DNA of 64,000 nt from Alphaproteobacteria bacterium. GTDB taxonomy: Bacteria > Pseudomonadota > Alphaproteobacteria > MPNO01. Within the stretch, counting starts at the first letter, position 1; every line of letters begins with the position of its first letter. This document shows positions 1 through 64,000 of this stretch, piece by piece. A program made the translations under genes and the position numbers. The stretch is taken from NCBI GenBank assembly GCA_964291675.2, contig OZ219866.1, positions 192,001 through 256,000 of the forward strand, read 5' to 3'. Below the pieces are notes generated by a model that saw nothing but the letters and a program-made list of their open reading frames with translations, did not search any database and was not told the DNA's origin.

Positions 1-319
1 CTGCCGCAGAGACCCCGCGCGCGTCGAGCCGGTCGTAGAGCCCGGCGAGACGATGCCCGTCGGGGCCCTCCGGGGGCCTGACGCCAACCAGGTGCAGCAG
101 GCATTTCAGCCTGAGCTCCAGCGCGATCGCGAGATTGAAATGGCTGGCCGTCTTGAGCGATTCCCAGACGGTGTGCGACGGCCAGCCCGATGCGCCTCCG
201 ACCGGCGAAAGGTCTCCGCCCCTGACCCGCAGCCGGGCGATTTCACGCTCGATCAGCGAGGCGGACTGGCGGAATGCCCGGGCGTCGCCGATCAGCTTCA
301 GGAACCGCACGCCGTTCAT
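1..319 (-). CDS. HEPN-like domain protein (runs off the window edge; absent from the ORF track)
   Basis: Manual translation from ATG at 319 (preceded by GGAGG): MNGVRFLKLIGDARAFRQSASLIERE...HFNLAIALELRLKCLLHLVG...GHRLAGLYDRL. The ELxLK...GHxLxxLY pattern is typical of HEPN proteins. Confidence 0.55.
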   Translation of the reverse strand, partial: MNGVRFLKLIGDARAFRQSASLIEREIARLRVRGGDLSPVGGASGWPSHTVWESLKTASHFNLAIALELRLKCLLHLVGVRPPEGPDGHRLAGLYDRLDARGVSAA

Positions 320-349
320 CGCTTCGCCTCCACCGGCTTGCGCTACCCG

Positions 350-799
350 TTAGCGATACTCCGACGCGGGCCTTGCCGGGCGCGTCGCGGAATTCCCGCT
401 CAACACGTAGAGATCGGGGACCGGCAGCGCGAAGCCGCCGCTCCAGCCGGTCGCGCCATCCCCTTCCGGCACGCCCGGCCCCCGAACGGCCCCCGAGGGG
501 CGAAGCCGGAGGCCGAGCGCGTTCATCACGCTGACAACGGTCGCGAAACCGGGGTTCCCGTCGCCGGAGAGCGCCTTGTACAGGCTTTCCCTGCCCAACC
601 CGGTCTTCGCCGCGACGGCGGTCATTCCCCTGGATCGCGCGATATCCCCGAGCGCCGCCGCGATGATGCGCGGATCGCCGTCCTCGAACGCCGCTTCCAG
701 GTAGGCCACGATGTCATCGAGGTCTTCGAGATAGTCCGCCGCATCCCAGGGGAGCGTGCTCGCCCTTGCGGCGGAAGCGCGGGTTCGCGCATCGTTCAT
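350..799 (-). CDS. Addiction module antidote protein (HI1420-like HTH antitoxin)
   Basis: WDAADYLED...AYLEAAFEDGDP...ALGDIARSRGMTAVAAKTGLGRESLYKALSGDGNPGFATV is the family signature. ATG at 799 overlaps the upstream toxin stop. The C-terminus is about 45 aa longer than usual. Confidence 0.85.
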   Translation of the reverse strand: MNDARTRASAARASTLPWDAADYLEDLDDIVAYLEAAFEDGDPRIIAAALGDIARSRGMTAVAAKTGLGRESLYKALSGDGNPGFATVVSVMNALGLRLRPSGAVRGPGVPEGDGATGWSGGFALPVPDLYVLSGNSATRPARPASEYR

Positions 800-1014
800 C
801 GATCTTCCCCTTCCGCCAACGCCTGCGCGAGGTCGCGCGCTCTCTCGATGTCCTGCCGCCGGGTTCGCTTGTCGCCGCCGACCACCGCCCGCGCATCTCC
901 CGGATTGCCCAGCGCCAACCGATTGATGCGGATGAGGATCCGCGCCTTCGCCCGCCTGTCGCGAAGTCTCCGAAACCAGCTGTCGTACGCATCGGTCTGG
1001 CGAACTTCGGCCAC
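796..1014 (-). pseudogene. Addiction module killer (RelE/HigB-like) toxin with in-frame internal deletion
   Basis: WFRRLRDRRAKARILIRINRLALGNPGD is joined directly to GGDKRTRRQDIERA. The usual ELRIDYGPGYRVYF...LL core is missing; 72 aa. Confidence 0.8.
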
Positions 1015-1114
1015 CGGCCGGTTGTATCCTACAAGATACGCCTCGGCAACGCTGCTGCAATCGGCGAAAGGCCCCGACGGGCTGGCGGAAACGGAGCCGC
1101 GTCCTCCAAGTGCA

Positions 1115-1213
1115 GTTGACGGTGGGAGCTCCCTGATGGTTCAGGGCAGGGTCTCAAAAGCCCGAAGACACGCGATCCCCATTGCGTCGGGTTCGATTCC
1201 CGCTACCTCAACC
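1115..1213 (+). ncRNA. Irregular tRNA-like cloverleaf with tRNA-Sec-like arms (allo-tRNA-like), anticodon loop CTCAAAA
   Basis: Acceptor-type pairing GTTGA(C)GGTGG/CTACCTCAAC; 6-bp D stem CCCTGA-TGGT-TCAGGG; anticodon arm GGGT-CTCAAAA-GCCC; 7-bp variable stem ACGCGAT-CCCC-ATTGCGT; 4-bp T stem CGGG-TTCGATT-CCCG. No encoded CCA. Confidence 0.6.
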
Positions 1214-1218
1214 GAACT

Positions 1219-1458
1219 CTAAGTCTTTTCATAATTGGCAGATCGCAGTTCTCGAATCTCTACTCGTATCCCTTTAAGATCGGATCGCATGTCTCTTGTA
1301 ATCTCTTTGAGATCGTTTCGGATGTCTTCAGCGATCTGCTTGAGAGTTTCTCGATCGCTGTTGACTCGTCCTACCCATATTCCGATCACGACGAGGATCG
1401 CGCCAACCGAGACCGCCCCGGCGAGCTTGGCCGCTTCCTGCCAGAACGCCATACCCAA
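1219..1458 (-). CDS. Small membrane-anchored coiled-coil protein
   Basis: One hydrophobic helix (AVSVGAILVVIGIWVG), then heptad-like IRNDLKEITRDMRSDLKGIRVEIRELR; lower GC than flanks; GAGG upstream. Confidence 0.6.
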   Translation of the reverse strand: MGMAFWQEAAKLAGAVSVGAILVVIGIWVGRVNSDRETLKQIAEDIRNDLKEITRDMRSDLKGIRVEIRELRSANYEKT

Positions 1459-1612
1459 CCTCTACTCTTCGAAACTGCTTCGAGAATCAACCTAGTATAC
1501 TCTGAGTTGAGTTCGTGGGCGAAGCAAGACCACAACGCCCAGGGGCCAACGAGTATCCTCATCCCGAACCGGTCCCGCAGGGGCCGCATCGAAAGACGGG
1601 CGCCGCGCTGCC

Positions 1613-3229
1613 ATGACGGATTACGACGGCATCGTGCTCGGCGGCGGGCATAACGGGCTGATCCTCCAGGCCTACGCGGCGCGCGCCGGGCTCAGGGTGC
1701 TGACCATCGAGCGCCGGCCGGTGGTCGGCGGCGGGCTGGAGACCGCGGAGGATCCGCGCCATCCGGGCTTTCTGCACAACACGCACGGCTTCTTCCAGCG
1801 CGCGCTGACCGGGATGCCGTGGTATCGCGACCTGGAGATCGCCCGCCACGGCGCGCGCTATATCGAGCCCGAGCTCAACGTGGCGATGATGCTGGGCGAC
1901 GGCCGGTCGCTGCAATGGTGGACCGATTTCGAACGCACCCATGCCTCGTTCGCCGCGCTGTCGAAGCGGGACGCCGCCACGCTCAAGCGCTGGCACGACG
2001 CGTTCCGCCCGATCGTGCGCGACATCCTGGTGCCCGAGGCGACGTCGCCGCCCTTGCCGGCGGCCGAGCGCCGCGCGCTGCTCGAACGCAGCGCCGCCGG
2101 GCGCCGGCTGCTGGAGGCGAGCGCGCTGTCGCCGCTCGAATTCGTCGAGAGCGAGTTCACCCACCCGACCATCCAGGCGGGGCTCCTGTTCTTCAACGGG
2201 CTGCGCGAGGTCGATCTCAGGGTGCGCGGCTTCGGCCACCACATCGCCGCGCTCCTCGCGAGCACCGCGAAGGCGCAGATGACCGTGGGCGGTGCGCAGA
2301 TGCTGGCCGTCGCGCTGGAGCGCGCGGTGCGCGAGGCGGGCGGCGACATAATGGTGGCGACGGAGCCGCGCCGCATCCTGGTCGAGCGGGGCCGGGCGGT
2401 GGGCGTCGAGACCCAAGCGGGCGAGACCTTCACGGCGCGCCGCTTCGTCGCCTCCTCGCTCAACCCGCACCAGACCTTCCTCGACCTGCTGGAGCCGGCG
2501 CATTTGCCGGACGCGTGGCGGCGCAAGGTCGAGAGCTTCGCCTACAACCTGATCGCGCCGCTGTTCGCGCTCAACCTCAACCTCGCCGAGCCGCCGCGCT
2601 ACAGCGCCGCCGATGCCGACCCCGCGCTGGAAAAACCCTTCATGGTCATCATGGGGCTCGAACACGTCTCGCAGTACCCTGAGATCGTGCGCCACCACGA
2701 GGCCGGGACCATCCCGCCGACGGTGATGTGGGGCTGCTGCCCGACCCAGTTCGACCCCTCGCAGGCGCCGCCCGGCCGGCACACCGCCTTCATGTGGGAG
2801 AAGCTGCCCTACCGGCTCGGCGGCGATCCGGCGAGCTGGGACGCGGCGAAGGACGCCCACGGCGCCGCGATGCTCGATCTCTGGCGCCGCCACGCCCCCA
2901 ACCTCGCCGACGCGGTGATCGACCGCTTCGCGCGCAGCCCGCTCGACGTCGAGCGCACGCTCCCCAACATGCGCCACGGCGACCTGCTGGTCGGCGCCTT
3001 CACCAACGGCCAGATCGGCGCCGACCGGCCGTTCCCGGGCGCCGGGCGCTACCGCGCCCATCTCGACGGTCTCTATCTGTGCGGCTCGGCCTCGCACCCG
3101 GGCGGCAACGTCACCGGCCTGCCGGGCTACAACGCGGCCCAGGTGCTGCTCGCCGATCTCGGCATCGAGGCCGGCTGGGCGCCGCCCCCGATCGCCGACC
3201 GGCTGGCCGCGCTGGGGGATGCGGAGTAG
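1613..3229 (+). CDS. Phytoene desaturase-like FAD/NAD(P)-dependent oxidoreductase
   Basis: N-terminal GGGHNGL dinucleotide motif, ERRPVVGG, and C-terminal LYLCGSASHPGGNVTGLPGYNAA. Confidence 0.85.
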   Translation: MTDYDGIVLGGGHNGLILQAYAARAGLRVLTIERRPVVGGGLETAEDPRHPGFLHNTHGFFQRALTGMPWYRDLEIARHGARYIEPELNVAMMLGDGRSLQWWTDFERTHASFAALSKRDAATLKRWHDAFRPIVRDILVPEATSPPLPAAERRALLERSAAGRRLLEASALSPLEFVESEFTHPTIQAGLLFFNGLREVDLRVRGFGHHIAALLASTAKAQMTVGGAQMLAVALERAVREAGGDIMVATEPRRILVERGRAVGVETQAGETFTARRFVASSLNPHQTFLDLLEPAHLPDAWRRKVESFAYNLIAPLFALNLNLAEPPRYSAADADPALEKPFMVIMGLEHVSQYPEIVRHHEAGTIPPTVMWGCCPTQFDPSQAPPGRHTAFMWEKLPYRLGGDPASWDAAKDAHGAAMLDLWRRHAPNLADAVIDRFARSPLDVERTLPNMRHGDLLVGAFTNGQIGADRPFPGAGRYRAHLDGLYLCGSASHPGGNVTGLPGYNAAQVLLADLGIEAGWAPPPIADRLAALGDAE

Positions 3230-3337
3230 CGTCCTTCGATACGCCCCCTTCGGGGGCTACTCAGGATGAGGGAGGGGTGTGGGCGGCCGAGAACTTCCCT
3301 CATCCTGAGTAGCGGCGAAGCCGCGTATCGAAGGACG
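3230..3337. repeat. Palindromic repeat family A (CGTCCTTCGATACG...CTACTCAGGATGAG / CTCATCCTGAGTAG...CGTATCGAAGGACG)
   Basis: Inverted-repeat element between convergent genes. Further copies at about 8099-8207, 16919-17029, 41212-41268, 45845-45981, 49152-49417, 55230-55337, 61471-61578, with a divergent half at 1557-1598. Confidence 0.9.
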
Positions 3338-5689
3338 CGCCCCGGCCACCGCCTCCAGGATGGCCTCCGGCGTGATCGGCAGGCTCGTCACCCGCGCGCC
3401 GAGCGGGCGCAGCGCGTCGTTGACCGCGAGCAGGATCGCCGCCGGCGCGCCGACCGTGCCGGCCTCGCCCGCCCCCTTGGTACCGAGCGCGGTCTCCTCG
3501 ATCGGGGTCTCGACATGGCCGACATGGATGTCGGGCAGCCCCGCCGCCATCGGCACCAGGTAGTCGACGAAGCTCGCGTTGAGCATCTGGCCGTCTTCGT
3601 CGTAGCGGCACTCCTCGAACAGCGCGCCGCCGATCCCCTGCACCACCCCGCCGCGGATCTGCTCCTCGACCAGCAGCGGGTTGACGATGCGCCCGCAATC
3701 CTCGACCACCCAGTGGTCGAGCAGGCGGATCTCGCCGGTCTCGACATCGACCTCCAGGGAGGAGCCCTGCACCCCGTTTGCCAGCGCGAAGGGCGCGGCG
3801 TCGGGGACGTAGTGGCGGGTCGCCGCCAGCTCGGGCTGCACCCCGGGCGGCAGCATGTCGTGGCGGAAATGGCCGATGCGGGCGATCTCGGCGAGCGCGA
3901 TGCGGGCCTCCCCGCTCGCCCGGTCGCACACCGCGCCGCGCGCGAGCGTGAGCGCGGCGGGGTCGGCCTGGAGCATGGAGCCCGCAAGCTCGAGGATGTT
4001 GGCCCGCAGGGCGTCGGCGGCGCGCCACGCCGCCTCGCCGCCGATGGTGAGCCCGCGCGAGGCCCAGGCGCCGCCGCCATAGGGCGCGGACGCGGTGTCG
4101 CCACCGACCACGCCGACATCCGCCGCCGCCACTCCCAGCCGGTCGGCGACGATCTGGGCGATGGCCGCATGGGTCCCCTGGCCGAGCTCGATCACCGAGG
4201 TGACGCAGCGCACCGCGCCCGACGGCTCCAGCCTCACCGTGGCGCCGTCCTGGGTCGAGATGTGGGCGCCCGACGGGCCGTAATAGGCGGGACCGACCGA
4301 GGTCATTTCGAGGAAGGTGGCGACCCCGATGCCGCGCCAGACCCCGTGCCCGCGCAGCCTCTCCTGCTCGGCACGCAAATCCTCGTAGCCCATCATGGCG
4401 ACCAGCCTGTCGAGGCATCGCCGGGGGCTGAGGCGGCGGATCGCGAGCCCGCCCGGCGTCTTCAGCGGGTAGTCCTCGTCCGCCCAGTAGTTGCGCCGGC
4501 GCAGCGCGACCGGGTCGATCCCGGCCGCATGCGCCGCCCAGTCGAGCAGCTGCTCGGCCACCGCGCAGGCGATCGGCTGGCCCACCGCGCGGTACATGCC
4601 GCTCGGCGGCTTGTTGAGGAACGCGACCCTGAGCCGCGCGCCGTAATTTGCGTTGGCATAGGCGCCGGCCGCCATCATGACGGTCATCATGCCCTCGCTG
4701 ATCGGCGCGCGGCCGTATGAGCCGTAGGCGCCGAGCGAGGTCAGCGCGTCGACCGAGAGCCCGGCGATCCGGCCGTCGGCGTCGACGCCGAGCCGTGCCG
4801 TCACCCCCTGGTCGCGGGCATGCACGTCGGTGACGAAGGACTCCATGCGGTCGGCGACGTATTTCACCGGCCGCCCGAGCAGCCTGCTAACCGCCGAGAC
4901 CGCGATCTCCTCGCCGTAGATATGGAGCTTGATGCCGAACCCGCCGCCGATATCCGGCGAGACCACGCGGACCAGGTGTTCCGGGATGCCGAGCATGCGC
5001 GACAGCGTGTCCTGCTGGTGCCACGGCGACTGGTGGCTGCCATGCACGGTGAGCCTGCCCTCGCCGGGGTCGTAATCGGCGATGACGGTGCGCATCTCCA
5101 GCGGCACGCCGGTGTGGCGCGAGAACGAGAAGCTGCCCTCGACGACATGCGCGGCTGCGGCCAGCGCCGCCTCGGGCGCGCCTGCCTCGATCGTCGTCGA
5201 GAAGCAGAGATTGCCGCCGAGCCCGGGATGGACCGGCGCGGCGTCGGCATCGAGCGCGCGGTCGCGCATTGCGGCGGCGGGCAGCGGCTCCCACTCGACG
5301 AGCACCTCGTCGGCCGCGTCCTCGGCCTCGGCGCGGGTCCGGGCGATCACGGCGGCGACCGGCTCGCCCTGCCAGACGGCGCGCTCGACGGCCAGCGCGT
5401 GCTGCGGCGGCGAGACCATGCTCGGCAAGTGGTCCATCGTCCCCTGCCAGGGGGCGCAGATTGCGGCGATGTCGGCGCCGGTGAACACGCGCGCCTCCGG
5501 CACCCGGGCGAGCGCGGGCGCGGGGTCGATGTTCAGGATGCGGGCATGCGCGTGCGGGCTGCGCACGAAGGCGAGGTGGAGCAGACCCGGGAAGCGGAGG
5601 TCGTCGGCATAGCAGCCGCGGCCGACGGCGAGCCTGCGGGCGGCGCTGCGCGGCAAAGGGCGCCCGACGGCGCCCGCGGGATCAGCCAC
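3257..5689 (-). CDS. Xanthine dehydrogenase/CoxL-like molybdopterin-binding large subunit
   Basis: FVRSPHAHARI, DIGGGFGIK, ELGQGT, EEQIRGGVVQGIG and KGAGEAG motifs. The active-site loop reads MYRAVGQ, not AYxCSFR. The last ~25 aa are encoded by repeat family A. Confidence 0.9.
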   Translation of the reverse strand: MADPAGAVGRPLPRSAARRLAVGRGCYADDLRFPGLLHLAFVRSPHAHARILNIDPAPALARVPEARVFTGADIAAICAPWQGTMDHLPSMVSPPQHALAVERAVWQGEPVAAVIARTRAEAEDAADEVLVEWEPLPAAAMRDRALDADAAPVHPGLGGNLCFSTTIEAGAPEAALAAAAHVVEGSFSFSRHTGVPLEMRTVIADYDPGEGRLTVHGSHQSPWHQQDTLSRMLGIPEHLVRVVSPDIGGGFGIKLHIYGEEIAVSAVSRLLGRPVKYVADRMESFVTDVHARDQGVTARLGVDADGRIAGLSVDALTSLGAYGSYGRAPISEGMMTVMMAAGAYANANYGARLRVAFLNKPPSGMYRAVGQPIACAVAEQLLDWAAHAAGIDPVALRRRNYWADEDYPLKTPGGLAIRRLSPRRCLDRLVAMMGYEDLRAEQERLRGHGVWRGIGVATFLEMTSVGPAYYGPSGAHISTQDGATVRLEPSGAVRCVTSVIELGQGTHAAIAQIVADRLGVAAADVGVVGGDTASAPYGGGAWASRGLTIGGEAAWRAADALRANILELAGSMLQADPAALTLARGAVCDRASGEARIALAEIARIGHFRHDMLPPGVQPELAATRHYVPDAAPFALANGVQGSSLEVDVETGEIRLLDHWVVEDCGRIVNPLLVEEQIRGGVVQGIGGALFEECRYDEDGQMLNASFVDYLVPMAAGLPDIHVGHVETPIEETALGTKGAGEAGTVGAPAAILLAVNDALRPLGARVTSLPITPEAILEAVAGARPSIRGFAATQDEGSSRPPTPLPHPE

Positions 5690-6161
5690 CGAAGCGGCTC
5701 TCCATCGTCGTCTCGACCGCGTCCACGATGGCGTGGTAGCCGGTGCAGCGGCAGTAATTGCCGGACAGGAACTCGCGGATCTCGGCCCGCGTCATCTTGC
5801 GCCCGGCCTCCATCATCTCGGCGGCGGTCAGCAGCATGCCGGGCGTGCAGTAGCCGCATTGCAGCGCGTTGCGGGCGATGAACGCCTCCTGCAGATCCTC
5901 GATCTCGCCCGAATCCGAGACCCCCTCGATGGTCCACACATCGGCCCCGTCGGCCTGGATGGCGAGCATCAGGCAGCCGCGCACGATCTGCCCGTCGACG
6001 CGCACCGTGCAGGCGCCGCAGACGCCGTGCTCGCAGCCGAGATGCGAGCCGGTCAGCCCGAGCTCGATGCGCAAAAAGTCGACCAGATGCTGGCGCGCCT
6101 CGACCCGCCTGGCGATCTTCTCGCCGTTGACCGTGACTTCGATGTCGGCGAATTCTTCCAT
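5682..6161 (-). CDS. CoxS-like (2Fe-2S) small subunit
   Basis: GCEHGVCGACTV, LQCGYCTPG and NYCRCTGY motifs. Confidence 0.92.
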   Translation of the reverse strand: MEEFADIEVTVNGEKIARRVEARQHLVDFLRIELGLTGSHLGCEHGVCGACTVRVDGQIVRGCLMLAIQADGADVWTIEGVSDSGEIEDLQEAFIARNALQCGYCTPGMLLTAAEMMEAGRKMTRAEIREFLSGNYCRCTGYHAIVDAVETTMESRFGG

Positions 6162-6173
6162 CCTTCCGCCCCC

Positions 6174-7034
6174 TCAGCCTGAAGCGACCATGCGGTCGAG
6201 CGCGCGCCCGGTGAGCACCCGCGCGAGATGCAGCCTGGTCGCCGCCGAGGCATGGAAATTCCCGATCGGGTCGAGGTCGCCGCCGAGCGCCTCCTTGACC
6301 GCCTCCTTGACGTCCTCGGACCAGGGCTTGCCCTCGGCCGCGGCGGATGCGCCCGCGGCGAGGCGGGGCCGGTCGTCGGAGCCGAAATAGGCCAGCCGCA
6401 CGTCGCTCAGCACGCCGCCGTCCACCCTGGCGTGGCAGCACACCCCGGCCAGCGCGAAGTCGCCGTGGCGCCGGGCGAGCTCCATGAAGGACGAGCGGTA
6501 GCCCGCCCCGAGCGCCGGGATGCGGGTCTCGACCAGGATCTCGTCGTCGCCGCGCTCGGTCTCGTAGAGCCCGTTGAAGAAGGAGCGCGCGGCGACCGTC
6601 CGCCGCCCGCGCGCGCTCGCCAGCACGAATTCCGCATCGAGCGCGAGCGCGCAGGCCGGCAGCTCGGCCGCCGGGTCGGCGAGCGCGATGCTGCCGCCGA
6701 AGGTGCCGCGGTTGCGGATCGCCACATGGGCGACATGCGGCATGGCCTCGGCGACCAGCGGCAGCCGCCCGGCGACGACGTCCGAGCCCATCACCTCGGC
6801 GTGGCGGGCGAGCGCGCCGATCCTGACCGTGCCGTTGTCGAGACCGATCCCCTTGAGCGCGTCGATCCGGTTGATGTCGATCAACAGGCTCGGCCGCGAC
6901 AGCCGCATGTTGAGCGTCGGCATCAGGCTCTGGCCGCCGGCGAGGATGCGCGCCTCGTCGCCGTGCTCGGCGAGCAGCGCCAGCACCTCGTCGAGGTTGT
7001 CCGGCCGGGTATAGGCGAAGCGCGGCGCCTTCAC
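6174..7034 (-). CDS. CoxM-like FAD-binding medium subunit
   Basis: Probable GTG start at 7034 (VKAPRFAYTRP); ILAGGQSLMP and IRNRGTFGGSIALADPAAE motifs. Confidence 0.9.
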   Translation of the reverse strand: MKAPRFAYTRPDNLDEVLALLAEHGDEARILAGGQSLMPTLNMRLSRPSLLIDINRIDALKGIGLDNGTVRIGALARHAEVMGSDVVAGRLPLVAEAMPHVAHVAIRNRGTFGGSIALADPAAELPACALALDAEFVLASARGRRTVAARSFFNGLYETERGDDEILVETRIPALGAGYRSSFMELARRHGDFALAGVCCHARVDGGVLSDVRLAYFGSDDRPRLAAGASAAAEGKPWSEDVKEAVKEALGGDLDPIGNFHASAATRLHLARVLTGRALDRMVASG

Positions 7035-7158
7035 TGCCAGCCTCCCGTCTTCGTTGTCCGGCAGACATCGTAGCCAAGGCGGCGGTTTGGGCAAGGGCGA
7101 TGGACAGTTCGGCACCCGCCGGCCACAATTCCGCGCAAGCCGGCAAGGGAGGCGGATC

Positions 7159-7779
7159 GTGGAGATCGTCGAGGAATTCACCATCCCCGCGCGCGAGGGC
7201 CGCGCCGTCCGCGTGGAGAAGGGCCAGGTGCTCCGCATCCACCAGATCGTCGGCGGCCAGGTCGGCGACTGCGTGTTCTACAACGCCGACGACCGCCGCG
7301 AGTGGTTCCATGTCGGGCAGAGCTGGGCGACCAACGTGATCCTCGGCACCGGCACGTCGAAATCCTTCAAGCACTTCTATTCCAAGCCGCCGCGCGAGAA
7401 CGTGATGCTCACCGTGCTCGCCGACACCTGCGCCAACCACTGGGGCAATATGGGCGGGCGCTGCTCGGCCAAGCTCTACGAACGGCGCGACAACCTCGCG
7501 GTCCACCGCTCCTGCCAGGAGAACCTGACCGAGGCGCTGGCGCCCTGGGGGCTCGGCGGGGACGAGGTGATGGACGTGTTCAACGTGTTCATGAATGTCG
7601 AGCTGCACGCCGACGGCGGCTTCGCCATCCTGCCGACCGAGGTGGGCGCGGACGACTACATCGACCTGCGCGCCGAGATGAACGTGCTCGCCGCGATCTC
7701 CGCCTGCCCGGCCGACACCTCGCCCACCAACAACGGCAGGTCGGCCCCGCTCGGCATCAAGGTGTTCGCGGGGGGCTGA
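7159..7779 (+). CDS. DUF1989 / urea carboxylase-associated family protein
   Basis: GTG start after GGAGG; GGQVGDC, HRSCQENLTEAL, FNVFMNV and YIDLRAEMNVLAAISACP. Confidence 0.8.
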   Translation: MEIVEEFTIPAREGRAVRVEKGQVLRIHQIVGGQVGDCVFYNADDRREWFHVGQSWATNVILGTGTSKSFKHFYSKPPRENVMLTVLADTCANHWGNMGGRCSAKLYERRDNLAVHRSCQENLTEALAPWGLGGDEVMDVFNVFMNVELHADGGFAILPTEVGADDYIDLRAEMNVLAAISACPADTSPTNNGRSAPLGIKVFAGG

Positions 7780-7890
7780 GCCCCGCCGCGTCGTTTCGAC
7801 CGGAGCGCCGGCCCAAGGTTTCGCTTGTCGAATGCTCGACGGGGCCGGATGATGCCGCTCAACCGACGATGAGGCGTCAAGGAGCGGACC

Positions 7891-8043
7891 ATGCTCTCCG
7901 TCAGTCTGCCGGCCGACGTTGAGGACCTCGAAGATCTTGAGGATCTCCATCTCGCGGAAAAGCGCTCGCGCGAAAACCGGGCCGGGTCGTCGCAGACATA
8001 CACGCTTGCGGAGGTAGAGCGCGAGCTTGGCATGGCGGGTTGA
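7891..8043 (+). pseudogene. RelB/StbD-like antitoxin with internal deletion
   Basis: AAGGAG RBS; MLSVSLPADVE is fused to DLEDLEDLHLAEKR...TYTLAEVERELGMAG. The ribbon-helix-helix middle segment usual in this family is missing. Confidence 0.65.
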
Positions 8044-8100
8044 GTTCGACGCCGGCGCCCCCAAGGACTTGCGAGCGCAGGACCGCGAGCCGGCGGTGCG
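8027..8100 (+). pseudogene. RelE/StbE-like toxin N-terminal stub, ending at repeat family A
   Basis: TTG-start MAWRVEFDAGAPKDLRAQDRE overlaps the antitoxin end and runs into the repeat at 8099. Confidence 0.6.
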
Positions 8101-8209
8101 TCCTTCGATACGCGGCTTCGCCGCTACTCAGGATGAGGATGGGTTGGTGCGGGCAACAAAATTACCCTCATCCTGAGTAGCCCCCGAAGGGGGCGTATCG
8201 AAGGACGCC

Positions 8210-9475
8210 CTACCCCGCCGCGCGCGCGGGCTCGTCGGCCTCCAGCGCAGCCGTCATCGCGGCCCGGCGGGTGCGCGCCCAGAGCCAGACCAGCAGGCAG
8301 ATCGCCGCGCCGCCGATCACCGGCCATTGCAGCCCGATCCAGCTCGACAGCGAGCCCATGATCAGCGCGCCGATGGCCGGCGCGCCGCGGTTGATCATGC
8401 CGTAGAGGCTCATCACCCGGCCGCGCAGCCCGGGATCGACCGCGTTCTGCAGCAGCGTCTGCTCGCCCACCCCGACCACGATCAGGGCGAAGCCGGCGAC
8501 CGCGAGGCAGGGCAGCGCGAGCCAGAACGCATCGGTGGCGGCGAAGCCGATCAGCACCGCGCCGAGCAACGCGATGCCGGCGACCGTGGTCGCGGTGAGC
8601 CCGGCGACGGCGCCGCGCTGGGCGAGCCAGAGCCCGCCCAGCATGGCGCCGAGACCGGCCGCCGAGGTCAGCCAGGCGAGCCCCTCGGCGCCGCGCCCGA
8701 ACACCGCGTCGGCGAAGCCCGGCAGCAGCTCCAGCACCGGGCGGCCGCACAGCGCGACGATGGTGAGGATGGCGAGCATCGGCCCGATGCCGGCGTGGCG
8801 GGCGGCATAGGCGTAGCCCTCGGCGATCTCGCCCGGCATGTTGCGGATGGCGCGCGCGGCCCTGCGGCTCTCGCCGTGCTCCAGCCGGATGCGCGACAAG
8901 ACGGCGAGGAACACCACGAAGCTCGCCGCGTTGAAGGCGAACGCCCAGCCGATGCCGTAGCGGACGATCAGGAACCCCGCCACCATCGGGCCTATGAAAC
9001 GCGCGCCGTTGAAGATCAGCGAGTTGATGCCGATCGCCGCCGACAGGTCCCGGCGCGGGACCAGGCTCGGCACGATGGCGAGCCGCACCGGCTGACCGAA
9101 GGCGAGCACCGTCCCGCCCGCCGCCACCAGCACCAGCAGGATCTCGATGGTGATCGCGCCGCTCAGCGTGAACCCCGCGAGCAGGACCGCCTGGACGAGG
9201 TTGAGGGCCTGGATCGTCTTGACCGCGCTGAGCCGGTCGACCCGGTCGGCGACCGCGCCGGTGATCGGCGCCAGGAGGACGGTCGGGAACAGATCGGCGA
9301 AGGCGATGATGCCGAGCCAGGTGCCCGAATTGGTGAGCTCCCAGGCGAGCCAGCCGACCGACATGCGTTGCACCCAGGTGCCGACATGCGAGGCCACGTT
9401 GCCGGCCGAGAACAGGCGGAAGTCGCGATGCGCGAGCGCGCTCCGAATGGGGTCGAACCGGGTCGGGAACTTCAT
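8210..9475 (-). CDS. MFS transporter (DUF894/MFS_3-like)
   Basis: SALAHRDFRLF...SHVGTWVQRM...GAVADRVDR; about 12 hydrophobic segments; LRGRVMSLY. Confidence 0.9.
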   Translation of the reverse strand: MKFPTRFDPIRSALAHRDFRLFSAGNVASHVGTWVQRMSVGWLAWELTNSGTWLGIIAFADLFPTVLLAPITGAVADRVDRLSAVKTIQALNLVQAVLLAGFTLSGAITIEILLVLVAAGGTVLAFGQPVRLAIVPSLVPRRDLSAAIGINSLIFNGARFIGPMVAGFLIVRYGIGWAFAFNAASFVVFLAVLSRIRLEHGESRRAARAIRNMPGEIAEGYAYAARHAGIGPMLAILTIVALCGRPVLELLPGFADAVFGRGAEGLAWLTSAAGLGAMLGGLWLAQRGAVAGLTATTVAGIALLGAVLIGFAATDAFWLALPCLAVAGFALIVVGVGEQTLLQNAVDPGLRGRVMSLYGMINRGAPAIGALIMGSLSSWIGLQWPVIGGAAICLLVWLWARTRRAAMTAALEADEPARAAG

Positions 9476-9684
9476 CGGCGCGTCTGGGCCAGGGCGCGCG
9501 AACGATAGCAGAGCCGCGCGCAAGCGGCCAATCGGGTGCCGCGCGCGCCCGAATCCCGCAGCGACGACGGGGCAAGAAAACCCCTTGCACGGACCAATGC
9601 TACCATGAGTAGAATACCCGAGGAGACGCACTACCGTCATTTCCCCAGACATCCGGCGCATCCGACGCCGAGGAGTCCCCGATC

Positions 9685-12600
9685 ATGAACGGAGCCGCAA
9701 ACCGAGCGGGTCGAGAGCCGAGAGCGCCAGGTGGATCGGGGAGGGACCGGGCAGGGTCCGCGCACCGTCCGGGCGTAAACCCGTGCAGCCGCGCTCCGCG
9801 GACGCGCGCCGGGGGCGCGCTGGCGGCGCTGGCGCTTGCCGCGGCGGTGACCGCGACCGTCCCCGGCGTCGCCGGGGCGCAGACCCGCGCGACGGTGACC
9901 GTCGAGGCGACGCTGCCCACGACCCAGCTCGAGGGGGGCCCGCTCTGGTTCGAGGTCGAGCGTTCGGGCGCCCCGACCGACGCGGCGCTCGACGTGGCGG
10001 TGCAGGTTTCCGAGACCGGGGCCATGCTCCCCGCCGCCGCGAAGGGCGTGCGCACGGTCACCATCCCGGAGTTCGGCGAAGTCGGCCATCTCGTCATCGA
10101 CTCGATCGCCGACCTGACCGACGAGGCGGACAGCACCGTCAGCGTCTTTGTGCTCGAGAGAAGCGGGTATCGCGTCGGATCGCCCGCGCGGGCGCGAGCG
10201 ACCGTCACGGACGACGACATTCCGGTGGTGAACGTGGAAGCGGTCGCGGGCTCGGTGCGGGAGGGAAGCCCGGCCGTGTTCCGCGTCACCCGGGTGGGGC
10301 TGACCGCCCAGGCCCTCACGGTCGAGCTCGACGTGTTCGACCGCAACGGGGCGCTCACCGGCCCGGCGCTGGCCACCGGGTCGGCGACGATCGGGGCCGG
10401 CAGCAGCGCCGCGGAGATCTCGCTCGCCACGCGAGACGACAATGTGGATGGACCCCGGGGCGAGGCCTGGGTCCGGGTGCTGGCGGGCGACGGCTACACG
10501 ACGGGGGTCGGCGCGGAGGCGATGGTGCGCGTCGAGGACGACGAGCTGCCCGCGGTGAGCGTCGAGGCCGTCCAGGACCCGGTCAACGAGGGCACGCCCG
10601 CGCAGTTCACCGTGACCAGGACGGGCGTGCTGGACGACGAGCTCGAAGTGCGGCTCGCGGTCTCCGAGACCGGCGACATGGTCGATGCGGCGCTGCCCGG
10701 CAGTGTCGTCATCCCGGCCGGCCAGAATTCGGCGGGGGTGGAAATACCGACCGTCGACGACTCGACGGACGAGAGCAACGGCAGCGTGCGCGTCTCGCTG
10801 GTCTCGTCGACCGCCTACCGCCTCGGCACCGCGCGATCGGCGAGCGTCGGGATCGACGACGACGAGACGCCGACGGTCGGCATCGTGGCGGTGGGCGCGA
10901 CGGTCACCGAGGGCGCCGCTGCGCATTTCCGCCTCACCCGCGCCGGCCACACCGCCGACACCCTCACCGTCCCGCTGAGCGTCTTCGAGGAAGGCGACGT
11001 GCTCACCGACGCCGCGCGCCAGACTTCCTCGGTCGTCTTCGCCAGCGGTCGCGCCAGCGCGGCGCTTCGGCTCGCGACCGACGACGACGCGCTCGAGGAG
11101 CGCGACGGGCGCGTGACCGTCTACCTCGACCCGGGCGGCACGCACGGCCTCTCCCTGACCGCGCAGAACGCCTCGGTCGCGGTCGGCGACAACGACCGGA
11201 CGGGCTTCTCCATCGAGGCCGAGTCCGATGCCATTACGGAGGGCGGGACCGCCGAGTTCCGCGTGATCCGCGACGGGCTGGGGGAGTCGGCGGTCACCGT
11301 GCGGGTCTCGGTGAGCAAGCAGGGCGACATGTTCGCCGACAGCGCGACCGAGACCGTCGACGTGGCGTTCGCCGCGGATGTCTTCGAGGCAAGGTTCAGC
11401 ATCGAGACCATGAACGACGAGGCGGACGAGATCGACGGCGCGGTGAACGCGACCCTGCTCTCCGGCACCTTGTATTCGCTTCGGGCCGCGCGCAGCGCGC
11501 GGGTCGCGGTCAGGGACGACGACCTGGTCAACATAACCGTCGCCGGGCCCGCCTCGCCGGTCTCCGAGGGCTCGACCGCGGTCTTCACCTTCACCCGCGA
11601 CGGCTTCCTCGACCGCGAGCAGGCGATCAGGGTGTTCCATTACTCGAGCGGCAAGTGGACGGCGGCGGAGACGGGCACGACCACGGTGCGCTTCTCGCGC
11701 GGGTCGAGCACCGCGCGGCTCTCCCTGCCGATCTACGACGACGAGATCGACAACGACACGGACGTCACCGTCGGCGTGGACGTGTTGCGCACCTACGAGC
11801 ATGAGCTGGCCAGCTTCAGGCTGCCGGGGCGGGGCGGGGCGACGGTCACCGTGACCGACAACGACACCGACGACAACCTTCCCGTCGTCTCGGCGAGCGC
11901 GTCCGGGTCCGTCGTCGAGGGGCGGGACGCGGTCTTCACCCTGCGGCGAACCGGCATCACCGGGCACCCGCTGCTGGTCGCGGTCCACGTGACGGAGACG
12001 GGCGCGATGCTGGACGGCTCCCCGCCCCGGGAAGCGATGATCGCCCGCGGGTCGTCCACCGCCGCCGTCAGGGTGCGCACCCGCGCCGACGGCGTCGCCG
12101 AGGAGAGCAGCAGCGTGACGCTGCGGGTCGTGCAGGCCTTCGCCGACTACACCACGAACGCCGCGAGCGAGAGCGCGAGCCTGACGGTGCTCGACAACAC
12201 CGGCTATGTCGAGCCGACGGTGACGATCGCAAGGCTCGGATCGGCGACCGTCGAGGAGGGAACCGACCTGCGCTTCCGGGTCTCGCGCACCGGAACGACG
12301 ATCGGCCGGATCTCGGTCAATCTCGGGATCGGCGAGACCGGGAGTACGCTCAGGGGGCACCGTCCGCGGTCGGTGACGCTCGATCCGGACGCCACCGGCG
12401 CGACCGTCACGCTGTCCACCGACAACGACGACAGGGTCGAGCAGCCGAGCGTCGTCACCGTGACGCTGCGCAGCGGCGACCGCTACACCGTGGGCTCGCC
12501 AGCCTCGGCGACGGTCACGGTGAACGACGACGACACCGCCGGCTCGTCCCTCTCGCTGTCGCGCAGCGTCTCCCCCGACGGTCCCGGGACCGCCTTCGCC

Positions 12601-14298
12601 GCGAGCGCCGGGCCCGCGCTCTCGGTCGCCGATTCCGCGGTCGACGAGGCCCCGGGCGCGACCCTCGACTTCGTCGTGACCCTGAGCCCGGCGGCGGCCC
12701 GGACCGTCACCGTCGAGTACCGCACCGGCAACGGCACGGCGGACGCGGGCACCGACTACCGGCGCACGGCCGGAACCCTCGGCTTCGGGCCCGGGGAGAC
12801 CCGGAAGACGGTCTCCGTGCCGGTGCTCGACGACCCGCTCCACGAGGGCTCGGAGACCATGACGTTGAGTCTGTCGAACCCGTCGGGGGCGGCGATCGGC
12901 GACGGCGAGGCGACCGGCACCATCCGCAATACCGACGTCATGCCCGGGGCGTGGATCGCGCGCTTCGGCCGCGCGGTGGCGGAGCAGGCGATCGGCGCGG
13001 TGGAGGCGAGGCTGGCCTCGCCGCGCGCGCCGGGGCTCGCGGGGTCGGTAGCCGGCCGGGCCCTGGCCGGCGTCGCGGCCGGCGCGGCGGCGGGCGGGGA
13101 CGGCTTCGCGCCGCTTGCCTTCGGGTCCCGCACGGCGACGGACCGCGAGCTTCTCGCCGGCTCCTCCTTCGCGCTGGCCGGAGGGTCGGCGGAGCGCGGC
13201 TCGGCGGCGTTCTGGGGCGGCGGCGCGGCGACCCGCTTCGACGGGCGCGCGGGCGGGCGCGGCCTCGACGGCGAGGTGGCGGGCGCGACGCTCGGCGTGG
13301 ACTACGCGCAAGACCTCGTGCTGGCCGGGCTGATGGTCTCGCACGCGCGCGGCGAAGGCGACTACCGGGCGGGCGCCGGCGGCGCGGTCTCCTCCAGCCT
13401 CACCTCCGTCTTCCCCTACGCCCGCTACGCGCTCGGCGACCGGGTCGCGCTGTGGGGCATGGCGGGCTACGGCGCGGGCAAGCTGACGCTGAAGCCGCAG
13501 GGCGGGGCGAAGCTGCACCCGGATACCGACCTGATGATGGGGGCGGCCGGGTTGCGCGGCGTGCTGCTCGACGGCGCCGGCGACGGGCCGACGCTGGCGG
13601 CGAAGTCGGACGCCTTCGCGCTGCGCATGCGGGCCGACGCGGCGGCCGGGCTGGCGGCATCGGAGGCGCAGGTGACGCGGCTGCGCCTCGCGCTGGAGGG
13701 CGCGCAGGCGTTCGGCCTCGGCGCGGGCGTCGTTCTGACCCCGCGCCTGGAGCTCGGGCTGCGCCACGACGGGGGCGACGCCGAGACCGGCACCGGGGCC
13801 GATATCGGGGCGGGGCTCGACTTCGCCGACCGGGCGCGCGGGCTGTCCGCCGGGATGCGTGCGCGCGGGCTGCTCACCCACGAGGCCGGCGGCTTCCGCG
13901 ACCGCGGCCTCGCGGCGACGCTCGCCTACGACCCGGCGCCGGGCTCCGAGCGCGGCCTCTCGCTCGGCCTGGCGCAGAGCGTGGGCGGTCCGGCGTCGGG
14001 CGGGGCCGATGCGCTGTTCGCCCGCCCCGCGCCGGCGCACGACGGCGGGGACGGTTTCGCCCGGCGCCGCTTCGAGGCGCGGCTCGGCTACGGGCTCGGG
14101 GCGTCGGGCGGGCGCTGGACGGCGGTGCCGGAGCTGCGCCTCGGGCTGTCGCAGGCGGATCGCGAGGCGCGCCTCGGCCTGCGCCTGCGGGCGGCCGCCG
14201 GCTTCGAGATGCGCCTCGAGGCGGCGCGCCGCGAGCCGGCCGACGGCGACACCCCGCCGGAGAGCCGCATCGCCCTCACCGCCGCCGCGCGCTGGTAG
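9685..14298 (+). CDS. Large surface protein: tandem Calx-beta-like repeats plus C-terminal autotransporter-like beta-barrel
   Basis: Signal-like hydrophobic stretch ending AGA-Q; about 8-9 ~100-aa repeats (VxEG..A.F..TR.G...DD..DE...Y.VG....A.V.V.DDD); WIARFGRAVAEQA linker; alternating beta-strand C-terminus ending in W. Confidence 0.8.
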   Translation: MNGAANRAGREPRAPGGSGRDRAGSAHRPGVNPCSRAPRTRAGGALAALALAAAVTATVPGVAGAQTRATVTVEATLPTTQLEGGPLWFEVERSGAPTDAALDVAVQVSETGAMLPAAAKGVRTVTIPEFGEVGHLVIDSIADLTDEADSTVSVFVLERSGYRVGSPARARATVTDDDIPVVNVEAVAGSVREGSPAVFRVTRVGLTAQALTVELDVFDRNGALTGPALATGSATIGAGSSAAEISLATRDDNVDGPRGEAWVRVLAGDGYTTGVGAEAMVRVEDDELPAVSVEAVQDPVNEGTPAQFTVTRTGVLDDELEVRLAVSETGDMVDAALPGSVVIPAGQNSAGVEIPTVDDSTDESNGSVRVSLVSSTAYRLGTARSASVGIDDDETPTVGIVAVGATVTEGAAAHFRLTRAGHTADTLTVPLSVFEEGDVLTDAARQTSSVVFASGRASAALRLATDDDALEERDGRVTVYLDPGGTHGLSLTAQNASVAVGDNDRTGFSIEAESDAITEGGTAEFRVIRDGLGESAVTVRVSVSKQGDMFADSATETVDVAFAADVFEARFSIETMNDEADEIDGAVNATLLSGTLYSLRAARSARVAVRDDDLVNITVAGPASPVSEGSTAVFTFTRDGFLDREQAIRVFHYSSGKWTAAETGTTTVRFSRGSSTARLSLPIYDDEIDNDTDVTVGVDVLRTYEHELASFRLPGRGGATVTVTDNDTDDNLPVVSASASGSVVEGRDAVFTLRRTGITGHPLLVAVHVTETGAMLDGSPPREAMIARGSSTAAVRVRTRADGVAEESSSVTLRVVQAFADYTTNAASESASLTVLDNTGYVEPTVTIARLGSATVEEGTDLRFRVSRTGTTIGRISVNLGIGETGSTLRGHRPRSVTLDPDATGATVTLSTDNDDRVEQPSVVTVTLRSGDRYTVGSPASATVTVNDDDTAGSSLSLSRSVSPDGPGTAFAASAGPALSVADSAVDEAPGATLDFVVTLSPAAARTVTVEYRTGNGTADAGTDYRRTAGTLGFGPGETRKTVSVPVLDDPLHEGSETMTLSLSNPSGAAIGDGEATGTIRNTDVMPGAWIARFGRAVAEQAIGAVEARLASPRAPGLAGSVAGRALAGVAAGAAAGGDGFAPLAFGSRTATDRELLAGSSFALAGGSAERGSAAFWGGGAATRFDGRAGGRGLDGEVAGATLGVDYAQDLVLAGLMVSHARGEGDYRAGAGGAVSSSLTSVFPYARYALGDRVALWGMAGYGAGKLTLKPQGGAKLHPDTDLMMGAAGLRGVLLDGAGDGPTLAAKSDAFALRMRADAAAGLAASEAQVTRLRLALEGAQAFGLGAGVVLTPRLELGLRHDGGDAETGTGADIGAGLDFADRARGLSAGMRARGLLTHEAGGFRDRGLAATLAYDPAPGSERGLSLGLAQSVGGPASGGADALFARPAPAHDGGDGFARRRFEARLGYGLGASGGRWTAVPELRLGLSQADREARLGLRLRAAAGFEMRLEAARREPADGDTPPESRIALTAAARW

Positions 14299-14346
14299 CC
14301 CGCGCCGCGACCCGGGGCAGGCCAGGACAGCGGCAGGAATTCCGCG

Positions 14347-14664
14347 CTAGCGAACCGCCTCCACCTTGAGGCGAAGCCGCTCGCGATCCTGCAGGCAGCC
14401 GATGACCTCGAAGAGGTTCCGGGCCTGGGGATTTCCGTCGGGACCGAACATGCGCATAAGGCTCTTGGGCGACTTCTCGGTCAGAATGCCAAGCTCCCGA
14501 AACCCGATCGTGGCGTTGATGTAGTCGCGCAGAATTGTCTTGCCGGTGTCCATATCGCCCGAAAGCAGGCGCTCGACCCCCTCCTTGAGCAGCGCCTCGC
14601 GGAAGGCCGGGTCGCGGTCGATGCGTCGCTTGACGGTTTCCTTGAAGTCGCGTGTGAGAGACAT
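14347..14664 (-). CDS. Addiction-module-type HTH antitoxin / transcriptional regulator
   Basis: MSLTRDFKETV...GKTILRDYINATIGF...PKSLMRMFGPDGNPQARNLF. Confidence 0.8.
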   Translation of the reverse strand: MSLTRDFKETVKRRIDRDPAFREALLKEGVERLLSGDMDTGKTILRDYINATIGFRELGILTEKSPKSLMRMFGPDGNPQARNLFEVIGCLQDRERLRLKVEAVR

Positions 14665-14743
14665 GGCTCTCAGCCCTCCGATTGAACCACCGCGCATGGA
14701 GGCTGCGGCCCTTGGGATCGACATATTCCCCGATTGCGATCAT
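14665..14743 (-). pseudogene. RelE/HigB-like toxin N-terminal remnant
   Basis: MIAIGEYVDPKGRSLHARWFNR resembles the I.EY.D..GRSPF..W start of addiction-module killers. The rest is deleted. GAGG RBS and GTAAC-N6-GTTAC palindrome (14753-14768) upstream. Confidence 0.6.
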
Positions 14744-14868
14744 GCCTCATTAGTAACATTTGCGTTACCAAACGGTCGGTCAAGCCTGCCGAAGGGACGC
14801 CCGCCTTGCCGTCCGGCACAACCGCTGATAGCTTGCCGGCGACCCTGACCCCGACCCCGGAGCCCGCC

Positions 14869-16194
14869 ATGCCGGACACTGCGCGCAGCACGGCGAACAC
14901 GCTTGAGCCGTATTTCATGCCGTTCACGGCGAACCGTCATTTCAAGTCGGCGCCGCGGATCATCGTATCGGCCGAGGGCGTGCACTACCGCACCGACGAC
15001 GGCCGGCGCCTGCTCGACGGCTCGGCCGGGATGTGGTGCGTCAATGCGGGGCACGGCCGCGAGAAGATCGTGCGCGCGATCCAGGCCCAGGCGGCGGCGA
15101 TGGACTATGCGCCGGCGTTCCAGTGCGGCCACCCGGGCGCGTTCGAGCTGGCCGGGCGTCTGGCGGCCCTGCTGCCGGGCTCGCTGGACCATGCGTTCTT
15201 CTGCAACTCGGGCTCGGAGGCGGTGGACACGGCGCTGAAGATCGCGCTCGCCTATCACCGCCAGAACGGCGAGGCGACGCGGACCCGTCTGATCGGCCGC
15301 GAGCGCGCCTATCACGGCGTCGGCTTCGGCGGCACGGCGGTTGGCGGGATGCCGAACAACCGCAAGCAGTTCGGCAACCTGGTGGCCGGCGTCGACCATC
15401 TGCGCCACACCTACGATGCGGAGCAGATGGCGTTCTCGCGCGGCCACCCGGCATGGGGGGCGCATCTGGCGGACGATCTGGAGCGGCTCTGCGCGCTGCA
15501 CGATCCCTCGACGATCGCGGCCGTGATCGTCGAGCCGGTGGCGGGCTCGACCGGTGTCCTGGTGCCGCCGGAGGGCTATCTGGCGCGGCTTCGGGAGATC
15601 TGCGACCGGCACGGGATATTGCTGATCCTGGACGAGGTGATCACCGGGTTCGGGCGGCTGGGCGCGGCGTTCGCCGCCGAGCGCTTCGCCGTCGAGCCGG
15701 ACATGATCACCATGGCCAAGGGTCTGACCAACGCGACGGTGCCGATGGCGGCGGTGGGCGTGAGCAAGCGGATCCACGACACGCTGATGGAAGGTCCGGC
15801 CGGCGTCGAGCTGTTCCACGGCTACACCTATTCGGGCCATCCGCTGGCCTGCGCGGCGGGTCTGGCGACGCTGGAGGTCTATGCCGAGGAGGGGTTGTTC
15901 GAGCGCGCGCGCACCCTGGCGCCGCTGTGGGAGGACGCGCTGCACGGGCTCCGCGGGCGGCGGGGCGTGATCGACATCCGCAATATCGGCCTGATGGGGG
16001 CGGTCGAGCTGGCGCCGCGCCCGGATTCGCCCGGGGCGCGCGGCCTGGAGGTCTATCTCGAATGCTTCAACACCGGTCTGATCGCGCGCCAGACCGGCGA
16101 CACCATCGCGCTGTCGCCGCCGCTGATCATCACCGGGGACCAGATCGCCGAGCTTGCCGCCATCCTGGGCGCCGCCATCGACGCGGTGGAGTGA
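14869..16194 (+). CDS. Omega-amino acid:pyruvate aminotransferase (class III, beta-alanine-pyruvate type)
   Basis: MPFTANRHFK, NSGSEAVDTALKIA, YHGVGFGG, DEVITGFGRLG, MAKGLTN and HGYTYSGHP. Confidence 0.9.
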   Translation: MPDTARSTANTLEPYFMPFTANRHFKSAPRIIVSAEGVHYRTDDGRRLLDGSAGMWCVNAGHGREKIVRAIQAQAAAMDYAPAFQCGHPGAFELAGRLAALLPGSLDHAFFCNSGSEAVDTALKIALAYHRQNGEATRTRLIGRERAYHGVGFGGTAVGGMPNNRKQFGNLVAGVDHLRHTYDAEQMAFSRGHPAWGAHLADDLERLCALHDPSTIAAVIVEPVAGSTGVLVPPEGYLARLREICDRHGILLILDEVITGFGRLGAAFAAERFAVEPDMITMAKGLTNATVPMAAVGVSKRIHDTLMEGPAGVELFHGYTYSGHPLACAAGLATLEVYAEEGLFERARTLAPLWEDALHGLRGRRGVIDIRNIGLMGAVELAPRPDSPGARGLEVYLECFNTGLIARQTGDTIALSPPLIITGDQIAELAAILGAAIDAVE

Positions 16195-16222
16195 GAAAGG
16201 CCTTGAAGTCGGGGCTGGCACG

Positions 16223-16246
16223 GGCTATCTGTCCAGTTAGATAGCC
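16223..16246. promoter_or_regulatory. Inverted repeat, probable autoregulatory operator of the phd-vapC locus
   Basis: GGCTATCT-N8-AGATAGCC, 16 bp upstream of the antitoxin start. Confidence 0.5.
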
Positions 16247-16262
16247 AGATGAGGCTCGTGCG

Positions 16263-16502
16263 ATGTGGACGCTCCAGGACGCCAAAAACCGGTTCAGCGC
16301 CGTCGTGAACGCGGCGCTCGCGGGCACGCCGCAGGAGGTGACACGGCGCGGCAAGCCAGCCGTCGTCGTTCTCTCCACCCTGGAATACCGCCGCCTGGTC
16401 GCGCGGGCCGGTGAGGCTCGCGGCTCCTTCGTCGATCATCTGCTTTCCTTCCCCGGCCCGATCGAGCGCGCCAGGACCGCCGCCCGCCCCGTCGAGTTTT
16501 GA
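16263..16502 (+). CDS. Phd/YefM family antitoxin
   Basis: MWTLQDAKNRFSAVVNAALAGTPQEVTRRGKPAVVV. Confidence 0.88.
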   Translation: MWTLQDAKNRFSAVVNAALAGTPQEVTRRGKPAVVVLSTLEYRRLVARAGEARGSFVDHLLSFPGPIERARTAARPVEF

Positions 16503-16903
16503 AGTTCCTCCTCGACACCGACGTGCTGTCGGCTGCGCGGCGCCCCGGGCGCGCTCCCCGGGCCGCGGCCTGGCTGAGGTCGCGGCGGGAGGAAGACCTC
16601 TATCTCAGCGTCGTGACGCTCGGCGAAATCGAGCGGGGTATCGCGCTCCAGGTCCCGCGCCGACCGGAATTCGCCGCGGACCTGCGCATGTGGATCGAAG
16701 GCACGCTACGCCTGTTCGCGGACCGTCTCCTGCCCTTCGGCGCGGAGGAGGCGCGCATCTGGGGACGGCTCTCCGCGAAGCTCGGCCACGACGGCGCCGA
16801 CCTGCAAATCGCCGCCACGGCGCTGGCGCAGGGCGCCGTCGTCGTTACCGGGAACGTAGCGGATTTCGAACCGACGGGGGTGGCAGTCGAGAACCCGTTC
16901 TAG
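16499..16903 (+). CDS. vapC: VapC family PIN-domain toxin
   Basis: FLLDTDVLS, SVVTLGEIERG, DLQIAATA and VVTGNVADF; 4-bp overlap with the antitoxin. Confidence 0.88.
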   Translation: MKFLLDTDVLSAARRPGRAPRAAAWLRSRREEDLYLSVVTLGEIERGIALQVPRRPEFAADLRMWIEGTLRLFADRLLPFGAEEARIWGRLSAKLGHDGADLQIAATALAQGAVVVTGNVADFEPTGVAVENPF

Positions 16904-17185
16904 GGCATCGGCAGGCCGGTCCTTCGATACGCGGCTTCGCCGCTACTCAGGATGAGGCTGCGGGGTGAGCGCGGGCCGGGAAAAGCACCTCGTCCCGGGT
17001 AGCCCCCGAAGCGGGCGTATCGAAGGACGCCTGGCCCCGGCGTTCCCCCCTTGTCATGCCCGGGCCTGCCCCGGATCACGGTCCGGATCGAGCCCGGGGC
17101 CCGCTCGCGAGGTCCCGCGGCTTGGAACGGCGCCCGAGCCGCCATATCATATCCGTCATAACCCATGCCGAAAGGGTCATGGACG

Positions 17186-18709
17186 ATGGCGGCGCGACGG
17201 CTGGCGGGGCGGGCGGCTTGTGGGCTCGCGCTCTGCCTGGCCTGGCTCTTCGCCGCCCCCGCCGCCCCGGCGGAGGATGCGAGGTGCCGCGCCGCGCCCG
17301 ACCGTGCCTGCCTGATCCGCCACGCGCTGGCGACCGCCCGGAAGGTCGGGGACGCCGGCGCCAGGGCCGCGGCGCTCAGGGACATCGCGGCGGTGCAGGC
17401 CGAGGCCGGCGAGGCGAGGCGCGCGCGCTGGACCTTCCACCGGGCGCGCGTGACCGCCGAGGGGATCGCGGACGCCTTCGGCCGGGCCGCCGCGCTCAAG
17501 GAGATCGCCGCGGCGCAGGCCGGGGCGGGCGAGGCGCGGGCCGCGCGCGCCACCGCCGATGCGGCGCTCGCCAGCGCCCGGCGCATCGAGGACGCATCCG
17601 AGCGGGCGCTCGCGCTGCGCGGCATCGCCGCCGCGCAGGCCGGGGCGGGCGATCCGCAGGCCGCGCGCGCTACCGCGGCGGCGGCGCTATCGGCCGCACG
17701 GCGCATCGAATGCGCCCTGGTCCGCGCCCATGCGCTGGCCGGGATCGCCTGGGAGCAGGCCGAGGAGGGCGATGCGCAGGCAGCGCTGGCGACCGCCCGG
17801 GCGGCGCTCGCCGCCGCCCGTCGGATCCCGCCCGGCCTCGCCCGGGCCGGGGTGCTGCCGACGATCGCCGCGGCGCAGGCGGCGGCGGGGGATGCCGATT
17901 CCGCGCTCGCCACGGCGCGGCGGATCGGCGACCCCGCCGGCCGGGCGCGGGCGCTCGGCGACATCGCGGCGGCGCGGGCCGAGGCGGGCGACCCGGGCGG
18001 CGCATTCGCCACCGCGCGGCGGATCGCGGACCCCGCCCGCAAGGCGGCGGCGCTGGTGGACATAGCGGCGGCCGAGATCGCGGCGGGCGATGCCAGGGGC
18101 GCGCTCGCCACGCTGGGCGCGGCGCGGTCGAACGCGGCCAGGATCGCGAGCCCGTTCCACCGGACCCGGGCGCTCGCGCGCATCGCCGGAGCGCAGGCCG
18201 GGGCGGGCGATGCGCGCGCCGCGCGCGCCAGCTTCGATGCCGCGCGCGCGGCCGCCGAAGGGATCGCGGCCGACCCCCCCAGGGCCGGGGCGTTCGACCT
18301 GCTGGCGCGGGCGCGGGCCGCGGCGGGCGATGCCGGGGGCGCGCGCGCGGCCTTCGCGGCGGCGCAGGCGGCGGCGGAGCGGATCGGCGACCCAAGCAAG
18401 CGGTTGGCGGCGCTCGCCGACATCGCGACGGCCCGGGTCGAGGCGGGCGACGCCGGGGGCGCGCTCGCGAGCGCCGCCGCGGCGCTGGCGGCGGCCGGGA
18501 AGACGGGCGGCGATGCGGCGGAGGCCGCTTCGGGCGGGCCGACCCGGTTCGAGCCGGGCCGCGGGTGGTCGCTGGCGGAGATCGCCGCGGCGCAGGCCAG
18601 GGCCGGCGATCCGCGGGCCGCGCTCGCCACCGCCGGCCGGATCGAACGCGCCGCGACCAGGCTGTGGGCGCTCACCGCCATCGCCGCCGCCCTCGCCGGG
18701 CGGCGCTGA
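17186..18709 (+). CDS. Secreted Ala-rich TPR-like repeat protein (paralogue 1)
   Basis: Signal peptide, CRAAPDRACLI cap, then tandem 33-41 aa units AGD..GA.ATA..I.D...RA.AL..IAAAQA. Confidence 0.75.
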   Translation: MAARRLAGRAACGLALCLAWLFAAPAAPAEDARCRAAPDRACLIRHALATARKVGDAGARAAALRDIAAVQAEAGEARRARWTFHRARVTAEGIADAFGRAAALKEIAAAQAGAGEARAARATADAALASARRIEDASERALALRGIAAAQAGAGDPQAARATAAAALSAARRIECALVRAHALAGIAWEQAEEGDAQAALATARAALAAARRIPPGLARAGVLPTIAAAQAAAGDADSALATARRIGDPAGRARALGDIAAARAEAGDPGGAFATARRIADPARKAAALVDIAAAEIAAGDARGALATLGAARSNAARIASPFHRTRALARIAGAQAGAGDARAARASFDAARAAAEGIAADPPRAGAFDLLARARAAAGDAGGARAAFAAAQAAAERIGDPSKRLAALADIATARVEAGDAGGALASAAAALAAAGKTGGDAAEAASGGPTRFEPGRGWSLAEIAAAQARAGDPRAALATAGRIERAATRLWALTAIAAALAGRR

Positions 18710-18753
18710 CGCGGCCCGAAGGGGCGCAAGGCAGGCGCGTTTGGCGTGGCGCG
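18646..18753 (+). repeat. 108-bp direct repeat (copy 1; copy 2 at 23855-23962)
   Basis: Covers the 3' end of the repeat-protein gene plus downstream DNA; about 6 mismatches between copies by manual comparison. Confidence 0.85.
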
Positions 18754-19170
18754 TCAGCGGATGCCGTTGGCGCGCTGGAGCTCGCGGACATAGGCCACGA
18801 TCGCCGCCACGTCGCGCCGGGTCAGCCCCTCGACCGGCGGCATGTCGCCGAACCGCCAGTGGTGGGCCCGCACGCCACTTGCGACCGCGCGCTGGAACGA
18901 CTCGTCGCCGTGGTGGCCGGGCTCGTAGACGACGTGGACCAGCGGCGGCGCGACCCCTTGCTGTCCCGCCGCATCGCCGCCGTGGCAGGACGCGCAGTTG
19001 GCCTCATAGGTCTTCCGCCCGGCCTGCGCCCGCGCCGAGAGGGTGTCGGGCACGCGGACCGACACCATCGGCGGGCCGCCTTCGCCGTCGCCGTCGCCGA
19101 AATAGAAATATCCGGCGGCGGCGAGGGCCGCGGCCAGGACCGGCAGCGCCGCGCCGCGCTTCAGTGACAT
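18754..19170 (-). CDS. Membrane-anchored monohaem cytochrome c
   Basis: N-terminal hydrophobic anchor; CASCH haem motif; APPLVHVVYEPGHHGD...HHWRFGDMP. Confidence 0.88.
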   Translation of the reverse strand: MSLKRGAALPVLAAALAAAGYFYFGDGDGEGGPPMVSVRVPDTLSARAQAGRKTYEANCASCHGGDAAGQQGVAPPLVHVVYEPGHHGDESFQRAVASGVRAHHWRFGDMPPVEGLTRRDVAAIVAYVRELQRANGIR

Positions 19171-19233
19171 GGCTTGCTCCCACACTCGGCCTGCCCTGCC
19201 TCGCCGGTCGCGGCGGCGGCAAGGCGGTTGCAG

Positions 19234-20016
19234 TCAGCGGCGTCTCTCCGGGAGGCGGGGCAGCAGGCTGCGAACATGGCCGAGCAGCAGCCGGTACACG
19301 CTGCGTTCGCGGAGGCTCATGCCCCGGATCTTCTCGGAATAGTACCGTTCCGCCTGCTTGAGGGCGGTCCGGGAGGTCAGCGTCGCGCGGTCCCGGAACG
19401 CTTCGTCGCCCCATCTGGCATCGAGCAGTCTCGTCGTGACGCCCATCCTCAGCCGCTGCGTGTATTCCCCTTCGTTGCCGAGCTCGCCGAGCCCGAGGCT
19501 CGATACCGAGGTGACGCAGATGTCGAGCGCGCCGACCCCGTCATGCGAATCCAGCGCCCGCGCCGCCGCGCCGGAGACGCGCCGGTCGCAGGCGCGAAGC
19601 TCGCCCGGTACAGCGCGCCGGATCTCCCTCTCGAGCTCCCCGAAAGACACGACTTCATACCCCGCGTCGTGCAGGACGCGGCTCATCCCGCTATGCAGGA
19701 CCGCGGCGAATTCCGGATCGATGCCGCCCCCGCCCAGGCGAAGGAACAGCCGGCCCTTGGGTTCGAGATCCTCCCCGCCGAGGATCCGCTTCAGGTCCCG
19801 CTCGGTTTTCGCGAGACCGTCGAACACCTCCGTGACCGCCTCATGCACGCTCTTCTCGGCGTGTTTGGGGTGGGGAACGACGTAGTCGGTCACCGCCTGG
19901 CAGCCGGCGCCGAGGCAGACGACCGCCGACAGGCACAGCGCCGCGAGCCAGGGGTTCCGTCTCGCGGACGCCCCGACCGGCGGGAGGCTCTGCGATCGCG
20001 TTTCGGCTCGTTTCAG
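19234..20016 (-). CDS. Hypothetical lipoprotein (possible CTG start)
   Basis: The ORF extends in frame upstream of 19893 through LAALCLSAVVCLGAG-C (lipobox-like) to a CTG at 20016 that follows AGGGAGG. Confidence 0.5.
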   Translation of the reverse strand: MKRAETRSQSLPPVGASARRNPWLAALCLSAVVCLGAGCQAVTDYVVPHPKHAEKSVHEAVTEVFDGLAKTERDLKRILGGEDLEPKGRLFLRLGGGGIDPEFAAVLHSGMSRVLHDAGYEVVSFGELEREIRRAVPGELRACDRRVSGAAARALDSHDGVGALDICVTSVSSLGLGELGNEGEYTQRLRMGVTTRLLDARWGDEAFRDRATLTSRTALKQAERYYSEKIRGMSLRERSVYRLLLGHVRSLLPRLPERRR

Positions 20017-20401
20017 CTTCGCCCTCCCTGAGTTCCGATCGCCGGCGGCTCGCGGATGTCCGGGCGGTCGCTTACCGCGAGAACCTGCGGGGAGTTTTCC
20101 ATGCGCTACAGCTTACGCCGCTCCCGGCCCGAAGGCGGAACCGAAATGTAACAGGATGTGCCACGCCGCGTGGGCGATGCGCTTGCGAGCCCGGCCAGCC
20201 GGGCGGCGGCGCTCCTCTCCCGATCGCACAATTGCGTGACACCGCACGCGGCGATTGCAATCTCCCGTCCCCGCGACCACCTCCCTGTGCATGGAACGCT
20301 GCCTCGGCAAACCCGCGGGATCGCATCGTCGCCGGCCCTCGCGCGCGGCGCGGCGGTGTCGGTGCCGCTCCCCGGAGAGGCGCGCGACCGGGAGGTTTTC
20401 G

Positions 20402-22153
20402 ATGGCGAACCGGCTTGTGCTGCTGTGTCTGCTGTTCCTGTCGGGCGCCTCCGCCGCGGCCGCGGAGGGCGGCGCGTGTCGCGCGTCTCCCGACTATGAC
20501 TGCCTGATCGGCTTCGCCCGCGCGACCGCCGCAACGATCCAGAAACCCCGGTCCAGGGCCGGGGCGCTCAGGGACGTTGCGGCGGTGCAGCTCCGTGTGG
20601 GCGATGCGACGGGCGCAAGCGCGACCCTCCGTGCGGCGCGCGCGGCCCTCGCGACGATGGAAAACGCTTTCCTCAGGGACCAGGATCTTGCGCGTATCGC
20701 GCCGGCCCAGGCCAAGGCGGGCGATCCCGCGGGCGCGCGCGAGACCGCCGGGACGATCGAGGACGCGGTCTACAGGCGGAGCGCCCGGCGTTTCGTGGCG
20801 AAGGCGCAGGCCGAGGCCGGCGATCCCGAGGGGGCGCGCGCGACCGCCGAGGCGATCGCAGACCCGCGGGCCAGGTCCTGGGCTCTCGCCCTCATAGCGG
20901 CGGCGCAGGCCGCGGCCGGCGATCCCGCGGGGGCAGGCGCGACGGCCGCGAAGATCGGGAGCGCCCGGGGCCGGGACTCGGCGCTCGCCGGGGCGGCGGC
21001 GGCACAGGCCGAGGCGGGCGACCCCGGGGGCGCAAGCGCAAGCGCCGGGAAGATCGGGAACGCCGGGGCCAGGGCCCGGGCTCTCGCGCGGATAGCGGCG
21101 GCGCAGGCCGAGGCGGGCGATGCGAAGGGTGCGCGGGCAAGCCTTGCAGCGGCGCGCGCGGCCGCCGGAGAGATCGAGAATGCCTCGGCCAGGGTCCGGG
21201 CGTTCCAGGAGATGGCGGCGGCGCAGGCCGGGGCGGGCGACCCGGAGGGCGCGCGCCGGTCCCTCGAAACGGCGGGCGCGGCCGCCGGGAAGATCCGACG
21301 CGGCGATGTCAGGACCTGGCTTCGCGTGCGCATAGCGCAGGCGCAGGCCGCGGCGGGCGATCCGGACGGCGCGCTCGCCACCGCTCGAAGAATCGAACAC
21401 GCCGGGTACAGGTTCAACACCCTTGCCATGATGGCGGGGGCGAAGGCGGCGGCGGGGGATCCCGAGGGTGCGCTGGCGGTTGTCGAGGAGTTCGCAGGCG
21501 CCGCCGCCCGGGCCGGGGCCCTCGGGCTGATGGCGAAGGCGCAGGCCGAGGCGGGCGACATCGAGGGCGCGCACCGAACCGCCGGGAAGATCGAAGACGC
21601 CCGTGCCAGGGCCCACGCCCTGGACGAGATAGCCCAGGCCCTGGCCAGGGCGGGCGATGCCGGCGGCGCGCTCGCGACCGCGCGCAAGACCGACCCCGCG
21701 CATGCCCGACCCCGGGCTCTCTCGCGCATCGCGGGGGCGCAGGCCAGGGCGGGCGATACCGGCGGCGCGCTCGCGACCGCGGCGCGGATCGCACGGCCCG
21801 CCTCCAGGGCCATGGCGGTTGCGGGAATAGCCGCGGCGCGGGCCGCGGCGGGGGATTGGCGGGGGGCGCGCGAGACCGCCGGGAAGATCGGCGGCGCCCA
21901 CGCCAACGGCGACGCTCTCGCGCAGGCCGCGAAGGCGCAGGCCGCGGCGGGCGATGCGCAGGGCGCGCTCGCGACCGCCGCGCGGATCCGGCCCGCCTAC
22001 ACCAGGGCCTCGGCCCGGCGGGCGATTGCCGAGGCACAGGCCGCGGCGGGCGATGCGAAGGCAGCGCTCGCGACCGCGGAGACGATCGAACGCGCCGATG
22101 TCAAGGCAAAGGCCCTCGCGCGCATGGCGGAGACCTTGGCCCGGCGCGGATGA
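20402..22153 (+). CDS. Secreted Ala-rich TPR-like repeat protein (paralogue 2)
   Basis: GGAGG RBS; MANRLVLLCLLFLSGASAAA signal; CRASPDYDCLI cap; about 15 repeat units. Confidence 0.78.
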   Translation: MANRLVLLCLLFLSGASAAAAEGGACRASPDYDCLIGFARATAATIQKPRSRAGALRDVAAVQLRVGDATGASATLRAARAALATMENAFLRDQDLARIAPAQAKAGDPAGARETAGTIEDAVYRRSARRFVAKAQAEAGDPEGARATAEAIADPRARSWALALIAAAQAAAGDPAGAGATAAKIGSARGRDSALAGAAAAQAEAGDPGGASASAGKIGNAGARARALARIAAAQAEAGDAKGARASLAAARAAAGEIENASARVRAFQEMAAAQAGAGDPEGARRSLETAGAAAGKIRRGDVRTWLRVRIAQAQAAAGDPDGALATARRIEHAGYRFNTLAMMAGAKAAAGDPEGALAVVEEFAGAAARAGALGLMAKAQAEAGDIEGAHRTAGKIEDARARAHALDEIAQALARAGDAGGALATARKTDPAHARPRALSRIAGAQARAGDTGGALATAARIARPASRAMAVAGIAAARAAAGDWRGARETAGKIGGAHANGDALAQAAKAQAAAGDAQGALATAARIRPAYTRASARRAIAEAQAAAGDAKAALATAETIERADVKAKALARMAETLARRG

Positions 22154-22312
22154 GCCCGTCGGCGCCCGCCCCGCCGCGGAAAGCCGGCTTCCCCGAGGCG
22201 CCGCCCGCGCCCCCGCCACGCCGTCGGGCCCGGCGCCGCGCTTCGGTGTGGAACAGCGCGTGCGCGGGGTATATCGTGTCTGTCCTGCAACTCACGCGCG
22301 AGGTCGTGCGCG

Positions 22313-23620
22313 ATGGCCGCGAGGCGGACGGCGGGGCGGACGGTGCCGGGGGCGGCCGGGCTGCTTGCGCTCTGCCTCGCCTGCCTGCTTGGCGCCTCCG
22401 CCGCGGCGCGGGACGGCGGGTGCCGCGCCGCGCCCGATTATGCATGCGCCATCGCACGCGCGCTGGCGGCCGCCGGGGAGATCGAAGACGCATTCCTGAA
22501 AGCCCTGGCTCTCGGCTACGCATTCAACATGCAAATCAAGGCCGGCGACGAGATGGGCGCGCGCGCCACCGTCGAACGGATGCGCGCCGCCGGAGAAGAG
22601 GAGCTGTATGCCGTACACATCGTTTCCGCGCTGATCGTCATGGCGACGATGCGGGCCGAGGCGGGCGACGTGAGCGGGGCGCTCGCGACGGTCGCGGAAA
22701 TCGGAGACGTGCTCGGCGAACCGCCGCCCTTGGTTCTGAGAGCGACGGTCCTGGCCAGGGCGGGAGATGCGGCGGGCGCGCTCGCCACCGTCGAAGAAAT
22801 CGAAGACGCTTCCGGCAAGGCGCAGGCGCTCGCGGTCGTGGCGACGGCGCAGGCCGAGGCGAACGATCCGAAGGGCGCGCTCGCGACCGCCGGCATGGCG
22901 CGCGCGCGCGCCGGCGGAATCGTAGGCGCCTCGGCCAGGGCCGGCACTCTCCTGAGCATCGCGGAGGTGCAGGCGAAGGCGGGCGACGCGAGGACCGCGC
23001 TCGCCACCGTCGAAGCGGCGCTCGCCGCCGCCGGGGACAGCCGAGACACCGTCCACGAGGACCGCGTTCTGGAGGAAGTAGCCAAGGCGCAGGCCAAGGC
23101 GGGCGACGCGAAGGGCGCCCGCGCCACCGCGGAAAGGATCGAACGCGCCGGCGGCAGGGTCCGCGCGCTGGCAAACGTCGCGGCGCTGCAAGCCCCGGGC
23201 TGCGATCCGGGGCGCGCCGGGGCAGGCGGCCCGAAATGCGCGCGCACGACCTTCGAAGCGGCGCTCGCGATCGCCCGGAACATCGAAGACGCGGACTCCA
23301 GGATCGCCGCGCTCGCGTTCATAGGGATCGCGCAGGCCAAGGCGGGCGATCCGAACGGCGCCCGCGCGACGGTTGCCGCGATGCGCGCGACCGTCGACGC
23401 CATCGAAGACGCCGACAGCGTGCCCGGCGCTCTCGCACTCCTGGCGGGTGTGCAGGTCGGGACCGGCGATCGCGAGGCGGGGCGCGCGACCATGACAGCG
23501 GCGTTCGCGGCCGCCGCGAGGATCGAAGCTCCCATGGGCAGGGCGTTCGCATTCGCCGGCATCGCCGCGCTGCTCGGCAAGCGGGAGCCGGCCGGACAGC
23601 CCCCGCCGGCGCCGCGCTGA
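22313..23620 (+). CDS. Secreted Ala-rich TPR-like repeat protein (paralogue 3)
   Basis: Signal peptide, CRAAPDYACAI cap, and the same repeat consensus with more divergent units. Confidence 0.75.
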   Translation: MAARRTAGRTVPGAAGLLALCLACLLGASAAARDGGCRAAPDYACAIARALAAAGEIEDAFLKALALGYAFNMQIKAGDEMGARATVERMRAAGEEELYAVHIVSALIVMATMRAEAGDVSGALATVAEIGDVLGEPPPLVLRATVLARAGDAAGALATVEEIEDASGKAQALAVVATAQAEANDPKGALATAGMARARAGGIVGASARAGTLLSIAEVQAKAGDARTALATVEAALAAAGDSRDTVHEDRVLEEVAKAQAKAGDAKGARATAERIERAGGRVRALANVAALQAPGCDPGRAGAGGPKCARTTFEAALAIARNIEDADSRIAALAFIGIAQAKAGDPNGARATVAAMRATVDAIEDADSVPGALALLAGVQVGTGDREAGRATMTAAFAAAARIEAPMGRAFAFAGIAALLGKREPAGQPPPAPR

Positions 23621-23659
23621 ACGGCGGGCGCCGGGCGGAGCGGGGCTGGCGGGCAACGC

Positions 23660-23918
23660 GGCGGGCGCGGGCCCTGGCCGCCATCGCCGCGGCTGTCGCC
23701 AGGCGGTGCAGGCGGGGGCGGGCGACAGCGCGGGCGCGTTCGCGACCGCCGGGAAGATCGGGGGCGGCAAGCAACAGGCGCTCCGGGACATCGCGGCGGC
23801 ACAAGCGGCGGCGGGCGATGCGCAGGGCGCGCTTGAGACCGCCAGGCTGATCCTACGCGCCGCGACCAGGCTGTGGGCGCTGACCGCCATCGCCGCCGCC
23901 CTCGCCGGGCGGCGCTGA
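23660..23918 (+). pseudogene. Fragment(s) of a TPR-like repeat gene (C-terminal part)
   Basis: QAGAGDSAGAFATAGKI...ALRDIAAAQAAAGDA...RAATRLWALTAIAAALAGRR; no signal peptide; the last 20 aa are identical to paralogue 1. Confidence 0.7.
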
Positions 23919-24011
23919 CGCGGGCCGAAGGGGCGGGAGGCAAGCGGGTTTGGCGTGGCGCGAGTCCCATCCAATCTATATCATATCCGTTATAAGGCGG
24001 AGAAATACCCC

Positions 24012-24239
24012 GTGCTGTCCTTCAAGATCACCACGGTCGGCTCGTCCTCCGGCGTCATCCTCACCAAGGAGGCGATGGCGCGGCTCAGGGTGAAGAAAGG
24101 CGATACGCTCTATCTCACCGAGGCGCCGGACGGCGGCTACCGGCTGACCCCCTACGATCCCGAGTTCGCGCGCCAGATGGCGCTGGCCGAAGAGATCATG
24201 CACGACGATCGCGAGGTGCTGCGGGCGCTGGCGAAGTGA
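24012..24239 (+). CDS. AbrB/MazE family antitoxin
   Basis: GTG start after GGAG; FKITTVGSSSGVILTKE...GDTLYLTE...YRLTPYDPEFARQM...LRALAK. Confidence 0.88.
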   Translation: MLSFKITTVGSSSGVILTKEAMARLRVKKGDTLYLTEAPDGGYRLTPYDPEFARQMALAEEIMHDDREVLRALAK

Positions 24240-24636
24240 GCGCGGCCGTCTGGCGCCGGGTCGATGCCGGCGTGGTTCTGGCGGTCCATGACCGGCAGCT
24301 CGCCGAGCACGGCGGCGCTGACGGCATACGCGACCGGGGCGCGACCGGGGCGCGGTCGATGCGGCGCTCGCGCGTCCGCGCAACCTCGCGGCCTATGGCA
24401 ACCCCGACGCCGCCGACCTCGCGGCGGCCTATATCCGCGGCCTCGCCGCCGGCCATCCCTTCGTCGACGGCAACAAGCGCACCGCCTGGGTGGCAGGACG
24501 CCTCTTTCTCGCCGACAACGGCTATCGGCTCGCCTTCGACCCCCGCGACGCCGTCGCGCTGATGGAGGGCGTCGCGGCCGGGCGTGTCGACGAGACCGCG
24601 CTGGCGGGCTGGCTCCGCGCGCGGCTGGGGGGTTGA
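24236..24636 (+). pseudogene. doc: Death-on-curing (Doc/Fic) toxin, frameshifted
   Basis: VHDRQLAEHGG..GIRD start and HPFVDGNKRT Fic motif are in different frames because of a tandem duplication of CGCGACCGGGG at 24329-24350. Confidence 0.85.
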
Positions 24637-24679
24637 GGGGAAGGCCGCGCCCTCCCCGCGTCGCGCGTCGGCAGAGCGG

Positions 24680-24850
24680 CTATCTGGACGCGCCGAAGGC
24701 GGCCGTCAGGTCGGACCGCTCCAGCGTCCCTGCGGCGCCCTCGTGCGAGCGGCCGGTAAACATGCCCGACAGCGTGCCGGCGTCGCCGCCGGTCTGCCGG
24801 AACCGGTTGCCGCTGACGGCGATCCGGTAGGCGAGGTCGCCGTCGCCCCA
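24680..24850 (-). pseudogene. C-terminal fragment of a TbpB-like beta-barrel protein
   Basis: WGDGDLAYRIAVSGNRFRQTGGDAGTLSGMFTGRSHEGAAGTLERSDLTAAFGASR-stop; ends like the GAFGA-terminated lipoproteins at 38.3 and 41.3 kb; no start. Confidence 0.55.
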
Positions 24851-24866
24851 TCGAGTGCCGGTCCCC

Positions 24867-24998
24867 GCCGCGCCGGGCGATGGGAAGGGCGCGCTCAGGA
24901 GCGTCGAGGCGGCGTCCGCGGCCGCCGGGAAGACCGGTCACGCCGCCATGGCCGTGGCTCTCGCGCGCATCGCCGCGGCGCTCGCCAAGCGGCGATGA
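24867..24998 (+). pseudogene. C-terminal fragment of another TPR-like repeat gene
   Basis: PGDGKGALRSVEAASAAAGKTG...ALARIAAALAKRR-stop matches the family consensus and terminus. Confidence 0.55.
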
Positions 24999-25120
24999 CG
25001 CGGACATCCCGCCGCCTCGGCGTGGGGATTGGGGACGCAGGGTCGCGTCGGCGAGCCGGAGCCGGGGCGCGGCCCTTGGCCAACAGTCTCTTCGTGCTGT
25101 GCCTCGCCTGCCCGCTGGCC

Positions 25121-25421
25121 ACGCCAACGACACTTCTTCCGTCATGCCCGGACTTGATCCGGGCACCCATGGCCGGACTTGATCCGGCCACCCACCGGCG
25201 CCGCCACCCCTCCCCACGGCCCGCCGTGCGCGCCATAGGCCGCATGGGTGCCCGGATCAAGTCCGGGCATGACGAGGGGGGTGCATGACGGGGGTGCATG
25301 AGGAGGTGGGGAAGCATGGCGAGCGTTCCGACGTTCGGGCGCGACGCCGGGGACCGCCGGCGGCCGCGCCGCCCCCCGTGACGCCCGGCCCCCGCTCCGT
25401 CAAGTAATCTGGACAAGCCCC
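25121..25421 (-). repeat. Composite ~280-bp element built on palindromic repeat family B (GTCATGCCCGGACTTGATCCGGGCA)
   Basis: Its reverse complement aligns by eye with the tandem units at 40601-41190 and 42490-43267. Confidence 0.8.
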
Positions 25422-25426
25422 TTTCG

Positions 25427-26227
25427 ATGGCGGCGAGACTGTTCCTACTGTGCCTTGCCTGGCTGCTCGCCTTCCCCTCCACGGCGCTCGACGACGGCCG
25501 GCGCGAGTGTCGCGCCGCGCCCGATTATTCCTGCCTGATCGACTGCGCGCTGGCGACCGCCGAAAGCGACGACAACCCCCACACGAGGGTCTCGCTCCTC
25601 TTGGCCATAGGCGAGGCACAGGCCAAGGCGGGCGATCCGATGGGCGCGCTGGCGACCGCCGACAGGATCGAAGACCCTTACGCAAGGATCCGGGCGCTCG
25701 CGGTTGGCGCGGCGGCGCAGGCCAGGGCGGGCGATCCCGAGGGTGCGCTGGAGACCGCCGGGAAGATCGAAGACCCTTATCAAGAAGCCCGGGCGCTGCG
25801 GGATATCGCGGCGGAGCAGGCCAGGGCGGGCGACATGAAGGGCGGGCTGGCGACCGCCGGGGAGATCGAACGCGCTTCATTCAAGGCCGAGGCCCTGCGG
25901 GATATCGCGGAGACGCAGGCGAGAACGGGCGACGCGAAGGGGGCGCTCGCGACCTTGGTTGCGGCGCTCGCGGCCGCCGGGAAGATCGAGGACGCCGAGG
26001 GCAGGGCACGGGCTCTCATGCGCTTCGCCGCGGTTCTCGCAGGGTGGAAACGATCGGGGAGGGGCCGCGCCCGGAACCGTTCTCTCAGGCCCTCCCGCCA
26101 ACCGTGTGATGTGGCGCGCTTTCACGCCCCTGGCAAACGGCCGCCGCAGGCCCGCCCCGTCCCCCGGGGACGCAAAATTGCCGTATCAGGCCGATATTTG
26201 CCGCCAAAAATAGGTCAGCAACGCTGA
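25427..26227 (+). CDS. Secreted Ala-rich TPR-like repeat protein (paralogue 4, short)
   Basis: MAARLFLLCLAWLLAFPSTA signal; CRAAPDYSCLI cap; 4-5 repeats. The last ~55 aa look like read-through of non-coding DNA. Confidence 0.7.
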   Translation: MAARLFLLCLAWLLAFPSTALDDGRRECRAAPDYSCLIDCALATAESDDNPHTRVSLLLAIGEAQAKAGDPMGALATADRIEDPYARIRALAVGAAAQARAGDPEGALETAGKIEDPYQEARALRDIAAEQARAGDMKGGLATAGEIERASFKAEALRDIAETQARTGDAKGALATLVAALAAAGKIEDAEGRARALMRFAAVLAGWKRSGRGRARNRSLRPSRQPCDVARFHAPGKRPPQARPVPRGRKIAVSGRYLPPKIGQQR

Positions 26228-26231
26228 CCAT

Positions 26232-26247
26232 TGTTTCACGTGAAACA
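26232..26247. promoter_or_regulatory. parS: parS centromere-like site
   Basis: Perfect palindrome TGTTTCACGTGAAACA. Confidence 0.9.
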
Positions 26248-26254
26248 TTAGGCC

Positions 26255-27217
26255 TCAGTCGTTGTCGCGCTTGGCCCGGGTCGCCTCGAACTCGCTCAAG
26301 GGCGGCGAGATGTAGTTCCTGAGTTCGGCGATGTCGGCCGGCGGGCCGTCGCCCACCGGGCGGTCGCCCTTGATGGTCACCCGGTGCATCAGCCGGCGCT
26401 CGGGATAGTAGTCGTGCAGCGCCGAGTGCTGGACCGAGCGGTTGTCCCAGAACACCACCATGCCGGGCTGCCAGCGGTGCCGGTAGTGGTACTCGTGGCG
26501 CATCGTCCGGCGGTAGAGGAATTCGAGGATGGCGCGGCCCTCGTCCTCGTCCATGCCCTTGATGTGGGTGGTGAACGAGCGGTTGACGAACACCGCCTTG
26601 CGCCCGGTGACGGGGTGGACGCGGACCAGCGGGTGGGCCCGCGGCCGGTAGACCTCCTCGTAGTGGCGCAGCCGGTCGCGGCCGTGCTTCGAATCGGGGA
26701 ACAGCTTCTTGAAGGTGATGAAGTCGTGCACCGCCTCGAGCCCGTCGAGCAGGCGCTGCATGCGCCCCGACAGCCCCTCCCACAGCGCGTGCATCGAGCA
26801 GAACGCGGTGTCGCCGGCCGGCGCCGGCACGATCTTGGCGCTCAGCATGGTGCCCATCGGCGGGCACTCGCGGAAGGTCTCGTCGGAGTGCCAGATATCG
26901 GTCGAGGGCGGCGGGTTGCCCTCCTTGTTGTCGAACACGATGAGCTCGGGCGTCTCGGCGGAGTTGGTCGAGAACGGGTGCACGGTGAGCTCGCCCATCC
27001 GGCGGCCGAAGGCGACGAGCTGCTCGGCGCTCAGATGCTGGTCGGGGAAGGCGAGCACGCCGTGCCGGGCATGGGCGGCCAGCACCGCGTCCGCCTGGGC
27101 CTGGCTCAGCTCCCGCTTGAGGTCGATGCCGGTCACCTCGGCGCCGCAGAACACGCCGAGCCTCTGGATCCGGATTCCGGTGTCGTCCTGGACGGCATGG
27201 ATGGCGCTGGTGGCCAT
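26255..27217 (-). CDS. TauD/TfdA family alpha-ketoglutarate-dependent dioxygenase
   Basis: GAEVTGIDL, WHSDETF, HPLVRVHPVTGRKAVFVN and FWDNRSVQHSA...RLMHRVTI. Confidence 0.92.
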   Translation of the reverse strand: MATSAIHAVQDDTGIRIQRLGVFCGAEVTGIDLKRELSQAQADAVLAAHARHGVLAFPDQHLSAEQLVAFGRRMGELTVHPFSTNSAETPELIVFDNKEGNPPPSTDIWHSDETFRECPPMGTMLSAKIVPAPAGDTAFCSMHALWEGLSGRMQRLLDGLEAVHDFITFKKLFPDSKHGRDRLRHYEEVYRPRAHPLVRVHPVTGRKAVFVNRSFTTHIKGMDEDEGRAILEFLYRRTMRHEYHYRHRWQPGMVVFWDNRSVQHSALHDYYPERRLMHRVTIKGDRPVGDGPPADIAELRNYISPPLSEFEATRAKRDND

Positions 27218-27265
27218 GGCGGACCTCCCCCTTCTGACCCGGCGCGAGCCTAGCACGGCCGCGCC

Positions 27266-27856
27266 CTACAGTTCGACCCCGCGATTGGCCCAGGCGCGGC
27301 GCCACTTGCCGGCGAGGTCGGGGTCGAACAGGAGGCGGGCATCGCCCGGCGCGATCGCCCAGTCGTCGCGCGCGAGCTCGGATTCGAGCTGGCCCGGCGC
27401 CCAGCCGGAATAGCCGAGGATGAACAGCGCGCGCCCCTCGCGCCTTCCCATCTCGCGCAGGATGTCGGGATCGGCCGACAGGTACACGTCCTTCGCCACC
27501 TCGACCGAGCCCGCCCCCGGGTAGTCGCCGGAGTGCAGGATGTAGCCCTCCTCCGCCCCCACCGGCCCGCCGTAATGCACCGGGATCCGGCGGCCCTCGC
27601 GCCCGGACGGCGCCGAGCCCGGGTCGAGGATGTTCTCGGCCCAGTCCTCGGCCAGCACCCGGTTGATGACGAACCCCATCGCGCCGTCCGGGCCGTGGCG
27701 GATCAGGTAGATCACCGTGCCGGCGAAGCGCGGGTCGGGCATCGAGGGCGCGGCGACGAGGAACCAGCCCTTCAGGCTGCCGGGCGCCGCGGCCGCCGCG
27801 CCGGGGACCGCGAGCAGCACCAGCGCCACGGCGAGGGCTGCGGCGCGGGCGATCAC
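27266..27856 (-). CDS. YqgE/AlgH family protein (with N-terminal signal-like extension)
   Basis: LVAAPSMPDPRFAGTVIYL..H...GAMGFVINR, YGGPV and GYSGWAPGQLESEL. Confidence 0.9.
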   Translation of the reverse strand: MIARAAALAVALVLLAVPGAAAAAPGSLKGWFLVAAPSMPDPRFAGTVIYLIRHGPDGAMGFVINRVLAEDWAENILDPGSAPSGREGRRIPVHYGGPVGAEEGYILHSGDYPGAGSVEVAKDVYLSADPDILREMGRREGRALFILGYSGWAPGQLESELARDDWAIAPGDARLLFDPDLAGKWRRAWANRGVEL

Positions 27857-28527
27857 AGCGCGGGCGCCTGGAGCGCGCGGAGGCCGCTTGCGGCGGCGAG
27901 CGGCGCGCCGGTCAGCGCCTGGAGCCCGGCGAGGTCGAGGCCGGCCACGATCTCGCGCACCGCGAGCCCGTCCGCCGTCACCTCGATCACCGCGAGATCG
28001 GTGTAGATCCGGTCGACCGCCGCGCGCCCGGTCAGCGGGTAGGTCGCGCGCTCGACGATCTTGGGCTCGCCGCGCCGGGTCACGTGGTCGGTCATGGCGT
28101 AGACCGCCTTGGCGCCGATCGCGAGGTCCATCGCCCCGCCGACGCCGGGCACCGCGCCCGCCGCCCCGGTCGACCAGTTGGCGAGGTCGCCATTGGCCGC
28201 CACCTGGAAGGCGCCCAGGACGCAGAGATCGAGATGCCCGCCGCGCACCATGGCGAACGAGTCCGCGTGGTGGAACAGCGCGGCGCCGGGCACCAGGGTG
28301 ACCGGCTGCTTGCCGGCGTTGATCAGCTCCTCGTCCTGGTCGGCCTCCGGCGGCTCGGGCCCCATGCCCAGAATGCCGTTCTCGCTGTGGAACACGATCT
28401 CGCGCTCGGGCGGCACGAAGTTGGCCACCAGCACCGGCTGGCCGATGCCGAGATTGACCACCGCCCCGTCCGGGATGTCCTGGGCGATGCGCCAGGCGAC
28501 CTGGTTGCGCGTCAGCCGATGTTTCAC
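27853..28527 (-). CDS. 3-oxoacid CoA-transferase subunit B (PcaJ/ScoB-like)
   Basis: VNLGIGQP, HSENGILG, INAGKQ, RGGHLD and VGGAMDLA; GTG start overlaps the subunit A stop. Confidence 0.9.
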   Translation of the reverse strand: MKHRLTRNQVAWRIAQDIPDGAVVNLGIGQPVLVANFVPPEREIVFHSENGILGMGPEPPEADQDEELINAGKQPVTLVPGAALFHHADSFAMVRGGHLDLCVLGAFQVAANGDLANWSTGAAGAVPGVGGAMDLAIGAKAVYAMTDHVTRRGEPKIVERATYPLTGRAAVDRIYTDLAVIEVTADGLAVREIVAGLDLAGLQALTGAPLAAASGLRALQAPAL

Positions 28528-28535
28528 GTGTAACA
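28520..28535. promoter_or_regulatory. parS-like site (1 mismatch) within the CoA-transferase A/B gene junction
   Basis: TGTTTCACGTGTAACA. Confidence 0.65.
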
Positions 28536-29234
28536 TTCGCCCCTCAGGATCGCCGCGCGCTCGCTCATCGGCTCGGGGACGCGGACCACGCGGTCGACGA
28601 AGATGCCGGGCGTGACCACGTGCTCGGGGTCGATCCCGCCGAGCTCCACGAGGGTGCGCGCCTGGACGATGGCGGTCTTCGCGGCCATGCACATCAGCGG
28701 GCCGAAATTGCGCGCCGCCAGCCGGTAGGCGAGGTTGCCCCAGCGGTCCGCCCGCTCCGCCTTGACCAGCGCGAAGTCGGCGTGCAGCGGGTACTCCAGC
28801 ACGTAGTCGCGCCCGTCGATGGTGCGCGTCTCCTTGCCCTCGGCGAGCTCGGTGCCGGCGGCGGTGGGGGTGTAGAACCCGCCGAGCCCGGCGCCGGCGG
28901 CGCGCAGCCGCTCGGCCAGCGTCCCCTGCGGCACCACCTCCAGCGCCACCCTGCCCTCGCGGTAGAGCCGCTCGAACACCTCGGAATGCGACGACCGCGG
29001 ATAGGTGCAGACCATGCGCGCGACCCGGCCGCGCTCGAGCAGGGCGGCGAGCCCGACATGGCCGTTGCCGGCGTTGTTGTTGACCACGGTCAGGCCGCTC
29101 GCGCCGAGGTCGATCAGCGCGTGGATCAGCTCGGTCGGCGAGCCCGCCTCGCCGAACCCGCCGATCAGCACCGTCGCGCCGTCGCCGATCCCGGCGACCG
29201 CCGCGGCCGCGTCCGCCACCCGCTTGTCGATCAT
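28524..29234 (-). CDS. 3-oxoacid CoA-transferase subunit A (PcaI/ScoA-like)
   Basis: DGATVLIGGFG, PQGTLAERLRAAGAG, ADRWGNL...ARNFGP and VVTPGIFVD. Confidence 0.92.
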   Translation of the reverse strand: MIDKRVADAAAAVAGIGDGATVLIGGFGEAGSPTELIHALIDLGASGLTVVNNNAGNGHVGLAALLERGRVARMVCTYPRSSHSEVFERLYREGRVALEVVPQGTLAERLRAAGAGLGGFYTPTAAGTELAEGKETRTIDGRDYVLEYPLHADFALVKAERADRWGNLAYRLAARNFGPLMCMAAKTAIVQARTLVELGGIDPEHVVTPGIFVDRVVRVPEPMSERAAILRGECYT

Positions 29235-29315
29235 CCGCGGAATCTAGGCAAGCGCCGCCCCGCCGTCCACAGTGGGGCGGTTGACCGGCCCCGCCGCCGG
29301 GCCCAGTCTGGCGCC

Positions 29316-30563
29316 ATGCAAGCGCTCTGCCGCGACTGCTTCGCCCAGCCCGACGGGGCGGAATGCGCGGCCTGCGGCTCGGCCCGCATCCTGCGCCACG
29401 CGGAGCTCGGCCGGCTCGCCATCGCCCATGTCGACTGCGATGCCTTCTACGCCGCGGTGGAGAAGCGCGACGACCCCGCCCTCGCCCACCGGCCGGTGCT
29501 GGTCGGCGGAAGGCGGCGCGGCGTGGTGATGGCCGCCTGCTACGACGCCCGGCGCTTCGGGGTGCGCTCGGCGATGCCGATGTTCGCCGCGCTGCGCGCC
29601 TGCCCCGACGCGGTGACGATCCGCCCCGACATGAAGAAATACGCCGCCGTCTCGCGCGAGGTCAGGGCGCTGATGGAGGGGGTGACGCCGGCGGTCGAGC
29701 CGCTCTCGATCGACGAGGCGGCGCTCGACCTCGCCGGCACCGAGCGCCTGCACCGCGCGAAGCCGGCGGCGACGCTCGCCCGACTGCAGCGCCGCATCGC
29801 CGCAGAGATCGGCATCACCGTCTCGATCGGCCTCAGCCACAACCGCTTCCTCGCCAAGATCGCCTCGGGCGTCGACAAGCCGGGCGGCTTCTTCGCCATC
29901 GGCAGGGGCGATGCCAGGCGCTTCCTCGCGCCCCGCCCGGTCGCCCTGATCCCGGGCGTGGGCGAGGCGATGGAGCGCCGGCTCGCGGCCGACGGGATCG
30001 CCACGATCGGCGACCTCCAGGCGCGGCCCGAGGCCGAGCTCGCGAGGCGCTACGGCGCCATGGGCCGCCGGCTTGCCCGGCTCGCGCGCGGCGAGGACCG
30101 GCGCCCGGTGGCCGGCCGGGCGATGCGCAAGAGCCTCTCGGCCGAGACCACCTTCGCGGACGACATCGCCGCCCCGGACGCGCTCGCCGCCCGGCTCTGG
30201 CCGCTCGCCGAGACGGTCGCGCGCCGGCTGAAGGCCGAGGGGATCGGCGCGCGCACCGTCACGGTCAAGCTCAAGCGGGCGGATTTCCGCATCCTGACCC
30301 GGAGGGCCACGCTCGCCCACGCCACCCAGTCGGCCGATGCGATCTGGCGCGCCGGCGCGAGGCTCGCGGCCAAGGAGGCCGACGGCACGCCGTTCCGGCT
30401 GATCGGCATCCGCGCGTCGAACTACGCCCCCGCCCAGGAGTCCGACCCGCCCGACCTCGCCGACCCCGGCGCGGCCGCCCGCCGCGACGTCGAACGCGCC
30501 ATCGACACCATCCGCGAGCGCTTCGGCGAGGACGCCATCGGTCACGGACGGGGGCTGGGTTAG
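29316..30563 (+). CDS. dinB: DNA polymerase IV (alphaproteobacterial type with N-terminal Cys ribbon)
   Basis: CRDC...CAACGS, IAHVDCDAFYAAVEKRD, SIDEA and LAKIASGVDKP. Confidence 0.93.
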   Translation: MQALCRDCFAQPDGAECAACGSARILRHAELGRLAIAHVDCDAFYAAVEKRDDPALAHRPVLVGGRRRGVVMAACYDARRFGVRSAMPMFAALRACPDAVTIRPDMKKYAAVSREVRALMEGVTPAVEPLSIDEAALDLAGTERLHRAKPAATLARLQRRIAAEIGITVSIGLSHNRFLAKIASGVDKPGGFFAIGRGDARRFLAPRPVALIPGVGEAMERRLAADGIATIGDLQARPEAELARRYGAMGRRLARLARGEDRRPVAGRAMRKSLSAETTFADDIAAPDALAARLWPLAETVARRLKAEGIGARTVTVKLKRADFRILTRRATLAHATQSADAIWRAGARLAAKEADGTPFRLIGIRASNYAPAQESDPPDLADPGAAARRDVERAIDTIRERFGEDAIGHGRGLG

Positions 30564-30573
30564 GGGCGGCTAA

Positions 30574-30626
30574 TGTTTCACGTGAAACAATGGTCAACCA
30601 TGCTGACCTATGTTTCACGTGAAACA
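30574..30626. promoter_or_regulatory. parS: Tandem pair of parS sites
   Basis: Two perfect TGTTTCACGTGAAACA (30574-30589 and 30611-30626). Confidence 0.9.
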
Positions 30627-30913
30627 TTAGCCCGATCCGGTACGACATCGCGTCCCCCGGGGACGGGGGCGCCCCGCGCCCCGCAGCGGCGGGCGCCGCA
30701 TTCGCTCGCCGCGCCAGCACTCTGGCGGAGCGACTTGCGAGAGCGGTTCCGGCAGGCGCCGCAACCTCGCCCGACCCGTCATTTCTCGCGCAACGTCGCC
30801 CTCCGGGCCGAGGTTGCCCGTGGATGAGCGGGAAAATTCGACCAACCGGCTGCGTGACCAAGACCGCCCTTTTTAGACACCCCGATCCGGTCCCGGCTCG
30901 ATGCGGGGTCTGT

Positions 30914-30932
30914 CCTTAACTCCGGGTTAAGG
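30914..30932. promoter_or_regulatory. TTAA-N7-TTAA box upstream of the small-peptide cluster
   Basis: CCTTAAC-TCCGG-GTTAAGG; both a palindrome and an 11-bp-phased TTAA repeat, 60 bp before ORF 30993. Confidence 0.5.
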
Positions 30933-30992
30933 CCGACCCGTTACGTTCTTCCTGTCCACGCGATAGGACGACACAAGAGAGGGAACAAGGGC

Positions 30993-31271
30993 ATGGGTAC
31001 GACCGATCTCTTCCGGATCGCCATCTTCGCCACCAGCCTGGCGTTCTTGACCGCCGTGGGCCCCGCTAGCGCGGGCGCCGAGCAGGGGTCGAAGAAAGTT
31101 TGCCAGACCGCATGCGGCAATGCGGCGAACACCATGATGAACCAGAAGAAGACGGTGAAGACCGTCGAGCCGACCGAGTTCGGGGGCCGCTCGAAGAGCC
31201 GTACCGAGCCGGCCTATACGCCCGACCAGGTCAACGACTTCCTCAACAAGTGCTGGGGCAATTGCAAGTAG
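30993..31271 (+). CDS. Small secreted protein with twin CX3C motifs
   Basis: Purine-rich RBS; signal ending ASA; CQTAC near the mature N-terminus and CWGNC at the C-terminus. Confidence 0.7.
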   Translation: MGTTDLFRIAIFATSLAFLTAVGPASAGAEQGSKKVCQTACGNAANTMMNQKKTVKTVEPTEFGGRSKSRTEPAYTPDQVNDFLNKCWGNCK

Positions 31272-31362
31272 CAATAGCCGGCAAAGCCCGGTGACGGGTC
31301 GCGGAACACTACGCCCGCGACCCTCCCACCGGAACCCATCGAATTCCACGAGGAGACAAACC

Positions 31363-31698
31363 ATGAGCATCCGCAACCTCACGCACCTGGCCGTCGCCGC
31401 GATCCTGCTTGCGAGCGCCAGCAACGCCGCGACCGCGAATGCCGAGGAGTCCGGCTTTCGTGTGCTCCCCGGACCGGGCATCAACGCCGGCCGCAACACA
31501 ATCCAGATCAACCCGAGGTTCGAATACAAGCGCCCGGGACGCTCGGGAGGCTACATGCAGCCGAATGTCCTGATTTCGCCGCTTTCCGCTAGGTTTCGAT
31601 CTGCCAAAGTCGGCTACATCTCCCGCAACGGTAGGACCGAAATCTACACCTTCGGCAACGGTCGCACCAGCGGCTTCGGCATTCTGCGGCGTTTCTAG
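31363..31698 (+). CDS. Small secreted cationic Gly/Arg-rich protein ending in Phe
   Basis: AGGAG RBS; MSIRNLTHLAVAAILLASASNAATANA signal; beta-strand-like mature region ending GFGILRRF. Confidence 0.7.
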   Translation: MSIRNLTHLAVAAILLASASNAATANAEESGFRVLPGPGINAGRNTIQINPRFEYKRPGRSGGYMQPNVLISPLSARFRSAKVGYISRNGRTEIYTFGNGRTSGFGILRRF

Positions 31699-31766
31699 AG
31701 GAAGCCGCGAACCTGTCGTGGATGCCACGACAACAGGTAACTCATACTCGAACAGGGAAGCGACCG

Positions 31767-32057
31767 ATGAAGAAATACGCAACCCTCAAGTTGGCTGTAA
31801 CCGCCATCGCCGTGCTGGGAGGATCGGCAGTCATCGGGGCAGCGCAGGCCTTTCCGTCTTGCCTGGCTGTTCCGGCCTCCATTTCCGGCGTGTCGGGCGC
31901 CGTGTGCACCGGCGCGCTTACGGCGGCTATCCCCGTTTGCACAACGCTGTGGCCGGTCGACTTCGGTACCACGTGCGGACTCGCGGTCTCGACTGCCGCG
32001 CTTAGTTGCGGCGTCAGCGTGTCTTCGATTGTCGCCATGATTGCAGCCTGCCTCTGA
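31767..32057 (+). CDS. Small secreted hydrophobic six-cysteine peptide
   Basis: MKKYATLKLAVTAIAVLGGSAVIGAAQA signal; 68-aa near-uncharged mature part with 6 Cys. Confidence 0.72.
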   Translation: MKKYATLKLAVTAIAVLGGSAVIGAAQAFPSCLAVPASISGVSGAVCTGALTAAIPVCTTLWPVDFGTTCGLAVSTAALSCGVSVSSIVAMIAACL

Positions 32058-32184
32058 TGGCGACGTGTCCGCGGGACGGCCTGAAATTCGGCAGAGCCGT
32101 CCCGCGGCACACCGTTCGCCGTCTTCCCAAAAGCCAAATGGAAGTGATCCCATGAGCCGCCTCCCACGGAAGCGACGCCATCCC

Positions 32185-32397
32185 ATGCGGCACGTCCTGT
32201 CGGCCGTTGTCGTCCTTGCGCTCGGCGCCACGCCAGCATTCGCCGGCGCTGCCACCGGAATTGCCGTCACGGCTGCCCTCGCCGCGCCAACGGCGGCGGC
32301 GTGCGCGACCTTCGCCGCCAGCCCCACCGCGCTATCGGAGGCCATCTGCCTCGGACATTGGATCGCCATCGCCGTCAGCTGGCTGGCTCCGCTCTGA
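32185..32397 (+). CDS. Small secreted hydrophobic two-cysteine peptide
   Basis: MRHVLSAVVVLALGATPAFA signal (alternative start 32152); 50-aa Ala-rich mature part with 2 Cys. Confidence 0.65.
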   Translation: MRHVLSAVVVLALGATPAFAGAATGIAVTAALAAPTAAACATFAASPTALSEAICLGHWIAIAVSWLAPL

Positions 32398-32466
32398 CCC
32401 GCCGGGAGGCACGGCTGTGCGATCGATGCCCCGCGCCACGGCGGCGCTCGCCTCCGATTGTGCAGG

Positions 32467-34137
32467 CTATCCGAGCGCCCTGGAACATCGCACCCGGATC
32501 TTCACCAGCGCGCCCCCGCCCTTCCACTTGGTCGACGTCGAAAGCTCGATCGAGCCGCCGCCGCCCCGGAGCCATTCGGCCGCCAACGCCAGGCCGATGC
32601 CGATACCGGATGCGCCCGGCCGCGTATACATTAAGGCTCTGGCCCCCCACTTCAGCAGCAGCTCCCTTTTTTCACGATCCGGTGGGAACCCGGCGCCATC
32701 GTCTTCGATGACAATTTCGACTTCTTCGCCGCAATCCTCGGCGGAAATCTCAATGTTCTTTTCCGCGTGTCTCGCCGCGTTGCGCAACAGGTTGACGACA
32801 ATCGAGTAAAAGCCGAACTGCGTTGTCTTCGCGGACAGCTCCGGGACGCTCTCGGTCCATATCAGCTCTCTCGTGCAGGTTGTTTTCACCGCCACGATCG
32901 CGTCACTCAAGGTGTCACCGATGTCTACGGGATCGCTGGCTTCCGAAAAGTCCCCGATCGACCACCGAATCAGCTGCTTGCTCACACCTTCCAAGCCCGT
33001 CCTTACGCCCTGGGTAGCGCTCGCCACGCCCTTGAGCTGCTCCGGCGATATGGCCTGCCCTTTCTCCGCCGCCGTCGCGATCGAGTTCACTAGCCCGTTG
33101 AGTTGCGCGAGCATCTCGTTCTCGTTGTGAGACATGCCCCTTCCCAGTTCTATCGCGCACGCCATCAAGCGCTCCCGGATTTTTCTGGCCGCCGCCTCCC
33201 TTTCGTCTGCCTCCCTTTCCTTGCTTGCGATCCGCACATCCGCGGCGGCGGCAATTCCCGCCAACTCGCCGGCGTATTCGCCATCGTCTATTGCAGTCAC
33301 GTCCCAATCGTTAAGCCGATCGCGCAACCGATTTGCCTGCCGTCCGAACCGTCCCGCCTTGCGGCCGATCAACCAGCCCAGCGCGAGAACAATACCGGTC
33401 GCGGTGACGAGCGCAATCAAGAACATGCCGTTCTGGACCGGGTCACCTCCCCAATACGGGACGCTCATTCCGGACACCAAAATTCTGATCCTGCCGTTGG
33501 TGCCATCGATTTCTAGGTCCCTGTAACTCTCGTATATGTCGACGCAGCCGACGTCGTCAACGCCCGGGCAGTGCCCATAGGAACGGCGATTGACGGATTT
33601 CCCCTCTTGCGTGCCCCAAATCGCCGCGGACATTCCCTTCGCGCCCTGACGGAAAGCGCCCCACACGTTTTCCAACGTGCCCGTGGTCGGCGGTCGAATC
33701 TGGCACAGATCGTCCTTCTTGTCCTTTCCGATGAGGTTCATATGCAGGTACTTTTCGTATTCTGGTATTCCGTCGACGTTTCGCGCCTTGTCGATGCAAA
33801 CGCTATAGATACATGCCACCGAAGCGCCAGGCCCACAGGGCGACGTTTCACCGACTCGCCCCTGCCTTATCATGCATTTCCTTTGTTCCCTCAAGTCGGT
33901 GCTTGCACAGGCCTCCGTTGAACCGGGTGGCGCCTTCATGCGTCCCTGCACTATCGCTTCCGTCGGCTCTATGACCTGGAGCATGTGGGTATACAGGTTG
34001 TTCTCGGCCTTCTTTTGCACCGAAAGGAGGTAGACCCCATAAAAAGCGAGCAAAAGAATGACCAGCAAATACGCGGCCGTCCGAAAAATGTCCTGCCGAA
34101 GCGAACGCGGTCGTCCGAAGGAGAGGAGCTTACTCAT
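32467..34137 (-). CDS. Sensor histidine kinase with Cys-rich periplasmic domain
   Basis: Two TM helices; atypical H box (MSHNENEML); N box NLLRNAARHA; G1 DDGAGF; G2 GIGIGL; ATG overlaps the regulator stop; lower GC. Confidence 0.85.
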   Translation of the reverse strand: MSKLLSFGRPRSLRQDIFRTAAYLLVILLLAFYGVYLLSVQKKAENNLYTHMLQVIEPTEAIVQGRMKAPPGSTEACASTDLREQRKCMIRQGRVGETSPCGPGASVACIYSVCIDKARNVDGIPEYEKYLHMNLIGKDKKDDLCQIRPPTTGTLENVWGAFRQGAKGMSAAIWGTQEGKSVNRRSYGHCPGVDDVGCVDIYESYRDLEIDGTNGRIRILVSGMSVPYWGGDPVQNGMFLIALVTATGIVLALGWLIGRKAGRFGRQANRLRDRLNDWDVTAIDDGEYAGELAGIAAAADVRIASKEREADEREAAARKIRERLMACAIELGRGMSHNENEMLAQLNGLVNSIATAAEKGQAISPEQLKGVASATQGVRTGLEGVSKQLIRWSIGDFSEASDPVDIGDTLSDAIVAVKTTCTRELIWTESVPELSAKTTQFGFYSIVVNLLRNAARHAEKNIEISAEDCGEEVEIVIEDDGAGFPPDREKRELLLKWGARALMYTRPGASGIGIGLALAAEWLRGGGGSIELSTSTKWKGGGALVKIRVRCSRALG

Positions 34138-34864
34138 TTTCAAGATCGATGTAGTAGCCACGGTTGTTTCCCCGGATTTGTAAACCGGTTTGCTTGCGAA
34201 GGGTGGATAAGTACGAATGCAAAGTGTTCTCTCTGGTAATTCCGACCTGTCGCATCAACACCGCCGACGGGACGGGATATCTGCTCTCGATTAACGCACG
34301 CAAAATAGGAAGCAGATACGCGCGCAGTTCCACGCGTTTTTCAGAGACGTATATGTAGTCCGAGCCCAACCTGACGTTTCCCTTTGTGATTTCGTCGGGA
34401 TTCGGATCGGATAGTCTGCATTCCAGTTTTCTGATGATCTCGACGTGGTACAGGAGGGATTCGATCAGTCGGGGAAATTCCACGCGAAATAACTTGAAAC
34501 CTTCCGGCGTAGTTGGCTTGGCGAAAAAATTTATTGATCCCGCCGTATAACCCTTGATCCGAAATTCAGGTTGGCCATGGTAGGACAATATTACCACTAC
34601 GGTATACCTGTCCTGTTCTATGAAGTAATCGCCGGTCAGCGCCGTAGTGAGGTCGAGCCCGGTCTGCGGATTTCCTTCCGCTTTGAGATCCAGATCCATG
34701 ATTACTACATCATGATGGTATTGTTCGACCTTATCGCGGCACTCATTTGCGGATTGAGCCCAATCCACGTTGCAACGCACTTCTTCGTGCAGCAGCCTCG
34801 ATACTCGGTCGTACCATTCGCGTTCGTCGTCCACGAGGAGTACGCGGGATCCGCTCGTTTTCAT
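34130..34864 (-). CDS. Divergent OmpR-like response regulator
   Basis: RVLLVDDE, DVVIMDLDL, FFAKP receiver motifs; C-terminal ENTLHSYLSTLRKQ...RGYYI winged-helix-like segment. Confidence 0.82.
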   Translation of the reverse strand: MKTSGSRVLLVDDEREWYDRVSRLLHEEVRCNVDWAQSANECRDKVEQYHHDVVIMDLDLKAEGNPQTGLDLTTALTGDYFIEQDRYTVVVILSYHGQPEFRIKGYTAGSINFFAKPTTPEGFKLFRVEFPRLIESLLYHVEIIRKLECRLSDPNPDEITKGNVRLGSDYIYVSEKRVELRAYLLPILRALIESRYPVPSAVLMRQVGITRENTLHSYLSTLRKQTGLQIRGNNRGYYIDLENE

Positions 34865-34887
34865 GTTCCGTTCCGATCGCGAGGCTC

Positions 34888-35145
34888 TCAGCAGGACCAC
34901 GGGACGAAGATGTCCCTGACCCTGCGCCACGGGTCCAGAATCCTGACCCAAAACCCGTTTTGAGCTGGAAATACCGCCAGTACGCGACCGAACCGGCTCG
35001 CTTCCCGAGCGGCTTGCTCGACGCTACAGGCGGCCCAGCCCGGATTCGGGTCGATCATGACGAGAGCGCATAGGATCAAGGCGGCGCGCAGGAAACGGCC
35101 GGCCGACCGTTTGTCGAGGGCCAAGCGTCTGGATGTTTCAGGCAT
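34888..35145 (-). CDS. Small secreted PepSY-like protein
   Basis: Signal-like helix then SVEQAAREASRFGRVLAV...FWVRILDPWRRVRDIFV; directly upstream of the RR-HK genes. Confidence 0.55.
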   Translation of the reverse strand: MPETSRRLALDKRSAGRFLRAALILCALVMIDPNPGWAACSVEQAAREASRFGRVLAVFPAQNGFWVRILDPWRRVRDIFVPWSC

Positions 35146-35788
35146 CGGTCTGGTCCAGCGTTCGTACGACATCGAACAATTATTGTAGGCCAAAGTTCTA
35201 AATCGCGACAGGGTTGTGTCCACAGCGATTTAGCGGGGTAACCGAAATTGCTCGATATTGGGGCAGACAGAGACCGTGATTCTACGGAAAGTATGTATTG
35301 GCCGGCCGACCTCGCCGATTCCGGCTCGCGCGCCGCGCCACTCCGCTCGACTTGGCGGCGTGGGCCCCGGGAATGTTGGCCCCGGACGGAGCGAAGCGGA
35401 GCGGGAAAATCTCACGCCCAGGAGAGGGAGAATTCCGGGACTCTTGTCGCCAACGTGACGGACGATGGGCTGGCGTGGATCGACCACTGAGAGCCGGCCC
35501 GCCGCGCCGGGCGCATACCTGCCCCGTACCCCTCGCGACATGGTCGGCGAATACCGACCATGACGCGAGCGACCGATCCCGTTCGAACCGGATACGCTAC
35601 GGAGCGTCCGGGAACGCTTGCCGACTTCCTTTCCGGCCCTCTATCCGCTCACGGACCGGGTTCGAGCGTCGGTACAGGACTGGTTTCGGGCACGTCCGCG
35701 GATTTCCGCCCGAGCCCGCCCATTTGGATGGGGACCCGACCCGCGGCGCCCGGTACAAGGGGTTTCGCCAGCAACACGGGGTCCCCGC

Positions 35789-36517
35789 ATGCCGAACCGA
35801 ACCATCGCCGCCCTTGCCGCCTGCGCCGCTCTCCTGTCGGTCGCCGCAATCCCGCCCGGCGCCGCCAAGGCCGAGGAGCGCGCCATCTACGCGGCCGCCC
35901 ACGGCAGCACGCTCGGCGCCGGGCTCATGCTGGGATACGACATCTCGCCCGCCTTCTCGGCCCGCGCCGCGGCCAGCTACTTCGCTTTCGGCACGGACGA
36001 ATCCAGCGCCGGCAACGATTATTCGATCGACCTGCAGCTGCTCTCCCTCGGCCTGCTGGGCGACTGGCATCCGTTCGAGAACGGCTTCCGGGTCACCGCC
36101 GGCGGGCTGTTCAACGGCAACAAGATGACGCTCGCCTCCAGCGCCGAGGACATCGAGCTCGGCGGCGGCAGCTATCGCGGCAGCATGGAGGCGGAGCTCG
36201 GCTTCAACGCGATCGCGCCCTATGTCGGGATCGGCTGGACCGGCGGGCGGGCGGACCGGCGCGGCTTCTCCTTCTTCGCCGATGCCGGGGTGATCTTCCA
36301 GGGCTCGCCGAAAATTTCCGCCTCGGGCCGGGTGGAGGGGGCGGGCAACGCGTGCGGCTTCAGCCTGTCCGAGAGCGGCCGGGCGACGGTCGGGGCGGGG
36401 TGCGGGCTCGCGGATCTGCGCGCCGACCTGGAGAGCGAGCACGCCGAGCTCGACGACGAGCTGAGCGCGTTCAACCTCTACCCGGTGCTGATGCTGGGCG
36501 TCGCCTACCGGTTCTGA
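35789..36517 (+). CDS. Outer membrane beta-barrel protein
   Basis: Signal ending AKA; STLGAGL, DWHPFENGFRVTAG, APYVGIGW; terminal YPVLMLGVAYRF. Confidence 0.82.
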   Translation: MPNRTIAALAACAALLSVAAIPPGAAKAEERAIYAAAHGSTLGAGLMLGYDISPAFSARAAASYFAFGTDESSAGNDYSIDLQLLSLGLLGDWHPFENGFRVTAGGLFNGNKMTLASSAEDIELGGGSYRGSMEAELGFNAIAPYVGIGWTGGRADRRGFSFFADAGVIFQGSPKISASGRVEGAGNACGFSLSESGRATVGAGCGLADLRADLESEHAELDDELSAFNLYPVLMLGVAYRF

Positions 36518-36564
36518 GCGCGCCGGCGGCGGGCCGGGCGACGCCCGCGCCCTGCCGCCCTCCT

Positions 36565-36678
36565 TGTCACCCCGGTCTCGATCCGGGGCCCAGGGCCACG
36601 CGTTCGGACGTTGGAACGGTTGCACTGGACCCCGGAACAAGCCCCGGACTGTGATCCGGGGCAAGCCCGGGGCGACAG
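36565..36678. repeat. Palindromic element related to repeat family B
   Basis: TGTCACCCCGG...CCCGGGGCGACA terminal inverted repeats between convergent genes. Confidence 0.6.
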
Positions 36679-36694
36679 CGGGTGGACGCCCGGG

Positions 36695-37843
36695 CTACGC
36701 GTCCCCGCCGTCCGGCGGCAGCCGGAGCAGCAGCCGGACCAGATCGGCCTGCCGCGCCGCGCCGGTCTTGGACAGCACGTTCTTCAGCGTCCAGCGGATT
36801 GTGTTCTCCGAGCGGTCGAGCTCGCGCGCGATGTCGCGCACGGTTCTGCCCTGCCCGAGCAGCACGGCGACGCGGCTCTCGGCGGCGGTCAGCCCGAGCA
36901 TGTCGCCGACCGCCTCCGCATCGAGCCGGCCCGCGTCCGGATCGCGGATGAGAACCGCCACCGCGATCCGTTCCACGCCGAAATCGGCGCGCCGCGGCGC
37001 GACGGGATGCACGTGGACGATCAGCGGCAGGCCGGCCGGACGCCGCACCGGCACGGACCCGCGGGCCGGCATGTGCCCCAAGCGCGGCAGAGCCCCGGAG
37101 ACCAGCCTCCGGAGCTTCGCGTCGTCGCCCGGATGGCCGGCCCGCAGGCCGCCACGCCAATCGTGGATGCCGTCCCTTGCGGCCAGCATCCGCCGCGCGG
37201 TCCGGTTGGCGGACGCGATGGCGCCGCGGCGGTCCAGAAACACCGCGCCGAGCGATTCGTGCTCCAGCAACGCGGTCGCCTCGGCGTGGGCATGCGCCTC
37301 CGCCGCCACCAGCTCGTGGCGCAGGCGGACCGCCTGGCGGATGTGGGGAAGCAGACCCCGGATCCGCTTGAGCCTGTCCGGCCCCCACTCCGACTCGCCG
37401 TTCGCCATGGTCCAGAATACGCAGCCGTCGTCGGGACGCTCGTCCGATTGCCGGTCCACGACCACCGCCATCTGGTCCTGACAGTCGTATTTCGGCTGGA
37501 ACTCGTTGTACATCGGAGAGCTCCGCTTCTCCGCCGGGGTGAACAGCTCCTCGTTGTGGGTCAGCCGCCAGGCCGGCAGCCTGCCGATCCTGGGCACGTT
37601 CTCGCTGAACCTCGCGTAGTTCGCGACCCAGTCGGCGACGATCTCCTGATGCGGGTCGCCGTCGATCCAGCATGCCGCGAAAACGATCCCGGCGTCCCCG
37701 TCGCCGTTCGCCGCGAGCCCCGTGAACTGGCCGCCGTTGAGACCGCAAAGCCGGTCGATCGCCCGAAAGGCGTCGCCCCAGCGCGCATCGTCGAACGCGG
37801 CGTCCAGAAGCGTTTCGACCGTGGATTCGAAGAGATCGTCCAT
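36695..37843 (-). CDS. LuxR-type C-terminal HTH transcriptional regulator
   Basis: MDDLFESTVETLLDAAFDDARW start; C-terminal GLTAAESRVAVLL..G.TVRDIARELDRSENTIRWTLKNVLSKTG..RQADLVR. Confidence 0.85.
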   Translation of the reverse strand: MDDLFESTVETLLDAAFDDARWGDAFRAIDRLCGLNGGQFTGLAANGDGDAGIVFAACWIDGDPHQEIVADWVANYARFSENVPRIGRLPAWRLTHNEELFTPAEKRSSPMYNEFQPKYDCQDQMAVVVDRQSDERPDDGCVFWTMANGESEWGPDRLKRIRGLLPHIRQAVRLRHELVAAEAHAHAEATALLEHESLGAVFLDRRGAIASANRTARRMLAARDGIHDWRGGLRAGHPGDDAKLRRLVSGALPRLGHMPARGSVPVRRPAGLPLIVHVHPVAPRRADFGVERIAVAVLIRDPDAGRLDAEAVGDMLGLTAAESRVAVLLGQGRTVRDIARELDRSENTIRWTLKNVLSKTGAARQADLVRLLLRLPPDGGDA

Positions 37844-38305
37844 GCGGTTGGCTGCCAGCTGTCCCGCCAGCCGTGGGAGACGTTGCGGCCCGCGGGCGAC
37901 CGGGGCACTGTATTCGCGGCCCGCCCTGTTCCGCGCCCCCCAAATTGCGGGGTTAAAGGCGAAAGTCGGGGAATCCGGGACCGATACCGGGAGCGCCGCC
38001 CGGCACGCCGCACACACGCCCGCCTGCGTCATGGCCGGCCGCCGGAACGAGTCCGGGGGGGTCCGGCCACCCATGCGGTCCCACCGGCTCGGCATGGGAG
38101 CCTGTGGGTGCCCGGAACAAGCTCCGCACTGCGATCCGGGACAAGGCCGGCAGATGCCGGCGCGCGGCCCACCCATCTGGGTGGCGACGGGGTCCGTTCC
38201 ACGCTGCAACCTGCCCGCCATGCAGGACGAGTTTCACCGATGGCGCGGGGTCCGGCGCTCTTCCGAAGCCGCCGGATCGACGCCCAGGCGAGACTGGAGA
38301 CAGAC

Positions 38306-39355
38306 ATGACCGCACGCAGCCTCACTGCCATCGCCGCCCTTCTGTTGCTCGCCGCCTGTGGCGGGGGTGGCGGCGGCGACGGCGGCGGTCCCGGTGCCTC
38401 CCTGCCGGCGACCCCGTCGGAGCCGCCGTTCGGCGCGACCGTTCCCGCCGATGCGGACGCGGTGCTGGAGTCCGTCGGACCGTCGCTCTACGCCCTGCTG
38501 CCCGCCTCCAAGATCTGGTTCGGCAGCGCCGCCCTGTCGGCCGGGCCCGATGTCACGGATCTGGGCCTGACCTTCGACGGCAGCCGCGCCACCGTCACCG
38601 TCGACCGCGGCGGCGCGGGCACTGTGGTTCTCGACACCGACGACACCTACCGGGACGACGGGCTCACGTCCTCGGTGTTCTACGGCGACACCGGGTCGGG
38701 GCGGTCGTCGCGCGACCGGTACGTCTATTCCCGCACCGGCAACAGCGTGACCACCGGCCGCCTCGTCGTCGACTGGTCCGACAGCGATCCGGGCGATTAC
38801 ATCGCCGGCGGGTACTGGCTGCACGCCGGGCCGGGCTCGGCCGACTGGGAGGCGGGCGCCTATGTGGTCGGCCCGGAGTTGAGCCTCGGCGACCCACCCC
38901 GCCTGCCGGTCTCGGGCAGCGCCGTCTACGAAGGCGACGCCGGGGGCGTCTTTACGCTCCAGGGCGCGTTCGCCGAACAGCGCCGCGATGCGGGGCTGGC
39001 GGTGGAAGGCGATTTCACGTGGGAGGCCCGGCTGGTCGCCGATTTCGCGGCCGGCACCGTCGGGGGCTGCATCGGATGCGCCTACGGGCTGCTGGGCGGC
39101 GCCGGCCGGCTGGAGCTCGGGACCGTGTCCTTCGACCGCGCCAACGGCACGTTCCGCGGGACTGAGGTGACCCTGTCGACCGCCGTCGTGTCGACAACCG
39201 GGTCGAGCGGCAAGTGGGCCGGCCAGTTCTCCAACATCCCCGACGGCTCGGGCGCGCCGCGCCTGGCGGCCGGGACGTTCGATGCCCGGGCGTCGGCCAG
39301 CGACGGCAGCACCGTCGCCCTGGTCGGCGCCTTCGGAGCCGGGCGCACGCGCTGA
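38306..39355 (+). CDS. Surface lipoprotein with TbpB-like C-terminal beta-barrel
   Basis: GGAG RBS; lipobox LAAC then poly-Gly; LPVSGSAVYEG; terminal LVGAFGAGR. Confidence 0.75.
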   Translation: MTARSLTAIAALLLLAACGGGGGGDGGGPGASLPATPSEPPFGATVPADADAVLESVGPSLYALLPASKIWFGSAALSAGPDVTDLGLTFDGSRATVTVDRGGAGTVVLDTDDTYRDDGLTSSVFYGDTGSGRSSRDRYVYSRTGNSVTTGRLVVDWSDSDPGDYIAGGYWLHAGPGSADWEAGAYVVGPELSLGDPPRLPVSGSAVYEGDAGGVFTLQGAFAEQRRDAGLAVEGDFTWEARLVADFAAGTVGGCIGCAYGLLGGAGRLELGTVSFDRANGTFRGTEVTLSTAVVSTTGSSGKWAGQFSNIPDGSGAPRLAAGTFDARASASDGSTVALVGAFGAGRTR

Positions 39356-39553
39356 TGCGCCCGGCGCCCGGGGGCCCCCGGATCGCGTCCGGCCATGACG
39401 GGTTGGTGGTGGCGGTGGCGGAGCAGGGAGAGCCGGGTGCACGCACCGCCGCGCGCTTCGGCGGTTTTCTTTGCCTTCCCATAGGAAAACGCGATTCGCG
39501 CGCGAACCTCTCCGTCGGCAAATTAGCGTCGTGCCCCCGCGGAGGAGGATGGC

Positions 39554-40582
39554 ATGCGGTTCAGGCGGATCGCCGGCGCGCTCGCGCTCACCGCCGCGCT
39601 GGCGGTCGCGGACGGGGTCCCGGGCGGGGCGGCGACGCTCGACAAGGTGCGCGCCGCCGACCGGCTCAGATGCGGCATCAACCCGGGCCTGCCCGGCTTC
39701 TCCGAGACCGACGACAAAGGTCGGTGGACCGGCTTCGAGGCGGCCTATTGCCGGGCGCTGGCGGCCGCCGTACTGGGCGACCCGGACAAGGTCTCCTACG
39801 TCACCCTGACCGGCAAGACGCGCTTCCCGGCGCTCGCCTCGGGCGAGGTCGACGTGCTCGCGCGCAACACCACCTGGACCTTCTCGCGCGACGTCGATCT
39901 CGGCTTCACCTTCGTCGGCATCAACTACTATGACGGCCAGGGATTTCTGGGCCGCAAGGCGCTCGGCGTCGACAGCGCGACCGAGCTCGACGGCGCCTCG
40001 ATCTGCATCCAGACCGGCACCACGACCGAGCTCAACCTGGCCGATTTCTTCCGCCTCAACGGCATCTCCTACGAGCCGGTGCCGCTGGAGACCAACGCCG
40101 AGGCCCGCGCCGCCTACCGGGCGGAGCGCTGCGACGTCTACACCACCGACGTCTCGGGGCTGGCGGGGACCAAGTCGACCTTCGACGACCCCGATGCGCA
40201 TGCGATCTACCCGGAGATCATCTCCAAGGAGCCGCTGGGCCCGCTGGTGCGCCACGGCGACGACCGCTGGGCGGACATCGCGCGCTGGGTGCTGAACGCG
40301 CTGATCGCGGCCGAGGAGCTCGGCGTGACCAGGGCGAACGTGGCCGAGCTGGCCCGGGGCGCCGGCCGCCCGGAGATCGACCGCATGCTGGGGACGCAGG
40401 GCGCGTTCGGCGAGATGCTGGGCCTCGATCCCCGCTGGGCGGTGCGCGCCATCGCGGCGGAGGGCAACTACGCCGAGATCTTCGAAAGATATCTTGGCGC
40501 CGGCAGCGCGCTCGGCCTGCCGCGCGGGCTGAGCGCGCTCCATTCCGACGGCGGCATCCTCTACGCGCCGCCGTTTCGCTGA
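39554..40582 (+). CDS. General L-amino acid ABC transporter substrate-binding protein (AapJ/BztA-like)
   Basis: TLDKVRA...CGINPGLPGFS, LARNTTWTFSRD, YYDGQGF, ISKEPLGP and GGILYAPPFR; no permease genes adjacent. Confidence 0.9.
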   Translation: MRFRRIAGALALTAALAVADGVPGGAATLDKVRAADRLRCGINPGLPGFSETDDKGRWTGFEAAYCRALAAAVLGDPDKVSYVTLTGKTRFPALASGEVDVLARNTTWTFSRDVDLGFTFVGINYYDGQGFLGRKALGVDSATELDGASICIQTGTTTELNLADFFRLNGISYEPVPLETNAEARAAYRAERCDVYTTDVSGLAGTKSTFDDPDAHAIYPEIISKEPLGPLVRHGDDRWADIARWVLNALIAAEELGVTRANVAELARGAGRPEIDRMLGTQGAFGEMLGLDPRWAVRAIAAEGNYAEIFERYLGAGSALGLPRGLSALHSDGGILYAPPFR

Positions 40583-40600
40583 GAGCGGCGTAGGGCAGGC

Positions 40601-41190
40601 GGAGCGGGGGCCGGGCGTCACGGGGGGCGGCGCGCCCGCCGGCGATCCCCGGCGTCGCGCCCGAACGCCCGCACGCTCGCCATGCCTCCCCACCTCGTCA
40701 TGCTCCCCCCTCGTCATGCCCGGACTTGATCCGGGCACCCATGCGGCCTATCGGCGCGCACGGCGGGCCGTGGGGAGGGGGGGCGGCGCCGGTGGGTGGC
40801 CGGATCAAGTCCGGCCATGGGTGCCCGGATCAAGTCCGGGCATGACGGGGGTTAGTGGAGTCGGTGGCGTAACGGGGAGAAGGAGCGGGGGCCGGGCGCC
40901 ACGGGGGGCGGCGCGGTGGAACCTGCGGCGCGCCCACCGGCGACCCCCGGCGTCGTGCCCGAGCGCCCGAACGCTCCCCATGCTTCCATGCTGCCCCACC
41001 TCGTCACGCTCCCCCCGTCATGCACCCCCCTCGTCATGCCCGGACTCGATCCGGGCACCCATGCGGCCTCTCGGCGCGCCCGCCGGGCCGTGGGGAGGGG
41101 TGGCGGCGCCGGTGGGTGGCCGGATCAAGTCCGGCCATGGGTGGCCGGAACAAGTCCGGCCATGGGTGGCCGGAACAAGTCCAACCATGA
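40601..41190 (+). repeat. Two tandem ~280-bp composite family-B units
   Basis: GGAGCGGGGGCCGGGCG recurs at 40601 and 40882, each followed by the GTCATGCCCGGACT(T/C)GATCCGGGCACCCATG hairpin block. Confidence 0.85.
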
Positions 41191-41308
41191 CGGGAAGGGG
41201 CAGGCGGGGCGGCTACTCGGGACGAGAGTCTTTTCTCATCCCGAGTAGCGGCGCAGCCGCGTATCGAGGGGCGCGCCGGCGCCGGATCGGAGCTCCGGCT
41301 TGCGGCCC

Positions 41309-42250
41309 CTACGGCACCCGCCTGGCGCCGAACGCGCCGACATAGGCGTCGGTGTCGAAGATGCCGTAGGTCTCGCCGTGGTCGGGGCCGTAGAAGTCTC
41401 CCCGGATGCGGTCGGTGCCGGCGGTGCCGGCCTCGTAGCGGCCGTCGGCGAGCGCCATGCCGGACCAGCCGGGCGCGGCGATCGAAGACCCGCCGATGAC
41501 GATGTCGGCGTCCACCCGGGGCCGCGACAGGTCGGCGATGGTCAGGGTGGCGGTCCCGGTGTGGCGCCGGAAGGTGTCGGTCGACGCGGCCTCGGCGATG
41601 CCGGTCCATGTCGCGCTTCCCATGCCCGCGGGGTTGCTGCCGCTGGCATCGCCCGCGGCGCTAGCTGCCGCCGCGCGGATATTGCCGGTAAACGAAACGC
41701 CGTCCACGGTGCCGGCCCATGCGCCGTCCGTGATCTCCACCACCGCCCAGCCATGCCGGCCCCACAGCCCGTAGCCGAACGCGGGGGGATAGTCACTGAT
41801 GGTCAAGCCCGGAATTTCGCTCTCGGCGGTTACTCGGACCGCCAGGGTCACCGTGTCGAAACCGCCTCTGGAGCCCAGCCGAAATTCGATCAGGTCGGCG
41901 CCGGCCCCGGGAGCGAGCAAGCTCTGGGTATCGAGTGATTCCCGTGCGTCATAGCTGGTGCCCTGGTCTCCCTCGCAACGCGAGCCGGTGCAGGTGAACC
42001 TCTCGACATCGCGGTGTCGAGTCGTTTGTCCCCCGGCTGACTGCGTGTATTCGTCGTACATGCTGGTCATGGCCAAATTGTCCGACCGGCCCTCGATATC
42101 CGCGAGCCGCTCGATCCTGGGGTCCGACCGCAGATCCCGGAGCTCGGCGTCGCTGAGCCCCGGGCCGCCGCCGCCCCCGCCGCCGCACGCGGACAGGAAC
42201 AGCAGGCCGAGAACGGCGGCCGGAGCCGCGATGCATGTGTTGGAGCGCAT
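41309..42250 (-). CDS. Surface lipoprotein with TbpB-like C-terminal beta-barrel
   Basis: Lipobox LSAC then poly-Gly; SGSNPAGMGSATWTG; IRGDFYGPDHGETYGIF...YVGAFGARR. Confidence 0.78.
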   Translation of the reverse strand: MRSNTCIAAPAAVLGLLFLSACGGGGGGGPGLSDAELRDLRSDPRIERLADIEGRSDNLAMTSMYDEYTQSAGGQTTRHRDVERFTCTGSRCEGDQGTSYDARESLDTQSLLAPGAGADLIEFRLGSRGGFDTVTLAVRVTAESEIPGLTISDYPPAFGYGLWGRHGWAVVEITDGAWAGTVDGVSFTGNIRAAAASAAGDASGSNPAGMGSATWTGIAEAASTDTFRRHTGTATLTIADLSRPRVDADIVIGGSSIAAPGWSGMALADGRYEAGTAGTDRIRGDFYGPDHGETYGIFDTDAYVGAFGARRVP

Positions 42251-42434
42251 GAGCCTTCCCCCTCTTCCGCTGACGGCCCGGCCGGCGCCGCGCGGGCCGC
42301 GGGCCGTCCAGTATGATATATCACGAGTGAGATGGTAGCATTTGGAAATTCAGCACCCCGTCCGGGACGGGTGCCTGGTCCGTTGGGCGATGCCATCCCT
42401 CCCGGCCGGCCGCCTCGCGGGCGGAGGGGCCGCA

Positions 42435-43267
42435 TGGATGGCCGGATCAAGTCCGGCCATGACGTGCTGGTGGCGGTGGAGAAGCAGGAAGAGCCGGGCG
42501 CGGCCCGCCCCGTCGCCATGCCTCCCACCCCTTCATGCACCCCCCGTCATGCGCAACCGCACCCCACGCGTCCCATGCTCTTTCCCCCGTCATGCACCCC
42601 CCTCGTCATGCCCGGACTTGATCCGGGCACCCACTGCCGCCACCGCGCCTCCCGCCCGGGCACCCATGCGGCCTCTCGGCGCGCACGGCGGGCCGTGGGG
42701 AGGGGCGGCGGCGCCGGTGGGTGGCCGGATCAAGTCCGGCCATGGGTGCCCGGATCAAGTCCGGGCATGACGGGGTGGGGGAGTAGCGGGGGAGTCGGTG
42801 GAGCAACGGGGAGAAGGAGCGGGGGCCGGGCGCCACGGGGGGCGGCGCGGTGGAACCTGCGGCGCGCCCACCGGCGACCCCCGGCGGCGCGCCCGAACGT
42901 CGGAACGCTCGCCATGCTTCCCCACCTCGTCATGCACCCCCGGTCATGCGCAACCGCACCCCACGCGTCCCATGCTCTTTCCCCCTCGTCATGCACCCCC
43001 CTCGTCATGCCCGGACTTGATCCGGGCACCCATGCGGCCTATCGGCGCGCACGGCGGGCCGTGGGGAGGCGTGGCGGCGGTGGGTGGCCGGATCAAGTCC
43101 GGCCATGGGTGCCCGGATCACCCCCGGACTTGATCCGGGGGCCGGGGCATGACGGGGTGGGGGAGTAGCGGGAGTGTCGGCGGAGCAACGGGGAGAAGGA
43201 GCGGGGCCGGGCATGACGGAAGAAGTGTCGTTGGCGTCCCGCCCGTCAAGTATTCGGTATAAGCCCC
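42435..43267 (+). repeat. Tandem composite family-B units
   Basis: Same blocks as 40601-41190 in the same orientation, with an internal insertion. Confidence 0.85.
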
Positions 43268-43486
43268 TATCGAGGGACGCGCCCCGCGTTGACCCCCTCT
43301 CCGGCGCCACCCACAATGGCCGGGACGGCGGCAGGCGGAGGGTGCGGTCATCGTCGAGCGGCTCGGCATCGGCCATCTGTTCGCGCTGCCGGGGAGGCGG
43401 GTGCCGGGCTGTGCCAGGGAGCCGGCGGCCGGCGCGCCCCGCCGCTACCGGCCGAACCGCATGCCGGCGTTCGCGCCCGGAATCCG

Positions 43487-44221
43487 GTGAGCGCCCTGCC
43501 GGCGCCGCGCGCGGACTGGGCGCTGTTCCTCGATTTCGACGGCAGCATCGTCGAGATCGCGCCGACGCCGGGCGCGGTCCGGGTGCCGGCGAGCCTGGCG
43601 CCGCTGCTGCGCGGCCTCGGCGCGGCGCTGGGCGGGGCGGTGGCGATCGTCACCGGCCGGCCGGTCGCCGAGATCGACGGATTCCTGGGCGATGCCGTCC
43701 CCGCCGTCGCCGGGCTGCACGGGCTCGAACGGCGCGGCGCCGACGGCGCGCTCGCCCGCCCGGCGGCGCCGGGCGAGGCGTTGCGCCGCGCGCTCGCGCG
43801 TCTCGGCGACTTCGCCGCGGCGCATCCGGGGGTGCTCGTCGAGGACAAGACGTATTCCGCCGCGCTGCATTACCGCCGCGCACCGCAAGCGGCGGAGGCG
43901 TGCCGGGAGGCCGCGGAGGCGGCGCTCGCCGGGCTCATGGCGGGGTGGACGGTGGCCGAGGGGAAATGCGTCGTCGAGATCCGCCCCGCCGGCGTCACCA
44001 AGGGAACCGCCATCGAGGCGTTCATGCGCGAGGCGCCGTTCCGCGGGCGAATCCCGGTGTTCTGCGGCGACGACGCGACCGACGAGGACGGCTTCGCCGC
44101 GGTCGCGGCGCTGGGCGGGACCGGCATCCGCGTCGGCCGGGGCGCGGCCACGACAGCGTCGGTCGAGGTCGAGACGGTCGCCGGGCTGCTCGACTGGCTG
44201 GCGGGGGTGGCGGACCGTTGA
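43487..44221 (+). CDS. otsB: Trehalose-6-phosphate phosphatase
   Basis: ALFLDFDGS, AIVTGR, ALHYR, GKCVVEIRP...KGTA and GDDATDEDGF. Confidence 0.92.
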   Translation: MSALPAPRADWALFLDFDGSIVEIAPTPGAVRVPASLAPLLRGLGAALGGAVAIVTGRPVAEIDGFLGDAVPAVAGLHGLERRGADGALARPAAPGEALRRALARLGDFAAAHPGVLVEDKTYSAALHYRRAPQAAEACREAAEAALAGLMAGWTVAEGKCVVEIRPAGVTKGTAIEAFMREAPFRGRIPVFCGDDATDEDGFAAVAALGGTGIRVGRGAATTASVEVETVAGLLDWLAGVADR

Positions 44222-44424
44222 TGCGGCGCCGACGCGCCCGCCCCTCCCGTCATGCCCGGCCCCCGGATCGAGTCCGGGGGCGATCCGGGCATCCATGGGC
44301 TCCCGCCCTTGGCCGGCATGGATGGCCGGATCAAGTCCGGCCATGACGGTGGGGCGGCGGGGCGGCGGGGCGATGGGGCGGTGGGGCGGCGGGGGAGCGC
44401 GGGCCGAGACAGGTTGCAGCCGCG

Positions 44425-45807
44425 TCACCCCCCGGCGAGGCGGGCGAGGAAGCGCTCGTACCAGGATTCCACGCTGTTCGCGCGCAGCGCCCGCATCGAG
44501 CGCTGCCAGCGTTCGCGCCGCTCGTCGAGCGGCATGGCGAGCGCCGTCTGGATGGCCTCGGCCACGCCCTCCGTGTCGTAGGGGTTCACGATCAGCGCGT
44601 CGGGCAGGTATTGCGCCGCGCCGGCGAAGCGCGACAGCACCAGCGCCCCCGGATCGTCGGGCGGCTGGGCGGCGAGGTATTCCATCGCCACCAGGTTCAT
44701 GCCGTCCCTGAGCGGCGTGACCAGCCCGACCCGGGCGAGGCGCAGGAAGCCGAACAGGGTGCGCCGGCTGAAGCTGCGGTTGAGATAGCGGATCGGCACC
44801 CAGTCGACATCGGCGAACTCGCCGTTCACATGGCCGGCGAGGGTGTCCAGGGTGCGGCGGATCTCGCCATACTCGGCCACGCCGCCGCGGGTGGGCGGGG
44901 CGATCTGCATCAGCGAGACCCGGTTGCGGTTGCCGGGATAGGCGCGCAGCAGATGGGCGAAGGCGTCGAAGCGCTGCGGCAGGCCCTTGGAGTAGTCGAG
45001 CCGGTCGACGCCGACGATCAGCCGGCGGTCGGCGAGGCTGACCCTGAGGCGCTCGACCTCGCGCATGCCCGCGGTGCCCGAGGCGGCCTGCTCGACATGG
45101 GCGGTGTCGATGCCGATGGGATGGGCCTCGATGCGAAACTCGCGCCCGAAGGCGCGCACCGTCGCCCCGCCGCCGCCCTCCGCCACGCTCGCGCCCGCCT
45201 CGCCGGCCAAATAGCCGCACAGGCGCGCGCGGTCCCGCTCGGTCTGCAAGCCCACCAGGTCGAAGAAGGCGAGGCAGCGCATGAGCTCGGCGTGCACCGG
45301 CAGGGTCGCCAGCAGCTCGCGCGGCGGCAGCGGGGTGTGCAGGAAGAAGCCGATGCGGTTGCCGACGCCGAGCCGGCGCAGCTCCTCGCCGAGCGGGATC
45401 AGGTGGTAGTCATGCGCCCAGATCACGTCGTCCGGCCGGAGCAGCCGGGCCAGCTTGCGGGCGAAATCCGCGTTCACCCGCCGGTAGCCCGCGTAGTTGG
45501 CGCGCTCGAAATCGACCAGATCGACGCGGTAGTGGAACAGCGGCCACAGCGTCGCGTTGGCGAAGCCGTTGTAATAGGCCTCGAAATCGGCCTCGCCGAG
45601 ATCGACGGTGGCGGTGGCGAGCCGCCCGCGCTCGGCCAGATGCACCGCCTCGCCGGGGGCGGCGGCGACGTCGCCGCTCCAGCCGAACCAGATCCCGCCG
45701 GAACGCCTGAGCGCGGCCAGCACGGCGACGGCGAGCCCGCCGGCGGCGGTCCTGCCCTCGTCGATCGGCGCGACCCGGTTGGAGACGACGACGATGCGGC
45801 CGGTCAT
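44425..45807 (-). CDS. otsA: Alpha,alpha-trehalose-phosphate synthase
   Basis: VVSNRV, AGGLAVA, WAHDYHL, VDRLDYSKG, RDGMNLVAMEY and LSRFAGAA. Confidence 0.95.
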   Translation of the reverse strand: MTGRIVVVSNRVAPIDEGRTAAGGLAVAVLAALRRSGGIWFGWSGDVAAAPGEAVHLAERGRLATATVDLGEADFEAYYNGFANATLWPLFHYRVDLVDFERANYAGYRRVNADFARKLARLLRPDDVIWAHDYHLIPLGEELRRLGVGNRIGFFLHTPLPPRELLATLPVHAELMRCLAFFDLVGLQTERDRARLCGYLAGEAGASVAEGGGGATVRAFGREFRIEAHPIGIDTAHVEQAASGTAGMREVERLRVSLADRRLIVGVDRLDYSKGLPQRFDAFAHLLRAYPGNRNRVSLMQIAPPTRGGVAEYGEIRRTLDTLAGHVNGEFADVDWVPIRYLNRSFSRRTLFGFLRLARVGLVTPLRDGMNLVAMEYLAAQPPDDPGALVLSRFAGAAQYLPDALIVNPYDTEGVAEAIQTALAMPLDERRERWQRSMRALRANSVESWYERFLARLAGG

Positions 45808-46022
45808 GCGGCTTGCCGCGGCTGGCGAAGCAGGTGCGGCGCGGCGTCCTTCGATACGCCCGCCTGCGGCGGGCTACTCAGGATGAGGTTTTCTCTCTCG
45901 CCCATGCCGTGCAGCCCCGCACTTGCCGCCCATGGACCCTCCCTCATCCTGAGTAGCGGCGAAGCCGCGTATCGAAGGACGCATCCCGGCTGCATCGGCG
46001 GTTCCATCCAGAACGGACACCC

Positions 46023-47810
46023 TCAGAACGCGTCTTCCCAGGGGCGGGAGAGCCGCATCGCCGAGGTGATCAGCCCGACCATGGAGTAGGTCTGCGGGAA
46101 GTTGCCCCAGAGCTCTCCGGTCCGGGTGTCGAGGTCCTCGGACAGCAGCCCCATCGCGTTGCAGGAGGCCAGCATGTTCTCGAACAGGCGGCGCGCCTCG
46201 TCCCGCCTGCCGAGCGCCGCCAGCGCGTCGATGTACCAGAAGGTGCAGACGTTGAACGCGTTCTCGGGCGCGCCGAAATCGTCGGTCTCGACATAGCGGA
46301 ACACGTGGTCGCCGCGGCGCAGCTCGCGCTCGACCGCGGCCACGGTGCCGACGAAGCGCGGCTCCAGCGGGTCGCAATACGAGATCTCGTGCATCAGCAG
46401 CAACGCCGCGTCGATCTCGCTGCCGCCGAAGGCGCTGACATAGCTCTGCTTGTCCTCGTTCCAGGCCTCGCGCTCGATGGTCTCGCGGATGTTGTCGGCG
46501 CGCGCCCGCCACAGCCAGGCGCGGTTGTCCAGCCCGAGACGGTCGGCGATGCGCGCCAGGCGGTCGCAGGCCGCCCAGCACATGAGCACCGAGAACGTGT
46601 GCACGCGCTCGGTCCCGCGCAGCTCCCAGATCCCGGCATCCTCCTTGTCGAAGAACCGCGCCGCCGCCTGGCCGACCCGTTCGAGGACGCGGAACAGGCT
46701 CTCGTCGCCGCGCAAGTCGAGCCGCTCGTCGAAGAACGCCTGCGCGCAGGCCAGGATCACCGTGCCGTAGACGTCGTTCTGGGTCTGCACATAGGCCTGG
46801 TTGCCGGCCCGCACCGGAAGGTGGTCGCGATAGCCCCGGAGGCTGTCGATCCGGCGCTCGGTGAGATCGGTCTCCATCTGGATGCCGAATACCGGCTGCA
46901 GCGTGCCGTCCAGGCTGGCGGCGACGATGTTGAGGATGTAGTTGAGATACTCCTCCATCGTCCTGGTGATGCCGAGGCGGTTGAGCGCGCGGATCACGAA
47001 ATAGGCGTCGCGCAGCCAGCAGAAGCGGTAATCCCAGTTGCGCGCCGTCCCGTCGGCCTCGGGGATCGAGGTGGTGATGGCGGCGACCACGGCGCCGGTC
47101 TCCTCGACCTCGCACAGCTTGAGGGTGATGGCCGCGCGGATCACCTCGTTCTGCCACTCGAAGGGGAGCGCGATGTAGCGCACCCATTCGCGCCAGTAAT
47201 CCTCGGTCCGCTCGAGAAACTCGCGGGAGAGCTCGGCGATGTCCCGCTCGATCGAGTCGTCGGGGCCGAGGATCAGGTCGAGCGGGCGGTTGAGCAGGAA
47301 CGCGGTCTCCTCCAGCACGAAGGACACCGAGGCGTTGGTGGTCAGCCGCATGACGTGGTCGGGCAGGACGTAGCGCAGATGGTTGCTGCCGCGCGTGACC
47401 TCCGGCCCGACCGCCCCGTAATCCCCCGCCGGGCGCAGCCGGATGCGGATATGCGGGGTGCCGGAGACCGGGATCAGCCGGCGCACCAGGGTCAGCGGGC
47501 GGGCGAGCCTTCCATGCCGCTTGAAGCGCGGCGCGAAGTCCACGACCTTCAGCGCGGCGCCGGATCGCGCGCGCAGCGTGGTCTCGACGATCGCCGTGTT
47601 GGGCAGGTAGCGCTGCTCGCTGGAGGCGAAATCCTCCAGCTCGATCTCGTAGAAGCCGATCGGCTCGACCGGGCGCAGCAGGTCGCAGAACACCGGGTTG
47701 CCGTCGAAGCGCGGCATGCACGCCCAGACCAGCCGCGCCCGCGAATCCAGCAGCGCCGCATAGGTGCAGTTGCCGATGATGGCGAGATCGAGCGATTGCA
47801 TCCCCTGCAC
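46023..47810 (-). CDS. Glycoside hydrolase family 15 (trehalase/glucoamylase-like)
   Basis: AIIGNC, RNWDYRFCWLRD, DAGIWELRG and LLSEDLD...LWGNFPQTYSMVGLI. Confidence 0.92.
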   Translation of the reverse strand: MQGMQSLDLAIIGNCTYAALLDSRARLVWACMPRFDGNPVFCDLLRPVEPIGFYEIELEDFASSEQRYLPNTAIVETTLRARSGAALKVVDFAPRFKRHGRLARPLTLVRRLIPVSGTPHIRIRLRPAGDYGAVGPEVTRGSNHLRYVLPDHVMRLTTNASVSFVLEETAFLLNRPLDLILGPDDSIERDIAELSREFLERTEDYWREWVRYIALPFEWQNEVIRAAITLKLCEVEETGAVVAAITTSIPEADGTARNWDYRFCWLRDAYFVIRALNRLGITRTMEEYLNYILNIVAASLDGTLQPVFGIQMETDLTERRIDSLRGYRDHLPVRAGNQAYVQTQNDVYGTVILACAQAFFDERLDLRGDESLFRVLERVGQAAARFFDKEDAGIWELRGTERVHTFSVLMCWAACDRLARIADRLGLDNRAWLWRARADNIRETIEREAWNEDKQSYVSAFGGSEIDAALLLMHEISYCDPLEPRFVGTVAAVERELRRGDHVFRYVETDDFGAPENAFNVCTFWYIDALAALGRRDEARRLFENMLASCNAMGLLSEDLDTRTGELWGNFPQTYSMVGLITSAMRLSRPWEDAF

Positions 47811-47884
47811 CTCCGCTCAAGCCGGGCGCCGCGCGCCGACAATCGCCGCAGTATAGCATCGCCCCGATTCCACATCGGATCGGC

Positions 47885-48245
47885 CTGGGATCCGGGCATC
47901 CATGGGCGGTGCATGGCGAGCCGGGTGCGGCCCGCCCCATCGCCATCCTTCCAGCCGGATCGCCCCCGGCTCCCGTGCTCCTCCACCGCCACCCCCACCC
48001 CGTCATGGCCGGACTTGATCCGGCCACCCATGCGCGGACTTGATCCGCGCAACCACTGGCGCCACCGCTACAACGCCCCGTCGGGAGGAGCGGCGGCGCC
48101 AGTGGATGCCCGGATCACCCCCGGACTTGATCCGGGGGCCGGGGCATGACGATGGGGGGAGGCATGGTGATAGGGCGGGAAACGCCGGGCGCGACGCGCG
48201 TCGAAGGCTAAACCGGACAGCAGTGGATCGAGTCCGGGCATGACG
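47885..48245. repeat. Cluster of family-B palindromes
   Basis: Several GTCATGGCCGGACTTGATCCGGCC-type and GGATCGAGTCCGGGCATGAC units. Other family-B copies at about 17053-17097, 39377-39400, 44249-44348, 52030-52140, 63874-64000. Confidence 0.8.
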
Positions 48246-48310
48246 CGGTGGGGCGAGGGTGCTAAAGCACACGATGCGCCGCAACGGGGCGCTGGAGCGG
48301 GCTCGCTCCG

Positions 48311-49126
48311 GTGTATGGCGAGGAGGAGAGCTTGAAGGACCGTTTCGACGTTTCCGGCCGCGCCGCGTTGCTGACCGGCGCGAGCCGGGGGATCGGGCGC
48401 GCCATCGCGCTGGCGCTGGCCGAGCACGGCGCGGACGTGGCGATCAACCACGTCTCGGCGTTCGACGCCGGGATCGGCTTCCCCGACGCGGCCCGCGAGC
48501 TGGTCGAGGAGGCGCAAGCGCACGGGGTGCGCGCGTTCGCCATCGAGGGCGACCTCTCGGTCGAGGGCGCCGCGCCCGACATCTACGACCGGGCGGTGGC
48601 GGCGCTCGGGCGGGTCGACATCCTGGTGCTCAACGCCAACATCCAGATTCCCGTCCCCTTCGGCGAGGCGACGGCGGAGCAGATCGACCTGCAATGCCGG
48701 ATGAACTACCGCGTCCCGATCCAGCTGCTGCAGCGCGCGCTGCCGCCGATGGCGGAACGCGGCTGGGGACGGGTGCTGGCGATCGGCAGCGTGCAGCAGG
48801 CCAACCCCACCATCGAGCTTGCCGTCTATGCCGGGCTGAAGAGCGCCCAGTACAACCTGGTGCTCAATCTGAGCCGGCAATACGTGAAGACCGGGGTGAC
48901 CATCAACAACCTCGCCCCCGGGCTGATCGACACCGACCGCAACCGCTTCCTGCGCGGCAGCGAGGACGAGTGGCGGGCGACCATCGAACGGACCAGCCCG
49001 ATGGGCCGCGCCGGCCTGCCCGACGACCTCGCCGGCGCCGCGCTGCTGCTGTGCTCGGATGCGGGGAGCTTCATCACCGGCACCAACATCAACGTGACCG
49101 GCGGCGGCGACCTGCCCTGGACGTGA
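48311..49126 (+). CDS. SDR family oxidoreductase
   Basis: TGASRGIG, DILVLNA, YAGLK and NNLAPG; start uncertain (48311 or 48332). Confidence 0.88.
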   Translation: MYGEEESLKDRFDVSGRAALLTGASRGIGRAIALALAEHGADVAINHVSAFDAGIGFPDAARELVEEAQAHGVRAFAIEGDLSVEGAAPDIYDRAVAALGRVDILVLNANIQIPVPFGEATAEQIDLQCRMNYRVPIQLLQRALPPMAERGWGRVLAIGSVQQANPTIELAVYAGLKSAQYNLVLNLSRQYVKTGVTINNLAPGLIDTDRNRFLRGSEDEWRATIERTSPMGRAGLPDDLAGAALLLCSDAGSFITGTNINVTGGGDLPWT

Positions 49127-49151
49127 GCGGGGCGGTCCCGGGGGCGATGCC

Positions 49152-49417
49152 TCCTTCGATACGCGGCTTCGCCGCTACTCAGGATGAGGGTGGGGTGTAA
49201 GGCGGCCTCAATGCCCCTCCCTCATCCTGAGTGGGCGCGCCCTTCGATACGCCCCCTGCGGGGGCTACTCAGGATGAGGCGAGGGTGGTGTGGGCAAGAT
49301 AAACCTCCCTCATCCTGAGTAGGCGCGCAGCGCCGTATCGAAGCCTCATCCCGAGTAGGCGCGCAGCGCCGTATCGAAGCCTCATCCTGAGTAGGCGCGT
49401 AGCGCCGTATCGAAGGA
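49152..49417. repeat. Family-A cluster including three tandem 36-bp units
   Basis: CCTCATCCTGAGTAGGCGCGCAGCGCCGTATCGAAG (near-identical copies) at 49308, 49344 and 49380 with no spacers. Confidence 0.88.
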
Positions 49418-49422
49418 CCGAC

Positions 49423-50154
49423 CTAGAGCGACAGACCGCCGTCGGCGACGAACACCTGGCCGGTGGTGTAGGCGCTCTCGTCGGCCGAGAGATGGACCGC
49501 CAGCGCGGCGATCTCCTCCGGCGTGCCGAGGCGGCCGAGCGGCTGGCGGGCGATGAAGTCGCGGCGCGCTCGCTCCGGGTCGTCGAAGGCGGCGATGCGA
49601 TCGTCCAGCGACGGCGACTGCACCGTGCCGGGGGCGATCGCGTTGCAGCGCACCCCGGTCCCTATCGTGTCGGCGGCGACCGCCTTGGTGAGCCCGATCA
49701 CCGCCGCCTTGGTGGTGCCGTAGACCGCCCGGTTGGGGAGGCCCTTCAGGCTGGAGACCACCGAGGCCATGTTGACCACCGAGCCCCGCCCGGCCTCGAT
49801 CATGCCGGGCAGGAACGCCCGGATCGTGCGGAACATGGACTTCACGTTGAGGTCGAGGGCGAAGTCGAGCTCGGCCTCGCTCGCCTCCAGGATCGCGCCG
49901 TGGTGGACGAAGCCGGCGACGTTGCAGAGCGCGTCGATCCGCCCGGTGCGGGCGGCGAAGCCGGCGACGGCGTCCGCGTCGGTCACGTCGAGGCGGTCGG
50001 TCTCGGCGACCCGGCCGGCGATCCCGGCGAGCTTCTCCGGCGCCACGTCGGTGGCGATCACCCGGGCGCCTTCGGCCGCCGCGGCGAGCGCGATCGCCCG
50101 CCCGATCCCCTGCCCCGAAGCGGTGACCAGCACCGTCTTGCCGTTGAGCCGCAT
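49423..50154 (-). CDS. SDR oxidoreductase (2-keto-3-deoxy-sugar acid dehydrogenase-like)
   Basis: TASGQGIG, AGFVHHGAIL, PNRAVYGTTK, PGTVQSPSL and FIARQPLGRLG. Confidence 0.85.
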   Translation of the reverse strand: MRLNGKTVLVTASGQGIGRAIALAAAAEGARVIATDVAPEKLAGIAGRVAETDRLDVTDADAVAGFAARTGRIDALCNVAGFVHHGAILEASEAELDFALDLNVKSMFRTIRAFLPGMIEAGRGSVVNMASVVSSLKGLPNRAVYGTTKAAVIGLTKAVAADTIGTGVRCNAIAPGTVQSPSLDDRIAAFDDPERARRDFIARQPLGRLGTPEEIAALAVHLSADESAYTTGQVFVADGGLSL

Positions 50155-50185
50155 GGCGCCCTCCTTCCCTCTGGACCGGCCGGGG

Positions 50186-51955
50186 TCAATGCGAGTGCCG
50201 CGGCAGCTTCGCCGTCACCGAGCGGTAGCGGGTGGCGAATTCGAGACAGCCGCCATCGGCGAGCTGGCCGACATGGGCGCGGTAGAGCTCCTCCCACGGC
50301 GTATGGTGTTCGAGCGCGGCCGGGACATGCGCCGCCCGGCGCGCCGCGAGCTCGTCTGCGGACAGCAGGATGTCGACCCGCCGGCGCCTGAGATCGACCC
50401 TGAGCCGGTCGCCGGTCTCCAGGATCGCGAGATTGCCGCCCGCCGCGCTCTCCGGGCTCGCATTGAGGATCGACGGGCTGCCCGAGGTGCCGGACTGGCG
50501 GCCGTCGCCGATGGTGGGAAGCTCGTCGATGCCGGCCCGGATGAGCGCCGCCGGGGGCTGCATGTTCACCACCTCGGCCGAGCCCGGATAGCCGACCGGC
50601 CCGGTGCCGCGCATCACCAGGATCGAGGTTGCGTCGATGCCGAGCCCCGGGTCGTCGATGCGGGCGCGGTAGTCCTCGGGGCCGTCGAACACGACGGCGC
50701 GGCCCTCGAAGGCGTCGGGGTCGGCGGCGGCGGACAGGAAGCGGGCGCGGAAGCCGTCCGAGATCACGCTGGTCTTCATGATCGCCGCGTCGAACAGATT
50801 GCCGCCCATGACCACGAAACCGGCGCGCTCCCTGAGCGGCCGGGCGAAGGGGCGGATCACGTCCTCGTCGGCCGGCGCGGCGTCGGCGACATTGTCCGCC
50901 GCGGTCCGCCCGTTCGCGGTGAGCGCATCGCCGTTGAGCCTGCCCGCGCGCAGCAGCTCGCCCATCACCGCCGGCACGCCGCCGGCGCGGTGGTAGTCCT
51001 CCGCCAGATACTCGCCCGCCGGCTGCAGATTGACCAGCAGCGGCACCTCGTAGCCCACCGCCTGCCAGTCGTCGAGGCCGAGCTCGACGCCGATATGGCG
51101 GGCGATGGCGTTGATGTGGATCGGCGCGTTGGTCGAGCCGCCGATGGCGCTGTTGACGGCGATCGCGTTCTCGAAGGCGAGCCGGGTGAGGATCTTCTCG
51201 GGCGTCAGATCCTCGTCGATCATGGCGACGATGCGCCGCCCGGTCTCGAAGGCGAACTGCGCGCGCTGCTTGTGCGGCGCCGGCGGGGTGGCCGAGCCCG
51301 GCAGCGACATGCCAAGCGCCTCGGCGAGCGAGTTCATCGTCGATGCCGTCCCCATGGTGTTGCAGTGGCCCGGGCTCGGCGCCGAGGAGGCGACCATCTC
51401 GATGAACGCGTCGTCGGCGATCTCGCCGGCGGCGAGCAGCCTCCGCGCCTCCCACAATATGGTGCCCGAGCCGGCGCGCCTCCCCTCCCACCAGCCGTTC
51501 AGCATCGGCCCGCCATTGAGCGAGATCGCGGGCAGGTTGGCGGTCGCCGCCGCCATGATCATCGCCGGCGTGGTCTTGTCGCAGCCGGTCGTCAGGATCA
51601 CCCCGTCGATCGGGTAGCCGTGCAGGATCTCGACCAGGCCGAGATAGGCGAGGTTGCGGTCGATCGCCGCGGTCGGGCGCCGGCCGCTCTCCTGGATCGG
51701 GTGCACCGGGAATTCGAGCGGGATGCCGCCGGCCTCGCGGATGCCGGCGCGCATGCGCCCGGCGAGGTCCTGGTGGATGCGGTTGCAGGGCGACAAGTCG
51801 GAGCCGGTCTGGGCGATGCCGACGATCGGCTTGCCGGATTGCAGCTCCTCGCGGGTCAGGCCGAAATTCATGTAGCGCTCGATATAGAGCGCAGTCATGC
51901 CGGCATCGAGCGGATCGTCGAACCAGCTCCGGCTGCGCAGCTTTTTCCCTGCCAT
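50186..51955 (-). CDS. IlvD/Edd family sugar-acid dehydratase (xylonate/arabinonate-type)
   Basis: LYIERYMNFG, GSDLSPCNRIH, TGCDKTTPA, GHCNTMGTAS, GDGRQSGTS; ends RHSH. Confidence 0.9.
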   Translation of the reverse strand: MAGKKLRSRSWFDDPLDAGMTALYIERYMNFGLTREELQSGKPIVGIAQTGSDLSPCNRIHQDLAGRMRAGIREAGGIPLEFPVHPIQESGRRPTAAIDRNLAYLGLVEILHGYPIDGVILTTGCDKTTPAMIMAAATANLPAISLNGGPMLNGWWEGRRAGSGTILWEARRLLAAGEIADDAFIEMVASSAPSPGHCNTMGTASTMNSLAEALGMSLPGSATPPAPHKQRAQFAFETGRRIVAMIDEDLTPEKILTRLAFENAIAVNSAIGGSTNAPIHINAIARHIGVELGLDDWQAVGYEVPLLVNLQPAGEYLAEDYHRAGGVPAVMGELLRAGRLNGDALTANGRTAADNVADAAPADEDVIRPFARPLRERAGFVVMGGNLFDAAIMKTSVISDGFRARFLSAAADPDAFEGRAVVFDGPEDYRARIDDPGLGIDATSILVMRGTGPVGYPGSAEVVNMQPPAALIRAGIDELPTIGDGRQSGTSGSPSILNASPESAAGGNLAILETGDRLRVDLRRRRVDILLSADELAARRAAHVPAALEHHTPWEELYRAHVGQLADGGCLEFATRYRSVTAKLPRHSH

Positions 51956-52202
51956 GGGCGACGCCCCCGCGCTGTTGCCGGCCCAGCCTAGCGCGCATTT
52001 CCCGCCCCTGTCACGGCCTGCGCCGCCCATGGATGCCCGGATCGAGTCCGGGCATGACGAAAGGGGGGGGTGTCGGCGTTCCCCCACCCCGTCATGGCTG
52101 GCCCCCGGATCGAGTCCGGGGGTGATCCGGCCATCCATGCGGCCCGTGACCGTGGCGGGGGATGCGGGCTAGGATGTCCCGGTTGCGCGGCGGAGGGCTC
52201 TC

Positions 52203-52739
52203 ATGAACCGGCCGGTCGGCGTGGCGGAGCTGAAGGACCACATCCGCCAGATCCCGGATTTTCCCAAGCCGGGCATCCTGTTCTACGACATCTCCACGCT
52301 GCTGCAGCACGCGGATGCGTGGGCAACGACCGTGGACGCGCTGGCCGAAGCGGTCTCGCGGCACGAGCCGGACCGGCTGATCGGCATCGAGTCGCGCGGC
52401 TTCCTGGTGGCGGCGCCGCTCGCGCTCCGCCTCGGGCTCGGCTTCACCATGGTGCGCAAGAAGGACAAGCTGCCGGGCGCCACCATCGCCCACGAATACG
52501 CGCTCGAATACGGCACCGACACGGTCGAGATCCAGGCCGACGCGATCGCGCCCGGTCAGCGCGTGGTGGTGCTCGACGACCTGCTGGCGACGGGGGGGAC
52601 GATGAGCGCGGCGATCGAGCTGCTGCGCGGGGTCGGCGCCGACGTGCGCGGGGCCGCCTGCATCATCGAGCTCTGCTTCCTGCGGGGGCGCGCGCGGCTC
52701 GACGTGCCGATCGACACGCTGATCGCCTACGACTCCTGA
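52203..52739 (+). CDS. apt: Adenine phosphoribosyltransferase
   Basis: [28 protein letters not shown] and DDLLATGGT. Confidence 0.95.
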
Positions 52740-53563
52740 ACCACCCGGTTGGCGAGCGTGCCGATGCGCTCGATCTCGACCTCGATCCTGTCGCCCGGCT
52801 TCATGTAGAGCGGCGGCGTCCGCCCGTGGCCGACCCCGTGCGGCGTCCCGGTGGAGATCGCATCGCCCGGGGCGAGCGGGGTGAAGCCCGAGACGTAGCT
52901 CACCAGGCGCGGGATGCCGAAGATGAAATCGGCCGTGTTGCCGTCCTGCACGGTCTCGCCGTTGAGCCTTGTGCGGACGGCGAGCGCGTGCGGGTCCGGG
53001 ATCTCGTCGGCGGTGACGAAGCACGGGCCGAACCCGCCGGTCCGCGGGAAATTCTTGCCGGCCGACAGATTCTCCTCCTGCCAGTCGCGGATCGAGCCGT
53101 CGTTGAGGATGGTGTAGCCGGCGACATGGGCGAGCGCGTCGGCCTCTTCGACGTAGCGCCCGGCGCGGCCGATGACGACGGCGAGCTCGCCCTCGAAATC
53201 GAACGCCTCCGAGACCCGGGGGCGGACGATGTCGCGTTCGTGGCCGACCAGCGCGTCGTGGTATTTAAGGAACACGCTCGGCACCGTCGGCACCTTCCGG
53301 TTCATCTCGCGCACATGGACCATGTAGTTGAGGCCGATGCAGACCAGCTTGGCCGGGGGGCCGAGCACCGGGAGGAAGCCGATCTCGGGCAGCGGGATCC
53401 TCGGCGCCGCGTCGACGGCCGCAGCGGCCTCGTCCAGCGCGCCTTCCCGCAGCGCCTCGACGATGCCGGCATGGCCGGTCGCGGCGCCGAGATCGGCGAC
53501 CTCCTCGCCCGCCAGCGCGCCCCAGCTCGCCCGGCCCGCGTGCTCGAAGGTCAGGAGCTTCAC
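52727..53563 (-). CDS. Fumarylacetoacetate hydrolase family protein
   Basis: GTG start overlapping the ubiD-like stop; [33 protein letters not shown] and TGTPHGVG. Confidence 0.9.
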
Positions 53564-55167
53564 GATCCGCCCCTGTTCGCGGCGGGCGGCTGGGCGGCGA
53601 AGCGAGAGTCCCTGAGGCAGTGCCGCCCGTCCGCGTCCTGCCACAGGATGTCGGCCTCGTGCAGCGCCCCGAGCGCCCGGGCGACCGCCTGGAACCCCTC
53701 GCTTGCGTAGCGCTCGGCGAGCTCGGCGAAATAGGCCGGCGCCTGCTCGATATCGGCGCGAATGCGCTCGGCGAGCGCGTCGATGTCGGCCGCCTCCGAC
53801 GCCGCCTTCGCCCCGTTGGCCGGGCCGAGATAGTCCTCCAGCTTGACGCTGTCGGCATAGGCGTAGGCGATGCGGTGGAAGCGCGCCCTCGGCACGTCGT
53901 CGGCGATGGTGGCGTCGATTCCCATCTTGGCCGTCGTCGGCACCTTGCCGGGCTCGATCCTGAGGCTCGGATCGAGCGGCTTCGACCGCGCGTTCGACAG
54001 GATCAGCACGTCGCGGTCGGCCTGCACCCGTGTCGCCACCGCCCATTCGACGTCCACCGGGTCGAACACGTCGATGTCGTCCTCGACCACGGTGACGTGC
54101 TTCATGTCGGCGACCGAGAGCGCGGCCGTGATCGCGTTCTTGCCGTCGCCCGGGTGCGGCCTGATGGCGATCACCGCGTGCCAGTGGCAGCACCCGCCCG
54201 GCGTGATGTTGACCGCCGTGACCTGCACGCCGGCCTCGTGGCAGACCCGGCGCACCGCGGCCTCGTAGATCGGCCCCGACGGCCAGATGTTCTCCCACGG
54301 CATGTGCAGCGCGTAGTAGACCGCGTCGTTCCGCATCGCCACCGCGTTGACGCGGACCAGCGGGTTCCAGTGGAGCCCGCCCATCAGCCGGGTGAACTCG
54401 CCGAACCGGCCCTCCGGCCGGGTCCAGCCGGTCGGCAGGATCTCGGCTTCCAGCACGATCTCGGCATCGGCGATGCACTCGATGTCGACCGTCTTGCACG
54501 GCGTGAGCGCGAGCCCCTCGCCCCGCATGCCGCCGGCGATGGCGACCTCGCTCACCCCGATGGGCGCCTTGTAGGTGGCGGCGATGACCTCGATCGGGTG
54601 GGTGCCGATATTGATCGAGATCGGCAGCGGCCGGTTCCTCGCAAACGCCTTCTCGGCGAAGCGCCGGAGATTGTTGGGGGTGACGATGTCGATGCCGGTG
54701 AGCGCCTTCTCCTTGACGAGAAAGCGGTAGACGCCCGCGTTCAGCCCGTGCTCGCCGTCCGGGTCGCGGGCAAGCGTCACGCCGGCGGTGATCATCGGGC
54801 CGCCGTCGAGCACCGAGAACAGCGGGATCGGCAGGCGGTAGAGGTCGACCGCATCGCCCTCCAGCAGGGTCTCGCGGGCGGGCCCGGCATTGACCGAGCG
54901 CGGCGCGACCGGGCGGTCGAGCCCGGCGCGCACCTTCCCCTCGATCTCGCCGAAGGAACAGCCCATGGCGACGGCGAGCCGGTCGCGGTGGTTGATCACC
55001 CCCGAGACCACGGGCATGTCGTAGCCCGCGACATCGGTGAACAAGAGCGCCTTGTCCGACTGGTCGACCAGCGCCGCGATATGGCGGATATCGACCGGCC
55101 GCGCGATCTCGACCAGCTGGTCCGCCGCGCGCAGCTCGCCCAGCAGCTCGCGAAAATTCTCCGCCAT
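53560..55167 (-). CDS. UbiD family decarboxylase with C-terminal extension
   Basis: NAGVYRF, ADAEIVLEAE, EGRFGEFT, VEDDIDVFD..DVEWAVATRVQADRD, LDPS and KMGIDAT. Confidence 0.9.
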   Translation of the reverse strand: MAENFRELLGELRAADQLVEIARPVDIRHIAALVDQSDKALLFTDVAGYDMPVVSGVINHRDRLAVAMGCSFGEIEGKVRAGLDRPVAPRSVNAGPARETLLEGDAVDLYRLPIPLFSVLDGGPMITAGVTLARDPDGEHGLNAGVYRFLVKEKALTGIDIVTPNNLRRFAEKAFARNRPLPISINIGTHPIEVIAATYKAPIGVSEVAIAGGMRGEGLALTPCKTVDIECIADAEIVLEAEILPTGWTRPEGRFGEFTRLMGGLHWNPLVRVNAVAMRNDAVYYALHMPWENIWPSGPIYEAAVRRVCHEAGVQVTAVNITPGGCCHWHAVIAIRPHPGDGKNAITAALSVADMKHVTVVEDDIDVFDPVDVEWAVATRVQADRDVLILSNARSKPLDPSLRIEPGKVPTTAKMGIDATIADDVPRARFHRIAYAYADSVKLEDYLGPANGAKAASEAADIDALAERIRADIEQAPAYFAELAERYASEGFQAVARALGALHEADILWQDADGRHCLRDSRFAAQPPAANRGGS

Positions 55168-55340
55168 CCGTCCGCCCCGTCCCGGTTGCGGCCGGACGGT
55201 AGCACCGGCGCCCGGGCGATGCCAACGCGCCCTTCGATACGGCGCTGGCGCGCCTACTCAGGATGAGGAGAGGGGTTGAGAACGGCCCAGGACTCTTCCC
55301 TCATCCCGAGTAGGCCCGGAGGGCCGTATCGAGGGACGGG

Positions 55341-55721
55341 CTAGCCGCGCGGCGCCTCGGGCCTTGTGGCGACGAAGACCGCCGCGCCGCAGATCGTTGC
55401 CACCAGCGCCGCCGTCACGGCCCAGTGGAAGCCCGCGACCAAGACCAGCACCGCGATGGCGAGCGCCATGAAGGCGAGCGCCGAGACCTTGGCGCGGCGC
55501 CGGATCACCCCGTGGCGCTGCCAGTCGAGCACCGGCGGGCCGAAGCGGGGATGGTCGAGCAGCCAGCGGTGGAAGCGCTCGGAGCTGCGCGCGAACGCCC
55601 ACACCGCGACCAGCAGGAACACCACCGTCGGCATGCCCGGCACGACGACGCCGATGGCGCCCAGCCCGACGCAAATCCAGCCCAGCGCGAGATAGACGTA
55701 GCGGACGAGCGGGGAGCGCAT
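55341..55721 (-). CDS. YbaN/DUF454 inner membrane protein
   Basis: LGAIGVVVPGMPTVVFLL...FARSSERFHRWLLDHPRFGP...AK. Confidence 0.9.
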   Translation of the reverse strand: MRSPLVRYVYLALGWICVGLGAIGVVVPGMPTVVFLLVAVWAFARSSERFHRWLLDHPRFGPPVLDWQRHGVIRRRAKVSALAFMALAIAVLVLVAGFHWAVTAALVATICGAAVFVATRPEAPRG

Positions 55722-55766
55722 GGCGGGACTATAGCGGAATGCGCGTCGCGGGCGGGTGCGGTCCGC

Positions 55767-55795
55767 TTGACATCGATGGTTCATGAATTCATGTT
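55767..55795 (+). promoter_or_regulatory. Probable promoter/operator of the RHH-vapC locus
   Basis: TTGACA at 55767 followed by the palindrome CATGAATTCATG (55782-55793). Confidence 0.5.
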
Positions 55796-55801
55796 TTATG
55801 C

Positions 55802-56032
55802 ATGACAACGATGATCCAGATCCGCAATGTTCCAGAGTCCGTGCACCGGCGGTTGAAGGCCCGGGCGGCGCTGGAGGGCGTGTCGATGTCGCGCTTCGTT
55901 TTGCGCGAGATCGAACGCGCGCTGGAGCGCCCGACGCGGCAGGAGTGGATCGAGGCGCTCCGCTCGCAGCCGGAAGTCTCGCTCGATATGTCGCCGGCGG
56001 ACATCCTGCGGGACGAACGGAACCGGCGTTGA
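55802..56032 (+). CDS. FitA-like ribbon-helix-helix antitoxin
   Basis: MIQIRNVPESVHRRLKARAALEGVSMS. Confidence 0.85.
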   Translation: MTTMIQIRNVPESVHRRLKARAALEGVSMSRFVLREIERALERPTRQEWIEALRSQPEVSLDMSPADILRDERNRR

Positions 56033-56421
56033 TGGTTCTGGACGCGTCCGGTGCCATCGAGCTGCTGCTGTACACCGCCCCGGGCAAACGGCTTGCCGCC
56101 GTGCTGGAAAGTGAGGCGGACATCGTGCATGTGCCGCATCTCATCGACCTGGAGATCGCCCATGTCCTGCGCCGCTATGTGATGAACGGCACGCTCGACC
56201 AGCGGGCGGGATCGAGCGCGCTTCGCCTCTGGCGGGAGCTTGACGTCGAACGCTATCCGCACGAGCCGCTGCTCGACCGGATCTGGCAGCTCCGCGCCAA
56301 TGTGAGCGCCTATGACGCCGTCTATGTCGCGCTCGCGGAAACCCTGTCGGACGTGCTCGTCACGGGCGACCGGCGGCTCGCCCGCGTGCCGGGGCTGGGG
56401 GTTGCGGTGGAAGCTGTTTGA
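56029..56421 (+). CDS. vapC: VapC family PIN-domain toxin
   Basis: MVLDAS, PHLIDLEI, SAYDAVYVALAE and VTGDRRL. Confidence 0.87.
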   Translation: MMVLDASGAIELLLYTAPGKRLAAVLESEADIVHVPHLIDLEIAHVLRRYVMNGTLDQRAGSSALRLWRELDVERYPHEPLLDRIWQLRANVSAYDAVYVALAETLSDVLVTGDRRLARVPGLGVAVEAV

Positions 56422-56675
56422 AACAGGGTTCCCCGCTGAGCGTGGAGGGCGGCATCTCCCCCCATCATTACGACCGCAGCCGCGCGGAGCACGGAAACGT
56501 TGAGATACCTCAAGGGGCAGACCCGTCTGCCCGTCCTTCGTCTTTTCTCTGTCAGACTTGCCAACAGATTGCCAAGCGTGTGAAGCTTAGGCCAACATGG
56601 CGGCCGACCGACTTTACCTATTGAAATTGATGCACTCGATCGCGTTCCAACCCCGGCATCCACTTGAGGCTTCTC

Positions 56676-58382
56676 ATGGCGAAGGCAAACCTCATGAATA
56701 CGCGTACGATCAACTATCTAGAACTGATCGGAAACGGTAAGTCATACCAAGTACCACCGTATCAGCGGGATTATTCGTGGACAGAGGAACAGTGGGAAGA
56801 CTTGTGGAATGATCTCCTCGAACTAATGTCCGACCGCGAGAACAGGCACTACCTGGGAGCACTTGTTGTTGAAGGCAAGAGTGACCGCGAGTTTCTAATC
56901 ATCGACGGCCAACAACGTCTGGCGACGCTGAGCCTATTCTCCCTCGCGGTAATTGGCAGACTCCATTCGATGGCCGACAGCGGGAAGGAAGCCGATGACA
57001 ATAGGGAACGCGGTCGCGAGCTGCGCAATCGCTTTGTTGGAGAACGGGATCCGGCTTCATTGATTGAGAGCAGCCGTCTACAGCTTAACGAAACAGACGA
57101 TGTATTCTATCAGGACTACCTGATTCAACTCAAGGACCCGCTTAACCCTCGCGGGCTTCCGAAATCCAATCGTCTCCTTCTAGATTGCTATCGTTATTTT
57201 GTGAGACGGCTAGAAGAACTCGAAACGCCGAAACATGACGGCGCGAAGATCGCTAGCCTCCTATCGGAAACAGTTGCGCGCCAATTGTTGTTCATTCTGA
57301 TTACGGTGGATGATGAAGTAAATGCTTATACGGTCTTCGAGACCCTAAATGCCCGTGGATTGGAATTGACCACTACCGATTTGCTCAAGAACTACCTGTT
57401 TTCGCGCATCAAGGTGGGCGCCGACCTCGCGGCGCTCCAACGACGCTGGCGCGCCTTGGTAGGGACCGTGGGTCAATCTCGCTTTCCCGAGTTTCTGCGC
57501 TACCATCTGCTTTGCCGGCTTCCCAAGATCCGGCGGCAACGGCTCTTCAAACTGGTGCGGGACGATACACGGTCAGCTCAGGATGTGTTCGATTTGTTAG
57601 ATGCATTGGAGGCACGGGGAGAGTTGTTTGCTGCCATCTTGGATCAGAATCATGGTTACTGGATTGAAATACCGCCAGCAAAACAATATATATCGGAGCT
57701 CAATCTGTTTGGCGTTCGGCAACCCATGCCTCTGTTGTTCGCTGCGTGGGAGACCTTCAACACCGACGACTTCGTTAAGGTCCTGAAACTGGTCAGTGTC
57801 GTATCTTTCCGATATAACGTCGTGAGCGGGTTAAACCCCAATCTTCTGGAGTCGGTGTATCACGGTGCCGCCAAGGCGGTGCTTGACAGCGATGCGGAGA
57901 CACCCGAGGCAGTATATCGAAAGCTCAAGCCGATATATGTGGACGACGAGAAAACGCGTCAGGACTTTGCAAGTCTCGAGTTGGATACTCGCAGAAGAAA
58001 AAGACTGGTCAAGTATATTCTTGCGCGAATTGAAGAATATGCGAGCGGTCGCTCATGCGACCCGGATACCGATCCCGCCACGATCGAGCACGTACTTCCG
58101 GAAAATCCGTCCGACGCCTGGAGGGAGTCCTTTGTGCAGGACCAATGGGACAACTTCGTTTATCGTCTGGGAAACCTCACGCTCTTGGAAGCTTCGCTCA
58201 ATCGAGACATATCAAATGAAGCATTCGCGCTTAAGGGGCCAGCTTACCTCGGTAGTAGCTACAGCGTCACACAGGAGATCTGTAGCCTGGCACCGGAGAA
58301 CTGGACGCCAGAATTGGTTCAAGCGCGTCAGGATAAATTGGCACAAAGGGCGGCTCATATCTGGCGAGCGGACTTTGCGTGA
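56676..58382 (+). CDS. GmrSD-type modification-dependent restriction endonuclease (DUF262 plus HNH-type C-terminal domain)
   Basis: VPPYQRDYSW, IIDGQQRLAT, VFETLNARG, TIEHVLP and LGNLTLL...N; markedly lower GC. Confidence 0.9.
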   Translation: MAKANLMNTRTINYLELIGNGKSYQVPPYQRDYSWTEEQWEDLWNDLLELMSDRENRHYLGALVVEGKSDREFLIIDGQQRLATLSLFSLAVIGRLHSMADSGKEADDNRERGRELRNRFVGERDPASLIESSRLQLNETDDVFYQDYLIQLKDPLNPRGLPKSNRLLLDCYRYFVRRLEELETPKHDGAKIASLLSETVARQLLFILITVDDEVNAYTVFETLNARGLELTTTDLLKNYLFSRIKVGADLAALQRRWRALVGTVGQSRFPEFLRYHLLCRLPKIRRQRLFKLVRDDTRSAQDVFDLLDALEARGELFAAILDQNHGYWIEIPPAKQYISELNLFGVRQPMPLLFAAWETFNTDDFVKVLKLVSVVSFRYNVVSGLNPNLLESVYHGAAKAVLDSDAETPEAVYRKLKPIYVDDEKTRQDFASLELDTRRRKRLVKYILARIEEYASGRSCDPDTDPATIEHVLPENPSDAWRESFVQDQWDNFVYRLGNLTLLEASLNRDISNEAFALKGPAYLGSSYSVTQEICSLAPENWTPELVQARQDKLAQRAAHIWRADFA

Positions 58383-58539
58383 GCCGATCCGGCGAATGTG
58401 AAATCCCGAGGTTGCTGCGGGCTTCCGTCCTGTCATGCTTTTTTGTTCTGTGAGTTAGCGTCATATCTTCCTTTTCCGTTAACGGCTCCCACGCTAGGTT
58501 TGGCCGGCGGCTAGCTTCGGAGGCACGGGAGGAGCGACC

Positions 58540-59664
58540 ATGGCGCTGTACCGGAACGAGAAGGACATCACGGGCGAGGGGTTCCTGGAGGACACCTACC
58601 TCCTGTGGTGCGAGCGCGAGGGGCCGCCGATCGCCGAGGAGTTCTGCATCGACCTGTTCGACGTGGCGACGGCGCCGTGGCCGCGCATGGGCTGCAACGC
58701 CGCCTTCGTCCATCTCAAGGGGCGGGGCGATTTCATGTCGGTGTTCCTGCTGGAGCTCCTGCCGGGCCAGGCGACCGAGCCGCAGCAGCATCTGTTCGAG
58801 GAGGTGATCTACGTCCTGTCCGGGCGCGGCTCGACCACCATCGAGACCGCCGACGGGCGCACCCACAGCTTCGAATGGGGGCCCAAGAGCGTCTTTGCGC
58901 TGCCGCTCAACTCGAAATACCGGCATTTCAACGGCTCGGGCACGGAATCGGCCAAGCTCGCGTCCTCGACCTCGGCGCCGCTGATGATGAACTGCTTCCA
59001 CAACGAGGCGTTCATCTTCGACAACGACTTCCGCTTCCCCGAGCGCGAGGGCAAGGAGGGGCATTTCTCGGGCGAGGGCGATTTCGTGCCCAAGCGCCCC
59101 GGCAAGCACATGTGGGAGACCAACTTCGTCCCCGACGTGAGCAAGTTCGAGCTCCGCGAATGGCCCGAGCGCGGCGAGGGCTCGTCCAACATCATGTTCA
59201 TCCTGGCCGAGGGCACGATGCACGCGCATTGCTCGGAGATGCCGGTCGGCACCTACAAGAAGGCGCACCGCCACGGCCCCGACTTCCACGTCTACTGGGT
59301 GACCGGCGAGGGCTATTCGCTGTGCTGGTTCGAGGGCGACGAGGAGATGATGCACTACCCGTGGAAGCACGGCGTGGTGTTCGCGCCCGCCGACATGATG
59401 TTCCACCAGCATTTCAATGCCTCCGCCGGGCCGGCGCGCTACTTCCCCGTCGCCTACGGCTCGCTGCGCTACCCGCTGACCGAGTCCAAGCGCCGGCTGT
59501 TCGCCGGCGGCGACGTCGACGTGAAGCGGGGCGGCGACCAGATCGAGTGGGCCGACCAGGACCCCAGGGTGCACCGGATGTTCCTCGAGGCGCTGGCGCG
59601 CAACGGCGTCGAGTCGCGGATGGGCAATCTGATCGACGAGACCCGCTATCTCGCCGCCGAGTAG
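58540..59664 (+). CDS. Bicupin protein of unknown substrate
   Basis: HLFEEVIYVLSGRGST and KAHRHGP...W..GVVFAP..MFHQHFN cupin motifs; GGAGG RBS. Confidence 0.8.
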   Translation: MALYRNEKDITGEGFLEDTYLLWCEREGPPIAEEFCIDLFDVATAPWPRMGCNAAFVHLKGRGDFMSVFLLELLPGQATEPQQHLFEEVIYVLSGRGSTTIETADGRTHSFEWGPKSVFALPLNSKYRHFNGSGTESAKLASSTSAPLMMNCFHNEAFIFDNDFRFPEREGKEGHFSGEGDFVPKRPGKHMWETNFVPDVSKFELREWPERGEGSSNIMFILAEGTMHAHCSEMPVGTYKKAHRHGPDFHVYWVTGEGYSLCWFEGDEEMMHYPWKHGVVFAPADMMFHQHFNASAGPARYFPVAYGSLRYPLTESKRRLFAGGDVDVKRGGDQIEWADQDPRVHRMFLEALARNGVESRMGNLIDETRYLAAE

Positions 59665-59667
59665 ACG

Positions 59668-61224
59668 ATGCACGAGCTCGACTACGCCCATTTCCACCCG
59701 GCCTCGGAGCGCGAGGCCCAGTTCATCCGCGACACCATCTGGAAGGCCGACAATGTCGAGCTGACCACGGTCGGCGTGGACGTGGGGTCGTCCACCTCGC
59801 ATCTGATGTTCGCCCGGGTGCATTTGCAGCGCCTGTCGGAGGCGCTGTCGAGCCGCTTCGTCGTCGTCGCGCGCGACGTACTGTGGCGCTCGCCGATCCT
59901 GCTCACCCCCTACCGGTCGGACTACACGATCGACGCGGACGCGCTGAAGACGTTCTTCGAGGGCGCGTTCGACGCCGCCGAGCTCAGCCCCGACGACATC
60001 GACTCCGGCGCGGTGATCCTCACCGGCGAGGCGCTCAAGCGGGTCAACGCACGCGCCATCGCCGATCTGTTCGCCGAGGAGAGCGGCAAGTTCGTCTGCG
60101 CGTCGGCCGGCCACAACCTCGAATCGGTGATGGCGGCGCACGGCTCCGGCGCGGTCCGGCTGTCCAAGACCGAGGACAAGGCGTTCCTCAACGTCGATAT
60201 CGGCGGCGGCACCACCAAGTTCGCGCTGTGCCGGGGGGGCGAGATCGTCTCGACCGCGGCGGTCGCGGTGGGCGGGCGGCTGCTCGCGCATGACGCGGAC
60301 GGCGCGCTGGTCCGAATCGAGGGCCCGGCGCTCGAGATCGCCCGCGACATCGGTATCTCGCTCGTCCCGGGCGCCGTGCTCGAGGCCGGCGACCGGCGGG
60401 CGCTGGTGCGCCGCATGGTCGACGTGCTGGTGGGCGTCATCCGCCAGGAGCAGCCGGATCCGCTCGCCCGCGGCCTCATGGTGACGGCGCCGCTCGCGGC
60501 CGCGCCCCGTCCCGAGGTGATCGCGTTCTCCGGCGGGGTCTCGGAATACGTCTACGAGCGCGAGGACGCGGCGCATGGCGATCTCGGCAAGTCGCTCGCC
60601 CACCACCTCCACCACGCGCTCACCGCGGAGCGCATCCCCTACCCGGTCTACGACCCGGGCCAGGGGATCCGCGCCACCGTGGTCGGCGCCTCGCAGTTCT
60701 CGGTCCAGGTCTCGGGCAACACCATCATGGTGTCGGACGAGGCGGCGCTGCCGCTGCGCAACGTGCCGGTGGTTCGCATCCGCGCCGACCTTTCGGGCGA
60801 CATCGACCCGGCCGTCGTCGCGGCCGAGATCGGCGCCGCGCTGATGCGCAACGACATCGACCCGAAGGAGACCAATGTCGCGCTCGCCTTCCGCTGGCAG
60901 GGGCTGCCGCTGCACGGCCGGCTGCACGACCTTGCCAGCGGGCTGTGCGCCGGGCTCGCCGGCGGGCTCGCCGAGAAGCGGCCCATCGTGCTGATGATGG
61001 AGGGCGATACCGGGCGCACGATCGGCCACATCCTCAAGGACGAGTTCGACGTCGGCGTCGACATCGTCTCGGTGGACGGGGTCGAGCTGAAGGATCTCGA
61101 CTATGTCGATATCGGCGCGATGATCCACCCGACCGAGGTGGTGCCGCTGATCATCAAGTCGCTGCTGTTCTCCACCCCCGATGCCAGCGCCGCCGCCTCC
61201 GCCGCCTCGCATGTCGCGGCGTGA
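59668..61224 (+). CDS. EutA-like (ASKHA/actin-fold) protein
   Basis: VGVDVGSSTSHLMF, SPILLTP, GAVILTGEA, FVCASAGHNLES, NVDIGGGTTK, FSGGVSE, GIRATVVGASQ and VPLIIKSLLF. Confidence 0.85.
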   Translation: MHELDYAHFHPASEREAQFIRDTIWKADNVELTTVGVDVGSSTSHLMFARVHLQRLSEALSSRFVVVARDVLWRSPILLTPYRSDYTIDADALKTFFEGAFDAAELSPDDIDSGAVILTGEALKRVNARAIADLFAEESGKFVCASAGHNLESVMAAHGSGAVRLSKTEDKAFLNVDIGGGTTKFALCRGGEIVSTAAVAVGGRLLAHDADGALVRIEGPALEIARDIGISLVPGAVLEAGDRRALVRRMVDVLVGVIRQEQPDPLARGLMVTAPLAAAPRPEVIAFSGGVSEYVYEREDAAHGDLGKSLAHHLHHALTAERIPYPVYDPGQGIRATVVGASQFSVQVSGNTIMVSDEAALPLRNVPVVRIRADLSGDIDPAVVAAEIGAALMRNDIDPKETNVALAFRWQGLPLHGRLHDLASGLCAGLAGGLAEKRPIVLMMEGDTGRTIGHILKDEFDVGVDIVSVDGVELKDLDYVDIGAMIHPTEVVPLIIKSLLFSTPDASAAASAASHVAA

Positions 61225-61266
61225 CCGGGCGAATTGGCCGTTCCAGCAGTCGGAGAGAGGCCGATA

Positions 61267-61491
61267 ATGAGCAAATGGATCGCCCGCACGCTTGCGCTCG
61301 CCGCCATGGCCGCGCCCGGAACCGCGCTCGCCCATCACGGCGGCCCGGCCGATATCGCGGTCGGCATCGGTGCCGGTGCGGTGGCCATCGCCATCGTGGC
61401 CGGCCTTCTCGGAGTCCGGCTCCGGCGCGGGCGCGGGCGCGTCCAGGCGCATCTAACCCGACCGGCAGCGCGTCCCTCGATACGGCGCTGA
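61267..61491 (+). CDS. Small membrane protein (signal peptide, HHG, one TM helix, basic tail)
   Basis: GAGAGG RBS; MSKWIARTLALAAMAAPGTALA-HHGG...VAIAIVAGLLGVRLRR; stop lies in repeat A. Confidence 0.6.
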   Translation: MSKWIARTLALAAMAAPGTALAHHGGPADIAVGIGAGAVAIAIVAGLLGVRLRRGRGRVQAHLTRPAARPSIRR

Positions 61492-61605
61492 CGCGCCTAC
61501 TCGGGATGAGGGGAAGGTCTTGGGCCACCCACCACCCACCCCTCATCCTGAGTAGCGGCGAAGCCGCGTATCGAAGGGCCGGCGCACCGGCAGCCTGACC
61601 GCCCG

Positions 61606-62796
61606 ATGACGGCGACCGCCACGGCGCTCCGCCGCGAGGTCCGCGCCGTCGGGCTGATCTCGGCGGCGCATTTTCTCAGCCACTTCTACCAGCTCGCTTT
61701 GCCGCCGCTGTTTCTCGCCATCCACGGCGATCTCGGCATCAGCTTCATCGCGCTGGGCTCGACGGTGGCGGCCTACAACATCGCCACCGCGGTGTTGCAG
61801 ACGCCGATCGGCTTCCTGGTCGACCGGATCGGCGCGCGCGGCGTGCTGATCGCCGGGCTCGCGGTCAATGCGGCGGCGATCGCGGCCGTCGGCTTCGCCG
61901 GGTCGTTCTGGGCGATCATGGCGGCGATGATCGTCGCCGGGGCCGGCAACGCGGTGTTCCACCCGGCCGATTTCGCGCTGTTGTCGTCCTCGGTCGACGA
62001 CCGCAGGCTGGGGCGCGCGTTCAGCGTCCATTCGCTCGCGGGCTCGCTCGGCTTCGCGGCGGCGCCGGTCTTCGTGCTGTTCCTCGCGAGCCTGTGGGAC
62101 TGGCGCACCGCGCTGGTCGCCGCGGGCGTGGCCGGGCTCGCGCTCGCCGCCGTCATGCCTGCGTTCTCGGCCGCGGTGCGCGACGACCGGCCGCGCGAGA
62201 GAAAGCGCGGCGGCGCCGACTGGACCCTGCTGCTCGACCGGACGATCCTCTCCTTCTTCGGCTTCTACGTGCTGTCGGCGGCGGCGGGCGCCGGGATCAG
62301 CGGCTTCTCGGTCGTCGCCTTCATCGCCATCTACGGCGTCACCCCGGAGCTCGCGGGCGGGCTGCTGACCGCGTTCTACCTGCTGACCGGTCTCGGCGTC
62401 GCCGCCGGCGGCATCGTCGCCGACCGGTCGCTGCGCCCCGACGCGGTGCTCGGAATCTGCTACGCCGCGGCGGCCGCGGCGCTGATCGCCGTCGCCACCG
62501 GGGCGCTCGCTTTCTGGCTGGTCGCCGCCGCGTTCGGCCTCGCCGGCGTGTTCCGCGGCATCGTCAACCCGAGCCGCGACGTGCTGTTGAAGCGGCTGAC
62601 CCCGGCGGGCGCCATCGGCGCCGTGTTCGGCTTCGTGACCACCGGCTTCAGCGTCGGGCTGGGGACGGCGCCGGTGCTCTATGGCTGGATGATGGATCTC
62701 GGGCGGCCGGACGCGGTGTTCTGGATCGCCGCCGGCTTCACCGTGCTCACCATCGGCATCGTCTTCGTCGCGCGCCGGCCGGTCCCGGCCGGTTGA
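61606..62796 (+). CDS. MFS transporter
   Basis: AHFLSHFYQL, GFLVDRIGAR, GNAVFHPAD and LGRAFSVH; about 12 TM segments. Confidence 0.9.
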   Translation: MTATATALRREVRAVGLISAAHFLSHFYQLALPPLFLAIHGDLGISFIALGSTVAAYNIATAVLQTPIGFLVDRIGARGVLIAGLAVNAAAIAAVGFAGSFWAIMAAMIVAGAGNAVFHPADFALLSSSVDDRRLGRAFSVHSLAGSLGFAAAPVFVLFLASLWDWRTALVAAGVAGLALAAVMPAFSAAVRDDRPRERKRGGADWTLLLDRTILSFFGFYVLSAAAGAGISGFSVVAFIAIYGVTPELAGGLLTAFYLLTGLGVAAGGIVADRSLRPDAVLGICYAAAAAALIAVATGALAFWLVAAAFGLAGVFRGIVNPSRDVLLKRLTPAGAIGAVFGFVTTGFSVGLGTAPVLYGWMMDLGRPDAVFWIAAGFTVLTIGIVFVARRPVPAG

Positions 62797-62846
62797 CAGC
62801 CGCGCGCCCCGGCCCGCCATAATCGTCCGATACGGGGAGACGCGGC

Positions 62847-63827
62847 ATGGCCGAGCTCGAACTCACGATCGCGCTGGAGCGCTACGACCGGCACGTCCCC
62901 TTCTTCATGGGGCTGGTCGAGCCGCCCGAGGGGGTGCGGCTCAAGCCGCTCGAGGTCGGCATGGCGCCGCCCCGGCGCGACGGGGTGGACCGCCACCGCC
63001 GCTTCCTCGAACACGGCGAGTTCGACATCGCCGAGACCTCGCTGTCCTCGCACGTGATCGCCACCGCCCGCGGCGCGCCCTTCGTCGGCATCCCGGTGTT
63101 CCCGCGCCGGCTGTTCTCGCAGAACCACATCTTCGTCAACGCGGATTCGGGAATCGAAGAACCGCGTGACCTGATCGGCCGGCGGGTGATCCTGCGCACC
63201 TTCCAGACGACGATGTCGGTGCTGGCGCTGGGCGACCTCAAATTCGAGTACGGCGTGCCGTGGGACGCGGTGCGCTGGGTCGTCGCCGACGACGAGGTGC
63301 TGCCGCTCGGCGACGAGAAGGGGATCGAAATCGAGCGCATCTCCCTCGACGAGGATGTCGGGCGCATGCTGGTCGAGGGCGAGGCGGATGCGATGATCCA
63401 CCCGCACCCGCCGCCCGCCGTGCTGGAAGCCGGCGACAGGGTGCGCACGCTGTTCCCCGACCGGCGGGCCGAATCGATGGCCTATTTCGCCAGGCACGGC
63501 TACTACCCGATCATGCACCTGATGGCGGTGCGCAAGCCGCTGATCGACGAGCATCCCTGGCTCGCGCGCTGCGTGATGTCGCTGTGGGAGGACGCCAAGG
63601 CGCAGACCCGCGCGTTCTACGAGGACCCGGGCTGGTCCACGCTGGCGTTCGCGCGCAACGAGTTCGAGGACCAGCTCGCCGCGCTCGGCGCCGATCCCTG
63701 GCCGTCCGGCATCGCCGCCAACCGCAGCAACCTCGAACGCTTCATCGCCTACTCCCACGACCAGCGGCTGATCGACGCGCCGATCCCGGTCGACAGCCTG
63801 TTCCACGACTCGACCCGGGACAGCTAG
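62847..63827 (+). CDS. Substrate-binding-fold protein, 4,5-dihydroxyphthalate decarboxylase-like
   Basis: YDRH, EFDIAETSLSS, IPVFPRRLF, YYPIMHL, DPWPSGIAANR and DQRLI. Confidence 0.78.
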   Translation: MAELELTIALERYDRHVPFFMGLVEPPEGVRLKPLEVGMAPPRRDGVDRHRRFLEHGEFDIAETSLSSHVIATARGAPFVGIPVFPRRLFSQNHIFVNADSGIEEPRDLIGRRVILRTFQTTMSVLALGDLKFEYGVPWDAVRWVVADDEVLPLGDEKGIEIERISLDEDVGRMLVEGEADAMIHPHPPPAVLEAGDRVRTLFPDRRAESMAYFARHGYYPIMHLMAVRKPLIDEHPWLARCVMSLWEDAKAQTRAFYEDPGWSTLAFARNEFEDQLAALGADPWPSGIAANRSNLERFIAYSHDQRLIDAPIPVDSLFHDSTRDS

Positions 63828-64000
63828 TGTCCCGTCTCCGAAGTCCGTGTGCTCTCACGCGCTCACCCCGCCCCGTCATGGCCGGACTCGATCCGGTCAT
63901 CCATGCGGCCTCGCCGCACGCAGGGAGACGCGCCCGGAGGGATGGCGTTGGGGGCAGGCCCGACCCGGCGTTCGATGCACCGCCCATGGATGCCCGGATC

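Follow-up and report, generated by a model that had tools for sequence, protein, structure and literature searches.

A low-GC islet with a cysteine-rich sensor kinase and small exported proteins: a possible mobile envelope-sensing cassette

Introduction

What are four small genes for exported proteins doing beside a two-component system in a low-GC islet of an alphaproteobacterial genome? The locus lies in the window analysed here, a stretch of 64,000 nucleotides of contig OZ219866.1, and an initial annotation had proposed a regulated secreted-peptide module, antimicrobial, membrane-active or host-signalling in function. Here we consider where the islet came from, whether its small ORFs are genes, whether they belong with the kinase, and whether their products are likely to leave the cell.

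Results

The islet occupies approximately positions 30762..35470 (~30.76–35.47 kb), borders that come from the GC profile and from comparison with relatives. GC content is 0.50–0.65 between about 30.75 and 35.25 kb, with a minimum of 0.496 at 34250–34749, against 0.70–0.78 in the flanks, in keeping with the lower-GC island first described. In G010, the closest relative, with 89% identity over the segment containing dinB, the site is empty and the junction clean: dinB, with its REP repeat, adjoins the gene for an outer-membrane protein and position 30684 aligns next to 35698, giving an inserted block of 30685–35697. Sequence in common with a second relative (G001) ends at 30761. The interior of the islet has no real match in 40 relatives, and what lies downstream of dinB is different in every one of four other relatives examined, which marks the locus as a variable region. 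One Logan contig (run X1) covers 30604–35900 with no differences. Judged from these comparisons, the islet is a horizontally acquired segment of ~4.7–5 kb, taken up as one block.

Repeats lie on both sides. To the left are two copies of ATGTTTCACGTGAAACA, a REP-type palindromic repeat of the genus (30568..30632; inverted repeat I1, direct repeat D17) that is present in many copies in 11 of 11 same-genus genomes. The right flank carries a 127-nt genus repeat (35471..35597) that contains a 16-nt inverted repeat (I11) and matches sequence in G002, at three places in G004, and in G008. A 12-nt direct repeat, GAGCGGGAAAAT (family D10), is found on the plus strand at 30826..30837 and again at 35399..35410; since both copies lie ~60 nt inside the inferred borders they may be the ends of a mobile segment, although by our estimate ~0.7 such pairs would be expected by chance in 5 kb.

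The islet has seven ORFs, and no further ORF with a family match was found inside it. None of the seven proteins has a second copy elsewhere in the genome. There is no exporter, modification enzyme or immunity gene among them, as the initial annotation had remarked with regard to modification enzymes, peptidase-ABC exporters and obvious immunity genes, nor is there a lysis gene, a PCAT or MFP exporter or an outer-membrane route.

Four of the ORFs, P1 to P4, are co-oriented on the plus strand and face the 3′ end of the minus-strand kinase operon. Each starts with a basic n-region, a hydrophobic core and an AXA-type site, read by eye, with predicted cleavage at ASA/G in P1, ANA/E in P2, AQA/F in P3 and AFA/G in P4. 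P1 (92 aa; 30993..31271, plus strand), with GAGGGA 5′ of its ATG, has a lysine-rich mature part of 65 aa with a twin CX3C motif. The 84 aa mature part of P2 (111 aa; 31363..31698, plus strand; GAGGAG Shine-Dalgarno sequence) is basic, with 14 lysine and arginine residues, no cysteine, two YxxxNGRT repeats and an RRF end; its AlphaFold2 model (pLDDT 47) is unusable. P3 (96 aa; 31767..32057, plus strand; 111 aa from an alternative ATG at 31722) has a mature part of 68 aa with six cysteines, no lysine or arginine and a GRAVY of +1.43, and P4 (81 aa, or 70 aa from an internal Met; 32152..32397, plus strand) one of 50 aa with two cysteines, no lysine or arginine and a GRAVY of +1.30. Because the mature parts of P3 and P4 lack charge and are strongly hydrophobic, retention in the membrane fits better than release, and both are probably membrane-bound; a relationship between the two was not detected (BLASTP E = 1.3). 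The picture first drawn, of four small co-oriented ORFs with signal peptides (30993–32397) and unrelated mature parts converging on a divergent two-component pair, is thus accurate. A housekeeping identity, which had been raised as a possibility, was not found: P1 to P4 match no housekeeping or other curated family, and no bacteriocin or defence family, in Pfam, NCBIfam, PHROGs or PADLOC. None has a double-glycine leader. P4 has sub-threshold compositional matches to Rv2743c (17.5 bits, cut-off 27.7) and Cg1360 (12.9, cut-off 40).

By coding signal and conservation, the small ORFs behave as real genes, beyond what chance would give. In the annotated frame, third-position GC (0.88 in P1, 0.79 in P2, 0.72 in P3 and 0.79 in P4) is above that of the first two positions; this periodicity is seen in all seven islet ORFs and is missing from the antisense ORFs. 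The first two positions have 0.48 and 0.51 in P1, and 0.70 and 0.66 in P4, the weakest gene call of the four. As GC3 is unequal between the islet genes, from 0.88 in P1 to 0.59 in the response regulator, the cassette could be a mosaic. Homologues were found for two of the three small proteins searched (P1, P2 and P3). P2 has a single metagenomic match, P0005, with 63% identity over 111 aa. P3 likewise has one, P0008 (66% identity, E = 2.5e-21; phmmer, 1.84 billion representatives), in which all six cysteines are invariant and the mature part is conserved, whilst the signal peptide has diverged. P1 matched only itself in a word-based search of 5.8 billion proteins, so that the conservation of the peptide ORFs, on which the initial annotation had placed weight, is seen for P2 and P3 but not for P1. 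Both homologues come from ENA assemblies, the same type of source as the kinase homologues, and P2 and P3 are about as conserved as the whole kinase (64% identity to its homologue P0002). Among 5.8 to 15 billion proteins, the kinase, P2 and P3 families are confined to the genome of the window and a few ENA or Logan contigs, with none in JGI metagenomes, IMG/VR or GTDB species genomes (185,579 species genomes scanned for the kinase and P3).

The minus-strand operon runs from a small exported ORF through a response regulator to a membrane histidine kinase. The kinase (556 aa; 32467..34137, minus strand; alternative GTG start at 34161) has two membrane segments around a periplasmic domain of ~197 aa, a conserved SHNEN His box and a HATPase_c domain (E = 3e-12). 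Eight cysteines lie between the membrane segments, as had been noticed at the outset, and all eight are invariant in two alignments (A1 and A5) with the only known relatives. For the sensor region, 5.8 billion proteins yielded only two other homologue clusters, P0002 at 52% and P0003 at 40% identity. The kinase model (pLDDT 61, pTM 0.66) suggests, with low confidence, a PDC-like periplasmic domain: 32 of the 36 structure matches with Z of at least 5.0 are PDC/Cache-type sensor domains, although all Z values are below 8 (best 7.6) and such values can arise without relationship. These 32 are sensor domains of kinases or chemoreceptors, for example CusS, WalK, PhoQ, CitA and CqsR.

The response regulator (244 aa; 34130..34864, minus strand; Response_reg E = 3.8e-13) is the islet's lowest-GC gene, at 50%. 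It has a receiver domain and a C-terminal helix-turn-helix that is OmpR-like by eye (HTH_11 falls below the cut-off), and a full-length match to phrog_731 (residues 7–224, E = 5e-11); its PDB matches cover the receiver domain only. The first gene of the operon (85 aa; 34888..35145, minus strand; GC 0.60, 0.55 and 0.73 at the three positions) ends with its stop codon 23 nt upstream of the regulator's start, and its mature part of ~47 aa has A-C at the start and S-C at the end. This ORF had been taken for a PepSY gene, an identity that was not confirmed, as it fails every HMM test run: it matches no Pfam family even at E ≤ 10, and PF03413 and PF13670 have no match anywhere in the genome at that threshold.

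The convergent arrangement puts the small genes and the kinase operon on separate transcripts. Across the upstream and intergenic regions of the peptide genes and the kinase operon, five in all, no common motif emerged beyond shuffled controls, so control of the peptide genes by this response regulator is a link that we only infer. A search for a sigma-70-like promoter found none, and none of the RNA runs holds the islet stretch. Two strong intergenic RNA folds were predicted on the plus strand, each better than all of 200 shuffles: a stem-loop between P1 and P2 (31288..31332; −32.9 kcal/mol, z = −3.86) and a long one directly 3′ of the P3 stop codon (32059..32120; −49.9 kcal/mol, z = −5.72), the latter with no U-tract 3′ of it.

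Do the small genes travel with the kinase? At 75,775 nt, the longest contig recorded for P0005, the P2 homologue, has exactly the size of the contig carrying the kinase homologue P0002. This coincidence of sizes, from which we infer the linkage of P2, together with the occurrence of P2 and P3 homologues in ENA, makes a conserved module of kinase and small proteins likely. The P3 homologue lies elsewhere, on a contig of 18,659 nt for which no kinase is on record; for the linkage in relatives that the initial annotation had looked to, contig sizes speak for P2 and not for P3.

Discussion

Though its kind is known, the cassette is a new family, and an extremely rare one. The reading that we favour, if tentatively, is a mobile cassette for envelope sensing: its sensor would be PDC-like and rich in disulfides, and its small exported proteins would be targets or modulators in the envelope. 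The eight kinase cysteines could form up to four disulfides, and the kinase would read a periplasmic cue, be it thiol or redox state, a metal or a partner protein, with the response regulator driving the small-protein genes that face it. The products of P1 to P4 would stay in the cell envelope, P1 perhaps as a disulfide-stapled periplasmic helical hairpin, P2 as a basic beta-rich protein and P3 and P4 embedded in the membrane. In this location they would reshape the envelope, protect it or exert feedback on the kinase, in the manner of MgrB with PhoQ or DbfQ with DbfS, and would not be released as toxins. DbfQ is described as binding the DbfS sensor, within a widespread type of module that joins a small periplasmic protein to a two-component system (PMC12714742), and MgrB as an inhibitor of PhoQ (PMC8404706, PMC10576120).

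An unlikely reading, though worth weighing, makes the small proteins co-sensors or ligands for the kinase instead of its output: kinase activity would be set, in a self-contained autocrine or feedback circuit, by the operon small protein, one of P1 to P4, or both, through binding to the Cys-rich sensor or to the membrane helices. P2 and P3 have the extremely narrow distribution of the kinase family, the gene layout is that of DbfQRS and BqsPQRS, and MgrB offers, as presented in PMC8404706 and PMC10576120, a precedent for a small Cys-bearing membrane protein acting on a PDC-type sensor. However, the operon small ORF fails every PepSY model, and it would be unusual for a single kinase to have four unrelated partners.

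We regard it as improbable that P1 to P4 are Sec-dependent, unmodified peptides for release, whether bacteriocin- or microcin-like, membrane-active or signalling, made under the control of the adjacent two-component system. A Sec signal peptide takes its protein no further than the periplasm in a Gram-negative cell, and the islet lacks an outer-membrane route, an immunity gene, a lysis gene and a PCAT or MFP exporter. The familiar Sec-dependent bacteriocins are those of Gram-positive bacteria, which have no outer membrane. The absence of a double-glycine leader and of any bacteriocin or defence family match, and the hydrophobicity of P3 and P4, which predicts membrane retention, also count against release. 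Such a role would be in accord with the signal peptide and small mature part of all four, with the strongly cationic nature of P2, with the uncharged, Cys-containing, Gly/Ala/Ser/Thr-rich P3 and P4, whose composition we take to resemble that of class II microcins, and with a strain-specific and mobile islet, as is often the case for competition loci. Sec-dependent bacteriocins as such are described in reviews (PMC7285073, PMC3546714). From the regulated secreted-peptide module first proposed, we retain the real genes, the acquisition as a block and the likely link to the kinase, but nothing indicates an antimicrobial or host-signalling activity. Finally, an accidental adjacency, in which a recombination hot spot gathered the small genes and the kinase operon as unconnected cargo, and some small ORFs, namely P4 and perhaps P1, may not be genes, is doubtful, for while the locus 3′ of dinB varies in four of four other relatives, GC3 ranges from 0.59 to 0.88, strong stem-loops separate small genes, P1 has no homologue and P4 the weakest coding signal, the 75,775-nt contig again unites P2 with the kinase (if equal sizes mean one contig), P3 is also conserved, G010 has a single clean empty site, a scan of 185,579 species genomes found neither the kinase nor P3, and the seven proteins have no copies elsewhere in the genome.

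The envelope-sensing cassette that we favour can be set against several known systems. Bufferin-type copper-binding RiPPs also have small Cys-containing precursors with Sec signal peptides, but they are made with an MNIO enzyme, and none of the seven islet ORFs matches MNIO/DUF692, DUF2063 or another enzyme family; a DUF2282 match is likewise missing for P3. Class II microcins and Sec-dependent class II bacteriocins share with the islet small unmodified Gly/Ala/Ser-rich peptides, some with disulfides, and a mobile, strain-specific locus. Unlike them, the islet has no double-glycine leader, PCAT/MFP exporter, immunity gene or family match, and its Sec-type signal peptides occur in a bacterium with an outer membrane. 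In PhoQ–PhoP with MgrB, a small Cys-bearing membrane protein exerts feedback on a PDC-type sensor kinase (PMC8404706, PMC10576120). The islet sensor is PDC-like in the model and small hydrophobic proteins with periplasmic cysteines are encoded alongside, although there is no sequence similarity. MgrB is not known to have a cleavable signal peptide, whereas P3 and P4 have predicted ones. DbfQRS of Vibrio cholerae and BqsPQRS of Pseudomonas aeruginosa are described as pairing an OmpR-type two-component system with a small PepSY protein of the periplasm (PMC12714742). The islet differs from them in that its operon small protein matches no PepSY model, the sensor of its kinase, with eight invariant cysteines, is an orphan by sequence, and four further small exported proteins are present, but it shares with them a small Sec-exported protein directly upstream of a response regulator and a membrane kinase whose sensor domain is periplasmic.

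The islet is a mobile seven-gene cassette

The source genome is about 72% GC (4.8 Mb in 2 contigs), and between ~30.75 and 35.25 kb of the window the GC content drops to 0.50–0.65, compared with 0.70–0.78 outside, with a minimum of 0.496 at 34250–34749. Seven plausible ORFs lie within this islet, four on the plus strand and three on the minus strand. The plus-strand genes encode the small proteins P1 (30993–31271, 92 aa), P2 (31363–31698, 111 aa), P3 (31767–32057, 96 aa, or 111 aa with the ATG at 31722) and P4 (32152–32397, 81 aa). On the minus strand, an 85 aa ORF (34888–35145) lies upstream of a response regulator gene (34130–34864), which starts 23 nt past its end and is overlapped by 8 nt by a histidine kinase gene (32467–34137); these three genes are co-oriented and form one operon. 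The two gene sets converge, with 70 nt between the stop codons of P4 and the kinase gene, and the facing arrangement claimed in the initial annotation is indeed present.

Comparison with relatives shows that this block is an insertion. DNA from the islet interior had no match in 40 relatives, where matches were confined to a REP-type repeat on the left (~30600–30785) and a 127-nt repeat on the right (35471–35597); three additional matches of 26–40 nt were dismissed as chance. The closest relative, G010, which is 89% identical over the dinB-bearing segment, has an empty site: window positions 28001–30684 and 35698–36521 align there at the neighbouring locus positions 3585 and 3584, with dinB and the REP element joined straight to the gene for an outer-membrane protein. 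The left flank is shared with another relative, G001, up to 30761. The region downstream of dinB is variable, because four other relatives (G001, G008, G005 and G003; loci L019–L022) each have different DNA downstream of dinB and the REP element, and in this genus the site resembles a hot spot of integration or recombination. G005 has a low-GC patch of its own at this position (0.53–0.58). No integrase or transposase was found among the islet ORFs and no tRNA gene in the window. On the right flank, two genes were placed outside the islet because G010 carries both: one at 35789–36517 for a small outer-membrane beta-barrel-like protein, which resembles CarO weakly (18.9 bits), and one at 36695–38221 for a LuxR/GerE-type regulator of 508 aa.

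The REP-type palindromic element at 30568–30632 consists of two inverted copies of ATGTTTCACGTGAAACA. It is present in many copies in all 11 genomes of the genus and delimits the variable region downstream of dinB on its left side; in translation it gives rise to the pseudo-peptides MFHVKH and VSRET, which recur in many spurious ORFs. An Rfam match on this element, to one hairpin, was judged to be chance. The 127-nt genus repeat at the right edge contains a 16-nt inverted repeat, has no Rfam match and is found again in G002, G004 (in three places) and G008. An exact 12-nt direct repeat (30826–30837 and 35399–35410), each copy of which is ~60 nt inside the inferred border, could delimit the transferred segment or be due to chance; it is a lead only, since one such pair is close to chance expectation in 5 kb.

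Chimeric assembly does not explain the islet, because an independently built contig from sequencing run X1 covers 30604–35900 with 0 differences and a run from another study carries an identical 1,094-nt piece running from the REP element into P1 and P2. X1 itself could be the source sample. Contigs inside the islet from two further runs, X2 and X3, were identical fragments of it, and we attribute these to low-depth sequencing of the same strain and not to independent relatives.

Four unrelated small exported proteins

In the annotated frames, GC content at codon positions 1, 2 and 3 was 0.48, 0.51 and 0.88 for P1, 0.54, 0.54 and 0.79 for P2, 0.57, 0.61 and 0.72 for P3, and 0.70, 0.66 and 0.79 for P4, so that the third position exceeded the other two in every case. 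The phase in a sliding plot changed exactly at the frame switches between genes, and no periodicity was found in two long antisense ORFs. Read by eye, all four N-termini resemble Sec-type leaders, with a basic n-region ahead of a hydrophobic core and then an AXA-type site. Mature P1 (65 aa) has twin CX3C motifs and 10 K+R vs 6 D+E; mature P2 (84 aa) contains 14 K+R and no cysteine and ends in RRF; mature P3 (68 aa) and P4 (50 aa) have six and two cysteines respectively, are devoid of lysine and arginine, and are hydrophobic (GRAVY +1.43 and +1.30). These computed cysteine patterns, charges and hydrophobicities agree with the initial annotation's description of the four mature parts. Within P2, a 30-nt sequence is repeated in tandem at 31614–31668 (80% identity), encoding two YxxxNGRT units ahead of the C-terminal GFGILRRF.

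No relatedness between P3 and P4 was detected (E = 1.3). Nothing links the small ORFs to known housekeeping families: no accepted match was found for P1–P4 or the small ORF of the operon in Pfam, NCBIfam, PHROGs or PADLOC. Two sub-threshold family matches of P4 are compositional. PDB sequence matches of P1 (E = 1.4) and P2 (E = 0.25) were rejected as chance rows, and the AlphaFold2 model of P2, built from 2 sequences, has a pLDDT of 47, too low for use.

Searches for regulatory signals found no sigma-70-like promoters, terminator-like sites at chance level (7 vs 5.2 expected) and no shared k-mers above shuffled controls in five upstream or intergenic regions. Two intergenic stem-loops were more stable than any of 200 shuffles, one in the P1–P2 spacer (31288–31332; −32.9 kcal/mol, z = −3.86) and one in the P3–P4 spacer (32059–32120; −49.9 kcal/mol, z = −5.72). 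Both lack a U-tract, and they may punctuate or stabilise the small-gene transcripts. No RNA runs containing the islet stretch were found.

The two-component system

The kinase has a clear ATPase domain (HATPase_c, PF02518; E = 3e-12, 47.4 bits vs a cut-off of 26.4). No HisKA-type Pfam domain was found in it at E <= 0.1; an S-H-N-E-N box (H337 in the window kinase, P0001) precedes the ATPase domain by the distance expected. The response regulator has a receiver domain (PF00072, E = 3.8e-13) and no match to Trans_reg_C; its C-terminal part matched HTH_11 alone, at 19.2 bits and thus under the cut-off of 25. Over its full length it matches phrog_731, a phage-library family of unknown function, and its PDB matches are restricted to the receiver domain.

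The 197 aa periplasmic domain of the kinase was modelled with AlphaFold2 from 4 sequences (pLDDT 61, pTM 0.66), giving the element order H-H-E-E-H-E-E-E, in which a five-stranded sheet, flanked by helices, comes after a long N-terminal helix. The top Foldseek match of this model was the Cache domain of CqsR (E = 0.026). In a structural search against representatives, 32 of the 36 VIA-align rows with Z >= 5.0 were periplasmic sensor domains of kinases, chemoreceptors and cyclases, including CusS, WalK, PhoQ, CitA, DctB and CqsR, the best Z of 7.6 not being decisive by calibration. The model suggests that the domain has a PDC-like fold, which may hold up to four disulfides.

The initial annotation labelled the 85 aa operon ORF as PepSY, and this label finds no support in sequence profiles: neither the ORF nor its 45 aa C-terminal part matched any Pfam family at E <= 10, and in six-frame searches the PepSY profiles PF03413 and PF13670 had no match at E <= 10 anywhere in the genome. 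The mature part, of ~47 aa, has A-C at its start and S-C at its end; by eye the ORF shows a possible helix-strand-strand-strand order, which we take as a lead only towards the PepSY fold, in which one helix packs on a small antiparallel sheet.

A rare kinase family and its putative small-protein partners

The sensor region of the kinase (residues 1–300) had relatives in just two other clusters in 5.8 billion proteins, represented by P0002 (52% identity) and P0003 (40%), both from ENA assemblies; the whole-length identities are 64% and 58%. The family comprises three 90%-identity clusters in that collection, the window's included. All eight periplasmic cysteines are invariant across these three kinases, as is the S-H-N-E-N histidine box. 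P2 has a single homologue, P0005 (111 aa, 63% identical, E = 2.6e-34), and P3 has one true homologue, P0008 (97 aa, 66% identical, E = 2.5e-21), among 1.84 billion representatives searched in full with HMMER. P3 and P0008 share all six cysteines and the mature part, and their signal peptides have diverged. A third P3 match, P0009, a repetitive protein of 587 aa (35% over 47 aa in 8 stretches), was set aside as compositional. P2 and P3 are conserved to the kinase's degree at equal divergence, which is not what chance ORFs would show; a word-based search of 5.8 billion proteins with P1 returned only P1 itself. Conservation of the peptide ORFs was thus seen for P2 and P3, with one homologue each.

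Scans of further collections confirmed none of the pattern matches. For the kinase alignment (A1) there were 65 in the contigs of 185,579 species genomes, 345 in JGI metagenome contigs and 113 in viral contigs (IMG/VR); for the P2 alignment (A3) 593 in the metagenome contigs; and for the P3 alignment (A4) 67 in the species-genome contigs and 101 in the viral contigs. The kinase had no tblastn match in 72,556 plasmid records. No paralogues of the seven islet proteins were found by tblastn in their own genome, where the sole kinase match at E <= 1e-8 (27% over 170 aa) covers the cytoplasmic residues 382–549, including the ATPase domain. Judged by the sequence searches made with each, all seven islet proteins are orphans or near-orphans.

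The initial annotation asked whether relatives of the kinase are linked to small secreted peptides. P0005 occurs on 4 contigs, the longest of which, at 75,775 nt, is exactly equal in length to the single contig of P0002. Given these equal lengths we take the P2-like and kinase genes to share a contig outside the window genome. The P3 homologue P0008, in contrast, is on a single contig of 18,659 nt. Further members of the P0002 cluster are on contigs of 9,114 nt (P0011) and 6,036 nt (P0010), and the contigs of P0003 and P0012 each measure about 2.5 kb.

Discussion

We have shown that the islet is a mobile seven-gene cassette, that a rare kinase family carries eight invariant periplasmic cysteines, and that at least two small exported proteins are co-distributed with this family. 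A plausible scheme is that the kinase detects a cue in the periplasm and that the regulator controls the facing small genes, whose products would act inside the envelope.

A live alternative, drawn by analogy with DbfQ and MgrB, is that the small proteins are co-sensors or feedback partners of the kinase. DbfQ and PA2658 are PepSY proteins encoded upstream of DbfRS and BqsRS; DbfQ attaches directly to the DbfS sensor, and for PA2658 an interaction with BqsS is predicted (PMC12714742). MgrB is a precedent for a co-sensor or feedback role (PMC8404706, PMC10576120). The proposal that P1–P4 are released bacteriocins keeps a low probability and is weakened on several counts: the islet encodes no path through the outer membrane, the leaders are of Sec type with AXA sites and not of double-glycine type, P3 and P4 in their mature form carry no charge and are hydrophobic, and, as the initial annotation had stated for exporter, immunity gene and modification enzyme, no such family is present among the seven islet ORFs, nor is an ABC transporter (PCAT), MFP or peptidase. 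We also consider it improbable, if worth stating, that the cassette is a self-contained mobile Gram-negative peptide-sensing circuit, in which its own Sec-exported protein or proteins (P2 or the six-cysteine P3) would be the ligand of the eight-cysteine PDC sensor and signal and receptor would enter a new host together, or else a Sec-dependent hydrophobic toxin together with a sensing system of its own.

Partners such as DbfQ and MgrB, small proteins of the periplasm or membrane, are emerging as a general means of tuning two-component sensing. The cassette would be an extreme case: its rare sensor family, with eight invariant periplasmic cysteines, travels in a single 5 kb block alongside the four unrelated small proteins P1–P4. 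If these proteins are ligands or modulators, the cassette would provide a compact, portable system for studying small-protein control of sensor kinases, and also sensing by disulfide-rich PDC domains. For the present, the great rarity of the family and the indirect nature of the evidence limit its general importance.

Comparison with known systems places the cassette as follows. Class II microcin loci combine a double-glycine leader, PCAT/MFP and an immunity gene, and the islet has none of these. Bufferin-type RiPPs have an MNIO (DUF692) enzyme and a partner by the precursor, neither of which is among the seven islet ORFs. The kinase family is not described in the parts consulted of the literature on PepSY two-component systems, cysteine-rich kinase sensors, small membrane proteins and Sec-dependent bacteriocins. 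Unlike DbfQ and PA2658, the small operon ORF has no sequence match to the PepSY family; like the DbfQRS and BqsPQRS loci, the islet has a gene for a small Sec-exported protein that adjoins, and is co-oriented with, the regulator and kinase genes, and since the position of this gene matches that of DbfQ and PA2658 the architecture is DbfQRS-like. The kind of system, a two-component system with small exported partners, is known, and this variant of it is new and extremely rare.
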